Of a DNA stretch of 64,000 bases, positions 1 through 64,000 are shown in pieces. How positions within the stretch are numbered: the stretch's first letter is position 1; each line of letters starts with the position of its first letter. The translations under genes and the position numbers were made by a program. The notes beneath the pieces were generated by a model, which did no database searches, had not been told where the DNA came from, and worked only from the letters and a program-made list of their open reading frames with translations. This DNA comes from Okamejei kenojei (lineage: Eukaryota), in the NCBI GenBank assembly GCA_035221665.1, contig CM069138.1:70246001-70310000 (forward strand). Direction: 5' to 3'.

Positions 1-170
1 CTAATGGTTGTAAGGAAGAAGCTGCTCCTGAACCTGGATGTTACAGATTGCAGGCTCCTATACTTGACAGTAGTGAAATGAGATTGTGGCCTGGGTGGTG
101 TGGGTCTCGGATAATACTGGCTGCCTTTTTGAGGCATGTGACGCTTGTTGATCTCTTCGATGGTAGTGGG
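1..170 (-). mobile_element. Rex1/L2-like LINE 3' coding fragment
   Basis: ORF 41..379 contains KKAASIIRDPHHPGHNLISLLS, resembling the C-terminal I.D..HP...LF.LL.SG motif seen in the Rex1-like copy at 20873-21430. Confidence 0.6.
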
Positions 171-174
171 GTAG

Positions 175-455
175 TCACAGTCTTTTCCCCAGGGTAAGGG
201 AGTTTAAAAGTAGATGGCGTAGATTTAAAGTGAGGGGAGAAAGATTTAAAAGAGACCTGAGGGCCAGCCAGGTGTGGAACGAGCTGCCAGAGGAAGATGT
301 AGATGTGGATAGGATGACAACATATAAACAGGTACATGGATAGGAAAGGTTTAGATGGATATGGTTCAAACACAGACAAAAAAGATTAACTCAGACATCT
401 TGATAGGCATGGATGACTTAGACAAAGTGTCTGTTTCTGTGCTGTATGACTATGA
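175..455 (+). mobile_element. CR1/HER1-like LINE 3' end
   Basis: Similar to the CR1 3' region at 18160-18480 (cttttccccagggt...tttaaagtgagggg...tctgtgctgtatgactatga tail). Confidence 0.65.
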
Positions 456-848
456 TTCTTTCACTAGTGGATTAACAAACAATTTTGAAACCACAATATT
501 TCATAAAGAAGATTTTACCGCACTTCCCAAAAATCTTCCACAACCTACAAAAAGATTCCAATGGAAATGATCTGATGAAATGTCATCAATCAGAAACAAT
601 ACGGCATTTCTCAGCTTGTTGAGTAGTCCATGCTATGCCTGATTTTAGTATTTCATATTTCCCACATCTGCACTAATTAGCTTCTGGAGAAAACAAAATG
701 TTGCTTGCACAAGAATAAGGACATATATTGCAACCTCAAACGCTGAGGAAAATGTGAAACGAGAAGAGAGGATATAAGCAGTCAGCATTGGAGAAGAGAT
801 ATGTGATGATGCTGGCTTTTTGCTAGAATGATCTCATAAGAACCCAAT

Positions 849-980
849 GTCTGAAGAAAGTCTCGATCCGAATTGTCAGCCATTCCATCTCTCCAGTGAT
901 GCTGCATGTCCCACTGAGTATCTCCTTCATGTTGTGCCTATCTTCAGTATAAACCAGCATCTGCAGATCCTTCCTACACA
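849..980 (+). mobile_element. Penelope-type 3' terminal repeat, degenerate
   Basis: gtctgaagaaagtctcgatccg...ctccagtgatgctgc...ccagcatctgcag; same family as 29558-29655 and 43731-43828. Confidence 0.6.
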
Positions 981-1731
981 TTTTATCTGCTCTTAAATCT
1001 CTTGATGGTCAAGCATGTTAATTGTGCCTTCCACTAATGGGCTCTATCTCAAAACTCACTGTTGCAAAACAATGTTTGTTCTAAAAACCTGATGAAGATA
1101 TTTCTCTAGTTTTTTATGAAATGTTACTGTTGACTTTACAGTACTGATTACCTAGAGGGAATAATCTCACCTTGTCAAAACCCTATTGAGCATTAAAACT
1201 TACCATTGCGACCAAAGTCAAATTTCTCACTGCAATTATTGTTCCCCTTTGCTTATATCAACTTGGTTCATCTGTACCATATACTACTGCCTGTTCATTT
1301 AAGGTATTCTACATCATAGTGACAAATATTCCACACAATACTAAAATGTAGGGATTTTTTTATTTGTGTTCTCTTCGTGCCTGTTAACAAAACCAATTAT
1401 TCTTTAAGCCTTTTTATAGCATAAAATAACTATACTTGCATTTTAAAGGAATTTTCCATTCCAGTCTCTTATCTCTCACAGCATATTCATTCAATGTACA
1501 TACATACACATTTTGATTTTTGTTCCACAGTATGTTAGGTTACACCATATGTGTTAACTTGATTCTGATACCTTTTGTCCAATTCTGCTAATATACCGAT
1601 TCCTTCGTGAAATCATCACTGTATGATCACTCGTGTTTACATCGAAAACAAGCCGTCAAGAGTGGCTGTGCTTCCCCAGAAGACCGCGTGGGGCAGGAAA
1701 GTTGAGAGTCGGTGATTCCGACATGTACAAT

Positions 1732-1789
1732 CTGATTTACGTAAGGGTTCATGGGACATAACCCTTACATAAGTCAGGGACTGCCTGTA
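1732..1789. mobile_element. Terminal fragment of a Tigger/pogo-like DNA transposon
   Basis: Ends aagtcagggactgcctg+TA (reverse complement TA-CAGGCAGTCCCTGACTTA, Tigger-like terminus), with a subterminal hairpin ctgatttacgtaagggtt/aacccttacataagtcag; no partner TIR found. Confidence 0.45.
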
Positions 1790-4700
1790 CTCAAACAAGA
1801 AGACTAGAAGAGAGGAAACACAAAATAAGTGATGAAGGATGGAAAGGAAAAGGTAGAGCGGACAATGAGATAGTATGAACAAGAAAAAGTTAACAGGCTA
1901 CAGAAACATTTGTCAATGGGGAAGAAAGTTGTGTCAAGTGGGCAAATCAAAAGTTAGCAAGCCAGATAGAAAAGATAACAAAACACTAATGCTAATTGTT
2001 GCCTGACATTGTTGTGCCAGTGTAGCTCGGTGCACAAATTGCATTCAAATTTTAAAAAAATTCAATAGAAAATAACACAGATGCGAATAAATGCTGATGT
2101 TAATTTGACTCACTTGCCATCCAAAGGTTCTGAACATCCCAAAAGGATCACAAGACTGGGATATAAAGAGGTAATTCTAATTAATTCTACCTCGTCCCAA
2201 TTCAAAGCTGCTTTGATTGCTCGCAATAGATTGATATTGTAGCGAACAAAATTCAGTACTGACTTGGATCAACTGTTGGACTGCTGTCATTTACACAGCT
2301 GAGCTTCACTTTGAGGAGCAATTATCAGTGGGGTTACCAGGGATTTCACCATCTGACTGCAGTTGATCACTTTTTGGCCTCATGAATATGCTGATCGGTT
2401 CAAGGGTTTTATCAGCCAATTTTAATGTCACCTTTTGAATAGTTTAAAGTGTCATAAATTGCTTACCCTGTTTCCACGTCCTATCCCCATTGCCCATTTC
2501 GGATTGTAAGATTTGTTTGTGTTGTCTTCTTTTACAGACACAACTTAATTCAGAAAACACAACCTTTTTCTTATTTCCATGAGAAGTTTGATGAAATTAT
2601 GGAGCGTGCAAATGAGTGAAGGCAATTCACCTCAGGCTGTGTAGATGTGTATGAACATTCAAATTATCAGCCACGTTATGTGTTTTGACGTCAGAAAGAG
2701 CTATTTATCAATTGTCTGACAGCTAGAAAGGTATTACAATGCTGTTTCTTCAGCTGTGGTACAAGGTTATTCATTGTATTATACAGTGGACTTTCAATTA
2801 TCACACTGACTCGGGAGATGTTGAGTTAGTTTGGCTAATGGAAGGTCTGGGTAATCGAAGAGATACATTTCATTTACTCTACGCTATTACTCCTGTAAAC
2901 TAGATTGTACCTCAGTTTAGTTACCAAGAATTTAGAGAACCAATATCTGGAAACTTTCCTACAATATATAAATGAGTGTTAGTCCTCTGGTGTTAACTTC
3001 ACTGGCCAGGAACATTCAGTAAGAATAAGATGGAGTTTTATTGTTGCCGGAGGAGTTTTTAAATGGGCAGTTTTGCTATTTACACTTCCTTTACAAATCA
3101 AATGATCAGAAATGAATTATAGCATGCATTCACTTTATTTTAATATTTTTCTTCATATGATATGTTAGTCAGTAATTTGTAATTCCGTAAGTAACTAATC
3201 AGAGACCATAATTAAATTGAACACTTCCAAACAGCTAAAATGATTCCAGTTCACCAAAACACTCTGGCTTAATGTCTGCTAATCTAGGCGTCAGTTTAGT
3301 TCTGTAACTATGCAAATTGTCACCCAACGCTGTTATTAGTGTTTGAAAATAAATGATGATTGAGACCATTTAAATTGTTGTTAATCATTTTCAACTGCTT
3401 GAGTGTTTAAAAGTTGAGGCATCTTAAGTAAAAAGCTGTTAAACAGGAAGACTTAGATTTATATCTCCTACATGTTGTTATTTTTTGGATCAGAGGCTTT
3501 TGCTTCAGTCCCTGGTACATGTACATTTCAGTTTTTGAAAGCTTGTAAAAAGGCTCCTACTGTGCAGCCTGACAAGGGTGCTTTTGTCTCTAAATGCTAA
3601 AAGCTTCAGAAGTATTGACATGTCTCAGATTGAAACAAGTTTGCATCATAGACTTCTCAGGAATTGTTGACTGTGAGTGTTACAGGAATTATATAAAAAG
3701 ACCAAATGAAATTTGCAGCATAATATTACAGGAGAATTAGCTGTTATTCAAAAAGATATCCAGCTCCAAAGCACTGGATATCTGCAAACAATGGATATCA
3801 TTTCAAGGTCTACTTTTACTAAAATGTTCACCATTTTCACTTCCTACATCCTGACGTAAAACCATTGCTATGGAAAACATTATTACTGTATATTACCTGG
3901 AACTAATCTGGTTTATCGACTTGCCTGGTCTACAATTTAGATTGATGTAACAATTTATAACGTGGAACCATTAGGAAAATCTTTTATCAGTGCAAATGGG
4001 GATTTTTTTTAAAAAGCGGTTCCATGCAGAGGTAACTGTCAGAATTGCATACATTTTAACAACATAGACTTTGTAGTGCAGGACCTAACAAATTTGGCCA
4101 AGGTTTGAAAGATTTATCAACAAACTCACCTGACTTTGCAATGTTTTTCAAAAATTACATTCCACCTATCCTTATCATGAGAAGAGGAATGACACTGGAC
4201 AGACTTAGTTTTGAAATACATTGTCATGGATAATACTGCATTCATAGTTTTTTTTTTGAAAGATAAATGAATGAAGAGAATAGAAGGAGGGATTAGCAAA
4301 AAAGACAGAGGAAATTGATGGAAAACTTACATTTATGGGCCATTGGTACCTGCAATATATTTTAGTACTTCCTATGGTGATGCCATAATTTCTGCATTTT
4401 CATTTGGTGACTACAATAGATCTTTTACTTTTTCTAAAGCCACCTTTTAAATTTGCTGCCAACCAATTCAAATGTTCTGATATCAGCCTCTTACCTTTAA
4501 CCTCACTGTTGAGACAGGTTTTGAGATCATGAATCTGACTAACATATTGAGGGGGACTCATCTACCTGGTTGAAGGTTACAGAGGGAGAATAAATGTGTT
4601 ATGAATTCCATTGAGATTTATTGAGTTCAGAAAGCAAGTTCTCAAGTAGGTCTACACCATCCATTTTGGTTTCTTTATGATGAATGCACAAATCTAAACT

Positions 4701-5120
4701 GTACGCTTTCTCTCGTTAACCAAATGTGAATGATTTGTTGTATAACATAAATGAAGTATAGATTAAAATGAAGAAGTGTACATCGGATCCTTCACTAGAA
4801 AAGAGAGATTAATTCTTTGAATGGGGAGGCATCATTCGAACTAACCCCACTCATCAAGAATTTTAACCCATTTTTTGTAATATAATCATTGTCCTGGTGT
4901 CATACAGCACCGAGAGGCCTTTAATTCACCTCATCCATGCTATCCAAGATGCACCATCTAAAATAATTATATTTGCCTGCATTTGGCCCATATCCTGCTA
5001 AACTTGCCCATCCATGTACTGTTTTAAAAATGTTGTTCTAGTACCTGCCTCAACTACCTGATCTGGCAGCTCGTTCCATATTGCCACCACTCTGTTTGTA
5101 TAAATGTTGCCCCTCCGGTT

Positions 5121-5374
5121 CTTTTTTAAAAAATTTAGTATTTTTATTAGAAGTCATATACAATAGGAATATACAATTTAGAATAATATAATACATTTCA
5201 TATACAACATATACAACTTCTTGCTTTTGAATTTAATAATATAAAAGTAATATAAGCTATAAATTCAAAAGCAAGAAGTTGTATATGTTGTATATGAAAT
5301 GTATTATATTATTCTAAATTGTATATTCCTATTGTATATGACTTCTAATAAAAATATTAAATTTTTAAAAAAAG
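5121..5374. repeat. Inverted repeat, arms of about 115 bp (5121-5235, 5260-5374), 24-nt spacer
   Basis: Arms are near-perfect reverse complements by direct reading. Confidence 0.95.
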
Positions 5375-6429
5375 AGAGAAAGAGAAAGTTAGGTAAGGTG
5401 GTGAAAGTGATAGTTCGTGAAAAGTACAAGAAAAGAGAGAAAGGAGGAGAGATACAAAAAATAAAAATAAAAAAAATAAAATTAACAAGAATGTAAAGTA
5501 AAAAAGATAATAAAAGGAAAATAAAATGGAAGGGATAGACCTACTTCATATTTTTGCGCACCCCTCACCCGGTTCTGAAACAGTTTATTTTCAGGATTAT
5601 GTTGCACCATATGCTTGTAATAAATCGATAAAGGGAGACAAAATCTTTAAGAATTGGTCTGATTTGCCTGCTAGGACGAATCTCATATCTTCTAGGTGTA
5701 ACAATTCAGACATGTTTGAAATCCATATTTTAAGCATTGGTGTTGGTGCATTTTTCCAGAATTTTAATATAGGTTTTTGCCGTCACTAAGCCATAATTAA
5801 GGAAACTCTCTTGGAACAAAGTCAGCTCAGAGCCGGTCTCCATTGTTCCAAAGATAATCAATTCTGCGATGGGGTTCATTTCTGTTTTAAATACTTTTGT
5901 AAAAATTTCAAAAATTTCATTCCAAAACTTCTGAAGTTTTATGCAAAAGGCAAAAGAGTGTGCTATAGTTACATCTTGAGATAAGCATTTATCGCAGATG
6001 GGCGAGACATTTGGAAATATTTTATTCAATTTAGTTTTCGAGTAATATAATCTATGTAAATGTTTTAATTGAATTAAGGTATGTCTTACATTTATCGAGC
6101 ATTTATGTACATATAGCAAATATTTATCCCATCTGTCTTTCAAGATATTTATAGATCATTCTTGTTCCCAGTCTCTTCTGATTGTATCAGACGGTGGTAT
6201 CTCTATGTTTAAAATGATATTATACAAATATGATATTAAATTTGTAGAATCCGCATTTCTGTTCATAGCTTCATCTAGTATATCTGAAGGCGAAGTTTTA
6301 TGTTCTTTTATATGTTTTTTCCAGTAGTAACGGATTTGAAGGTATTTAAAGTACATTACTTTTCAGGTTATATTTAAGTTGTAGTTGTTGGAATGATAAA
6401 CAAATTCCCATTTCACACATTTCTCCAAA
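5125..6429 (-). mobile_element. 5'-truncated L1 (ORF2 C-terminus plus 3' UTR), different subfamily from the full-length copy
   Basis: ORFs 5730..6143 and 6156..6356 (YFKYLQIR; CSINVRHTLIQ..LHRLYYSK..SPICDKC) are homologous to 13197..13883; AATAAA and A-tail on the minus strand; candidate TSD GGTTCTTT at 5117-5124 and 6430-6437. Confidence 0.9.
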
Positions 6430-7557
6430 GGTTCTTTGGCAATCTTTCCCCTCTTACCTTACAGCTTTGCCATCCAGCCCCTGCAGAAAAGCAGAAAAGA
6501 CACTGGGCATTCACCCTATTGATTCCCCTCATGACTCCTTGTGCCCCAAGCAATAAAGTCCAGACCCGTGAGTCCTGGCAACATCTTCGTCAATCCCTCC
6601 CGCACCCTTTTCATCTTAATGGAATTTCATTGGATTTCTCTGAATTTTCAACATTTTCTATTTTATTTCAAATTACCAGCTTTTTGCAGCAACTGGAAAA
6701 TAAAACGATGGGAACATTTGGTTTGATAAAAATAAAGAATGTGCTGTTTTGCTCTGCGATGCTTATAACAGTGCATATTTTGAAAGCTTCAATATATAAT
6801 AATCATTGGAAAAGAGTGAAATCAATACTAAAATCTTTAACTTTTGTCTTTCCCTAACTTTCCTCATTAATTGATCAACTAGGCCACTTTGTAAATAGAG
6901 CATTGGAATGGTAAACCTATCAATAATATTCTACCTGTCCTATCTATCTCTTCACCAGCTTCGTATTGTAAAATTAATTAATTTTCTTACTTTACCAGTT
7001 CTAATAAAGAATCTACACTTTGAAATATTAACTCTTTTTCTATTTGTTGCCTGAACCACTGAATGCATCAGCATTTGTTGCTTTTATTTCAGATGTTAGG
7101 TCTATGCAATGTTGTGAATTCCCATCAAGGACCCCTTGCCCAATTTCTGACCTAACTCTCTGGTCATTCACTCAAGTCCAGGAATGGAAGGACAGTTGGC
7201 TCTCTGATCACTAGATTCTCCTTCAGGCGCATCTAAAGCAATCTATATCTGCCATACGTAATTTGATTTTTTTTGTTTTCATTTTGATCAATGATGTCTA
7301 AAGTCTTGGTAGCTAATGGTGTGGGAGATGAAGAGAGGCTGCTTTGAGACCTTTCTTCCCAAACTGTTTGTAATTAACACATTTAACAATGATACCAATA
7401 AAGTGAGCATTATAATATATGGATAAGACAAAAAAAGAGCATCTACTGCCTTGGAAGTTAAGGAAAAGTAGATGGGAGTCATCTGTGGGGAACTGGGAAT
7501 GATGGATCATTGCATAGAGTTAATATCACTGAAGAAGATCTTTCCTTAAATCTCAAA

Positions 7558-7670
7558 CAGTGTGAGAAAGGCAATTATTTTCCAGAGAGCTGTGGAATAT
7601 CTGAAAGTTCTTCAAATATTGCTTTGGATATTCCACAGCTCTCTGGAAAATAATTGCCTTTCTCACACTG
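7558..7670. repeat. Perfect 44-bp inverted repeat (7558-7601, 7627-7670), 25-nt spacer
   Basis: cagtgtgagaaaggcaattattttccagagagctgtggaatatc and its exact reverse complement. Confidence 0.95.
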
Positions 7671-8108
7671 GCATTCAGAGGAATAGTTGTGAAGAAATGT
7701 CTGGGGCAGGTTTTGTGCAGGTAAAGTGAGAACCTTTCTATGTTGAGTGAACTGTAACTTTCTTACTTGCAGAAGCAGTTAGCAATTAAAAGATGAAAAC
7801 ACAGAGGGTCAAAGAGAGGAAACATTGCCAGAACATTTGCATGTTTACACTGCCATATAGATAAACATTAAAACTTTGGAAGATCTGGGTAATTAAAGCG
7901 ATGTGGTTCATTTATCATACAATATATCCTCGTAGGTTTCCGGTGGCGCTATGGAGCAGTAAGCCACAGCACCAGCCAGCTCCGCAAAAATTCTGCAAAA
8001 AAACGGGGATTTAAACAGATTTAAAACCACTTACCGATCGACTGCTTTCACTATCTGCCGCCTCAACACCGACGGTACCGGCTGACGTCATCAGCCCTGC
8101 GACGAATC

Positions 8109-9179
8109 ATGACGGCACGGAGCCCTACCGAGAAAACGAAGGGTAAAAAAACCCGGGCGAGAGCGGAGAAGGCCTGGGAGAAGCCTCGGACTCGAGTAGG
8201 GCCAGCTCCGTGGAAGACGTTTCCAGGAAAGCAGACACAGAGGTGAGGACTTGAGAATTTTTATTTCTCATCAGATGGCTGATTTAAAACGTGAAATGAA
8301 AGATATAAAGAAAGAAATGAAAGTAATACAGGAAGATATAAAGGAAGAAATATCTCAATTAATAATCAGATGACTTGATGAAAAATCAATGGCGTGAATT
8401 TCAAAAAGATATAAAGACGCAAATTGATAATAAGTTCAAGAAAGACTCAGAAATATTGAAGAATGAAATCATTGATATGATTAATAACTTGGAACGCAAG
8501 ATGGAGGTAAACTTGAAAATGTTAAAAAAGACTTTAAGCATAAGATTGACCCTATTGCAAAAGTGGTCGAACAACAAGTTGACGGCATTAAAAACCTTGA
8601 AAAGATAGCGGAGGCTAGTACTGTGTCTACAGCAAAGCTGATAACAGAACAAGAACGTCTACTGGAGTTGTTATCCAAAGTAACAGATAAATGCACGCAG
8701 CTGGAAGGCTATCAAAGAAGGCAGAACTTGAGGATTGCAGGGATTCCTGAAGGTTTAGAGAAACACGAAGACACTCGAGAATTCACTGCTAAATTACTGC
8801 AAGCTGTTTTATCTTTGGATGATATGCCTGTTTTAGCTCGTGCACACCGAGTCGGCAGAAGACAGACCAGTACAAACGCCCCCCCAAGACAAATCATTGT
8901 CAAGTTACAATATGATTTCACCCTCGAGGACATTATGCAAAGAGCCTCGAGAACAAAGAATCTGATGTTTCAAGGACAAAGAATCAGTATCTATCGAGAC
9001 TATCCCCAGAGGTTGCCAGAAAACGAAAAGCGTTTAACGAAGCCAAAAACCTTATGAGGGGTGTAGAAAACTTGAGATACGGTCTGAATTACCCCGCCAT
9101 CTTAAGAGTTACTTATAACAACGTGGAACACTTTTTCAAGACTCCAACAGAAGCAATGGAATTTGCAAAGCAGTTTTGA
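8109..9179 (+). pseudogene. L1 ORF1 (coiled coil plus RRM/CTD), frameshifted in this sequence
   Basis: Heptad-like segment (MADLKREMKDIKKEMK), RRQNLRIAGIPEG, RAHR, ISIYRDYP(P)EVARKRKAF...YPAILRVTY; start codon uncertain. Confidence 0.85.
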
Positions 9180-10070
9180 CACTTGAAAACCATCTACAAG
9201 CAAATATACTGCCTTTTTTCTTTTTTAAAGACCTAGCACGGTCTCTTGACATTTTATGAAACTCTATACGACAACATGGAATTAGAAGAAATCAGAAGGA
9301 ATGGACAATGTCGTATGGAACGAAATGTTTTCCCGGATTGGAAGAACCTCACCGAACATGGACAATTATTCATAATATACAACTAACATAAACAAATAAC
9401 ACACCTACTAAAATTATAACGCGGTTTTATTATTACTATGACTGTTATTAACCAAGACTCTGCACCATCGTTAACTAATACTACTAATAATTAATATCTT
9501 ATGTCCTGTTACATATGGGGATATCCCTTCCTCAATATATTTCTCCCTTTTTTTAATAATGACCTCTATTTTTTGTATTTTTAAAAAAAAAAAAAAAAAA
9601 ATTTCTTTAACTGTGGCTTTATAATTGGATTTTTTTTTAAAACTAACCTTAGATATATATACTTTTATGATGTTTAATATCACTCTTCTCATTTTTTTAA
9701 TACTATATTCCCGTTAAAATATTATTATGGAATAATAATTCCTTAAAATTAGAGCTGGCTAAATTAATAACATCAATGCCGGAAGCCTTTAGATTAATGG
9801 CCAACACAACTTGGCTTTCACAAACTACAAATATTTTATTTGTAGTTCTTCTATTCTTTATACACCTTTCTAAGCTTTTTATTCACTTTTCATTATGTTT
9901 TTATGTTTACTATATCTTTCAGTTTGAATGGAGCTATATACTGGAACAATGGAGATACACTCGTGAAGCACATAAGAGAGATCTAAAATTCATCTACTCG
10001 GTGTTCGGGTGTAAGGTTAAGTCTACTGCGCGGACCCTTGGACCCTATTCTAGATTCCCACAAATCTAAA

Positions 10071-13000
10071 ATGCAGGATTTAAAAAGAAATATGGGAACG
10101 AGGGATTAACCTTTTGCAGTTGGAATGTTAAAGGTATTAATGAACCAATAAAAAGAGGAAAAATATTGACACACTTAAAGGCAATGAAAGCTGATGTAAT
10201 TTACATCCAAGAAACTCACCTAAAGAAAGACGCTGAAAATAGGCTGAAAGCTAAATGGATAGATAAAATATACCACTCTTCCTTTACACACAAATCAAGA
10301 GCGTAGCAATATTATTTCGTAAAGGTACTTTATTTAAGCATATATCTACTATATCTGATAAAGATGGCAGATACATTATTGTAATAGGAGAAATAAATAG
10401 GGAAAAAATGATTTTTGTTAACATCTATGGTCCAAATTTTGATAGTCCTTTATTCTTTAAGAAAGTACTTAATAATATTCCAGAATTAACACACTACAAT
10501 TTGATAATTGGAGGAGATTTTAATTGTACATTAGACCCTTATTTAGATAGATCTTCAAAACAAAGGAAAACTAAATCGCACTCTAGTGATTTATTAAACG
10601 CATACATTCAAACGTCTAACATTAAAGATGTTTGGAGAACAGAAAATCCTACTGGTCGAGAATATTCCTTCTACTCGCCAGTACATAAAACCTATTCAAG
10701 AATAGATTACTTCCTAGTAGATGCAAAGCTTATCTCACTTACTTACGAATCCAAATATCATAATATTATAATTTCAGATCACGCACCATTAACATTTAAA
10801 ATTAAAATAAATGGTAAAACAGGAAATCTAGGACAATGGAAACTTAATCCACAAATTTTAAAAAATAAAACAACTCAGGAATACATCATAACCCAGATTA
10901 AGATGTTTTTTGAAATAAATGATCAACCAGAAATATCTCGCTCTTTATTATGGGAAACATTTAAAGCATATCTTCGAGGAATTATGATCTCTTCACAAGC
11001 ATTCCATAATAAGAAGATTCGGAAGGAACAACATGACTTAGAAAGGGAGATCAAACAATTAGATATACAGAATGCAACAAAATCAGATATAATAATACAT
11101 AATAAAATTGTAACATTGAAGTATAAATTAAATAAAATATATACTGATCAAGTTTTAAAATACTACCAACATACTAAACAATTGTTGTTTGAATTTGGAG
11201 ACAAACCACAAAAACTATTGGCTCGACAATTAAGGAAAATTGAAGCGGAAAAAATTATACATAGGATTAAATCACAAAACGGTGAATTATTAATACAACC
11301 CAAGGATATTAATGAAAGATTTATGCAATATTATAAAAATTTGTATACTGGTAACACAACAGTAAATAAAACAGAAATAGATGCCTTTTTTAAATGTATG
11401 TAACTTAAAAGAATTAGATTTACAAAATAGAGAATTTTTAAATGCCGATATTTCAATAAAAGAAATCCAAGAATCTATTAAATCTTTAAAAAATGGTAAA
11501 ACTCCAGGACCAGATGGTATAGGCTCGGAATTTTATAAAATTTTTCATGCCCAAATGGTCCCATATTTAAAATCATTATATGAACAGATATATATACAAG
11601 AGAAATTACCAGACACATTGAACGAATCTATTATAACACTTATACCCAAAATAAATAAAGATTTGGATGATCCAGGATCGTATAGAGCAATTGCTTTATT
11701 AAATACCGATCAAAAAATTTTAACAAAAATTCTTGCACAAAGACTAAGCAAAATTGTTAATGAATTAATTCATCCCGATCAAACAGGATTTATACCTAAA
11801 AGATATTCTTCATATAATTTAAGACGGTTATTTAATATTATATACTCGAAAAGAAGTGATAAAAAAGACTTAGTAGTCATCTCGTTGGATGCAGAAAAAG
11901 CTTTTGACCAGGTGGAATGGCCTTATCTATTTTCGGTGATGGAAGCCTTTAAGCTTGGTGATAAGTTTACTACTTGGATTAAATTATTATACGCAAATCC
12001 AACAGCTAGAATAATAACAAATTATATGTTATCAACTAAGTTTAGTTTATCTCGAGGTTGTAGACAAGGCTGTCCTTTATCACCATTACTGTTTGCGTTA
12101 GCAATCGAACCCCTTGCTCAAAGGGTAAGACTACATCCAGAAATATATGGATACGATACTAAAGATACTAAGAATAAAATCTCGTTATATGCGGACGATA
12201 TACTACTTTATATTACAAAACCGGAAATAAGTATCTGTAATTTGTTAAAACTAATAACGGAATTTGGTTTAATTTCAGGATATAGCATCAATTGGAATAA
12301 AAGTGAACTTATGCCAATAACCATGAATAATTTACAGATATTACAACAATTTCCTTTCAAGATAACAAATGAAAATATTAAATATCTTGGTATTTTTGTT
12401 ACAAAAGATTTGACTCTTATTTAAATCTAATTTCCCGTTATTATTGAATAAATTAAATAAAAATATCTTATATTGGAAAAGCTTACCTATCTCAATGTTA
12501 GGTAAAATAAACGCAATAAAAATGATTTTCCTCCCACAATTATTATATTTATTTCAATCAATCCCGATATATCTTTCTAAAAATTTCTTTAAAAAAGTAG
12601 ACTCAATAGTCACTAACTTTATTTGGGACTACAAAAATCATAGAATAAATAAAAAACATTTATGTAAAGCTAAAATAAACGGGGGTTTAGCTTTACCAAA
12701 TTTATGTTCTATTATTGGGCAGTTAATATTAGAAATATGAATTTTTGGTTAGGAGAAATAGATAATAAACCAAATTGGTTAAAAATGGAAAGAGAAGACT
12801 GTTTTCCATTTGAAATTAGCTCTATAATATTTGCTAATATTAATGTACCTAAGAAAACTTATAGCGAAAATCTAATAATAGAAAGTGGAATACGTATTTG
12901 GAAACAAATAAAGAAAACACTAAAACTAAAATTTATACCGCTAGCTCTTACAATTGCCAATAATTTTACGTTTAAACCGTCAATGATGGATAAAGCTTTT

Positions 13001-13883
13001 ATAACAATGGAAAAATAAAGGAATTCTAAACATAGGGGATCTCTATAAGGATAACTCATTTCTTTCATTTCAAGATTTACAACAAACCTACGGGCTTCAT
13101 AATAATGAATATTTCAGATATTTACAAATCAGAAATTATATTTCCGCAAATACACAAGAACTTAGAAATAGAAAGAGTGAAATTTTAGATGAATGCTTGA
13201 ATAAACACCCAAATACAGAAAAAATGATATCATACATTTATAACATTTTGTTGGAAAGTGATATCCCATCATCGGAAATACATAGACAGCGCTGGGAAAA
13301 TGAATTAAGTCAAATAATAAGTCCAGAAATATGGGAAGAAAGCCTACAACATATACATTATTGCTCTTTAAACGCTAAACATGCACTTATACAGTTTAAA
13401 ATCTTACATAGATTACATTATTCTAAATCTAAACTACATAATATATTTCCAAAACTATCACCTATATGTGATAAATGTCAAATCATGGAAGCAACTCTGT
13501 CACACTCATTTACTAATTGTACGAAGATTTTACAATATTGGAATGAAATATTCAAAACAATCTCGAAAGTTATTAATATTACTATGATTTATGACCCAAA
13601 GTTAATCATACTTGGAATACCGGAAATGGAACAAATAATTACAAGGAATCATAGAACTTTTATCGACTATTCTTTAATAATTGGGAAAAAATTAATATTA
13701 AAATTTTGGAAAGGCCCTGTATCCCCAACAATTAAAATGTGGAATACAGAAATGACGGAGACACTTTACTTGGAGAGATTGAGACTTGCCCTCATGGACA
13801 GGTTAGATCTCTTCAAGGAGATATGGTCTCCCTATATTAAATATCTACAGGGTCACAACGGTTCGGCGCAGGGACTTGACTGA
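10071..13883 (+). pseudogene. L1 ORF2 (APE endonuclease, reverse transcriptase, Cys-rich C-terminus), frameshifted in this sequence
   Basis: SWNVKG, IQETH, GGDFN, SRIDY, SDHAP (EN); KTPGPDG, SLDAEKAFD, GCRQGCPLSPLLF, YADD (RT); CDKC...H...C. Confidence 0.95.
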
Positions 13884-14579
13884 GGCCTGAATATCTGAGT
13901 GGATGAAGAAATACACATAACAAATCATGAATGTATCTCCAAGATTGGATTACTTAGTAATACTTTAATCTCCATCAAACTTTTCATACCTTCTTTTCTA
14001 TTTTCTATTCCTTTTTTCTATCTCTTTATCTTTAATTAAGGAAAAAATTATAGAAACATACTATATAAACTTTTAATATGTACACACTTATCTCTGTTTG
14101 TATGAAAAAGATTATAGATGTCTTAAACTTGTAATTATATAAAACTATGTACTTTCAATTATACAATAACTATGAAATATAAAATTAACAATAATACAAA
14201 CATTATTAATATTTTGATAACATTATGAATATTAAAAAAAATGTTGTTTAAGATTGGGTACTACGTAGTTAAATTAGCGGGGATTTCTATTTGGTAATTA
14301 GAAGAATATCTATGATTTGAGAAATCTAAGTGTATTACTTATATTAGGAATATACTACATATACTCCCAATTATATAAAATAAATAATAACGGAATGTAT
14401 AATGGATAATACTACAATTATCATAAATAGTACTAATTAATAATCAATACGTTATAATTTTACACATTGTATAAATTTCAATGTCGTATAAGAGTGTACT
14501 TGGTATATACTGTTTCTACAATAAAAAAATATTTAAAAAAAAAAAAAACAATATATCCTCGTAAACTAGATGGTACCTT

Positions 14580-14850
14580 AGATTACTTTAGTTTAGTTTA
14601 GTTGAGAGATACAGCGCGGAAACAGGCCCTTCGGCCCACCGAGTCCGCACCGACCAGCGATCCCCGCATATTATCTCTATGCTACATGCACTAGGAACAA
14701 TTTACAATTATACCAAGCCAATTAACCTACAAACCTACGCATCGGAGAAAACACCACATGGTCACGGGGAGCACTTACAAACGAACCCGGGTCTCTGGCG
14801 CTGTAAATGCTGTAAGGCAGCAAATCTACCCCTGCGCCACCATGCCGCCC
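14580..14850 (-). mobile_element. HE1-like tRNA-derived SINE
   Basis: (tttag)n tail, gagatacagcgcggaaacaggcccttcggccc tail shared with CR1 3' ends, tRNA-like head near 14780-14850. Confidence 0.8.
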
Positions 14851-15849
14851 ATTTGTTGAGAGGATAGTTTGGTTATAAAAAATTGGGATAATCAATACCA
14901 AAATCCTTTCCCTATCATATATAAAAGAGAGTTATTACGCTATTCTTTGCTAACTTTACTGACCAGGAAACGAATTGTTCAAGATGAATTATAACTGTAG
15001 TTATCAAATAAATGATAGATATAACTTGATATGATACTTTGATTGAAAATTTCTAAAGTCACACTGGATAATCAATATAAATAAATAATTAAAACTAACA
15101 ATTCCACGTCATTGAAAGGACCAAATCAACATCTGACTCAATAACGATTGGTGAGAATCAAACAATTAATTTTTGGGAGTTCGCTAGTGGGTCAATATTA
15201 AAGTAAGCTCCAGAAATAAAATGATTAAAAGTAAGATGTTAGGAGCAATAATGTAAATTTGGCTAAACTCTTTTGGCCATGTTGTAATAGTTTTATGGAA
15301 AATCATTAATGCAAAGGACAAAAACAATTTCAAGAGACAAACAGATGCATTTTCTGAAAAGATTTGTGTGAGGAACATCGTGTGCCTGCTAGATGATGTT
15401 GATCTATAAAGTAGAGGATTAGTTTGTTCAATCTATTGACATTTACTTATTCCTAAAGATTTTTCTGTTCTTCTGTTCAAACAAATGTTAGTTTCGATTC
15501 TTGTAATGAGGCAAGAAATCACTGCCCCATGATGCTAATTTAACTTGTTTGTTGCAATAATTATTTTCTCCTTGGATTAAAGAGGGGAAACTCAGTTTTG
15601 TTTATTGTTCCTAATTGCGTTTAAACAATCCAATTGCACAGATGTGGGCAGTGAAGTAAGACACAGTCAAGTTCAGCTGTTATAAACCTTTGCATCTAGC
15701 TTTGGGTAATCTTCAGACCACAGCAGTAAAATTAGGCGAGAGCTCAACTGGTAAAAAATGTGATGACTTAACAATACTCTGCAAAAATACTTATTTCTGG
15801 TTTAAATGCAAAGGATTGGGGACAATTCAATTAACACAGAGAGATAGAT

Positions 15850-16172
15850 AAAGATATACAGCCGGAAACTGGCCCTTAGGCCCACCGAGTCCTAGCTACA
15901 AACAAACAATCCCTTTATATGCTAATCCTACATTAATCATATATTTTTTTAAATCCACTCATTTTCTTCACCTCCTGCAAGATATTGCCACTTGGAACAA
16001 GATACAGTGTCCGATTAGCCTGCCACATCACACGTCTCCAGAGCAACCGGAGGAAACCCATGTGGTCACAGGGAGAACATGCAAACTCCACACAAACTAC
16101 ACCCGAGGTCAGCATCATTCCTGAGTCTCTTGCGCTGTGAGGCAGCAGCTCTATCAGCTGCGCTACTGCCTC
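15850..16172 (-). mobile_element. HE1-like SINE, older copy
   Basis: ggaaacccatgtggtcacagggagaacatgcaaactccaca core and gcgctgtgaggcagcagctcta head. Confidence 0.7.
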
Positions 16173-16677
16173 TAAATGCCTTAAGATTTAGCAGCATTTT
16201 TATAATATTCAAATAAAACCCATGTTTACCATAACTCAGGAAATTAGGCTGGTGAAAGGGAGGAAGATCTAAAATATTTAGAAGGAAGGAGCATTTCTGG
16301 CACTGCATGAAAATTAATATAAATGCTATAAACCTTGCTTTGTGATATTTACTCTACCTAATAGAGGTAGAGGCAGAACAAGTAGATAGGGTGGTAAAGA
16401 AGCATATGGTATGCTTGCTTTAATTGCACTGAGTTTAAGAGTCCGAAGGTCATAATGCAGCTCTATAAGACTTTGGTCGGGCCCCATTTGGAGTATTGCA
16501 TGTGGTTCTGTTTGGCCCATTACAGGAAAGATGTGGAGGCTTTGGAGAGGGTGCAGAGGAGGTTTACCAGAATGTTGCCTGAATTAGACAGTTTCAGCTA
16601 CAAGGAGAGGTTGGATAAACTTGGATTATTTTCTTTGGGACTTCAGAGGTTGAGGGGAGACATGATAGAAGTATATA

Positions 16678-18138
16678 AAAATAGTAAGATTAAACAAGAA
16701 CTTACCAGTTTGAAGTTTGATCCTTATTTTATGAGGAGTTACGATGAGGGATTACGTGAAGAACCCCGTACAGCTGTTGGTGCGACAATCTCCAAAGCAG
16801 CGGAGTGAAATCACAGGCAATAATGACTGGTATAATAGTAAGATAACAAGGACTAGAACTACCAGATGACATTTATGAGGGTTGGAAGCGGAGGGCACGT
16901 AATCCCTCATCGTAACTCCTTATAAGATAAAGATCAAACTTCAAACTGGGAATCCTCTTTCCTTGTTTGCCACCCGGCTTGATGAGGCCCATAGTTTTAG
17001 TGTCCTCATGAAGCTCTTTAACTCGTTTGGCGAGATCTCCTCCAAATAAAAGATTTGGCGGTTGTACGCTGGGCGGTTTACGCAAAGATGCCAGATTGGG
17101 ATTAATAACTGGCCGAATAGCACTTCGTCTAATATTATTGATTTCAAAATAAGCACTACACCGAAGTCCCAGTGCATCTTGATGGGCTTCTGACATATGC
17201 CCCTTGTCTACTGTAATGGCAAATACCGCAAGCCCTGCTGAAAGTAATTTCAATACCTTTTGGAATTTTAATTCTTGGGCTTTTGCTGACACCCCCAACT
17301 GTGTCCATATGAGATGGTTTACCACAGGTACCTTTAGTAAACTGCAATTGATAGGGGCTTCATACTTTTTAGCAGCCTCATCCATGGCCGATTCCTGCAG
17401 CTGGTGAGTGAGCACATATTACATGGCTGATGCCAATTCATCCCCTAACGGCACTCCTGCCTCTCGTGGCACTGCAAATTTCTCTGCTATATTTGGGATA
17501 ATTTCAAGTTCCACTCCCTTGTGGCTCTCCCCAGCCACTGACTCGGCATCAGTAAACTCCTCCTCAAAGGTTGGGTATTCTTGCAGCCCTATTATAGGCG
17601 CTGCGAGCACAGGCTCTCCACTAGCCTGGCGTGGGCACCACTCCTCCTCACGGAGTTCGTCCCTGTCGAGCATCTACTGCAATAAGACCTCGACCTTGGA
17701 GAGTCATGAGCAAACGGTCTCACCTTTTGAGGATAAAACCTCCAGGCCCGACTCTGGGTCCACGGGCCTATTTGATTTTACAGTAGCCTTACGCCCTACC
17801 GGCATGGCGACGCTGCTCACATTGCTGGCGTCGGACTTGGTGTGCTAAGCGGGCCTCCGCTAACAATACCATCCTGGTCATCGACCCTTTTTGCTGCAAA
17901 TCGCGTCGCCGACACCTTCTTCACTTTCTGTAACATTTCTAACGGCGTATCCACTACCGCTGCAACAGAAAATGAACGCAAGAAAAGATTGAAAGCTTAC
18001 CTTGTATTTTAAACTTACCGCTTGGAGGAGCTCTGCTGCTCCAACCGGCCGACTACACCAATGCGTCTGACGTAATGACACACCAACGGCTGTACGGGGT
18101 TCTTCGCGTAGTCATTCACGTGATTCCAAAGTAAAATA
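16678..18138 (-). mobile_element. DIRS-type retrotransposon, internally deleted (gag only)
   Basis: Inverted termini (tacgtgaagaaccccgtacagctgttggtg about 16753-16782 vs about 18081-18110); internal complementary region about 16896-16949 complementary to about 16705-16758; AAAATA at both junctions; ends homologous to the YR-containing copy at 54369-56644. Confidence 0.85.
16950..17850 (-). pseudogene. DIRS gag-like ORF with in-frame stops
   Basis: ORFs 17419..17673 and 16873..17415 are in one frame separated by a single TAA; P.NC..L.VP.VN..IW, RR..IRP, LFG.DL motifs recalled from DIRS ORF1 proteins. Confidence 0.65.
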
Positions 18139-19049
18139 TTGGAAGCATAGATAGGGTAGACAGTCAAAATGTTTTACCCAGGGTGGAAATGTCCGATACC
18201 AGAGGGCATAGCTATAAGATGAGAGGTGGTAAGTTTAATGGAGATGTACGGAGCAGGTTTTTTACACAGAGAGTGGTTGAAGCCTGAAACACATTGCCAG
18301 AGGAGGTGGATCTAAAAGTAGCATTTCTGAGGCTTTTAGATAGGCACACTGAAATGCAAGGAATAGAGGGATATGGATCAGGTACAAGTAGATGAGATTA
18401 TTTTAACGGCATCATGTTTGCCTCAAACATTGTGGGATGACGGAAGGAAGGAAACGCAGCCTCGGACTGTACTGTCCATGTTCTATATTCAGATGGTTCA
18501 TCGTTTTCTGCCTCATCTCCTCCTCTTGCTGTAGGAAGCTCCACCTCTGCCCTCCATTAACTGCCAGGGCAACTGTTAGATACCAGAGACCCTCCGCTCA
18601 TTTTTGGTCATAGCCATACATTGGTATCCTCACCTTTTTGGTATCACGGTTGAATAGAGAGCTAAAGGGAAGGGAAGAGGCTGTCCTGGTACAGCTTCTC
18701 TTCATCTTCAACCTCCTTTGCCTCCTTTCTTCTGGTCTTTCGGTTCCCGTATATTCAGTATAGGGAAAGATGTTTGGGCCTTCTTTTCAGAACCACAAGC
18801 TGTTATGCTGCTGGAAAAAAAACATAGTGGTCTGTGTCTTAATTCTGAATAACTGCCTATTTTTTATCAAAACACTACATTGCAGAAGAGTTACAAATGT
18901 AAACCATCCTTTCTGTTTGGAAGAGTTTCCTAACTATTCCCCAAAGAACATAATAATATCCTCGATCCTCCTACTGCTTAAAATATTTTTTTTCTATCTG
19001 CTCTATTAATTACCCTTGATGTCTGATTTGGGCTGTTCCCTTAAGATCG

Positions 19050-19185
19050 TAATTTTAGATTTTACTTTAGACTTTAGAGATACAGCACAGAAACAGCGCC
19101 TTTGGCCCACCGAGTCTGCACCGACCAGCTATCACCCCATACCCTCGCACTATCCTACATACGAGGGTCAATTTACAATTTTATT
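19050..19185 (-). mobile_element. HE1-like SINE 3' part
   Basis: tttagagatacagcacagaaacagcgcctttggcccaccgagtctgcaccgacc. Confidence 0.75.
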
Positions 19186-19199
19186 CCCTCGAGAAAAAG

Positions 19200-19872
19200 A
19201 CTACAACAGGCAGTGAAGAAAGCGAATGGCATGTTGACCTTCATAACAAGAGGAGTTGAGTATAGGAGCAAAGAGGTCCTTCTGCAGTTGTACAGGGCCC
19301 TAGTGAGACCACACCTGGAGTATTGTGTGCAGTTTTGGTCTCCTAATTTGACGAAGGACATTATTGCTATTGAGGAAGTGCAGCGTAGGTTTACAAGATT
19401 AATTCCCAGGATGGCGGGACTGCCATATACTGAGAGAATGGATCAGCTGGGCTTGTATAGTGTGGAATTTAGAAGAAGGCGAGGGGATCTTGTTGAACCA
19501 TATAAGATTATTAAGGGTTTGGACAAGCTAGAGGCAGGAAACCTGTTCCTGATGTTGGTGGAGTACAGAACCAGGGGCCACAGTTTAAAATTAAGGGGTA
19601 AGCCATTTAGAACGGAGATGAGGAAACACTTTTTCACATAGTAAGTTGTGAGTCTGTGGAATTCTCTGCCTCGTGTAGAGGGCGGTGGAGGCCGGTTCTC
19701 TGGATAGTTTCAAGAGAGAGCTAGATAGGGCTCTTAAAGGTAGCGGAGTCAGGGGATATGGGGAGAAGGCAGGAATGGGATTCTGATTGGGTATGATCAG
19801 CCATGATCGCATTGAGTGCTGACTCGAAGGGCCGAATGGCCTACTCCGCACCTATTGCCTATTGTTTATTGA
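19200..19872 (+). mobile_element. CR1/HER1 LINE, 5'-truncated
   Basis: QQAVKKANGML...[19 protein letters not shown]...RTRGHSLKLRG; 3' tail gaagggccgaatggcctactcc. Confidence 0.9.
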
Positions 19873-20088
19873 CTCACAGCAATATATTCCCCTCATGATT
19901 TTGTACAGCTCTATGAGGTCACCCCCACAACATCCTGCACTCCAAGGAATAAAGTACTAGCCTGCCCAACCTGTCCCCATTGCTCCAGCTCTTGAGTCCT
20001 GGCAACATCCTTGTAAATCTTTTCCGCACTCTTTCCAGCATAATGGCATCTTTCTTATAACGGGGTGACTAAAACTGAACATGACTGA

Positions 20089-20739
20089 TGTAAATAAGCA
20101 ATTTACAAACTCTTAAGGTGTGCAACATCTTTTAATGATAGCACAGGGTATTACATACATCTTCAAGCACTGGCTACATTCTTCTACTGAGCTGTACCCA
20201 GGAAGGGGAAGGCGTTATGATTACTGTTAACTAGGCGGGGTTAATGGGACTGAGGTAACTATATTATTGGTTGCATATAAACCATCTACATCCTTCCCCT
20301 TAGAAAATCAAAAACAGATTGTTGTCACGACAACAGAATTAAACAGCAGAATTAAACAAACTCGCCATAACGAACAGGTGGCTTGCTGACCCGGCCCAAG
20401 CGCGTACGGATGTCTCCCCCTTCCCCCGAAAGAGCAGAAGAAACAGGAGGACGCGAGGCAGCTGGGGAACCAGAGAAGGGTGGCGGAGTTCTGGTCTCCA
20501 AGTGGAGGCGTGGGTTCGGATCCCACTTCTGACACCATGTAAATAAGCAATTTACAAACTCTTAGGTTGTGCAACATCTTTTAATGATAGCACAGGGTAT
20601 TACATACATCTTCAAGCACTGGCTACATTCTTCTACTGAGCTGTACCCAGGAAGGGGAAGGCGTTATGATTAATGTTAACTAGGCGGGGTTAATGGGACT
20701 GAGGTAACTATATTATTGGTTGCATATAAACCATCTACA
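20089..20739 (-). mobile_element. Miniature non-coding LTR retrotransposon (TRIM)
   Basis: Two 202-bp TG...CA LTRs (20089-20290, 20538-20739; 3 mismatches), 247-bp interior, PPT (AAGGGGAAGGA, minus strand of 20291-20301), PBS TGGTGTCAGAAGTGGGAT next to the 5' LTR, flanks ACTGA/GCTGA. Confidence 0.93.
20487..20537 (+). other. Copy of the 3' half of mature tRNA-Leu(CAA) including CCA (extended PBS; not a tRNA gene)
   Basis: AGTTCTGGTCTCCAAGTGGAGGCGTGGGTTCGGATCCCACTTCTGACACCA matches the vertebrate Leu-CAA 3' half as I recall it (anticodon stem 3' side, variable arm, T arm, acceptor stem, CCA). Confidence 0.88.
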
Positions 20740-20925
20740 GCTGAAGTTGCAGCATCACCAATATCTTGCATAATTGTAACATAACATCCCAATTTTAATG
20801 TTTAATTCCCTGACTGGTGAAGGCCATTGCGGTAAAAACATTCTTCATCAACTTATCCATCTGTAATCCCATTTGCTGGGAACTATTTACTTGTACTCCC
20901 AAATCTCTTTGCTCTCCGGCACTCC

Positions 20926-21650
20926 CCAGAACCTGAGGGCGTACACACCATTGAGGATAAATGGGAATACTGTGGATAGGGTGAGCTGTTTTAAATACCT
21001 GGGAGTCCACATCTCTGAGGATATGACATGGACATCACAGGCTGCAGCACTCGTGAGTAAGGCAAGGCAGCGCCTTTACCACCTCATGCAATTGAGAAAA
21101 CTCAGAGTCTCTCTGAGGATCCTCCAGTGCTTCTACTCAGCGGCTGTGGAAAGCATCTTGTCCGGAAAGAAGGCTCTGCAGAGAGTACTGCGTTCGGCCG
21201 AACGCACTATGGGAACTTCACTCGCCCCTCTGCAGGAACTATACATCAGAAAGTGCAACTCCAGAGCCAACAAGATCATGGGAGGCGCCTTCCACCCCTG
21301 CAATGGACTGTTCCAGCTGCTACGGTCAGGCAAACGCCTCTGTTGCCATGCTGTGAGAACGGAGAGGATGAGAAGGAGTTTCTTCCCAGAGGCCATTAGG
21401 ACTGTAAACTCCTATCTCACCAGGGACTAACTTTACTGTACCTTTCTACTGTTTTTTTTTAAATTGCTGTTTTTTTCCTTTTTCTTTCCTCCCACAAATT
21501 ATGTAGTATGTGAATATGTGATTCTGTTCCATTCTGTTTGTAGTTTGTTTGTTTGTTTGTTTTTTTGCACAAAGTCCGCGAGCATTGCCACTTTTCATTT
21601 CACTGCACATCTCGTATGTGTATGTGACGAATAAACTTGACTTGACTTGA
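20926..21650 (+). mobile_element. Rex1-like LINE, 5'-truncated
   Basis: FKYLGVHISEDMTW...KARQRLYHL..LRK...HPCNGLFQLLRSGKR; tail aataaa(cttga)n. Confidence 0.85.
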
Positions 21651-21704
21651 TCATTCAATGTGCAGGTCCTGCCCTGGTTTGACTTCCCACAATGCAACAC
21701 CCCT

Positions 21705-21865
21705 AGTTTAGTTTAGTTTAATTTATTATTATTGTCGCATGTAAAAGCTTTTGTGTGCTATCCTGTCAAAGAAAAGACTATACATGATTGCAATCCAGCC
21801 ATCCACAGTGTACAGATAAGGGATAAAGAGTAAAACATTTAGTGCAAGATAAAGTCCAATAAAGT
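21705..21865 (-). mobile_element. Rex1-like 3' UTR fragment
   Basis: (tagtt)n tail then ttattgtc...aaaagcttttg...cacagtgtacagata; same family as 22255-22393 and 48974-49420. Confidence 0.6.
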
Positions 21866-21964
21866 CCTCACACTTATCTGAATTAAACTCCATTAGCCAT
21901 TCCACGTTATTCCATGTGATTGTCTTCAGGAAGCGAAATGGCACACATACCCTGGTATGCATTG

Positions 21965-22393
21965 ATGGCACTGAAGATGGTTGATAGCTTCAATTTTTTT
22001 AGGAATTAATATTACTTGCAATTTGTCCTGGACCAGCCACATCAAATCAATGGCCATTGCACACCAATGCCTTTACTTCCTTTGGCTTTGGAGGTTTGGC
22101 ATGCCCGAACAACCCTTACCAACTTGTGCAGATGGGTCGTAAAAAGCATTTTATCGGGATGCATCACAGCATGTTTGGGAGCAGTTCCATTCAAGACCAC
22201 ACAAAATTGCAGAGTTGTGGACACAGCCCAGCCCATCACGCAAACCAACCTCTTCAGCCTTATCCTGTATCTGTACACTGTGGACAGCTTGACTGTATCA
22301 TCTTTTCGCTGACTGAATAACATGCAACAAAAAAGCTTTTCACTGTACCTTGGTAGACATGACAATAATAAACTAAACTAAACTAAACTAAAC
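21965..22393 (+). mobile_element. Rex1-like fragment with internal deletions
   Basis: TLTNLCR..V.SILSGCITA coding remnant; tail aataa(actaa)n. Confidence 0.7.
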
Positions 22394-23297
22394 TTGGCAA
22401 AACTCTGCTATAATTCTTGATAACCATCTTCGCTATCTACAATACCACCTATTTTACCATTTTCATCACAATCTCACGGGTTTATAGTCCCTGAAGTTCT
22501 CCTCATGTACGTTGCTAATTGTAATGTATGAAAAGTGGCAGCTAATTTGGGCTGTGACAGGTTCAAAGACAGGTTCTCCTCAGATTTATAAAATAAGAAA
22601 CGATTTACATTATCATGTGATGTGTTATTCTACAGCTTCAGATTGGCACTTCAAATCTGGATAATACAGATGACTCAACACCAGTTTTGTTGTCAGACCT
22701 GCATCATTCAACAGTCAAGAGTCAAGAGTGTTTTATTGTCATACGCTACAGATAGAACAATGAAATCCTTACTTGCTGCAGCACAACAGAATATGTAAAC
22801 ATAATATGATATGACAAACAAGAGCGAGAAAAGAAAAGCTCAATGTGTGTATATGCGCATACTCCCAACATACCCCTATATATATACACATTCTCTAGCC
22901 ATTTAATGCTTGTTTTCTTGCCGTCAATATTTTCTTCATCCTTCAATTGTCTGCGTTTTGTTAATTCCAGTAAAATACTGAAGCCGTAGTCAGCTAATTA
23001 TTAAGGTAAAAAAGTTTAGAGTTATAAATTGGTGGATGTATTCCTGAAGTGGTGTGAGACTGCCCTCTCAAGGTGATCTCAAACTACAGGATTACTCTGT
23101 CCATCTTCTTTTCCCAGTTAGATTATGTCATCTCTCTGCTCAGCCACAACTGTATCACAACTGTAACAAGTAGTTTTCATTTTATCTACATCGTCAATGG
23201 AAATCTACTTGCCATTGATTGTTATTCTCCAATTGTCACGGTAATGCTACCTATCCCAGGGTAGCAATGTAACTTATTTATTGATATTTCATATTAT

Positions 23298-23547
23298 CTA
23301 GAATTAACCAGTAGAACATTTATTCACAAGTCGAATGTGCAGACATTCACTGGAAACTGGATCGGATTTCACAAGCTTAGATTGAAATTGCTTTTTACTA
23401 AAGTTTAAAAAATATAAATGTTCTACTGGTTAATTCTAGTAGAACATTTATATTTTTTAAACTTTAGTAAAAAGCAATTTCAATCTAAGCTTGTGAAATC
23501 CAATCCAGTTTCCAGTGAATGTCTGCACATTCGACTTGTAAATAAAT
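23298..23547. repeat. Complex inverted duplication: 110-bp arms (23318-23427, 23438-23547) plus an overlapping 26-bp inverted pair (23298-23323, 23414-23439)
   Basis: Direct reading; 2 mismatches in the long arms, 26-bp pair exact. Confidence 0.95.
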
Positions 23548-23789
23548 AAGTGTAATCAGTGTGCATTGGTATCTGTTATTACGTCGGTTATAGGGTTATA
23601 TATAGCAACTAAAATGAAGATAAAAATGTGATTAACTGAACACTATGCATTATAAGAAAATACAGTTCAGTTATATATTTTACCCATTCTTTCAAAATCT
23701 CACTTTGTTATCCCTGTTAATATAAACTATCTATCTGTATTATTTCTTGTAGATCAGTTAAATGAATCTCCAGGGAGAAGTGGTACTTA

Positions 23790-24110
23790 GAACAGAGAAC
23801 AATACAACGCACGAACAGGCTCTTCAGCCCGCAATGACATGCAAAATGATGTCAGGTTAAACTAATCTTGTTTTCTGCATTCCTGCATATCCATATACCC
23901 AAATAAAAGCTTCTTAAATCTGCCTCTGTCACCACTACTACAGGCAACATTTCTAGGCACCCACTACTCTCTATGTAAAAAAAAAAACATCTCCATGCAT
24001 CTTTAAGATTTTCCCCTCTAACTTCAAAACTATACCCTTCAGTCTGATAATTCCACCCTGGGAAAATGGTTCTAACTGTCTACCCTATCATTGCCTCTAA
24101 TAATTTTATT
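23790..24110 (-). mobile_element. Old CR1 3' fragment
   Basis: ttccaccctgggaaaatggttctaactgtctaccctatcattgcctc is the reverse complement of the CR1 3' region seen at 18145-18190. Confidence 0.6.
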
Positions 24111-26345
24111 CTTAAACCTTTGATTCACATTATAGTGATGAACCTTACATTGAACATTCAGAATTTTTCATGAAGTTGGAAACAAATTAGGGGAGATAAA
24201 CAATGTTGCTAATTGTAATAAAGTACTTCCCATCGAAACACATGTAGTGTATAATGTCAGGCAGAATTTAACCGCCCAAGTACTGGCACTGATACTGAGG
24301 CAAATGCCTTTTACATGATCAACTACAATACCTTCTAACAGGGTGTCCGATGAGACTAGGTGATCAGGGAAATCATAAGCCAAATCAGATGAATGATGAT
24401 TACTTAAACTCAAGTGAAGCACATTTGTTAATATATAGAGCATACTCAATGGGAGATGATGAAATATGGGCCGTATTACATGTCTGTGGAATGCCAAATA
24501 ATTCAGCCACACCAAAGCGGGCATGCACTGAAAATATATTCTTTAGCCAATGTTAGCAAAGAAACAGAAAAATACATTGTTTTAATATGGATTTTTTTAT
24601 TCGCCTAATATCCTCCTCTGTCAAATTAAATCTTCCAGCTGGCTTTAACCTCAGGCCAGGTTTCTGACGATACCTTTCTATAACTGGGCTGAGAGTGACA
24701 AAGGTAGATTTGCTCTCCAGGTCTGATGCTGTTTATCTCTCAGTATGGGGGCATATGCCTATCACCTCTCTGCTCCAGCCTGCCTGAGATGAAGAATTCA
24801 CAGTATGTAGAATTTGTGTTCGCTCTCTGCATCCTATTCCTCCATGGAATGCTGTATTGTGCCAACACTATGTCCGTGCCACCAATAAAATTGTCACCGA
24901 AGCTACATTTGTATTAATAATGAGCTCAGGCAAAAATATTTGCACTAAAATAGAGCGAATAACTTTCACTCCTGTATCCTTTTGTTCTATTCATTGTCTT
25001 GCCACTATCTTTCTCTCTTTCATTTTTTAATGGGTGTCCATTTAAAATTTCTAATCAGTGACGGGGTGACTAATGCTCACTTCAGAATGTGTAAGATTAT
25101 CAAGAAACCAATTTGAATTTTAAATTAAAAAAATTAAAAAAGCAGGATGGCAATGGTAATGATAATCTTGAAGGTCACTGCATGTTGCCATTCTGGGCTA
25201 ATAGGAAGTCAAACAGCAGCTTAAAAGGAAACTCGGTGTATTTGAAGAATATCTGGAAATTAAGTTTACCTCTGGTTCTGTGGTATACGCTGTGATTAGC
25301 GATTTTAGTGTCTTTGTTTTGTCTGGTTGCTTTTGAAGCCTTTTACCCAAAAGACAGAGATTGAATTTTTAGGTAAAATCGTTATAAATAGCAGAGCTTC
25401 CTCTATTTTCACTTACCTAATAGATCAGATGTAAAAATAAAAGGGAAAGAGAAGATGCCAGGCAGGTCAGACTGTGTTGTTGCAGACTGAGCAATGAAAC
25501 AGCATGCCTTAGTAGAAGCACACCTTGAAATCCCAGAGGAAAATTAACTTTGTGGCCTGCTCTTCACTTAGAGTCAGTGACAGAGTTATGCTGTCTTCTG
25601 GACTCTGACCTTCAGTCAAGTTAGTGTGACTAGTGCCAAGTTGAGACTGATCTTTTCCACCTCAGGCTCACTTCAAGCTGGTAAAGGGGTCAGGAGAAAA
25701 ATCAGTCACTCTGCAGGTCAGAGACGTATCAAGTGCATGGTTCACACATGAGTAACAGCCAGAAAGCAAGACCAACACCAACTGACAATTAAATTGTCTT
25801 AATTTAGCCAAAGGGAATCAGTGTGGAGCAGGTGGTGAGAGAAAATTTAGGGGAAGTGGTTGTCATTAGAAAAGAAAAAAATGGATTATTGTGGAAATTA
25901 TTATTCCTCGATCCCAGTGCAAGCCAAATAGAGGTGGACTTCCCTTTTTCCACTCATAGTGGTTGAGGCATTAGCCTGACTTTGTGAAGGATAATTTAAT
26001 TCCATAAAATAAAAGTGCTGGAATTACTGAGCAGGTCAGGCAGCAAATGAGGAAAGAGAAACAGAGTTAACCATGTTCTCATGAGAGTTCATTGACCTGA
26101 AATGATAATTCTATATTTATCTTTCCTCAGATGGTGCCTCACCTACTAATCATTTACGAGAGTGCCGTTTTTTATTTTAGATTCCCAGCATCTGTGCTAT
26201 TTTATTTCTTGACTTACGCCAACCTTGTTGTTCTAAAATTTGTATTGCATGGCTCAATTTTTATGAGTGCTGTGCATTGCATATTTATTGCATCCAAAAA
26301 AAAAATCACTGTTTTGTTTCTAAGACTGAGTGGTCCAGGACGTGT

Positions 26346-27019
26346 GAAAGTAAGCATGCAGCCGTGCAGGTACAGCAGGCAGTGAAGAAAGCTAATGGCA
26401 TGTTGGCCTTCATAGCGAGAGGATTTGAGTATAAGAGCAAGGAGGTCCTACAGCAGTTGTACAGAGCCCTGGTGAGACCACACCTGGAGTTTTGTGTGTA
26501 GTTTTGGTCTCCTAGTGTGAAGAAGGACATTATTGCTATTGAGGGAGTGCGGCGTAGGTTCACCAGGTTAATTCCTGGGATGGTGGAACTGACATATGAT
26601 GAAAGACTGGATCGAATGGGCTTATATTCACTGGAATTTAGAAGGATGAAATGGGAGCTTATAGAAACATATAAAATTCTCAAGGGATTGGACAGGCAAG
26701 ATGCAGGAAAAATCTGCCCCATGTTGGGTGAGTCCAGAAACAGGGGTCACTGTTTAAGAATAAGGGGTAGGCCATTTAGGACTGAGATGAGGAAAAACCT
26801 TTTCACCCAGACAGTTGTGAATCTGTGGGATTCTCTGCCACAGAAGGCAGTGGAGGCCAATTCAATGGATGTATTCAAGAGGGGGTTGGATGTGGGAAGA
26901 AAGCAGGAACTGGATCCTGATTTTGGATGATCAGGCTTGATCATATTGAATGGAAGTGCTGGCTCGAAGGGCCAAATGGCCTACTCCTACACTATTTTCT
27001 ATGTTTCTATGTTTCTATG
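26346..27019 (+). mobile_element. CR1/HER1 LINE, 5'-truncated
   Basis: ORFs 26277..26501 and 26517..26930; (tttctatg)n tail. Confidence 0.9.
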
Positions 27020-27142
27020 GAATCAATCAATGGTGTACGATGCACAATTGAAGATTATTTCCAGTAAATCTTACTGTACTAATGTGGCTGAAAGATAGTT
27101 TAGGGTCCAGGCAGATGAGTCTAATAATGGAAACCAATTAAA

Positions 27143-27350
27143 AATGTGTAGGAAGGAACTGCAGATGCTGGTTTACATGAAAGATGGACACAAAATGCTG
27201 GAGTAACTGAGTGGGACAAGTAAGGTGGCATCTCTGGAGAAAAGGAATATGTGATTTTTTTTGGGGCAAGACCCTTCTTCAGACTGAGATTCAGGGGAGA
27301 GGGAAACTAGAGGTAAGAAAAGGTACAGAACAAATCAGAGCCGGCACCGC
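27143..27350 (-). mobile_element. Penelope-type 3' end
   Basis: gtgtaggaaggaactgcagatgctgg...cacaaaatgctggagtaact...acccttcttcagact. Confidence 0.7.
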
Positions 27351-27494
27351 CAACAATGATTGCGTGGGATTATTGTCTAGCTGAGCAGACCATCGCTCCT
27401 CTCAGAATACTCAGCATAAACGTTAGTCTCAAACAACTTACATGGCTGTCAGTAACACTCCGTAGAGCCAGCGGCAGATGGACAAGTCAAATTT

Positions 27495-27760
27495 GAGAAG
27501 TCACAGTGTGGAAACAGGCCCTTTGGTCCAACTTGCCCACACCGGCGAACATGTCCAGCTACACTAGTCGCACCTGCCAGCAATTGGTCCATATCCCGCC
27601 AAACCTGACCGACACATTTACCTGTCCAACTGCTTCGTAAATGTTGGGATAGTCCCTGCCACAACTACCTCCTCTGGCAGCTTGTTCCAAACATTCACCA
27701 CCCTTTGTGTGAAAATGTTACCCCTCAGATTCCTATTAAATCTTTTCCACATACCTTTTA
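27495..27760 (-). mobile_element. CR1/HER1 3' end
   Basis: ggaaacaggccctttggtcc...ctctggcagcttgttcc...tgtgtgaaaatgttacccctcag. Confidence 0.7.
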
Positions 27761-29557
27761 ACAAATATTGGACCCAATTAGATAATCGAAAACCCTCATA
27801 CCTTTTCAGTTGTGGCCATTTGATGTCTATGGTGGAGCCACTGCAGGTGTGAAGGTGGAATTAATGACCGTTGCCCAACGCATTAGATGCAATGGAACTG
27901 CAAATGTTGGACTCTTATATAGAACAGGAGTAACTCAGCGGGTCAGGCAGCGTCCCTAGATGACATGAATAGTCAGCGTTTTCGGTCAGGACTCTTCTTC
28001 GCACTGATTGTAGTAGAGGGTAGGCCAATGCATGCCCTCCAGATATGCTACCTGACCTGCTGAGTTAGTGCAGCACTCTATATTAGACATGCAGATGCCC
28101 CTAGTACTTTGACAATTTTAAAGTTGTCACCTTCCATTGATTTTTTTAGGCCAATATTTTAATAGCTTGGTTGCAGCCAAACACAGGAGAAAATAAATAG
28201 TAATTGATTTACAGAAAATAGAGTAGCATTTAAAGCAAGGAACTATCTTTAGCTGTGTTTGTGTGCAGAGCACTTCCCATTCAATCAGTCCTCTGGAGTC
28301 ATAGAGAAGCCACATCACTTAATTTTAGCAGCTTTCACTTTTAGTTTGTGGGAAGAAAAGATCTGAATGGAGACAAGCAGGAGTTACAGCAAGAGGGATA
28401 TTTTTACATCACTCTCAGCACTTTATCAAACAAAGCATCCACATGGGGAATGGGAAACGATAGATTATAAAACCAGACTTCCTCTGATGCCAGTAAATGG
28501 GTATTTAATCTTCCTATTGCAGGCATTCACTCTCTGGAGCCTGAAATGAATATACTTCAGGGGACATCAGCTGAGCTGTTGTGCTTCCCGACCAAAAATA
28601 CCATCAGATTTTATTTCGGGTGTGGTCTAAAGATATCAGTATTCGGCTGTTCCCCGAGGGCCTCAGGAGTCTGTGCTCTTTCGAGGTGGAAATGCTCTGG
28701 AGAGATTTCTGCTAATTGCACAATTGCGTTGGTCTTCATCTGTCATCTGACACCAACCTGGAGAGGCAAGATTTAGAAAGCTGGCTTTCAGGTTTGCCAA
28801 AGAGATCTTAAAAGAGAAAATAACAGCATCCATTTTTATAAGCTGGCTGGAAAGTACCTTGGTCAACTTGCTAGAGAAGTAATATCTAGAATTAGATGCA
28901 AGGAGCCGCCACTTAGACAGGCTTATACTGGAGCTCAGGGACTAAAAAAAAAATCCCCAGGGCAGTACTAACAGAAGAAAATTCAGGAAGGTATTAAGGT
29001 CAGAAGGTCATAAGGAATTGGAGTAGAATTAGGCCATTCGGCCCATCAAGTCTACTCCACCATTCACTCATGGCTGATCTATCTCTCCCTCCTAACCCCA
29101 TTCTCCTGCCTTGTCTCCATAACCTCTGACCCCCTTACTAATCAAGAAACACCCATACTAATCAAGATGCTTTGATTTTCAATTTTATTGAAAAATATTG
29201 GAAGTGGCCAAATCAGACAGGTTGCTTGGCAGTCTAAAATCACAAGGGGAATGAGCAATCTTTCCAGTTGGTGTTGGGAGAGGGTGGATGGGTGATGGAT
29301 GGTGGGAGCATGGGGACAGGGCACCTTTGCGGCTGGAGATCACTTCATGAAACCTGTAGGAAAGTGCTGGCTCTTTAAAAGAATTGCCGGTTTTATCCCA
29401 CACCTCGGCAACATATCATAACCCTGTAAATCTACCCCATAATCGTCATCACGTGCGCGTCTCCATTTAGCGGCTTGGAATAGTTCCTGTGGAAATAAGA
29501 CTGACGCCACTCTTTCTGCAGTGTCTTTTGCATTTAACAACCCCACATGTTGAAATC

Positions 29558-29655
29558 AGTCTGAAGATGGGTCTCGACCCGAAAAGTCATCCCTTCCTTC
29601 TCTCCAGAGATGCTGCCTGTCCCGCTGAGTTACTCCAGCATTTTGTGTCTACCTA
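29558..29655 (+). mobile_element. Penelope-type 3' terminal repeat with a hammerhead-like core
   Basis: agtctgaagatgggtctcgacccgaaaagtc...gagttactccagcattttgtgtct. Confidence 0.75.
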
Positions 29656-31329
29656 TATGATGAAATCTCTCCTCCTTAACACTCTAATAGCTTTGGCAAT
29701 TTTGAATTCTCAGACCTCTGGTTTCCGCTCCACCTGCAAAAGGAAACGGTTTCCTTAGCTTCTTCCATTCTGAGGGGTTCAGTCGCAACTTCTCCTCTCT
29801 CTCATCATAGGTCTTGCCTTGACACTATCAAAGAGTTGTGTATATCGCACCTTGATTCCATAGTCCTCACAGACTCTCAGAACAGGACTATTTATATTGC
29901 ACTAACTCTTCATGTTGTTTCTCCCAAGTAATGCATGCCACTTATCTGTATGAGACTGCATCCGTCATGTGCCCACTAATTTCAGCAGTCTGCCTTCTCT
30001 AACCGATAGCCTTCTAATATTAAGGCCGTTACAATTCTGTGGAGTTTTATATTGATGGCAAATATCAGTATAGCCCTTTTTCATCTATACCCAGGTTATT
30101 CCCAAATTAGAGTTCCCCTGCTGGTCTCTGGGACCTAGTCAAGTCCATGGCACCATTCACAGCTTGACATCCATTGTGCTGCCATTGTGGGTAGCAGCTC
30201 ACCACAGTGGGACAACATTACCATCCTGGAGAATCTGATGGACTCGTCAGATGAGCCTTGGTTAGAACCCTAATCTGCCACAGGTATTTTAATAAAATAA
30301 TTGTGTCTCAGAGCTAATGAGAATGGTGCAACACCTTTGTGTAGAGTGCTCACTGGGCCCTTGGTGCTTTACAGTCCTGCTTTATGGTGGTGGGATGGGG
30401 GTATGAGCCTCTGGGGTACCTCTGGCCGTCAGGTGCTCCCCTTTCTGCACTGTTGACTAAAATGTGCACAACGACTTTGGTTGGGTAGCAGTGGGATTGG
30501 TAGGGGAAGCTGTCTGTATGAATTTGTTGCCAAACTGGGATCAGACTTTTTTTCCCCAGTGGGGAAGAGATGTGGGCACAGACCCACATTGGCCTTGTAA
30601 CAATGTGCAAAAGGTTGGTGATGAGCTAGGATACAACAGGGCTCGAGGAATTTTACACTTGGCATAAATACCAGCATCGAACCATTGGCGTGAATGGCCT
30701 GTTTGTAAATTGAAGAATGAGGTTGAGAGGGAAAGATAGATCAGTCATGATTGAATGGCAGTGTAGACTCGATGAGCTGAATGGCCTATTTCTGCTCGTA
30801 TGACATGACCTTATTAACTATCATTCAATTAATTTAGTTAGAACTCAATTATACACTTCACTCCAGTGACAAAAAAATATGTTCACCGCCAACACTTGCC
30901 TTTCTTCAACCGCTTCATACTGCCTGCTGCATTCTCTTTAAACAATGTACTTCTAAAGCCCTGTTATACACTATTTTACCAAATGCCTTTTGAAAGTCCT
31001 ACCACTGCCTTCATCAACCCTGTCCATTACTGCATCAAGAGTCCATCATTGCAGTCTGATGTAATTTTGTTTTAACAGATGTGTTGGCTGCCCTTTATTA
31101 GCCTCTGCTTTTCCAAGTGTAAATTAAGTTTGTCTGTGACAAATGTATCTGTTAGTGTGTCCATCACTAACTTAAAGTGAGATATCTGCAGCTATTAGGA
31201 TTCCTTCTCCCCTCTTTGAACAGAGTTGTACCATCTGCAGTTCTCCATCCTTACTTCCCACGCCAAGCCAGAATCCATCCTGTGTAGACCAGGTGACCAA
31301 TTGACTAATAGAGCTGTTCGCACACAGCT

Positions 31330-31770
31330 CGTGTCCAGGGTTTAACCCTGACCTCGGATGCTGCCTGTGTGGAGCTTACATGTTCTCCCTCTGACTGTAT
31401 GTATTTCCCTGTGTGCTGTCCTTTCTATCCACATCTCAAAAGGTGTGTGGGATAGGAGATTAATAGGCCATTGTTAATTGCTCTTTGTGTGGAGGTGAAT
31501 GATTAAATCTGGGGGTAGTTGGGAATGCAGGGAGAAGAGGGCAGCACAGAGATGCAGCTGGTGGAATGACTGCCTCACAGAGCCAGAGACCTGGGTTTGA
31601 TACAGACCTCGGCTGTTGTCAGTGTGGAGTCTGTGTTCTCTCAGTGACTGCGTGGGTTGCCAGTGGATGCTCTAGCTTCCGCCCTCATCCCAAAGACATG
31701 TCCATCTGCAGGTTAAATGACCTCTGTTAAAAACAAAATCACCCCAATTATGTGGGGAGTGGATGAGACA
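31330..31770 (+). mobile_element. Two adjacent HE1-like SINE fragments
   Basis: Two occurrences of the cctcgg.tgt.gt.tgtggag...ttctc..c..tgact core, at about 31352 and 31607. Confidence 0.65.
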
Positions 31771-31787
31771 CAATGCTAGACATAAAA

Positions 31788-31964
31788 AGACACAAAGTGC
31801 TGGAGTAACTCAGCAGATCAGGCAGCATCTGTGGGAAACACAGAAAGGTAACATTTGGGTTGGAACCCTTCGGGTCGGGGGGGGGGGGGGGGGGGGGTCC
31901 CACCTATCTTTGTTCTCCAGAGAGGCTGCCTGACCTGCTTGAAATACTCCAGCACTTTGTGTCT
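31788..31964. repeat. Palindrome made of two inverted Penelope-type termini with a central G run
   Basis: agacacaaagtgctggagta ... tactccagcactttgtgtct. Confidence 0.75.
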
Positions 31965-32724
31965 TTTTTTATCAGCAGATATGGTCAGTTCCCTTATACG
32001 CCAAATGGTTTGAGAAGGCTTTCTTTCAGCAACAGTCCATGCACTCGTCAGAGAAAAAATCACCAGGGAAACCAGGAAAAACTGGCCCCTCGTTCTCATT
32101 GCTCAGGCAAACAATATTTGCAAACGGAATGGCAATCAAAAAAATTTGGTTGCTCACAAAAAAAGTCCTGTTCTTTATGCTGCACACCATTCCACCCTGA
32201 GCAAGTCAGTTCTGTGGTCCTTACTCTGACAATCATTTCCCTTTATTCCCCCAAGTACCAAACTTACTAAAATCATTTAAACTCATTTTCATTTTCCATC
32301 CTTCTTGAGAGGACATCAACCTTTTTGTCCAATGTTTATTTTTGGGATTTTGCCATCGCCAACGAGGCCAGAATTTATTGCCTTATCCCTAATTTCCCTT
32401 GAGATGGTGCTGATGAATCACTTTCTTGAAGTAGAGTTCACCACTTCCCGTGAAGGTTATCCCACAGTGTTTAGACCCAGTAATGCTGTGGTGTGCACTT
32501 TGGAGGGAACCTTCAGGTGGTGGCGCTCCCATGCACACACTGCCCTGGTCTTTCTTGGGAATAGCCGTGGCTTCGGGAGATACTGTCAGGAGTCATGATT
32601 CAAGACTGTTTTATTGTCACATCTCAAAACAGAACAATGAAATTCTTACTTGCAGCAGCACAACAGGTATGTAAACATAGTACTCTGTAAAACACGTCAT
32701 AAACAACAAAGAAAGGTTAGCATA

Positions 32725-33342
32725 TAAGTTCATAAGTGATAGGAGCAGAATTAGGCCATTCAGCCCATCGTCAACTCCGTGATTCAATCATGGCTGATCT
32801 TCCTCCTAACCTCATTCTCCTGCCTTCTCCCCATAACCCCGGATACCCGTACTAATCAAGAATCTCTCTATTTCTACCTTAAAAATATCAATTGACTTGA
32901 CCTCCACAACATTCTGTGTCAGTGAAATCCAAAGATTCACCACCTTCTGATTAAAGAAATTCCTCCTCATCTCCTTCCTAAAGGAACATTCCTTTCATTC
33001 TGAGGCTATGACATCTAGTCGTAGACTCTCCCACTAGTGGAAACATCCTCTCCACATCCAGTCTATCCAGACCTCTCACTATTTGGTAAGTTTCAATCAT
33101 CCTTCTACACTCCAGCAAGTAGAGGCCCAGTACCGTCAAACGCTCTTCATATGTTAACCCACTCATTCCTGGGATAATTCTCGGAAACCTCCTCTGGACC
33201 CTCTCCAGTGCCAACACATCCTTCCTCAGATATGGGGCCCAAAACTGCTCACAATATTCCTAATACGGTCTGACCAGCGCCTTGTAGAGCCTCAGCATTA
33301 CATCCCTGTTTTTGAATTCTAGTCCTCTTGAAATAAATGTTA
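32725..33342 (-). mobile_element. CR1/HER1 LINE, 5'-truncated
   Basis: ORF 32978..33217 LERVQRRF.RIIPGM.GLTYEERL. Confidence 0.85.
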
Positions 33343-33837
33343 GGGAGTATAACAAACAGACATATAAATAAACAATAATAGTGAAAGTCAAAAAAATGCC
33401 CCTATTCTATATAGTTCAGTGCCTACTTGGAGGTACTATTTGGAGTACCTTGAATGGGCAATTGCAATGCACTTTGGAGATAATGCACATCGGATTCCCA
33501 ATGCAACGACTTGTCCCACCTCAGTCAGGCAGAACACTTGTCCTACTCCCCACTCCCATCAGGCAGCAGGTACAGAAGCTTGAAAACGTGCACTACCAAA
33601 CTCAGGAACAGCTTCTTCCCCTCTGTTATCATGCTTCTTGAATGGTCCTTATGAATTTAACTACGGAACTGATGTGTCACAACGGCGAGAACAATATTCT
33701 GCACTCTGTATCTTCCTCTTTTCTCTACCTATTGCACTTGAGTTTGACATGATTGTATTTATGTATTGTATTATCTGATGTTATTGGATAGCATGCAAAA
33801 CAAAGCTTTTCAAGGTATCTTGGTACACGCGGGAATA

Positions 33838-35330
33838 ATAAGTAAGTAAGTAAGTTTATTGGCCAAGTATTCACATACAAGGAATTTGTCTTGGTGCTCC
33901 GCCCACAAGTAACATGACATACAGTGACTCAGAAAATACTAAACATTAATAATAAGAAAACATTAATGATAAAAAAACATTGATCAAGCATGTGAACCAA
34001 CAAAATACCCGATCAAAGGGAGGCTACAGATTTTTGGCTGTTGTGTAGAGCAACAACTCGTGGATAAAAACGGTTTTTATGTCTGGCTGTGGCAGCTTTG
34101 ACAGTCCGGAGTCGCCTTCCAGAGGGAAGTGATTCAAAGAGTTTGTGGCCAGGGTGAGAGGGGTCAGAGATGATCTTGCCCACTTGCTTCCTGGCCCTTG
34201 CAGTGTACAGTTCATCAATGGAAGGAAGGTTGCAGCCAATAACCTTCTCTGCTGATCAGACGATTCGCTGCAGCCTCCAGGTGTCGTGTTTGATGGCTGA
34301 GCCAAACCAGACCATGATGGAGAAGGTGAGACAGACTCAACGATGGCTGTGTAAAATTGGACCATCATTGCCTGTGGGAGATTGTGATTCCTCAGCTGCC
34401 GTCGGAAGTACATCCTCTGTTGTGCCTTTTTGACTGTGGAGTCGCTGGTAGCCCCCCACTTAAGGTCCTTGGAGATTATGGTTCCCAGGAACTTAAAAGA
34501 CTCCACAGATGTGACTGTGGTGTTGTTGATGGTGAGTGGGGTGAGGGGAGGGGGAGCTCTCCTAAAGTCTACAATCAATTCCACTGTCTTAAGCGCATTG
34601 AGCTCCAGGTTGTTGCGATGGCACCAGGACGCCAGCTGTGACACTTCCTGTCTGTAGGCAGATTCCTCCCCATCCTGGATCAGTCCAATCAGGGTTGTGT
34701 CATTCGCAAACTTGAGAAGCTTGACAGAGGTGTCTGTGGAGGTGCAGTCGTTGGTATAGAGAGAGTAGAGGAGAGGAGATAGTACGCAGCCTTGCGGGGC
34801 TCCTATGCTGAGGGTCTGCTGGTCCAAGATGTGCTTTCCCAGCCTCACATGCTGCCTCCTGTCTGTCAGGAAGCTGGTGATCCGCCGACAGAGGGGTTCA
34901 GGCACAGTCAACTCGGAAAGTTTGGAGTGTAGTATCTCTGGCACAATGGTGTTGAATGCAGAGCTAAAATCAACAAACAGGATCCTCGCATAGGTCCCCT
35001 GGCTGTCTAGGTGCTGAAGGATGAAGTGCAGGCCCAGGTTGACTGCATCATCCACAGATCTATTGGCCCGATTTGCAAACTGCAGAGCGTCCAGCAGGGG
35101 GATCGTGATATTTTTCCGCTTGGCCAGCACAAGCCTTTCGAGTGTCTTCATGACTACAGAGGTCAGTGCGACAGGCCTGTAGTCATCAAGCCCAGTAATC
35201 CTTGCCTTTTTGGGTACAGGGACAATAGTGGAGACTTTGAAGCAAGCAGGGACAGAACATGTTTGCAGGGACTGGTTGAAAATGTCTGTATAGATCGGTG
35301 CCAGCTGTTTGGCACAGAGCTGGCACATAA
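33838..35330 (-). mobile_element. Rex1/Babar-like LINE, 5'-truncated
   Basis: RT ORF plus 3' UTR ending aataa(actt)n on the minus strand. Confidence 0.92.
34024..35328 (-). pseudogene. Rex1-type reverse transcriptase fragment (catalytic motif reads FAND, C-terminus frameshifted)
   Basis: [71 protein letters not shown]. Confidence 0.9.
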
Positions 35331-35349
35331 ACTTAAACCTAACATTTGT

Positions 35350-35646
35350 TACACGGTGGTGCAGCGGTAGAGTTGCTGCCTTACAGCGCTTACAACCCGG
35401 GTTCGATCTGGACTACGGGTGCTGTCTGTAAAGAATTTCTACGTTCACCCCATGACTGCGTGGGTTTTCTCCGAGATCTTTGGTTTCCTCCCACACTCCA
35501 AAGATGTACAGGTTTGTAGGTTAATTGGCTTGGTGTACGTATCAAGTGTGTGTAGGATAGTGTTAATGTGTGGGGATCACTGGTTGGCGCGGACTTGGTG
35601 GACCGAAGGGCCTGTTTCCGCGCTGTATCTCTACATTAAACTAAAA
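35350..35646 (+). mobile_element. HE1-like tRNA-derived SINE, near full length
   Basis: A box ggtggtgcagcggtagag, B box ggttcgatc, core ggtttcctcccacactccaaaga, CR1-like tail gaagggcctgtttccgcgctgtatct. Confidence 0.88.
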
Positions 35647-36614
35647 ATTGGTGGTGGAATAAATGTTTCAAGAGATTGATGGAGGCCAGTCAAGTGGGCT
35701 GTTTTATCCTGAACAGTGTTGAATTTCTTTACATTTGCTGTTACTGAACTGCTCAAGGGAAGTGGAGAGCATTTCATGATATTCTTGCTATGGAGAGAGA
35801 CACACGAGACAAAAGATGATGTTATCTAGAATGTAAAACCAACTGCTGGCACATCCAAGTGAATCAGGCAGCACTTGTGGAAGCAAAGAGATAGAACCCT
35901 TTTGGGTGTGAACCCTGCAATGGGTCTGAGAGTGAGGTGCGGAGATAGACATTATAAAGGGGTGCAAGGGAGAGGTAAGGCAAAAGCTGGAAGGCAATAG
36001 GTGGTACTAGATGAAGAGGTAGATCGTTTGCTGATGATTTAGAATGGACTGTTTTGGTAATAACTAACTGGATTAATTATGTCCTGGTGCTTGCTTACTG
36101 ACCATACCTGGTGGATTTTGCGCATGGTTGGGTTGAAGCCTGCGTTGTAGGTGTCCTGGGGTGGCTTGGTTAGAGCCATAGATGGTTCAAGAATGCTTCA
36201 ACACTACAACTGGGATCTTGTTTGACTCTGCTGCCTATGGTGTTTCCAGTCCTTTCAGTCATTTCCTCATTTCACATAAAATGCACTCACTTGCCTGGTG
36301 AACCAGAGTGACTTATTTGGGATCTCATGAAGACGTTGAGATGGATTGTCTGGCTGGCACCGCTGGCTGAACATGGTTGCAATGCTTCAGCTTTTCTTTT
36401 CATGCTCAATGCGCTAGACCCTGGCATCATTAAGGACCTTACTCCTCCTGTGGGCTGCATAAATATCTGCCACCATTCCCAAATTTATTTGCAGGACTGC
36501 AAATAATGGATGTGATCCATTGGATGGAAGGTTGCTTGGCCCTGTCTATTGCATGCTGCTTTTCCTTGATCAGCATGCAAGAAATCCTGTATTGCAGTTT
36601 CACTGGGCCAGAAG

Positions 36615-36808
36615 GAATCAGTCTGGTGAACCTTCTCTGTACTCCCTCTATGGCAAGAATGTCTTTCCTCAGATTAGGAGACCAAAACTGTTCGCAATAC
36701 TCCAGGTGTGGCCTCACCAAGACCCTGTACAACTGCAGTAGAACCTCCCTGCTCTTGTACTCAAATCCTTTTGCTATGAATGCCAACATACCATTCGCTT
36801 TCTTCACA
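36615..36808 (-). mobile_element. Internal CR1 fragment
   Basis: [38 protein letters not shown]. Confidence 0.85.
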
Positions 36809-36824
36809 GCACTGAATGCACTGC

Positions 36825-37088
36825 ACATTCAATCCTGATCTCGGTGCTGCATGTGTGGAGTTTACACATTTTTCCTGTGTGACCACGTGGGTTTCCTCCA
36901 GATGCTCCAGTTTCCTCCCACATCCCAAAGATGAGCAGGTTTTGTAGGTTAATTGGCTTCTGTGAATCACCCCCTCGTTGTAGAGAATGGGATAACATGG
37001 AATTAGTGTGTTCAGGTGATCTATGGTCAGCGTGAACTTGGTGGGTTGAAGGGCTTGTTTCCATGCTATATATTTGAACTATTAAACC
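36825..37088 (+). mobile_element. HE1-like SINE fragment
   Basis: ctcggtgctgcatgtgtggagttt...tttcctcccacatcccaaaga...gaagggcttgtttccatgct. Confidence 0.75.
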
Positions 37089-37985
37089 AAGCTAAGGTGA
37101 AATAAGTGCTGAATCATCTTTCAATAAAATAAGAAGCAGTTAAGAATCATTGGCATGAACCACATGCTGACAGGATAGTGAGTGTTGTGGTGAAATGAAT
37201 GATCATGCCTTCCAATCCCTTTCCAAACAAGAGACCATATATAGATAACTGTGTTAGATTGCATAGTGTTGAAAACCTATGGCAGTGTGGAAATATTTCA
37301 GCACCCCAACAGATCTCCCATCACATCCTTCATGATGAATCAGTAATGCTTCTTTAAGGTTGGAGATAAGATGGTAATGGAGTAGAAATTGAGGGCATTC
37401 ATTGAAATAATTTGGAAAAATGAACATCTGACAAAAGATAGTGAGATAGTGTCTATCGTCGATATATACCAGCATCTGGAGTTCCTTTTTACACTTTATA
37501 TGAACCTCTGTTTGTTTTATTAGATCTATTGTGAACAGTCAGATAAAAATCATCCCCAAAATTGACAGTGGTCAGTCTGGAGTATCTTATACTTACTCAA
37601 GGAAAGACCCTTTGTTATCAGCATTCATTCTCTGTTCAAGAAGAGTAAATGTTCAACTTTTGCTGTATAGCTTCTTATGCAGTCCCTTGGGATCAAAGTT
37701 GACTTGGTTCAGCCCAGATGATTAATCACCTTATGATTCTGTGCCGGGTTTGACCCTGTTGATTTCAAAGGGGAATGTGTACCTACAGATTAAAAGCCAT
37801 AGGCAAGTTCCTTTATATAAAATAATTGTTTTAGTTTAATATTTTGAATTATTTTAAAGTGTTTTTACTTGACTTTCCTGAAACATTCTTTTTTTTAAAA
37901 AATCATTTACTTCAAAATTTCTAGTTAAATGTATCAGAATACCAGAGACATTTACAGGTTATTAATCCTTGACAGCTGGCAGAGC

Positions 37986-38312
37986 TAGATTTTAGACTTT
38001 AGAGATACAGCTCGGAAACAGGCCCTTCAACCCACAAAGTCTGCGTCGATCAGCAATCACACCATACACCAACACTATCCCGCACACTAGGGACAATTTA
38101 TAATTTTACTGACGCCAATTAGCTTACATACCTGTACACCTTGGAGTGTGGGAGGAAACCGGAGCTTGGGAGGAAACCGGAACACCCAGGGAAAACCCAT
38201 GTGGTCACATGGAGAATGTACAAGTCCGTACTGACAGCAACCATAGTCAGGATTGAATCCAGTGTCTGGCGTTGTAAGGCAGCAGGTCTACCACTGTGCC
38301 TCTGTGCCGTCC
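37986..38312 (-). mobile_element. HE1-like SINE
   Basis: tttagactttagagatacagc...gggaggaaaccgg...gcgttgtaaggcagc. Confidence 0.82.
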
Positions 38313-38794
38313 CCGAGTGCTGGAGTTTTGTTGGCTGTCAAATTTCTCAAGGGATTTTTATGAGCATTCACTGGAGATTCTGCAGCTATTTGGAATAAGC
38401 CACCGGTGTCCAGATAGAAACCCATTTCCAATACATCTAGACCAGTTAAGTACCAACACGGTAGAGTACAGGCAATGAATTTAGGCAGGGGTACAAAGCA
38501 ATAGGATGTTGTGCAAGGAATCATCATCTGCTTTTGGAGTTCCACCCCTTAGTCTAATTCTATAGTGTGGGCAATATTTAGCACAAAATATATATTAAAT
38601 GTGTATCATAATTATCTCAGTAGATTTTATTTGACAGAACAGTATTGAAATCTAGAATGAGGAATCAGTTGTCATTATCAAAATGTGCTCTGACAGGTAC
38701 TGTTAACTTGCATCTTATGAAAGTGCAGCAATAATGACAAGTTTATAACACAGGCAAGAATTCCATAGGTGTACTCTGATCTGATGGTTTTTAT

Positions 38795-40399
38795 CATAGA
38801 AACATAGAAACATAGAAAATAGGTGCAGGAGGTGGCCATTCAGCCCTTCGAGCCAGCACCGCCATTCATTGTGATCATGGCTGATCGTCCCCTATCAATA
38901 ACCCGTGCCTGCCTTCTCCCCATATCCCTTGACTTCACTAGCCCCTAGAGCTCTATCTAACTCTCTCTTAAAACCATCCAGTGACTTGGCCTCCACTGCC
39001 CTCTGTGGCAGGGAATTCCATAAATTCACAACTCTCTGGGTGAAAAAGTTTGTTCTCACCTCAATCTTAAATTACCTCCCATTTATTCTAAGACTGTGGC
39101 CCCTGGTTCTGGACTCAACCAACTGGGAACATTTTTCCTGCATCTAGCTTGTCCAGTCCTTTTATAATTTTATATGTTTCTATAAGATCCCCCCTCATCC
39201 TTCTAAACTCCAGTGATTACAAGCCTAGTCTTTCCAATCTTTCCTCATATGACAGTCCCGCCATCCCAGGGATCAATCTCGTGAACCTATGCTGCACGGC
39301 CTCAATCACAAGGATGTCCTTCCTCAAATTAGGAGACCAAAACTGTACACAATACTCCAGATGTGGTCTCACCATAGCCCTATACAACTGCAGAAGAACC
39401 TCTTTACTCCTATACTGAAATCCTCATGTTATGAAGGCCAACATTCCATTAGCTTTCTTCACTGCCTGCTGTACCTGTAAGCCAACTTTTAGTGACCGGT
39501 GTACAAGGACGCCCAGGTCTCACTGTACCTCCCCCTTACCTAACCTAACCCCATTGAGATAATAATCTGCCCCCTTGTTTTTGCCACCAAAGTGGATAAC
39601 CTCACATTTATCTATGTTATGCTGCATCTGCCACGCATCTGCCCACTCATTCAACCTGTCCAGGTCACCCTGCAACCTCCTAAAATCCTCTTCACAGTTC
39701 ACACTGCCACCCAGCTTTGTGTCATCCACAAAACATGCTAGTGTTGCTCCTAATTCCCTCTTCCAAATCATTAATATATATGGTAAACAGTTGCGGCCCC
39801 AACACTGAGCCTTACGGCACTCCACTTGCCACTGCTGTCATTCTGAAAAGGACCCGTTCTCTCCTACTCTTTGCTTCCGGTCTGCCAACCAATTTTCTAT
39901 CTATGTCAACACCTTACCCCCAATACCATGTGTTCTAATTTTAGTCACCAGTCTCCCATGCGGGAACTTATCAAAGGCTTTCTGAAAGTCTAGATACACT
40001 ACATCCACTGGCACCCCTTCATCCATTTTACTTGTCACATCCTCAAAAAATTCCAGAAGATTAGTCAAGCATGATTTCCCTTTCATAAATCCATGTTGAC
40101 TTGGACTAATCCTTTTACTGCTATCCAAATGCCTTATATAACCTCTTTAATAATAGACTCCAGCATCTTTCCCACCACTGAAGTCAGGCTAGCTGGTCTG
40201 TAATTCCCTGTTTTCGCTCTCGCTCCTTTCTTGAAAAGTGGGATAACATTAGCTATCCTCCAATCCACAGGAACTGATCCTGAATCTATTCAACATTGGA
40301 AAATGATCACCAATGCGTCCACTATTTCTAGAGGCACCTCCCTGAGGACCCTGGGATGCAGACCATCAGGCCCAGGGGGCAGACCATCAGGCCCAGGGG
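38795..40399 (-). mobile_element. CR1/HER1 LINE, 1.6 kb, 5'-truncated
   Basis: SQHGFMKGKSCLTNLLEFFE, VYLDFQKAFD, DDTKLGG, KCEVIHFG; (catagaaa)n tail. Confidence 0.93.
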
Positions 40400-40967
40400 T
40401 CTGATCATGTTTTATACTCTGCCGATAAAATTTCCACTGAAATAAAGTGGCACCACTGAAGATGAAGGATAATAAAATTATAGTTAACTGACCAGTATAC
40501 TGAACACATAATTATAACAGCCCAGGCAGCCTATGATCTGTTCTAGGGATCCAATGGCTTCACAATTTTTCCTGCGTTCATTATATGAATATTAAAAAGA
40601 TTTCAGATTAGTTAAGTCCCTTTGGTCACAGCTCCTCACAGTCTAATATTCAAACAGTTTAAACAACAACAAAATAACATGAGAAGACAACACACTATGG
40701 TGCTGGGGTGTGGCGGCATTTTTCCAGCAGCTGGGCATGATAATCATCAAAGATGCCCACCACTCTGGCCATGCTCCATTCTCGCTGCTACAATCATAAA
40801 GAAGAGTGTAGGACCAGAAGGCAGAGCCTCAGGATAAAAGGACGTACCCTTAAAAAGGAGATGAGGAGGAATTGATTTTCATCAGTGTGTGGTGAATCTG
40901 TGGAATTCATTGCCACAGAAGGCTATGGAGGCTCATTGGGTAAATTTTCACTAAGGCCGTGGGAGAA

Positions 40968-41566
40968 TGGAGGAGGCCCAGGACAGTTTGAGACCAAGCG
41001 GAGGCTTGGCGACCTCCCGGTGAGCACTTCAACTCCCCCTCCCATTCCGTGATCTGACCTGCTCGGTCTGGGCCTCCTCCACGGCAGAATGAGCAACACC
41101 ACAGTTGATGAGGAACGGCGCACCTCATATTCCGTTAGGGAGTTGCATCCTTTATGAACAAATTGAATTTTCAATCATTCTGTTAAAACCCTTGCTGTCT
41201 CCTCCCCTTCCCATTAGGATCTTAAACCAGCCCCGGGCCCTGGCATTCCCTCTCTCTCTATCTCCCCCCCCTACTCTAGTCGCACCAGCTTATCATTTTC
41301 ACACCACAAGCTTACAATGGCTTGTTTTTTATCATTGATGGCATTTTTGCATATCTTAGAATAACATTCATTGTTCTTTACCTCTCACAGAACAATTCTT
41401 ACTTTACGGAAAAAAAAAAATCTATATATATCTCGTTTCCCGATCCCCCTGAACAAATAAACAGTTCTGAAGAAGGGTCTTCGACCCGAAAAACGTCGCC
41501 TATCTCCTTCGTTCCTTAGATGCTGCTGCACCCGCTGAGTTTCTCCAGCCTTTTGTGTACCCTCCA
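40968..41566 (+). mobile_element. Penelope-like element 3' fragment (GIY-YIG C-terminus plus terminal repeat), indel-rich
   Basis: ETKRRLGD and HFNSP remnants; homologous, in opposite orientation, to 45233-45735. Confidence 0.8.
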
Positions 41567-42119
41567 AAGCGACATTATTCTCCAGGTGATTTCTTCTCAT
41601 TTTAGTTCTTAAATGTACATAATCTGTGAGAAATGGTTCTAGAAACAGAGCCCTGCACTTACCTCATCAAACCTATTGAGAATTTTGCATGCAAAGTGAA
41701 ATTGGCTTTCTTTCTTCTAAATTCTAGAGATTGGAAACAGTTTGCCTAATCTCTCCTTTTACTATAATCTCCCCATCACTCCAGCAGTCAATGTAGTGAA
41801 CCTTCTCTGTGCCAAAAGAGTAGTGTTCCTTAGGTAGAGATGTCACAGCTGTATACAATATCACAGGTGCCATTTCACCAAGGTCTTCTGTAACTGTAGA
41901 TGGATATCTTTACTCTCATCCACATTGATCCTAGTTACATGTCGCACTACACTTTGCAGTCATTCAACCATTTAGAAAATAGCAAAAAGTAAATATTGGA
42001 AGACTTAGTGGCTCCCATCTGTGGAGGAATGGATGATGTTTCCTGGACCCATCTTAGACTCCACTATCTTTAAGCTGAGCCCTAAGACCATCTAGCTTTT
42101 AAAGACTCCCAGGAAATTG

Positions 42120-43151
42120 AAGTATCCAGAGAACCGACCTCCACTGCCCTCTGAGGCAGAGAATTCCACAGATTCACAACCCTCTGTGTGAAAAAGTGTT
42201 TCCTCATCTCCGTTCTAAATGGTTTACCCCTTATTCTTAAACAGTAGCCGCTGGTTCTGGACTCCCCCAACATCGGGAACATGTTCCCTGCCTCTAGCGT
42301 CTCCAAACCCTTAATAATCTTATATGTTTCAATAAGATATCCTCTCATCCTTCTAAGCTCCAGAATATACAAGCCCAGCCACTCCATTCTCTCAGCAAAT
42401 GACAGTCCTGCCATCCCGGGAATTAACCTTGTGAACCTATGCTGCACTCCATCAATAGCAAGAATATCCTTCCTCAAATTTGGAGACTAAAACTGCACAC
42501 TATACTCCAGGTGTGGTCTCACCAGGGCCCTGTACAACTGCAGAAGGATCTCATTGCTCCTATACTAAACTCCTCTTGTTATGAAGGCCAACATGCCATT
42601 CGCTTTCTGCACTGCCTGCTGTAACTGCATGCTTACTTTCATTGACTGATGAATAAGGACCCCCAGATCCCATTGTACTTCCCCTTTTCCCAACTTGACA
42701 CCATTTAGATAATAATCTCCCTTCCCGTTTTTGCTACCAAAGTGGATAACCTCACATTTATCCACATTAAACTGCATCTGCCGTGCATCTGCCCACAACC
42801 AACTTGTCCAAATCACCCTGCATTCTCATAGCATCCTCCTCACAGTTCACGCTGCCACCCAGCTTTGTGCCATCTGCAAATTTGCTAATGTTACATAATC
42901 CCTTCATCGAAATCATTAATATATATTGTAAATAGCTGCGGTCCCAGCACCGAGCCTTGCGGTACCCCACTAGTCACTGCCTGCCATTCTGAAAGGGACC
43001 CGTTAATCCCTGCTCTTTGTTTCCTGTCTGCCAACCAATTTTCTATCCATGTCAGCACCCTACCCCCAATACCATGTGCTCTAATTTTGCCCACTAATCT
43101 CCTATGTGGGATCTTATCAAATGCTCTCCGATGTGGGACCTTATCAAAAGC
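42120..43151 (-). mobile_element. CR1/HER1 LINE fragment (RT to C-terminus)
   Basis: [43 protein letters not shown]. Confidence 0.92.
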
Positions 43152-43292
43152 ATCTGTTATTTAATATTCATAAATTCATATGTACATAAGTTATAGGACC
43201 ACAATTTGGCCATTTGGCCCATCATGTCTACTCTGCCAGTCAATCATGCTGATCGATCATTCCCTCTCAACCCTGTTCTACTGCCTTCCTTA

Positions 43293-43961
43293 AGGCCCTG
43301 TCCCACTTACGTGTCCTTGGCACGTAAATTACGCGACCTCGTCTTCACATCGAGGCGCACGGTCCCACTGAGAAACGCAAAGGTGTATGGAGTTGCGCAC
43401 GGTATCGTGTGGCACTCTGAAATTTTGTAGCGAATGAAATCTTCGCGCGCCAACGCCTGTCGCGTAACTGACAGCCAAAGTGGGACAGGCCCAAGACCCT
43501 GGCACGACGCAATGTCTCACCTCCTTCAGCAGCAGAACCAGGCAAACGATCGCCGAGCTCGGCCTGGGGCTCCCAGCCGTTGCGGTCCGGATCCGCCCCC
43601 ACTTCTACTCCCAGAGCGGGGCCAAGCAAATTGAAAATAGACACAAAATGCTGGAGGAACTCAACGGGTCTGGCAGCATCTCTGGAGAGAAGGAATGGGT
43701 GACGTTTCGGGTCAAGACCCTTCTTTCAGACTGAAGAAGAGTCTCGACCCGAAACATCACCCATCGCTTCTCTCCAGAGATGCTGCTGGTCCCGCTGAGT
43801 TATTCCTGCATTTTGTGTCCATCTTCAAATGAAGTCACATGCTCCAGACGGCTGTGCGGATAAATGAAGTCGCGCGCAACCTTCGCGGGACCGTCACGGC
43901 TCCACACGCCCACAAAGTCGCGTGATTAGTGTGCCAAGGGCACGCAAGCGGGACAGGGGCT
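43293..43961. mobile_element. PIF/Harbinger-like non-autonomous DNA transposon
   Basis: TIRs of about 45 bp starting AGGCCCTGTCCCACTT; TTA TSD at 43290-43292 and 43962-43964; sits inside a CR1 3' fragment. Confidence 0.85.
43631..43828. repeat. Palindrome of two head-to-head Penelope terminal repeats (arms about 99 bp, axis at 43730)
   Basis: ...gacccttctttcag-a-ctgaagaagagtctcgacccgaaac...; the arms are diverged reverse complements. Confidence 0.9.
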
Positions 43962-43964
43962 TTA

Positions 43965-44498
43965 CTTGTCAAGAATCTGTTAATCTCCGCCTTAAAAATA
44001 TCCAAGGACGGCCTCCACAGCTTTCTGTGGCAATGAATTCCACAGATTCACCATTCAGCAATGAAAATAAATTCCTCCTCATCTCTTTTCTAAAGGTACG
44101 TCATTTTATTCTGAGGTTCTGCCATTGACACCCATTGGTGGAAACATCCTCTCTACATCCACTCTATCCAGGCTTATCACTATTCTGTAAGTTTCAATGA
44201 GGTGTCCCCCCCCCGCATGCTATCAAAGGCTCATCATAGAGGTATGTTAACCCAATCATCTCTGGGATCATTCTCAAAAACTTCCTCTGGACCATCTCCA
44301 GTGCCAGCACAACCTTCCTCAGATATGTGGCCCAAAACTTCTCACAATTCTCTAAATGCAGTCTTATGTATTATAAAGCCTCAGCTTTACATCCGTGTTT
44401 CTATATTCTTCTCCTTTCAAAATAAATGCTAACATAGCATTTGCCTTCCTTACTACCGAATCCACTTGCAAATTAACTTTTTGGGAATCCTGCACCAG
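43965..44498 (-). mobile_element. CR1 3' fragment (continues from about 43185-43289)
   Basis: VNLQVDSVVRKANAMLAFI...KLRLY remnant; similar to 32725-33342. Confidence 0.75.
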
Positions 44499-45232
44499 CA
44501 TAGAAACATGGACATAGAAACATAGAAAATAGATGCAGGAGGAGGCCATTCGGCCCTTCGAGCCAGCACCGCCATTCATTGTGATCATGACTGATCATCC
44601 CCAATCAATAACCCGTGCCTGTCTTCTCCCCATATTCCTTGATTCCACTAGCCCCGAGAGCTCTATCTAACTCTCTGTTAAATCCATCCAGTGATTTGGC
44701 CTCCATTTCCCTCTGGCAGGGAATTCCATAAATTTACAACTCTCTGTGAGGAAAAGTTTTTTCTCACCGCAGTCTTAAATGACCTCCCCTTTATTCTAAG
44801 ACTGTGGCCCCTGGTTTTGGGCTCGCCCAACATTGGAAACATATGTCCTGCATCTAGATTGTCCAGTCCTTTTATAAATTTATGTTTCTATAAGATTCCC
44901 CCTCATCCTTCTAAACTCCAGTGAATACAAGCCTAGTCTTTTCAATCTTTCCTCATATGACAGTCCCGCCATCCCAGGGATCAATCTTGTGAACCTATGC
45001 TGGACTGCTCAATCACAAGGATATCCTTCCTCAAATTAGGAGACCAAAACTATACACAATACTCCAGATGTGGTCTCACCAGAGCCCTATACAACTGCAG
45101 AAGAACCTCTCTACTCCTATACTGAAATCCTCTTGTTATGAAGGCCAACATTCCATTTCAGTGACCGGTGTACAAGAACGCCCAGGTCTTGCTGTACCTC
45201 CCCCTTACCTAACCTAACCCAGTTAAGATAAT

Positions 45233-45735
45233 GGGGGGTACACAAAAGGCTGGAGAAACTCAGTGGGTGCAGCAGCATCTAAGGAGCGAAGGAGATAGGC
45301 GACGTTTCGGGTCGAGACCCTTCTTCAGACTGGTCAGGGATCAGGGAAACGAGAGATATAGACGGTGATGTGGAGAGATAAAGAACAATGAATGAAAGAT
45401 ATGCAAAAAAGTATCGATGATAAAGGGAACAAGCCATTGTAAGCTGTTTGTGGTGTGAAAATGAGAAGCTGGTGCGACTAGGGTGGGGGAGGGAGATAGA
45501 GAGAGAGGGAGAATGCCAGGGCCCGAGGACTGAGGGAGAGGTGGGAAGGGGAGGAGACAGCAAGGGTTAACAGAATTGAGAAAATTCAATGTTCAAGCCC
45601 GAAGGATGCAGACTCCCCAAGCGGAATGGAGGTGCTGTTCCTCCAACTTGCGGTGTTGCTCATTCTGGCCGTGGAGGAGGCCCAGGACCGAGAGGTCGGA
45701 TACGGAATGGGAGGGGGAATTGAAGTGCTGAGCCA
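45233..45735 (-). mobile_element. Penelope-like element 3' fragment
   Basis: Minus strand translates AQHFNSPSHSVSDLSVLGLLHGQNEQHRKLEEQHL then (after a shift) SLHPSGLNIEFSQFC*, the GIY-YIG C-terminal pattern HF...E...L..L.P.GLN; followed by the terminal repeat. Confidence 0.88.
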
Positions 45736-48162
45736 AAGATCAAAAGATATTAACTAAAATATTAGCACAAAGGCTAAGCACAGTTATTAATGAATTAATT
45801 CACCCCGATCAAACAGGATTTATACCAAAACGATATTCCTCAAATAACTTGAGACGATTATTCAATATTATATATTCGAAAAGAGGTATTAAAAAAGATT
45901 TAGTAGTTATTTCGTTAGATGCAGAGAAAGCCTTCGATCAGGTGGAATGGTCCTATTTGTTTTCGGTTATGGAAACTTTTAAATTGGGAGAGAAGTTCAT
46001 TACTTGGATCAAATTATTATATACTAACCCAACAGCTAGAATAATAACAAATCAAATGTTACCAACTAAATTCAATTTATCTCGAGGCCGTAGACAAGGT
46101 TGCCCTTTATCCCCCTTACTGTTTGCACTTGCAATAGAACCCTTAGCTCAGAGGGTGAGATCACATCCTGAAATATATGGGTATGATACTAGAGATACTA
46201 AAAATAAAATTTCCTTATACGCAGATGATGTATTACTTTATATCACAAAACCAGAAATTAGTATCCAAAATTTGTTAAAATTAATAACTGAATTCGGATC
46301 TTTTTTCAAGATATAGTATTAATTGGAATAAAAGTGAACTTATGCCAATAACGGTAAATAACTTACACATATTACAACAATTTCCTTTTAAGATAACAAA
46401 TGAAAAAATTAAATATCTTGGAATTTATGTAACAAAAAGATTTGATTCTTTATTTAAATCTAACTTCCCACTATTATTGAATAAATTAAATAAGAATATT
46501 TTATATTGGAAAACTCTACCTATTTCAATGTTAGGCAAAATTAAATATAATAAAAATGATTTTTCTTCCACAATTATTATATCTTTTCCAATTAATTCCG
46601 ATATATCTTCCTAAAAATTTCTTTAAGAAGGTGGACTCCCTAATTACTAACTTTATCTGGGATTATAAGAGCCATAGAATAAATAAAAAAAAACATTTAT
46701 GTAGATTAAAAATAAATGGAGGTTTAGCATTACCAAACTTTATGTTTTATTACTGGGCAGTTAATATTAAAAATATGAATTTTTGGTTAGAAGAGACAGA
46801 TAACCAACCAATTTGGTTAAATATGGAAAAAGAAGATTGTTCTCCTTTTGAAATCAGTTCAATAATATTCGCTAATATTAATTTAGGTAAGAGAACCTAC
46901 AGTGAAAACCCGATAATAGAAAGTGGAATACGTATTTGGAAACAAATAAAGAAACCATTAAAACTGAAATCTATACCATTAGCCCTTACCATTGTAAATA
47001 ATGTTACATTTAAACCCTCAATGATGGATAAAGGCTTTTTACAATGGAAAAATAAGGAAATTATTAGGATGGGTGATATCTACAAGGAAAACTCTTTTCT
47101 TTCATTTCAAGAATTACAACAAATTTATGAACTACATTCTAAAGATTATTTTAGATACTTACAAATCAGAGACTATGTAAAAGCAAACACACAGGAACTT
47201 AGAAATAGAAAGACAGAAATTTTAGATAAATGTCTAAATAAAAATCCGACCACAGAAAAAATGATTTCATATATATATATATAATATCTTATTGGAAAAT
47301 GATGTCCCATCAACAGAAATTTATAGACAATCTTGGGAAAATGAATTAGGTCAAATTATAAGACCAGAAGTATGGGACGAAAGTTTACAACATATACACC
47401 ATTGTTCGTTAAATGCTAGACACTCTCTTATGCAGTTTAAAATACTACATAGACTACATTATTCAAAATCCAAACTACATAACATTTTTCCAAAAGTATC
47501 TCCCATATGTGATAAATGTCAACATTTAAAAGCTAATCTGACACACTCATTTACAAATTGTGCAAAAATTACAAAGTTTTGGATAGAAATATTTAGGATA
47601 ATTTCGAATGTTGTTAATATAAATCTGACCCCTGACTCAAAGTTAATAATACTAGGAATATTGGAAACAGACCAATTAATAACAACGAATCAAAGAATTT
47701 TTATTGATTATGGTTTAATAATTGGAAAGGTCCTACATCCCCGACAATCAAAATGTGGAATACAGAAATGTCGGAGACACTCCATCTGGAGAGATTGAGG
47801 CTTGTCCTAATGGACAGGTTGGATCTCTTCAGAGGGATATGGTCTCCATATATTGAATATTTACAGGGTCAAAGTGGCTCAGTGCGAGGGCTTGACTGAG
47901 GCCTGAATAATAGAATGGATGAAGAATTACGCAAAATAAATCATGGTTATATCTCCAATGACGGATTATTGATTAATACTCCATTCACTTCCTTATTTTT
48001 TATATTATTTTTCTCTATCTTTTCCTACTTTATAAAAAAAATTAAAAAACTGTATAGAAACATAGTCTTAAATGTTAATATTAATATTAATAATATTATG
48101 AATGTATCTAATAAGTATTTTTTATTAATATGTTTCTACAACTAATAAAAATATTTATCAAA
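45736..48162 (+). mobile_element. 5'-truncated L1 (RT to 3' end), related to 7935-14547
   Basis: SLDAEKAFD, QGCPLSPLLF, YADD, SPICDKC; AATAAA at 48144-48149. Confidence 0.95.
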
Positions 48163-48973
48163 ACAGTTCACACTGTCACCCAGCTTTGTGTCATCCACTT
48201 GCTAGTGTTGCTCCTAATTCCCTCTTCCAAATCATTAATATATATGGTAAACAGTTGCGGCCCCAACACCGAGCCTTACGGCACTCCAGTCGCTACTGCC
48301 TGCCATTCTGAAAAGAACCCGTTCACTCCTACTCTTTGCTTCTGGTCTGCCAACCAATTTTCTATCCATGTCAACACCCTACCCCCAATACCATGTGCTC
48401 TAATTTTAGTCACCAGTCTCCCGTGCGGGACCTTATCAAGGGCTTTCTGAAAGTCTAGATACACTACATCCACTGGTACCCCTTCATCCATTTTACTTGT
48501 CACATCCTCAAAAAATTCCAGAAGATTAGTCAAGCATGATTTCCCTTTCATAAATCCATGTTGACTTGGACTAATCCTTTTACTGCTATCCAAATGCCCC
48601 CATTATTACCTCTTTAATAATTGACTCCAGCATCTTTCCCACCACCAAAGTCAGGCTAATTGGTCTGTAATTCCCCATTTTCTCTCTCGCTCCTTTCTTG
48701 AAAAGCGGGATAACATTAGCTATCCTCCAATCCACAGGGACTGATCCTGAATCTGAAGCACTCCCAGGTCCCTTTACATCTCTAAATATATAAATCCCCA
48801 ATTAACATCATCTAATGTTTTGACCTCAGTTGTTACATTGATTTTGTTTTAGCATAGGTTTGGCTAGCTTTACTTGAGGAGAATTGCTGCCACAGCAGTT
48901 GCTCCTTGGCCTTTGGTAGCTTTTTCCCAAACAGACATGTACTCATCACCTCCAACCAGAGAACCCCATAATA

Positions 48974-49420
48974 GTTTAGTTTGGTTTAGTTTAGTTTAGT
49001 TCAGCTTAGCTTAGCTTAGTTTATTTTATGTATTGTCACATGTACCGAAGTACAGTGAAAAGTTTTTGTTGTGTGCTAACCGGTCAGTGTAAAGACAATA
49101 CATGTTTACAATCGAGCCACTCACAGTGTACAGATACGTGATAAAGGGAATAAAGTGAATAATATATAGTGTTAGAAAAAAGCCAGTACAGTCTGATCAA
49201 AAATAGTCTGAGGGTCTCAAATGAGGTAGATAATAATTCAGGACTGCTCTCTAGTTGTGGTTGGATGGTTCAGTTTCCTGTTAACAGCTGGGAAGAAACT
49301 GTCCCTGAATCTGGTGCTGTGTGTTTTCACACTTCTTTACCTTTTGCCCGATGAGAGAGGTGGGTAGAGGGAGTGGCCAGGGTGCGACTCACCCTTGATT
49401 ATGCTGCTGGCCTTGCCGGG
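48974..49420 (-). mobile_element. Rex1-like 3' fragment with (TTTAG/CTTAG)n tail
   Basis: gggaagaaactgtccctgaatctgg...ttgattatgctgctggcc preceded by a microsatellite tail. Confidence 0.7.
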
Positions 49421-51689
49421 GTGTAAATGGAGTCACTTCATAATTATCACTTCCATTAATTGTTTATTTTTTATATATATTTTACCACCGTGACAGAGCT
49501 ATAGCATCACATTCTCTGTTAGAATATGTCAAATAGAATATGTCAAATCACATATTGTGTGTAAAATGAGTACAAATGTGTCTAATATTTTCATTTCAAA
49601 CAATATGAACAAGCACTGTAGCATTTAATTTATACTGCGATTCAGTTTTGTGCGAACTCAGAAAAGCTTACTGGATGGCATTTTCAATTGTATTGCCACA
49701 TAATTGCATTAATATTATTCAACGTACCATAATCTCCAGAGAAGGCAGAAACACATAAAATATAACGTCGCTCTGCTACCATAAATTGCAAAAACAGCCC
49801 CGAAAATACCTATATCTTTATCATTTTGCAGATGTTGCAGAACAGGTCCTGTAGTAGTACTCCACCTTAACTTCCTAAAGTCGCCGATTTTACCTTCAAA
49901 TTTGATGATGTGTCAAAGTCATTTACTGGTAATGAGTTCTCTGGAATTTTATTTTGCTTGGAATTTAATTAATGGTCTGAAGACTTTCCATTGTGATTTG
50001 AGCAAATGAATAATAAATCAAGAAAGGAGATTTGTCAGGGAAAGAACATCTGTTTCTTACAAGCATTACAACATGACTACAGTTTGGCTGTGCATTACCA
50101 AGGCACTGACAGTAGGAGTCCTCTCCTCGAAAGCGCTCTTCATTTATTGCTCCATTGAAGGTGAACAGAGCACTCTAATGGGTCTCTGGTGTTAATAAAA
50201 GCTTGCAGTTCTCAATTTCACATCCCTGCTTTTGGCTTCTTCTGTCCTTAGTCCATGCTTTGTTGGACAAAGCATCAAGATTCTGCAGTGTCAGTGGTTA
50301 CAGGATGATTAATAGGGGCAGACAAATTCATAAGCAAAATTGTTAACAAATGTTATAAAATCACCATTACATTGGTGTCAGGTGGCACTCCTTACCTTTG
50401 CTGTGCAAATGGCAAGATGATTGAAGTTAAGCAGATTGAGCTAAATTATTCAGGGAAAGGCTAAATAAGTGGCCCTGTTTCTCTCGCTATTAGACATTTC
50501 ACCGATAACAGCTACTACTCTAACAGGCGTTAATAAATGAATTATAGTGATATGAAATAATAACATTCTGTTTAATGATGATGTGCAGGTCTCACTTCTA
50601 TAATTGTTTTTTTTGTTGAATTAGTTATCGGTGAATGGAATGAGCCAGCATGTCACCAACGATAGAACAGATACACTTTTATCAAATCTCAAGTTTAATG
50701 TTTGAGCCAAAAATACAATTGTTTTTTTGTTAATGTTTAATTTTCTGTCAGCGAGTTTAATCTTTTTGTCTCCCATTATTGTTATGCCTATTTTTCCTGA
50801 AAAACACCCACTCCTTGAAATAATTTTCTGTAACAGACCTTTTGTATATTCTTCAAGTGATTCTTGACACAATATGTTGTGGACTATTTCACTGTTAAAT
50901 GTTTCAGATCCAAACGTGATGCCCTCCACTTGTGATATCCACACTCAATCACTTCCGAGAGGATAAGCAGGAAATTATTTAATGGTATACGTTCGATAAT
51001 CATTTGTGTTCCTGCACATTTTTAATTTTATTAACTAGTTAGCAATCTGGCTTGTGAACAGTGATATTTCTCCCCCCCTTTCCCAGGATAACGAATGATT
51101 ACATTTATCATTCCTTGTTGTTAACTATAACTGCATAATAAATATACATCTTTCAAATGTCCAATTCCTAAGTTTTGCATACAATGTTCACACAATGTCA
51201 TCCTTTCAAAGTACTTGTTATTTGCCTAAGAGCAAGTGTTAGACCTTGATTCTGCCAGACCGCAAGGGGACTGGAAGAATTTTAGAGTTGAGGGAGAATT
51301 AGAGTTAAAAAAAAAATCTATTTTTAAACCTATGATAACATTTCCCTGCGTCAGAAAATGTTGCAAAGCATTACTGATTTATTATTTGTATTTTTTGTTC
51401 TTTGTGAAAGAACGAGGTTCATTTGTTACCTGCGAGTTCCCTGGTGAACTAATTGCTTGTCCTGAATCACCTTCTCCACACTGGATGCCTCTGCATCATG
51501 ATAATTTTGGACTTCACAGCAAGTGCTTTAAAAATAATACATTTGAAGGGATTTGCAATATTTATCCCCAAGTCAAAACATGATTAAGAATCTTAAAAAA
51601 AAAAAAACAATATTGCATTGAAAAATATCTTCATATTTCAATGATTTATATTATACATGTGGGAGATATCAAATGATCATATGAGGATC

Positions 51690-52185
51690 ATAGACATACA
51701 GCCATAGGACACAGAAAGAGGTTCTTTGGCCCAACATCTCAATGCTGAACATCGAGTACATATCTAAACTAATCTTATTTTCCAGCATTTAACCCATTGC
51801 CTTCTATACCTTGGCAATTCAAGTACTCATATAGACAGTTCTTAAATGTTACGAGAACCTCTGCCTCCACCAACTGTTCAAGCTGTAGGTTACAGATTTG
51901 TAAGCATCCTCTGGATCAAAAAAGAGCTTCCTCATCCCCTACAAACCTCCTACTACTTAAATAAAACCATGTTCTCTGGTGTTAGACACCTCTGCAATGG
52001 GTAAAGTTTCCTACAATCTACACTATGTAGGTCCTTACCCTTCATCTTGCGCAACCCTTCATATTCTCCTCAGGGGCCCTCTCATCTGCCTCTGCTCCAA
52101 GGGAAACAAATCAAGCCTATCCAGGTAACTAAAATTCTCTATCCTAGGCAATCTTCTGGTGAATTTTATTAAGCCTCTCCATTTT
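51690..52185 (-). mobile_element. Old CR1 3' fragment
   Basis: Diverged similarity to other CR1 3' ends in the window. Confidence 0.55.
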
Positions 52186-52212
52186 GGCTATGAACTACCT
52201 GATTTGGGGACT

Positions 52213-52465
52213 AAACTTTAGAGATACAGCATGGAAACATGCCCACCGAGTCTGCGTCACCCCACATACTAACACAATTTACAATTTACAAAAGCCAATT
52301 AACCTGCAACCTGCACATCTTTGCTGTGTGGGAGGAAACTGCAGCATCCGGAGAAAACCCATCCGATCACTGGGAGAACATTCAAACTCCGTACAGACAG
52401 CGCCCGTAGTCAGAATAGCACTCGGAACTCTGGCGCTGTAAGGCAGCAACTCCAACTCTGCAGCC
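52213..52465 (-). mobile_element. HE1-like SINE
   Basis: gggaggaaactgcagcatccggagaaaaccc...tctggcgctgtaaggcagcaact. Confidence 0.8.
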
Positions 52466-54189
52466 CGAACAAGGAATTTAGGCCTGATTGCTTTCTAAAT
52501 TGCACTTTGCAAAATGTTATTCATGAAGTCTTTCCTTTCAATCTAGTACTGATATTATCATGATGCTACTGATTTATTATGAAGAGTAATAAATGCCAAG
52601 TTCAGAAATGCTTTATAAATCACTTTTCAATCATAATTATTCAGCCTCATCAAAGAACCTTAATAAACCTGGTTTAAGAAACATTCATATATAGTGATTA
52701 CGTTATTTGTATTTTGTTCTTTAACTCCAGTACATGATATTGCCTGAACTTCTCACTAAAAATAAAGTGTGTTTTATTCTGGTGGCAGGAATGTAGAAAT
52801 GTTGTCTGGTACAGTTCTCACACTCATATATGTGAGTTGATGATATTGATTTTATCTTTGGGTTGTAATCCACTATATCTTATACTCTTCCCAGCAATGT
52901 GTAAGAGTTCTTTAAGTGTAAATATTTGACCAAAAAGCAGAATCCTTAGCCAGTTCATTTTAAATGTTAAGACATGAACCCTGTCACTGTACCATCAGGG
53001 TGAGACATACACACTAATTCCAAATTATCATTGACTAAGATTCATAATCAACAATGTGCCCTGGGGAGTTGAATACATAATCCACTGCGGACTGTCTAGA
53101 GTCAAATGTCTACCACTGTGGAACTAACTATACTGTCAATGACCCAGGTACAAAAATACATTATTATCAATATAAACATGAAGTTAAATGATAAAGATTT
53201 TATGAAAGGCACTATGCTAGGGTTAATGTTAAGAACAAAGCATACAATATACTTATAGCTATTGGTACAAATGGTCATTCGAGTATGAAGGATTCCCATA
53301 TAGAATTATCTTTGTATAATGTTCAGGTTATCACTATAAGAGAAAGCTTATGTATAACTGAAACAGTTAACATGATTGGGGACAGAGGGAATAGATTTGA
53401 AGTTTAATTGAAAGAAGAACCAGATGTTGTAAGTTGTTATGATCTAGAATGCACTATCTAATAGGGTGCCAGATGTAGATTTAATCATAACTTACAAAAG
53501 GTTTGTGTCTTTGAAAGGTAAAGTGAAATATTGGGGGAAGGGGAGAGGGTGAAGTTCAAGGATTAAAAATGACTGAATAGTTCTTTAAAAGAATAAGCTC
53601 AGGCACGATGGGCAAATGATTTCTGAACATGCAGCAAGGCTCCATGGTTGTTTTATAATATTCTTCATGTAGAAGGATAACTGCAAATTAATAAGCAACT
53701 GAATCTGAGGCAATGCAGTTCTCACTTATTACTTACTCCTAAATAATGGCGTACACAAACTGCAGGAAAATGGGGAATATGTTGGGAAAAATTGCAGCAG
53801 GGTTTCCAGTATGGATCGAAAGGAGAACATCAGGGTATACAGGTTCTTAGTTGTTTTAGTGAGGTGGACTAGAAAAGGGAACAAATGAACCACAGCAGAC
53901 AAATAACTACGGAGTTATTAGATAGCAAGTACCACTGGATGGACCACTCTGCAGGAGCACTATAGTTAACTGAGCAGCTAGGCACAGCCTTGCCTTTAAG
54001 GGCTTAGACATCATCACCAGCTAACCAGGAGCCCTTCCTGTATTTCCTCTGTTGCTGATCATCAGAATGTTCGCTTGGCTACTATGCAAAAATAAAGATA
54101 ACAATACTAGCTTACCGTTCCAAAACAAATGTATAAATCAAAGCATGCCAAACCTGGGAAAACAAATTACAAACTGTTCACATGAGTGC

Positions 54190-54366
54190 CGCTGTGGAGC
54201 AGCTGGTAGATCTGTTGCCTCATGGGGGGTTTCTCCGGGTGCTCTGGTTTCCTTACACATTCCAAAAGACATCCACGTTTGTAGGTTAATTGGCTTCTGC
54301 AAATAATCCCAAGTGTGTAGGACAGTGCTAGTATATGGTGTGAGCGCAGGTCGGTACGGATTTGGT
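54190..54366 (+). mobile_element. HE1-like SINE fragment
   Basis: ttctccgggtgctctggtttccttacacattccaaaagac...tgtaggttaattggcttctg. Confidence 0.7.
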
Positions 54367-54901
54367 AGTTTTATGAGGAGTTACGTTGGTGATTACGTGA
54401 AGAACCCCGTCCAGGCCGCATACGCGTCAATCTTCAAAGCAGTGGTATGAAATCACAAATAACAACACCAAAGTGACATAGTAAGTTGCGTGACGCGAGA
54501 ACTACCAGATGATCTTTATGAGAGAGGGTTGGGCGTGGAGGGCACGTAATCACCAACGTAACTCCTCATAAAATTAAGATCAAACTCCAAACTGGAAAGT
54601 TCTCGTTTAATCTTATAATTTTACTTCGGAGTCACGTGAGTGATTCCGTGAAGAGTTCGAAGCTTTGTGATTTCATGCCGCAGATCCAAATCTCAGCGTC
54701 TCACTGCATCGATTGACTTAGGATAAATGAATAATCAAAAATGCATTAAGCATGATATTGATTGAAATGTATTAATGGTTTACGTTAATAATGAAATCAA
54801 TAGAAACCCCAGTAACTCAGGAGAGGCTAAAGTGGACGCAAAACAGAATGGGCAAAACCCCAGGTCAATAACCGACCTATGGTAAAATTTTTTAAATCAA
54901 T

Positions 54902-55320
54902 TTAGTTGACCATCCTGCGGTCGCGAAGGATATGGTTGATGGGCATGTCCATTGCCCTGGCCACTGACGTTGATGCTGACCTGGTGGAATGAGATATACA
55001 ATCGTCAGTGTTAATACCTGCATAATCCAGATCGTGCTGCAGCCACCTTGAAATAGTCTGAACTGACCTTCCTTTGTGTAGTTGTTTGTTGATTAATAAA
55101 CAATGCAGATTCCACACTTCTTAGGATTCTGGTGGCCTTGATATAATATAGCAAGCCTGCCCTCCCACATAGACGTTAGACCGTGGGGTATCCGAAAATG
55201 ATCTTAAATCCTGCCACCCCTGATCTGCTCTGCTTGTGTAGCTCAGAATGTAAAATGTAACGGCACCTGCAGCCAGTTCCATCCTATCCAGCCACAGCAT
55301 TTGCAATATTTGCTGTCGTT
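54902..55320 (-). pseudogene. DIRS tyrosine recombinase C-terminal remnant
   Basis: TISRWL...AGINT....HSTRSASTS.A....I..IL, containing the H-x-x-R catalytic box. Confidence 0.82.
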
Positions 55321-55634
55321 GTGCTCATATTAGTGTAATAACTAAGGATGTAGCTGGAACCCCTTGGTGAAGTAATGTTAACACATTTTCAATAACCAAC
55401 TGCATATTCTTGTAGTGGGAGAACATGTGTCAAGATCTCTTTAACAACTCGATATCCGGGTTGAACCCGACAGAGTGGTTCCCATTTATTGCAGCAGTAG
55501 TGTCTCTATAACTGAATTATTGTCAAATACCATTTAAGAATAAACTGGAAGATGTCATGAATCTGTACTGTATTAAATGTAACATTAACATTTAAACAAA
55601 ATCACTTCTGATCCCCTCAATAGGAATGTACTGC

Positions 55635-55705
55635 TTTTTTGGGTGCTATCTTTGCAGTGCTCACTTTGCAGTGCTCACTTTGGGTGCTCACTTTGCAGTG
55701 AGCAC
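55635..55705. repeat. Short tandem repeat, 13-14 bp unit (ctttgcagtgctca)
   Basis: About five degenerate copies read directly. Confidence 0.8.
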
Positions 55706-56480
55706 ATTCATGACTTGATGTGACAACCTGAGCCACAAGTCAATCCATTCAAAATGTGTAAGTCAATAATTGTTTTATTATGCAAAGGCCGGTCTCCTGA
55801 ACCACAGTTTGAACCAGCAAGTTTTCGTTTTTTGGAATAACCGTTGTATTATTATGCCTGATGAAGCAGGCAACATGGCTGCTTAGCCAGTCCGACAGTA
55901 CGAACCCAAGCGAGGTCTTGCTGACTGTTTTAAGACCCGGCTAATGAGGCAAAAAATGGAGGGACATAAAAGAACATTCCTCCTTTTGTAGCGAGAATGT
56001 ATTTCTCTGCACGGTTGTGCCACATATTTTTGCAATCAGTGAATAAACATGAACCAACATGTCGATATTCGATGTAGCATTGAACCATACTTTCATAATA
56101 CTTTGAGATCCAATACCTATTCTGTGTTGTCATCGAACTGAACTGGACGATACACCAGTGGAAAAGGAGATTAGGTCATTATTACAGGATATTTTTACTT
56201 CATTGCCATGTGACTAACATATGTCACCATCGCAGTAGCAACTTGAAGTTAAGCATGTAGAATATGTATATTTGCTCAATAGCCCCTTACCCATGGGGTG
56301 CATCTAGTGTATATCTTTAGTTGATACCAACAATTGAAGAATTGGTAACTCATGCAAATCTCCAGTACCTCCAATTAGAGACGGTATTCGGAACTTCTCA
56401 CCTTAGTGTCCTTAGCATCAGTTTGTAATAACTGAATTAGACCGACAAAACTACTGGAGCAAGTTCAAGTAAGTTTATTG

Positions 56481-56528
56481 TCATGTTCAGCAATGCTGAA
56501 TACTGTTTTTCAGCATTGCTGAACATGA
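56481..56528. repeat. Perfect 20-bp inverted repeat with an 8-nt spacer
   Basis: tcatgttcagcaatgctgaa / ttcagcattgctgaacatga. Confidence 0.9.
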
Positions 56529-57339
56529 ACTAGGAGCTCTGTCCTGCCGGTCTGGTGCTTGCGCTAATGCGGCTGATGTACTGACACGCATGCAGCCTGG
56601 ACGGGGCTCTTCACGGAATCACTCACGTGACTCCAAAGTAAAATCTCTCCTCCAGCTTCATATCATCCTGTACTCCAAGGGGAAGTCACATTAATGTCTG
56701 GGACCTATTAGTTTGCACTGCATCCTTGAAGTCAAAACAAAGTCATTTTGTCCCTGGCGCATCACTTCTTGCAAACTTTAGTGACATTATAGAACTCTAC
56801 AAAGCATCAAATACTCGCACAACTACAAGAGCAGCCAGTGGAAATCAATCAGCTGTTAATTAGTAATTAATTAATGATCACCATAAATAGAACTGGTATA
56901 GGAAACCTTTTGGCTGTTGTACATGTGCACAGCAGTGCAAGGTTAAGAAAGGGCATTAATTGGAGCACTAATGTTCAGTTTCAGGAAACTGCTTGATGCT
57001 GCTTGATTCTTGTGTTGCCATAACAAACAAGATTTTAATTGTACCTCTGACTCACCATACCTGTACATGTGACAATAAACTTGACTTGACATGCCATCTG
57101 AACAATTTTGAACATTTTTTGGCAGAATTATAGACGATTGTTTCTACTGGGTGTGTTTCTCACTATTCTTCAGAGAGGTGGAGGTGCAATTTATTAACAG
57201 AAAGAATCACATTCTTAACCAGAAACATATAAAATTGATGAAGGTGTAAAGGATGTTCAGCCCAATCCTGATTATCAATCTCAATACCATGTTCCCATTT
57301 TGTCTCCGTGCCAGTAGAAGCCTTTTTCATCCACAAAGT

Positions 57340-57860
57340 TTGCTCTATCTGCTTCATAAAAACATTCAGTGATTTGGCATCTACTGCCTTCTGCAGTAGC
57401 CTGAGTAAAGATATGTTTCTACGTCCCTTTTTTTACCACCTGTGGAAATACCTTAACTAGGTAAAATGTCCTCCCAACATCCAATCTGTCTAGTCTTGAC
57501 AGAATGTTGTTGTACGTTTCAACTAAATCATCTCTCTCATTCTTATAAATTCTAAAGAGTGTGGGCTTAATCTTTTTAACCTCATCTGATAGGATAACCG
57601 TTCTCTTCCACGCAACCCAGGAATCAAACTGATGAACATTCATTGCACTCCCCCTATCCCAAGTATATCATAGATACATAGACATAGATAAATAGACAAT
57701 AGGTGCAGGAGTAGGCCATTTGGTCCTTCGAGCCAGCACCGCCATTCAATGTGATCATGGCTGATCATCTACAATCAGTACCCATTCCTGGCTTCTCCCC
57801 AAATCCCTTGATTCCGCTAGCCCTAAGAGCTCTATCTAACACTCTTTTGAATGCATCCAT
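57340..57860 (-). mobile_element. Two CR1 3' fragments (old about 57340-57668, younger about 57669-57860)
   Basis: DLVETY..L..LDRLD remnant; ggagtaggccatttggtccttcgagccagcacc tail. Confidence 0.7.
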
Positions 57861-60310
57861 GAATATCGACTCCATGCACATTGAACGGGATAGCACAGGA
57901 ATAGGCCCTTCTGCTCACTATGTCCATGCCGACCACGATGGCAATCACGGAAGAGATGCAATACTTTCAGTGATTCAGCAATATAATTTCAGCAATTATT
58001 GGATGCTATGAATGAAAATTCAATTTTGAGTTTTGAAATCTGGGTGAAAGACTCTTCTGATTCACAATACGGTTTGGTCAATCTAAGTGAAAGACTCATA
58101 CGATTCACGATACTGTTGCTTGATGATCACAATGCAAAGTTAAATCTTACATAACTTAGAATTTCCTAATAAGACACTTATTAGTAATCTCAGAAGTCCA
58201 ACAATGGAAGTACAGAGATTCTTGGAGGTACATGGATATATCCAATGAAGCTAGCTTTTACATCATGAATGGTCAGTGTGGCTCATATTGAGCATCTTAT
58301 TGTTGTGCAATGCTTAATAACATCCCAAATGTTTCATCACATAGTCTGAGCTTTTCACTTGGGAGATCATATTGGATTTGACACTGATGTCCAATAAATC
58401 TGACTATAATATGAAAGCTGACTCCAATAGTTTGGAATCTAATTGATGAGGAGATTCAACTTATTTTGCCCCAGTTTAACCAGCTGTTTCTTCCCCTCCT
58501 TAGATGCTGTAGCCATTTTCGGCTGAAGTGCACCATGTGGTTTGAAATCTGCGCTGTAGTATTATTTGCATACAATTATCATGACAATTAAGTTGCCACT
58601 TCTGCTTGGTCACAAGCAAAGAACACCAATATTATTCCATTTGCCCCAGTTATTTGCAGTGAAGTTTCAGCAAAATGAAAATTTTCCGAGGAGAGGTTTT
58701 TGCCAGATGGTACATTATAACTTAATCTTGGGTTGCTTATATCAGGGCTTCTCCAGAAACTCTGAGCCCTCTCTTAGAGAAGTCTAATGAAAGTCTTTAT
58801 TATCATCTCCATATTGTAGTGTATACACAATAAAGTACAGCTTCAGCTCTGCCAGGGGTTGATGGTGCTTCTGAGGGAGTGAAATCGTCACACTCTCTAG
58901 TTTAATTGTTTATGCTAATTGCAATTTATTGACTCAGATGCAAATGGTAAGCCAGCCAAAGTGAAATTTTATGATGAGTGAACTCCCCCCACTTTTGCAA
59001 AAATTGGAAGTATGAAACAGGAAAGGCTCAAATGAGCCGAGGATGGTCTTAATGGTTGGGTTTTAATGGGGAAGGCGAAATTAAGACTGATTTATGTGGT
59101 CAACTCCCTGTTTTCCTCATCAGCTCATTTGGCAGGAAAAATGGAAAAGTGATTGTTCCTCTTGGATGAGAGGCTGCAAACCGTTATTTATTGACTGAAA
59201 TTAATCGCTGTTTATCCTTCATTCATGTGTAACTCTCTCCATCAGCATTATGAAATGCAACACCTCCAGCAAGTCACATGCTACTCAATAAAAGTAGCAC
59301 AGTATCAGATGAGGCATGCCTTTAATTTCTGCAATATGAAAGTTAATGAAAATTCCTAAACACAACAAAACAGCTTTGTGTTCCTATAAGAACAAACAAA
59401 TTAGACCATTTGGTGCATTGCATCTGTCAGAATTTCTTTACTAATTGATTCCCTGCTAATTATTGTTAATATTAATGGTACCTAATATATTATGGATGTA
59501 GTTACTCTTATTAGGGCACTAAATCAATTCAACTTTATACATTGCTTCCACATGCTCCTTCCTTTCAAGAAGGTGACAGACTGCCTTTTCTAGATTTTTA
59601 TTTTGCATTAAAGTATTTTATTTAATTAAACGAATTTGTCCTTCCCTCTTGTTTTACAGAACACAACTCATGTCAATATTCAACAGAGTTTAAAACTCCT
59701 ACAGAAAATGACACTAAACTGAAAAATAACTGTACTCTATGACAAAAAGGAATAATGTCAAAAATTAAACAGTCGTGCAAATTGTAAACCTTGGAAATGA
59801 AAATCCAGACAGAAACCATACAATGAATATTAGAGTGGCACTATTGTAAAAATAGAACCATCTGAATTATTAATGTACAAATCAGACTTGTCAGCGGCAT
59901 TTCATTCCAGAATGTTTGGCTTTTTTTGCAGCTATTTCAGACAGACTTCAGGACTAATCATTCGTAGCAAAGCTGTTATTGTGAAGTGAGGCTGCAATGA
60001 AAGCCAGGCAGAGATGTTGTGTAAAAACAATCACTATAATCATTTGGTTATTGTGTGACTGGCCTTTTTCTGAATGAGTTTGAAGCATTAGAAATGTTGC
60101 AATAACCATCATTGGTGCATTTTAGGTGCTGTCAGACCTTCTTCTTCTCTAAGAAAATCTCCACTACTTTGGAATCATCTGTTAGAGTAAAGATAACCTT
60201 TGGATCCTTTTCTCATTACCGATCATTTAACCTGATGCCCTCATCTCTGACGAGTGCAAAGGGTTTCTGGACTTTGTTTCCTTGGTTTTTTTCTAGTTCT
60301 TACCTTGTCC

Positions 60311-60471
60311 NNNNNNNNNNNNNNNNNNNNNNNNNNNNNNNNNNNNNNNNNNNNNNNNNNNNNNNNNNNNNNNNNNNNNNNNNNNNNNNNNNNNNNNNNN
60401 NNNNNNNNNNNNNNNNNNNNNNNNNNNNNNNNNNNNNNNNNNNNNNNNNNNNNNNNNNNNNNNNNNNNNNN
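60311..60471. other. Assembly gap (161 N)
   Basis: Run of n characters. Confidence 1.
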
Positions 60472-60682
60472 TTGTCTCTGTCATAAAGTCATGAAGGAAG
60501 GAAACAGGCATCACCATGATGCCCATCTGAGCTAGTACCATTTGCCCTCGTTTGGCCCACATACCATTTTCAGTTTAGTTTATTGTCACATGTACCAAGG
60601 TACAGTGAAAAGCTTCTGCATTCTTTCCAGCTTAATAGCATCTTTCCTATATCAGAGCGAACAAAATTGAACAATATACTAA

Positions 60683-60980
60683 AGGGTCTGTCCCACTTTC
60701 CCGAGTTACTCACAAATTCTCCCGAGTTTTCCCCTTGATTCAAATTCGGAGAATGTCTGTAGCGAGTCTGTAGGAGTCCGTAGATATATCGTAGCGGCTT
60801 GTTATGCCAGCCGTAAGTACTCGGGGCATCAGGTAAGTCTGGCCGTTTTTTCGAGCATGACAAAAAAAAACCTAGAGTAAAAAGATAGTCGGGAGGAGGA
60901 GTTTGTAGATCACAAAAATCTTGATTTTTTTTAAGGTCCTTTCAACTTGGCAGAGGACTCGGGAAAGTAGGACAGGCCCT
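60683..60980. mobile_element. PIF/Harbinger-like MITE (298 bp)
   Basis: 24-bp TIR AGGGTCTGTCCCACTTTCCCGAGT (2 mismatches between ends); TAA TSD at 60680-60682 and 60981-60983. Confidence 0.88.
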
Positions 60981-61409
60981 TAAGTGTGGCTTCTCCATCT
61001 GCAACATAGTATCCCAAATTCCATAATAAATGTCCTGATCTATGAAAGCCAGCGTACCAAACAATTTCCTCACCATGCTTTCTACCTGTGGCACCACTTA
61101 AGGAACTATGCACTTCTACACCTCAGCTCTGTTCTGCTCCATTCCCCAGATCCCAGCTGTTCACTGTGAAAGTCCAACCCTGGTTTTGACTTCCCAAAAT
61201 GCAACTCCTTGCTTAATTAAATTAAACTCCATCTCTCATTCCTCGGCCCACTTACCCATTGATCAAGATCCTATGTTAATTCTTGATAACCATTTCTCTG
61301 TCTACAAAACCACCTATTTCAGTGTCACCTGCAAACTTATTGACCATGCCTTGTTTTTTCCTCATTCAAATAGATGTTAAGAGAAATTATGAATAACATT
61401 GGACTTAAC

Positions 61410-61722
61410 AGTACGGTGTTGCAGCTGGTAGAGCTGCTGCCTCACAGCGCCAGACGCCTGGTTCAATCCTGATCTCAGGTACTGTCAATGTGGAGTTTGC
61501 TCTTTCTTCGTGTGACTGTATGAGATTCCTTCAGGTGCACCAGCTTCCTCCCACATCCTAAAGAAGCGAGGGTTTGTAGGTTAATTGGCCTTCGTAAAAT
61601 TGACCCTAATGAGAAAGTGAGGAAAACATAGAACTAGTGTGAAAGGGTGATCGATGGTCAGTAGGGATTCAAATAGGCCAAAAGTCCTATTTCCATACTA
61701 TAGCCATAAACAAAACTAAACC
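61410..61722 (+). mobile_element. HE1-like SINE inserted in an old CR1 fragment (about 60990-62000, minus)
   Basis: ggtgttgcagctggtagagctgctgcctcacagcgccag...ggttcaatcctga head; flanking SCLTN.I.F.EE CR1 remnant at 61807..61998. Confidence 0.78.
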
Positions 61723-63059
61723 AATGAATCCTGAGCCTCACCACAGAACAAGATTGTAACATCACCCTTTACTTGCTACCGTAAAGATTCGTATGTATTC
61801 AATTAGCTAGCTCACCCTGGATCCCATGTGATCTAATCTTCCAAAGCAGGCTACCACGAACCTTATCATAGGCTTTGCTGTAGTTCGTATAAGGCTATGC
61901 CTACTGTCCTCATCGACCTTCTTGGGTATTTCTTCAAGAAACATAATTGAATTTGTGAGACATGACCTCCAATGAACATCCAACTCCTGTCTTACCAAAT
62001 GTATATGTAGCTTATCCCTCCACAGATGCTACTTGACCTGCTGATGTTCCTCCTGCACTTCATTTTTTACTCAAGATTAAAAGCTTGGAACATTAGTTGT
62101 GCTGCCCACACTAGAGCAGCACAATGGCACAGAGAGTGTAGGTCTGCTGCCTCAAATCTCACCAACCTGGCTCAAGACTGACCTCCGCGGTTGTCTGCTG
62201 GAGTTAGCACACCCTCCTGAATCCTCGGGGTACTCCGGTTTCCTCGCAGATCCCAACAATAGTCAAGTTGATAGGTTATTTGACCACTGCAAATTGCCAA
62301 TGGTGTGTACAGTAGGTGAGTTGAAGGATTGGCAAGGTTGCATATGGGCATCCCTATCTATCCTACAAACCTGCCCAACATCACCCATCTTCCCAGTTTA
62401 TGAATTCTATGTCTATCCAGTGGTGAACATGAACAACTCCAAATTCCCAATTACCACCACCAAGTATAGTCTCCTACCTGTCAGGGACAAAGTCATTCTT
62501 AGACAAGGTGGACCGAAGGGGTTGTTTCAATGCTGCGTAACTCTATGCTACATGACCGATTCTTGCCTGTTTTGACATGAAAGGTAACATCTCTTGGGAC
62601 TCGGGTTTTGGAGATCAGATGTTTCCCCACTCATGTCGTCCTATCATTTATTCTGGTCACACACCTTTACTTTAGAAAGATAGTTGCTAGGAATGCATCA
62701 ATATCTACAGTTGACACTGCAACATGTACCACTGCTTCTCAAGTGACTCAGTAAGATCATAGACCCAATATGTACAGGAGGCACGGAAGCCCTTGGGAAG
62801 TATGGTGATGGATATCAGGGCAGGCAGGCCCAGTGATATACATCACCATAAGATACTTTAGTTAAAGTATTTCAATAATGTATCAGGTAAACATTTGGAA
62901 TATTGGACCATCTTTTCATTAATTATCCCATCGGAGTAGCTCCTTCAAAATCACATCTGCTAATGTGAATTGCTTCGATGGTACCTCTACATGTAATTTC
63001 TTTGAATATTTATTGGGCTTGTTCTCACTGGAGCGAGACCAAATCATTAGTCAAGAAGG

Positions 63060-63190
63060 TTCTGAAGAAAGGTCTCAACCAGAAATGTCACCTATCCATG
63101 TTCTCCAGAGATGCTGTCTGACCTGCTGAGTTACTTCAGCATGTTGTATCCTTGTGTGTAAACCAGCATCTGCAAATCTTTGTTTCAACA
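63060..63190 (+). mobile_element. Penelope-type 3' terminal repeat
   Basis: tctgaagaaaggtctcaaccagaaatgtcacc...ctccagagatgctg...ccagcatctgca. Confidence 0.7.
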
Positions 63191-64000
63191 TTAGTCAAGC
63201 ATTTCAAGCCATGTATTTATTGTCATGTGCACATATACGGTGAAAAACAGGAACATTGAAAATCTTGCAGCCTCACAGGCACAGTCAAGACACATAAGCA
63301 TGAACCATACATAAATTATCCAAATGGCAAAAAGTAAAATAATGCAAAAATAAAGACATTAATGCGACAACACAATTAAAAACCAAGTCTGTGATTTGTG
63401 CAAGAGATGGTCTGTAGTGTTCCATTGCTGTGGTAAGATTAGGGTTGTGCAGGATGGTTCAAGAACTTCATGACTGTAGGGAAATTGTTGGTCCTGAACC
63501 TGAGTATCAGCTCAAATAAACTTTCCATTGTTAGTGTTTTGTTCGGATCAGTGAACTGAGGCATTTATCCAATGCTATTCAAGGAGTAAAACTGGTGCCT
63601 TGGGAGAAGGAAAATGAATTAGCACGGGCAAATTCAAGTAAAATCAGAAAATAAAGAAAAATAAAGTGAGGCAAAGAAATACTGGTTTAAGAGAATTTAA
63701 AAATAATTGGAAATTATTTATAGTGATACTGATCAAATACATTTTCAAATACATCAAATACATACAGTATCACTCGGTATAGTGATAGCGAGTGATACCG
63801 ATCAAATAAATTTGGATTTGTACAAATCTTTAATGACATTTCTTCCTCGGCTTCTGCTTGACTATTTTCAAGGCATCTTTGTAAAGATATACTTGTTTGT
63901 TAAGAAGATAAATTTATATTTGCTATATAAACGTTTGAATCCACAGTCAATGATGGTTTAGCTACTAAAATACTGAAGCATTACTCCTATTTCTCCAACT

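What the first reader, a model, noticed from the sequence alone, without database searches (positions are those of the whole stretch)
20487..20537. LTR element whose primer-binding site is a whole tRNA-Leu(CAA) 3' half, with a substitution at tRNA position 58
Seen: next to the 5' LTR the tRNA match does not stop at the usual 18 nt (20520-20537, tRNA 59-76). It runs 51 nt through the T arm, variable arm and anticodon stem and ends at about tRNA position 36-38. The T loop reads TTCGGAT instead of TTCGAAT, so the change (20519, G) falls exactly on position 58. Known: m1A58 normally stops plus-strand strong-stop synthesis and causes misincorporation when RT reads through it; G37 of tRNA-Leu is typically m1G, a strong RT stop. 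Inference: this is a genomic fossil of an RT reading through m1A58 with misincorporation and stopping near m1G37, or of priming by an anticodon-cleaved 3' tRNA half. A long PBS could also help a non-autonomous element compete for primer.
Basis: partly seen in the sequence, partly recalled or inferred. Interest (0 to 1): 0.85.

Follow-up and report, generated by a model that had tools for sequence, protein, structure and literature searches.

The report
Retrotransposons record host tRNA modifications
This broken jumping gene is one of at least 350 in this genome that carry an over-long copy of their primer tRNA with changed letters at a few fixed positions, likely because reverse transcriptase ran past its normal stop and miscopied the tRNA's chemically modified bases, leaving a DNA record of those modifications.

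Summary
Observation confirmed and much extended. The element (20089-20739, minus strand) is a gutted Ty3/gypsy copy: 202-nt LTRs, PPT, near-perfect 5-bp TSD, and a 51-nt complement of mature tRNA-Leu(CAA). Genome-wide, 352 of 1167 exact LTR-PBS junctions run on into the tRNA. Position 58 differs in 62 of 100 copies (T>C>G), the loop C in 41 of 60, G37 in 13 of 16, G26 in 4 of 6; other positions about 1%. Ends pile up just before the loop C and G37. 165 of 174 junctions are distinct, with microhomology to internal sequence. So these are likely independent read-throughs of the plus-strand stop followed by misdirected strand transfer, not an amplified long-PBS family and not tRNA-half priming. 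The mechanism is published for HIV-1 proviruses (PMC12657518); I found no report of a germline, multi-site record in 10 searches. The scan earlier noted a different tRNA match (in U5) on other DNA, not this.

The parts
20538..20739 (-). 5' LTR, 202 nt, TG...CA
   Evidence: (D19); 98.5% identical to the 3' LTR
20520..20537 (-). canonical 18-nt primer-binding site, complement of tRNA-Leu(CAA) 76-59 including CCA
   Evidence: same 18-mer next to an LTR end at 1167 exact places
20487..20519 (-). 33-nt read-through extension, complement of mature tRNA 58-36 (T arm, variable arm, 3' anticodon stem)
20519..20519 (+). G at tRNA position 58 (host genes A): likely misincorporation opposite m1A58
20502..20502 (+).
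20487..20489 (-). 3-nt microhomology shared by tRNA 38-36 and the element's internal landing site; deletion junction that removes leader, gag and nearly all pol (about 4.1 kb against natural long copies with about 4.3 kb between LTRs)
20302..20486 (-). 3' end of the internal region, 94-98% identical to other family copies
   Evidence: query 251-651
20291..20301 (-). polypurine tract directly before the 3' LTR
20089..20290 (-). 3' LTR, 202 nt
20084..20088 (.). target-site duplication, one side (4 of 5 bases match the other)
20740..20744 (.). target-site duplication, other side

Best explanation
The element is a deleted Ty3/gypsy retrotransposon copy whose primer-binding site runs on for 33 more bases as the complement of mature tRNA-Leu(CAA), likely because reverse transcriptase failed to stop at m1A58 during plus-strand strong-stop synthesis, likely miscopied the modified bases, and likely then jumped by microhomology to an internal site before integration. 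Shown: the structure, the strand (tRNA complement on the element's sense strand, contiguous with the PBS), the mature spliced CCA-bearing template, the site-specific substitutions, the end pile-ups, the microhomology, the 5-bp TSDs and the independence of junctions. Inferred: that the sites are m1A58, m3C in the variable loop, m1G37, m2,2G26 and possibly a modified U20; that the over-long plus strand could not pair at the normal PBS and so primed on the minus strand further in, deleting leader and gag-pol; that integrase then inserted the product in the germ line. Each copy is thus one sequencing-like read of one primer tRNA molecule; the copies are by-products, dead on arrival, and have no function of their own.
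For: 352 of 1167 exact LTR-PBS junctions carry the next 8 tRNA bases; 9 of 30 in a sample chosen without regard to extension. Position 58 in the first 100 of 450 matches with 8 free positions, counted by hand from the listing: A 38, T 39, C 13, G 10; positions 57/56 differ in 11 and 7 of 100 (CpG decay, or the A57 genes L197/L199), positions 55-51 in 7 of 500 cells. On 165 distinct junctions: A 67, T 66, G 16, C 16. Variable-loop C: 41 of 60 changed in the 100-copy sample, 93 of 132 overall (T 82, A 6, G 5), neighbours 0-2% apart from the host A/G polymorphism, in both host isodecoders. Sixteen copies cross the splice junction into exon 1, so the template was mature tRNA; 13 of 16 have non-G at 37 (T 10, C 2, A 1); 4 of 6 that pass 26 have non-G there. 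Ends: 12 of 15 stop at 38 (p 1e-9 against the preceding 12 positions), 18 of 90 stop in the two positions before the loop C (p 4e-7). Junction microhomology mean 3.1 nt against 0.33 at random (52 of 174 could be mapped). Exact 5-bp TSD in 27 of 55 copies with both LTRs in hand; median LTR identity 97.5%. RT-RNase H-integrase order in natural long copies. The same kind of product is described in HIV-1 proviruses (PMC12657518, passages read). These positions are the known misincorporation sites of tRNA-Leu in human and zebrafish tRNA-seq (PMC5066629, bioRxiv 2024.01.30.575011; passages).
Against: No modification was measured in this organism. m3C in the variable loop is reported for Leu-CAG and Ser, not for Leu-CAA, in the passages read; C-to-U editing or unassembled T-loop genes could add to the T class. 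About 39% of copies keep A58, so some read-through may have been on unmodified tRNA. Only 52 of 174 junctions could be mapped to a parent, and 12 of those show no microhomology. One junction with a 10-nt homology recurs in 5 copies (L032, L057, L218, L219, L221) that share the first 258 nt, which may be a small propagated group. In 27 distinct junctions from metagenome contigs the extension is present but position 58 is mostly correct (A 23, T 4). The G26 and U20 claims rest on 6 and 3 copies. Position 58 and the loop C were scored as free positions when extension length was measured, which slightly favours low neighbour rates; one search is free of this for 58-51.
Confidence: 0.92

Rival explanations
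1. The element was primed by an anticodon-cleaved 3' tRNA half and the long PBS is its binding site.
For: This copy's match ends at 36-38, close to the anticodon loop, and most long extensions end at 38.
Against: Extension ends are spread from 27 to 68 nt; 16 copies cross the anticodon into the D arm; a binding site in the RNA would be inherited, whereas junctions and letters differ copy by copy. The end at 38 lies just before G37, which is miscopied in 13 of 16 copies that pass it.
Confidence: 0.03
2. A non-autonomous (TRIM-like) family was selected for a long PBS that wins primer, and substitutions are inherited variants.
For: The window copy is short (651 nt) with intact LTRs, PBS and PPT; one junction recurs in 5 copies.
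Against: 165 distinct junctions in 174 copies; four of the other five pairs are tandem or near-neighbour duplicates; no sibling of this copy among the top 40 hits; at least 28 LTR-end groups show the same thing.
Confidence: 0.03
3. The substitutions are ordinary post-insertion mutations, or come from host tRNA genes missing from the assembly.
For: tRNA arrays are often under-assembled (general knowledge); only 15 Leu-CAA hits were found. The T in the variable loop is the majority letter among copies.
Against: 62-70% change at two non-CpG positions against about 1% next door and 9% at CpG (binomial p below 1e-28); all four letters appear; ends pile up just before the same positions; the T loop occurs with both host isodecoders, so two missing genes would be needed.
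Confidence: 0.02

Closest known systems
HIV-1 proviruses from delayed (aberrant) second-strand transfer, Commun Biol 2025, PMC12657518 (matching passages read)
   Same: Primer-tRNA complement continues beyond the 18-nt PBS, varies in length (7-54 nt there), defines the deletion junction, LTRs intact; 5 of 44 carry a change at 58.
   Different: There: somatic, 44 sequences gathered from GenBank, 1 found in their own set, the change at 58 called a mutation. Here: germline-fixed, at least 352 copies, 30% of exact junctions, Ty3/gypsy, about 60% miscopied at 58 and three further sites read out, with stop positions.
m1A58 as the plus-strand strong-stop signal (PMC8599865 and PMC11251516, passages read)
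   Same: The normal stop is one base before position 58, which is where the canonical 18-nt PBS ends here.
   Different: [quoted passage not shown]
Pulsinelli and Temin 1991, deletions from errors in strand transfer in a retroviral vector (title seen in a reference list; text not held; content recalled)
   Same: [quoted passage not shown]
   Different: Single-round vector in culture, not an endogenous family; no modification map.
Misincorporation-based tRNA sequencing: DM-tRNA-seq PMC5066629, mim-tRNAseq PMC8062790, zebrafish tRAM-seq bioRxiv 2024.01.30.575011 (passages read)
   Same: Same set of sites in tRNA-Leu (58, variable-loop C, 37, 26, 20), same mix of errors and stops.
   Different: Here the reads were made in vivo by the element's own RT and fixed in the genome; the variable-loop site is in Leu-CAA, which those passages do not list as carrying it.
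Ty3/gypsy (Metaviridae) elements annotated as K02A2.6-like, probably Mag clade (clade name recalled)
   Same: RT-RNase H-integrase order, closest proteins in fish, corals, molluscs and a moth; short LTRs, Leu PBS, 5-bp TSD.
   Different: The window copy has lost all coding sequence; clade membership was not tested by a tree.

Membership tests
Ty3/gypsy LTR retrotransposon (deleted copy) | Two LTRs with TG...CA ends | tested here: met
   202 nt, 98.5% identical
Ty3/gypsy LTR retrotransposon (deleted copy) | PBS after the 5' LTR and PPT before the 3' LTR | tested here: met
   20537-20520 and 20301-20291
Ty3/gypsy LTR retrotransposon (deleted copy) | Target-site duplication of fixed length | tested here: met
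   window 4 of 5 bases; exact 5 bp in 27 of 55 extended copies with both LTRs
Ty3/gypsy LTR retrotransposon (deleted copy) | RT-RNase H-integrase order in the parent family | tested here: met
   Pfam on natural ORF pieces of L191 and L183; the window copy itself has no pol
Mag clade of Ty3/gypsy | Placement of RT in the clade on a tree | not tested
   only homolog names (K02A2.6-like); clade label recalled
Delayed second-strand-transfer product (as in HIV-1) | Primer complement contiguous with the PBS beyond 18 nt, on the sense strand | tested here: met
Delayed second-strand-transfer product (as in HIV-1) | tRNA insert marks a deletion junction into internal sequence | tested here: met
   window junction; 52 of 174 mapped, 51 land 160 nt or more from the PBS and one next to the PBS of an already rearranged subgroup
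Delayed second-strand-transfer product (as in HIV-1) | Template is the mature tRNA (CCA, spliced) | tested here: met
   CCA in all; 16 copies cross the splice junction
Delayed second-strand-transfer product (as in HIV-1) | Modified bases at the miscopied positions in this host's tRNA | not testable with these tools
   needs tRNA-seq with AlkB or LC-MS
TRIM / amplified non-autonomous LTR family | Many copies sharing one short internal region | tested here: not met
   no sibling among the top 40 of 3233 candidates; 165 distinct junctions of 174
tRNA-half-primed elements | Fixed, inherited binding site ending at the cleavage point | tested here: not met
   ends from 27 to 68 nt, 16 beyond the anticodon
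Independent processed tRNA pseudogene | tRNA copy unrelated to the LTR boundary, absent from other copies | tested here: not met
   352 copies start exactly at an LTR end; all 15 hits of the tRNA's 5' part are intron-type genes or their relics

The most novel reading that the evidence does not exclude
Tens to hundreds of LTR insertions per genome form a datable, single-molecule archive of the primer tRNA's modification state in past germ cells: it reveals an unreported modified C in the variable loop of tRNA-Leu(CAA), shows linked modification on single molecules (copies correct at 58 are more often correct at the loop C: 20 of 49 against 15 of 73, p 0.024), and fingerprints the error spectrum of each retrotransposon lineage's RT (58 kept in 22 of 68, 8 of 36, 18 of 27, 6 of 10; p 0.001). 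It also says that m1A58 is a leaky stop for these RTs and a major source of their dead copies, across animals (extensions in 27 distinct junctions from metagenome contigs).
Probability: 0.6. Interest if true: 0.85.

Novelty: new variant of a known kind. Interest (0 to 1): 0.72.

Why it matters
It turns a genome assembly into tRNA-modification data: positions, error spectra and stop sites can be read without RNA, dated by LTR divergence and compared between species, including ones whose germ-line RNA cannot be sampled. It gives an in-vivo measure of how leaky the m1A58 stop is for retrotransposon RTs, a point so far studied in HIV-1 and held there to block integration, and it names a common route by which LTR families make internally deleted copies. 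It predicts a variable-loop modification in Leu-CAA that can be checked directly. The 30% is a share of surviving exact LTR-PBS junctions, not a per-replication rate: solo LTRs are not counted and full-length copies may be lost faster.

Tried and rejected
ARAGORN and Rfam found nothing in the window; ARAGORN mislabelled the intron-bearing host genes as Thr by misplacing the intron, the anticodon CAA was read from the sequence. A primer-independent pattern (LTR end + TGG + T-arm complement) gave 589 matches against 18 control; 98 of the first 100 were this Leu PBS or close variants and 2 looked like chance, so no second primer type showed up, but the pattern only fits tRNAs with this T-arm and LTRs ending ACA. 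The subgroup whose PBS is followed by six bases matching tRNA 42-37 (L080, L081, L083, L086) is not a relic of read-through: the motif lies in the element's own inverted internal sequence (L312). A U5 motif complementary to the anticodon arm is confined to one large LTR lineage and its kin: 4 of 34 LTR-end clusters had a 7-nt or longer match against 4.5% by shuffling, so convergence is not shown. CpG decay and APOBEC-like editing were rejected for the loop C: it is not in CpG and the neighbouring Cs are unchanged (0 of 114, 0 of 112). Ten literature searches found the HIV-1 precedent but no report for endogenous LTR retrotransposons; the library lacks most subscription papers, two older papers were not held, and no supplements were opened, so an earlier mention (for instance in Repbase reports or Ty1 papers) is possible. 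Sequencing runs were not examined.

Full report
Anatomy. The window lies at G000:C8:70246001-70310000 in a 2.76-Gb animal genome. A 203-nt direct repeat at 20088-20290 and 20537-20739 resolves into two 202-nt LTRs with TG...CA ends, 98.5% identical, on the minus strand. The 5' LTR (20739-20538) is followed with no gap by the complement of tRNA-Leu(CAA) from the CCA end; the 3' LTR is preceded by an 11-nt purine tract; the flanks are a 5-bp duplication with one mismatch. The 247-nt interior is 51 nt of tRNA complement joined to the last 196 nt of the family's internal region. Natural long copies have about 4.3 kb between LTRs (L183, L184, L187) and encode RT, RNase H and integrase in that order, with nearest proteins named K02A2.6-like or Gypsy in fish, corals, molluscs and a moth: Ty3/gypsy; Mag clade is my recalled label, untested.

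Host tRNA. A pattern for the 5' exon gave 15 places, all intron-type genes or relics. Eleven have an intact 3' half and all of these have A58 and the variable loop (A/G)ACT. The window copy differs at 58 (20519 G) and at the loop C (20502 G).

The family. LTR end + 18-nt PBS occurs exactly at 1167 places; 352 of these continue with any letter at 58 and seven more tRNA bases, against 0 for the reversed control. In 30 copies picked only by LTR end and PBS, 9 were extended; the others had the normal leader (7), a recurrent inverted junction (4) or a junction at or just after the PBS (10), by my reading. With positions 58-51 left free, the first 100 of 450 matches gave at 58: A 38, T 39, C 13, G 10; at the CpG positions 57 and 56: 11 and 7 changes (some at 57 may be the A57 genes L197/L199); at 55-51: 7 changes in 500 cells (hand count). 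I fetched all 100 listed copies and 92 of the 94 places as new loci (the window copy was held; one tandem pair shares a locus). Among 174 distinct extended sites the loop C was changed in 93 of 132 that reach 4 nt beyond it (T 82, A 6, G 5), equally in both host isodecoders, while neighbours changed 0-2%. A pattern across the splice junction found 15 places, all LTR-adjacent, and a D-arm pattern one more: the template was the spliced tRNA. G37 is changed in 13 of these 16 (T 10, C 2, A 1); of 6 that pass 26, 4 are changed there (T 3, A 1); 5 end at 27 (two of them by homology to their own U5) and 3 at 28; the three longest end at or just before U20.

Where the copies end. In the 100-copy sample ends cluster in the two positions before the loop C (18 of 90) and at 38, just before G37 (12 of 15 that get there; the other three go 1-3 nt further, as chance would). 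For the window copy the last three matching bases are also the bases of the landing site, and G37 is correct, so the RT likely stopped at 38 or 39.

Junctions. After the tRNA part each copy enters gag, pol or the 3' region, sense or antisense, or other DNA; 52 of 174 could be mapped to six natural copies of the window's lineage, with mean microhomology 3.1 nt against 0.33 at random, 12 with none. 165 of 174 junctions are distinct; the clusters are four tandem or neighbouring pairs, one pair in non-element sequence, and one junction with 10-nt homology seen five times in two lineages, sharing 258 nt and then diverging, which may be recurrence or limited propagation. Of 55 copies with both LTRs in hand 27 have an exact 5-bp TSD (24 scored none, many from imprecise alignment ends), LTR identity 78-100%, median 97.5%, so events span a long time. 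The 174 sites fall in 28 LTR-end groups, and the share that keeps A58 differs among the four largest (p 0.001). Keeping A58 and keeping the loop C are weakly linked (p 0.024, one test, not corrected).

Mechanism. By established knowledge, plus-strand DNA starts at the PPT, copies the LTR and 18 nt of the primer, and stops before m1A58 (PMC8599865, PMC11251516, passages). The tRNA complement on the sense strand, contiguous with the PBS, is what running past that stop gives; copying a tRNA during minus-strand synthesis would give the opposite strand. The extra bases cannot pair with the leader, so the 3' end likely primes wherever a few bases match, deleting everything between; integrase then inserts the product. 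The substitutions sit at the positions where tRNA-seq of human and zebrafish tRNA-Leu shows m1A58, m3C e2/47d, m1G37, m2,2G26 and acp3U20 signals (PMC5066629, bioRxiv 2024.01.30.575011, PMC8062790; passages). The identities of the modifications, and the equivalence of this loop C to e2/47d, are inferred. Those passages list the loop m3C for Leu-CAG and Ser only, so its presence in Leu-CAA is a prediction.

Elsewhere. A scan of metagenome contigs gave 44 loci, 45 matches, 27 distinct junctions next to other LTR-like ends; position 58 was A in 23 and T in 4, three distinct junctions crossed the splice site with correct G37, and one ended at 27. The extension is therefore not special to this genome, but the error rate is host- or RT-dependent.

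What is known. PMC12657518 (passages) describes the same product in HIV-1: 44 defective proviruses with 7-54 nt of tRNA-Lys3 at the deletion junction, 5 with a change at 58. Pulsinelli and Temin 1991 is a recalled precedent in a vector (title only seen). So the mechanism is known. In ten searches of the held library I found no report of it as a germline, high-frequency feature of LTR retrotransposons, nor of reading several tRNA modifications from such copies; the library is incomplete and no supplements were read. The scan's index held one related note on another genome (tRNA match in U5) and nothing for this sequence or genome.

Verdict. Interest 0.72.

Noticed in passing
L091, L094, L110, L121, L127, L131, L172, L262-L270, L279 (last 25 nt of the 5' LTR): One large LTR lineage and its kin carry in U5, about 12 nt before the PBS, a 7-10-nt match to the complement of the tRNA anticodon arm (27-35); a second primer-pairing site is possible but not shown. 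Ten of the 16 longest read-throughs come from this lineage and two (L263, L267) land on this motif, duplicating the LTR end and PBS.
   Followed up: partly
L096/L097, L040, L334: Tandem arrays of LTR end + extended PBS, as if the extended plus strand jumped back into U5 more than once.
   Followed up: no
L002, L057, L073, L080-L083, L157, L242, L253: Many copies continue after the PBS into the antisense of their own pol or gag, an inverted segment that needs a second template switch.
   Followed up: partly
L066, L067, L071, L075, L089: Copies with a normal 18-nt PBS, or 1-2 extra tRNA bases, that still jump straight into internal sequence: second-strand transfer looks error-prone in this family in general (only 7 of 30 sampled copies keep the normal leader).
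   Followed up: partly
L032, L042, L048, L052, L054, L127, L173, L178 (after the tRNA part): Several extended copies continue into sequence that did not map to the held element references, some resembling the LINE-like repeats common in the window; capture of cellular RNA is possible.
   Followed up: no
G000:C13:63172600-63196700 (L194-L201, L207): Cluster of nine intron-bearing Leu-CAA genes and relics; one (L200) has a repeat inserted in its intron, one (L207) an internal deletion; ARAGORN mislabels the intact ones as Thr.
   Followed up: partly
window 5120-5375, 23318-23547, 43631-43828: Three long near-perfect inverted repeats with short spacers (arms 116, 110 and 95 nt; 98, 98 and 85% complementary).
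   Followed up: no
window 11708-13988 and 45738-48004: A 2.3-kb AT-rich segment duplicated 34 kb apart at about 80% identity.
   Followed up: no

Follow-up and report, generated by a model that had tools for sequence, protein, structure and literature searches.

In the 64,000-nucleotide stretch of Okamejei kenojei DNA analysed here (the window), a young CR1 is split by two retroelements of other classes that are joined head to head: the 3′ fragment of a Penelope-like element on the minus strand (45233..45735) and a 5′-truncated L1 on the plus strand (45738..48162). As judged from the comparisons set out below, this is a real, nested structure, in which 130 bp of the CR1 have been lost at the site of the insert. 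Its origin is probably ordinary. The balance of probability tilts modestly towards two successive, ordinary insertions by target priming, the later of which would have been accompanied by an insertion-mediated deletion. The first-pass annotation had proposed instead that both ends of one break primed cDNA synthesis on two unrelated RNAs. The anatomy on which that proposal was built has held up, whereas the view that such a layout points to a single event has not.

The interruption of the CR1 becomes apparent from a sister copy in the window. In a self-BLAST comparison, positions 44512-45232 match sister positions 38802-39563 and positions 48163-48754 match 39694-40287; between these matching halves the sister keeps exactly 130 bp (39564-39693, minus strand) that are absent at the locus under study. 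A second, older CR1 sister near 42.5-43.0 kb likewise retains the stretch, and the original description of a CR1 interrupted at 45232/48163, with the missing 130 bp held by a sister, is thereby confirmed. Inside the insert, no trace of the missing 130 bp was found (best local score 23; shuffles gave a mean of 21 and a maximum of 32). The host CR1 lies on the minus strand. Its 3′ part with a microsatellite tail (44501..45232) stops at the left junction, and its RT-coding 5′-side part (48163..48756), itself 5′-truncated, begins at the right one. Its target was an older CR1-like LINE, also on the minus strand, the left part of which (43963..44500) matches 32850-33342 at 74% and which is continuous into 48757 onward once the host-CR1 block is removed. 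The TSD search places a 4-bp duplication around the host CR1, with the left copy (AGCA) at 44497..44500 and the right copy at 48757..48760 (both on the plus strand), the latter supported also by the read-through, after which the older CR1 resumes. Because this single 4-bp TSD lies in an older CR1 that reads through, and because the density of copy-specific differences is equal in the two halves (9/721 and 8/592, with 16 of the 17 confirmed as private by the sister), the halves are, on sequence grounds, one copy. Substitutions relative to the sister amount to 7.2% in the left half and 4.8% in the right, a difference that is not significant (p=0.08). The host CR1 also carries a 38-bp deletion relative to the sister at 45156/45157, where loose ends occur in all four runs of relatives, and a 5-bp post-insertion deletion near 48197.

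The two parts of the insert match window copies at 41023-41566 and 11708-13964, respectively (self-BLAST), bearing out their initial identification as a minus-strand Penelope 3′ fragment and a plus-strand L1. According to homology and protein matches, the Penelope piece consists of the end of the GIY-YIG ORF and a pLTR, and has its native 3′ end at 45233. It encodes the C-terminal 55 codons of that ORF, with one frameshift near 45628. A 34-aa frame of the piece has matches in 18 proteins and aligns with the C-terminus of protein P0121 at 79-89%; the protein atlas gave no usable match for it. In two of the five proteins checked, a GIY-YIG match, weak and below the Pfam cutoff, lies just upstream of the matching stretch. 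Taken as they stand, these matches argue that the fragment carries the C-terminal end of the GIY-YIG endonuclease ORF. P0121 is a predicted 236-aa protein in which a LINE-type RT piece is fused to a Penelope GIY-YIG C-terminus, and is probably a gene call spanning another nested LINE/Penelope junction. The pLTR of our fragment contains a motif (45301..45328, minus strand; CUGA-AGA, a short stem and GAAAC) that we take to be a hammerhead-like core from its familiar pattern. In an Rfam search of 40-50 kb of the window, no hammerhead family reached E<=1, and folding of a 56-nt pLTR piece did not yield the canonical hammerhead structure.

Of the window's other Penelope arms, 12 were assessed by eye: the 3′ end falls at the same point in six and carries a tail of about 33 nt in three; the remaining three are ambiguous. 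The CR1 flank next to the Penelope 3′ end starts with ATT. The anole Penelope protein has been described as cutting an ATT motif and having two RT start sites (PMC11167929); the ends seen here match this description, two preferred 3′ ends 30-40 nt apart and an AT-rich or ATT target being features of Penelope-like elements. The related copy at 40957-41566, which belongs to the same subfamily, differs from the 45 kb copy by about 30 small indels, possibly reflecting a low-quality stretch; part of its interior is deleted, and its 5′ end carries a short segment in inverted orientation. One letter common to these two copies, at 45663, is missing from 98-99% of the depth in four relatives. Three of the ten other Penelope loci in the window are head-to-head Penelope pairs (27929-28075, 31780-31966 and 43641-43818). 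In the pair at 43.7 kb, the apex coincides with a short palindrome that immediately precedes the hammerhead-like core; in the pair at 31.9 kb, it carries a run of about 20 G.

The L1 piece extends from the start of the RT domain of ORF2 (RVT_1, E 6.8e-31) to the stop codon (47897-47899), followed by a 3′ UTR and a short A tail. It comprises 706 codons with four frameshifts and no stops, and its protein relatives are about 1265 aa long and possess both APE and RT. An AATAAA signal is present at 48144, and the 3′ terminus is identical to that of a full-length L1 in the window. Both copies end directly before ACA, a likeness of site based on one other L1; the L1 ends near 5.1-5.4 kb differ. An ORF2 with APE and RT, the polyA signal, the A tail and a sister with ORF1 and a TSD all argue for assigning the right-hand element to the L1 clade of LINEs. 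The full-length copy (7935-14548) has an ORF1 region and a clean TSD of 15-16 bp (7920, 14549), and its 3′ UTR exceeds that of the truncated copy at 45738-48162 by about 400 bp; its target does not resemble the mammalian TT/AAAA site.

At the inner junction, Penelope homology stops at 45735, as defined by the 41 kb sister copy, and L1 homology begins at 45738, as defined by the loose-end consensus of eight contigs of run X1 and also by the sister L1. The homology limits on the two sides leave two extra bases (AA) at 45736..45737 and no microhomology; the direct join at 45735/45736 initially reported was off by these two filler bases. Complementarity is also absent from this junction, unlike at the apex of the 43.7 kb Penelope pair. 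No TSD flanks the insert: the best common word is a 5-mer 8 bases from the left junction, at chance level. By this search, the full-length L1 is flanked by a 16-bp TSD and the host CR1 by one of 4 bp. The earlier claim that a TSD is lacking is therefore upheld by a search with two positive controls. We considered the 5-mer, CAGTT, as a TSD of the insert and rejected it, as it lies 8 bases off the junction and the CR1 frame runs on across it, differing from the sister there by one replacement and two synonymous changes. Also sustained was the claim that the lesion is bordered on either side by the native 3′ end of one of the elements, 45233 being common to half of the 12 arms and 48162 corresponding to the end of the full-length L1. 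Each outer junction resembles the ordinary 3′ junction of its family, and this appearance fits all four histories considered below, namely sequential insertion, a single event, a later deletion and a read-through RNA.

Relatives were approached through sequencing runs, in which the best fractions of words matched were 0.58 (organism A), 0.40 (B) and 0.26-0.30 (C-G). Flank contigs of the best-matching runs differ from the window in 6/189 and 8/~242 letters, and these runs therefore appear to be from other species. Contigs were compared for 4 of the 24 listed runs (X1, X8, X22 and X20). None of the 32 contig pieces listed for these four relatives' runs (a further 388,912 pieces, 1,462 joints and 6,562 loose ends exist) spans any of the three junctions, and none among those listed represents an allele or a relative with a single element. 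One X8 contig begins about 26-28 bases inside the right end of the host CR1, below the 31-base rule; there is a hint that the host CR1 may be present in organism B. The summed depth of near-identical L1 relative to CR1 is 0.20 in X1, 0.30 in X8, 0.011 in X22 and 0.007 in X20, and that of Penelope is 0.7-1.5 in all four runs, neither value being a copy number. The scarcity of the L1 in X22 and X20, set against the abundance of Penelope in all four, suggests that the L1 subfamily expanded late, when the Penelope family was already abundant, a pattern that does not date the two copies.

For the copies themselves, we counted high-share differences from the relatives' paralogues (35 of the 40 listed, 80 in total): 1/503 in Penelope, 17/2425 in L1 and 17/1313 in the host. 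The density of differences does not differ significantly between Penelope and L1 (p=0.34, with low power); the corresponding values are p=0.07 for L1 and the host and p=0.03 for Penelope and the host. As 7 of the 17 L1 letters are common to the other L1 copy, they are probably not private, and the private counts are lower still; the sole Penelope letter is common to the 41 kb copy. Both inserts thus look younger than the host CR1 and are not separable in age from each other. A reading of sites 46352, 46396 and 46473 as placing the L1 copy after the split from B was dropped because their letters match the distant L1 sister and are probably ancestral.

According to the sequential history that we prefer, the first element (Penelope at 45232/3 or L1 at 48162/3) would have inserted into the CR1. 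Later, the other element would have nicked the target slightly more than 130 bp away, facing the first, and started cDNA synthesis from that nick. The 5′ end of this second element would then have been joined beyond the nick, after loss of target DNA and with the addition of two filler bases. The DNA lost would include the 130 bp of CR1, the inner TSD copy of the first element and probably part of that element's 5′ end. We thus infer two events, with the deletion accompanying the second and either element being possibly the first. We favour this route because it requires both the deletion and the absence of a TSD. The deletion is needed likewise if it came later and independently, whereas under a single event or a read-through RNA it becomes a second rarity. 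The original choice, between one event and two insertions followed by a later deletion, was incomplete in that it omitted a second insertion making its own deletion into the first.

The features expected of an insertion-mediated deletion, a native 3′ junction, no TSD and target loss on the 5′ side, are all present. Each outer junction fits its own element, the Penelope end being followed by ATT and the polyA-signal end of L1 lying before ACA. The AA filler, at an inner junction devoid of complementarity, has a precedent in zebrafish ZfL2-2, about half of whose copies carry additional nucleotides at the 5′ junction (PMC4245944). As for frequency, target deletions have been reported for about 2% of human-specific L1s (PMC1920257), short deletions for 7.4% of germline L1 (PMC12016303) and long truncations of more than 20 bp for 2 of 30 ZfL2-1 inserts in HeLa cells (PMC4245944). 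For Penelope insertions, the available text of a Chlamydomonas mutation-line paper gives no deletion rate (PMC9977147). In a simulation using the element positions of this one window, 0.9-1.5% of deletions of 130-3000 bp ended in a facing element. Were 1-5% of insertions to carry such a deletion (assumed fractions, including that for Penelope), about 1-7 such layouts would be expected per 10,000 insertions, a rate that is overstated for two young copies as old Penelope arms were counted. The inseparable ages (p=0.34) speak against the sequential route, in that similar young ages are a prediction of one event, but the lean is mild.

The locus has much in common with known L1IMD and L-TST insertions, which, as described in PMC1920257 and PMC4245944, combine a normal 3′ junction with a missing TSD, loss of target sequence 5′ of the insert and extra 5′ bases. 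It differs from them in that the far breakpoint lies in an element of another class on the opposite strand, which retains its own 3′ end, and in that either element may have made the deletion. NCLI loci are similar as well, with a target deletion (18/21 loci), no TSD and non-L1 sequence beside the L1 (PMC1920257), one of them having an Alu at the 5′ flank (PMC1920257). However, the L1s at these loci are 3′-truncated, without poly(A) (PMC1920257), whereas the present L1 retains its polyA signal at 48144 and a short tail. An endonuclease-independent L1 insertion was accordingly rejected, the L1 3′ end being complete. We also rejected a DNA patch copied from elsewhere, since both ends of the insert coincide with native 3′ ends.

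A single event involving two RNAs is unlikely in our assessment. Penelope RT, which is telomerase-like, and L1 ORF2p would each have primed one end of the same germ-line break. Breaks staggered by 130 bp would have left two facing 3′ ends. A Penelope RNP would have primed one of them at the internal site where it usually starts and an L1 RNP the other on poly(A), with the cDNAs then end-joined and the 5′ overhangs lost. The anole Penelope protein both cuts and extends the two strands in vitro (PMC11167929), and head-to-head is the most frequent Penelope arrangement in the published accounts (PMC3846280, PMC8557442). Together with the three head-to-head pairs among the ten other Penelope loci here, this suggests that a second primed end is routine for these elements. 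Two-RNA priming also has precedents: germline antisense tRNA/L1, 5S/L1 and Alu/L1 chimeras have been ascribed to twin priming (PMC13174262), tumours contain pairs of L1s joined 5′ to 5′ (10.1101/2024.08.27.596794), and a reciprocal end can be extended on a different mRNA (10.1101/2024.12.14.628481). Moreover, the two closest relatives carry both families in abundance, and the ages of the copies overlap. Nevertheless, a single event would need rare co-priming and a long deletion at once, and a shared TSD, the hallmark of two-RNA chimeras, is absent. That the inner junction shows no complementarity counts mildly against it, and the fact that each end was cut at its own family's kind of site does so weakly. 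Alu, furthermore, is adapted to the enzyme of L1, and Penelope is not. Human L1 copies number roughly half a million. Only about 12-17% of 452 Alu/L1 chimeras, some tens, are antisense (PMC13174262).

The systems invoked for a single event resemble the present fusion only in part. Twin-primed chimeras of two RNAs, as described in PMC13174262, share with it an antisense segment derived from a non-L1 RNA at the 5′ end of a truncated L1. They are, however, bounded by TSDs (present around both parts in all 452 Alu/L1 cases), have been shown by comparison across species to have arrived together, and involve a partner without an enzyme of its own (PMC13174262). At our locus, opposite segments joined 5′ to 5′ are present, but a single enclosing TSD is absent, 130 bp are lost and the partner is of an autonomous class and ends at its own RT start site. 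In head-to-head Penelope insertions (PMC3846280, PMC8557442, PMC11167929), the 3′ end likewise points outward at ATT and the 5′ end abuts an inverted retro-segment. Here, by contrast, the second arm is an L1 and the apex shows neither palindrome nor overlap, while the cases detailed in these reports often have TSDs of 8-10 bp. Synchronous L1 bridges (10.1101/2024.08.27.596794; 10.1101/2024.12.14.628481) also have cDNAs joined at their 5′ ends and 3′ ends anchored outward. As far as these accounts go, they are somatic (in tumours or L1-induced clones), involve one enzyme and usually connect distant loci, whereas the present structure is in an assembled genome, local and cross-class. In the literature searched, mostly without subscription papers, we found no earlier report of a Penelope/L1 head-to-head chimera, and the accessible portions of a retrozyme preprint (10.64898/2026.07.22.740005) and of PMC9977147 hold nothing decisive on the origin of the fusion.

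Two clean insertions about 130 bp apart, followed by an unrelated deletion from within Penelope to within L1, would account for the structure as well, although we rate this course as improbable and place it just behind a single event. Both 3′ junctions are normal, as it would require, and a 2-nt filler without microhomology fits end-joining. The host CR1 does bear other post-insertion deletions, those at 45156/7 and near 48197, but most deletions in these copies are far shorter than 130 bp. In addition, three events would have to fit into the short life of young copies, as gauged by the absence of stops from 706 L1 codons.

Classical twin priming on a single read-through RNA, transcribed from a source locus with a sense Penelope just upstream of the relevant point in L1 ORF2, would explain equal ages by one event, and pairing over 1-3 bases would be possible between the left primer end and the end of Penelope. 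We consider it very improbable, as it demands an unusual source locus and, in addition, a priming event precisely where Penelope natively ends. Such 5′ inversions, moreover, are described almost solely for human L1 in human cells and come with TSDs of 10-20 bp (PMC4245944). No joint of this kind is among the 15 listed of 1477 joints, which does not amount to a real test. An assembly misjoin of two repeat-rich loci is barely credible: none of the listed reads or contigs spans the inner junction, the assembly has a 161-N gap at 60311-60471 and the Penelope copy at 41 kb is rich in indels, but the two halves of the CR1 are colinear, show equal divergence and lie within a single TSD in an older CR1 that is itself continuous, and an assembler would have had no common sequence at the inner junction to cause a misjoin.

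If the insertions were sequential, the locus is a tidy, ordinary case of nested retrotransposons with an insertion-mediated deletion, and a warning that head-to-head layouts without a TSD can mimic twin priming. If they were simultaneous, it would bear on the open question of how Penelope elements form their inverted ends. With a foreign cDNA as the second arm, independent priming of two DNA ends would become more plausible than fold-back self-priming, the second arm of Penelope being then an open DNA end usable by any RNP. Two-RNA twin priming would, in that case, no longer be confined to L1 and its passengers but would include a pair of autonomous classes. One locus without orthologues cannot carry a claim of cross-class priming; a genome-wide count of such joins could.

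The window as a whole is rich in repeats, with CR1-like and L1 LINEs, SINEs and Penelope fragments. Pattern scans for more copies of the present kind gave no matches in viral contigs and one chance bacterial match in metagenomes. A direct repeat of 203 bp with 98.5% identity, its units 449 bp apart, occupies 20088-20290 and 20537-20739. The window also contains a 116-bp inverted repeat with two mismatches (5120-5236 / 5275-5391), which corresponds to the 3′ end of an L1, the A tail of each copy pointing outward. More minus-strand L1 follows 5275-5391 up to about 6430, the whole being either an L1+L1 head-to-head or a fold-back structure.
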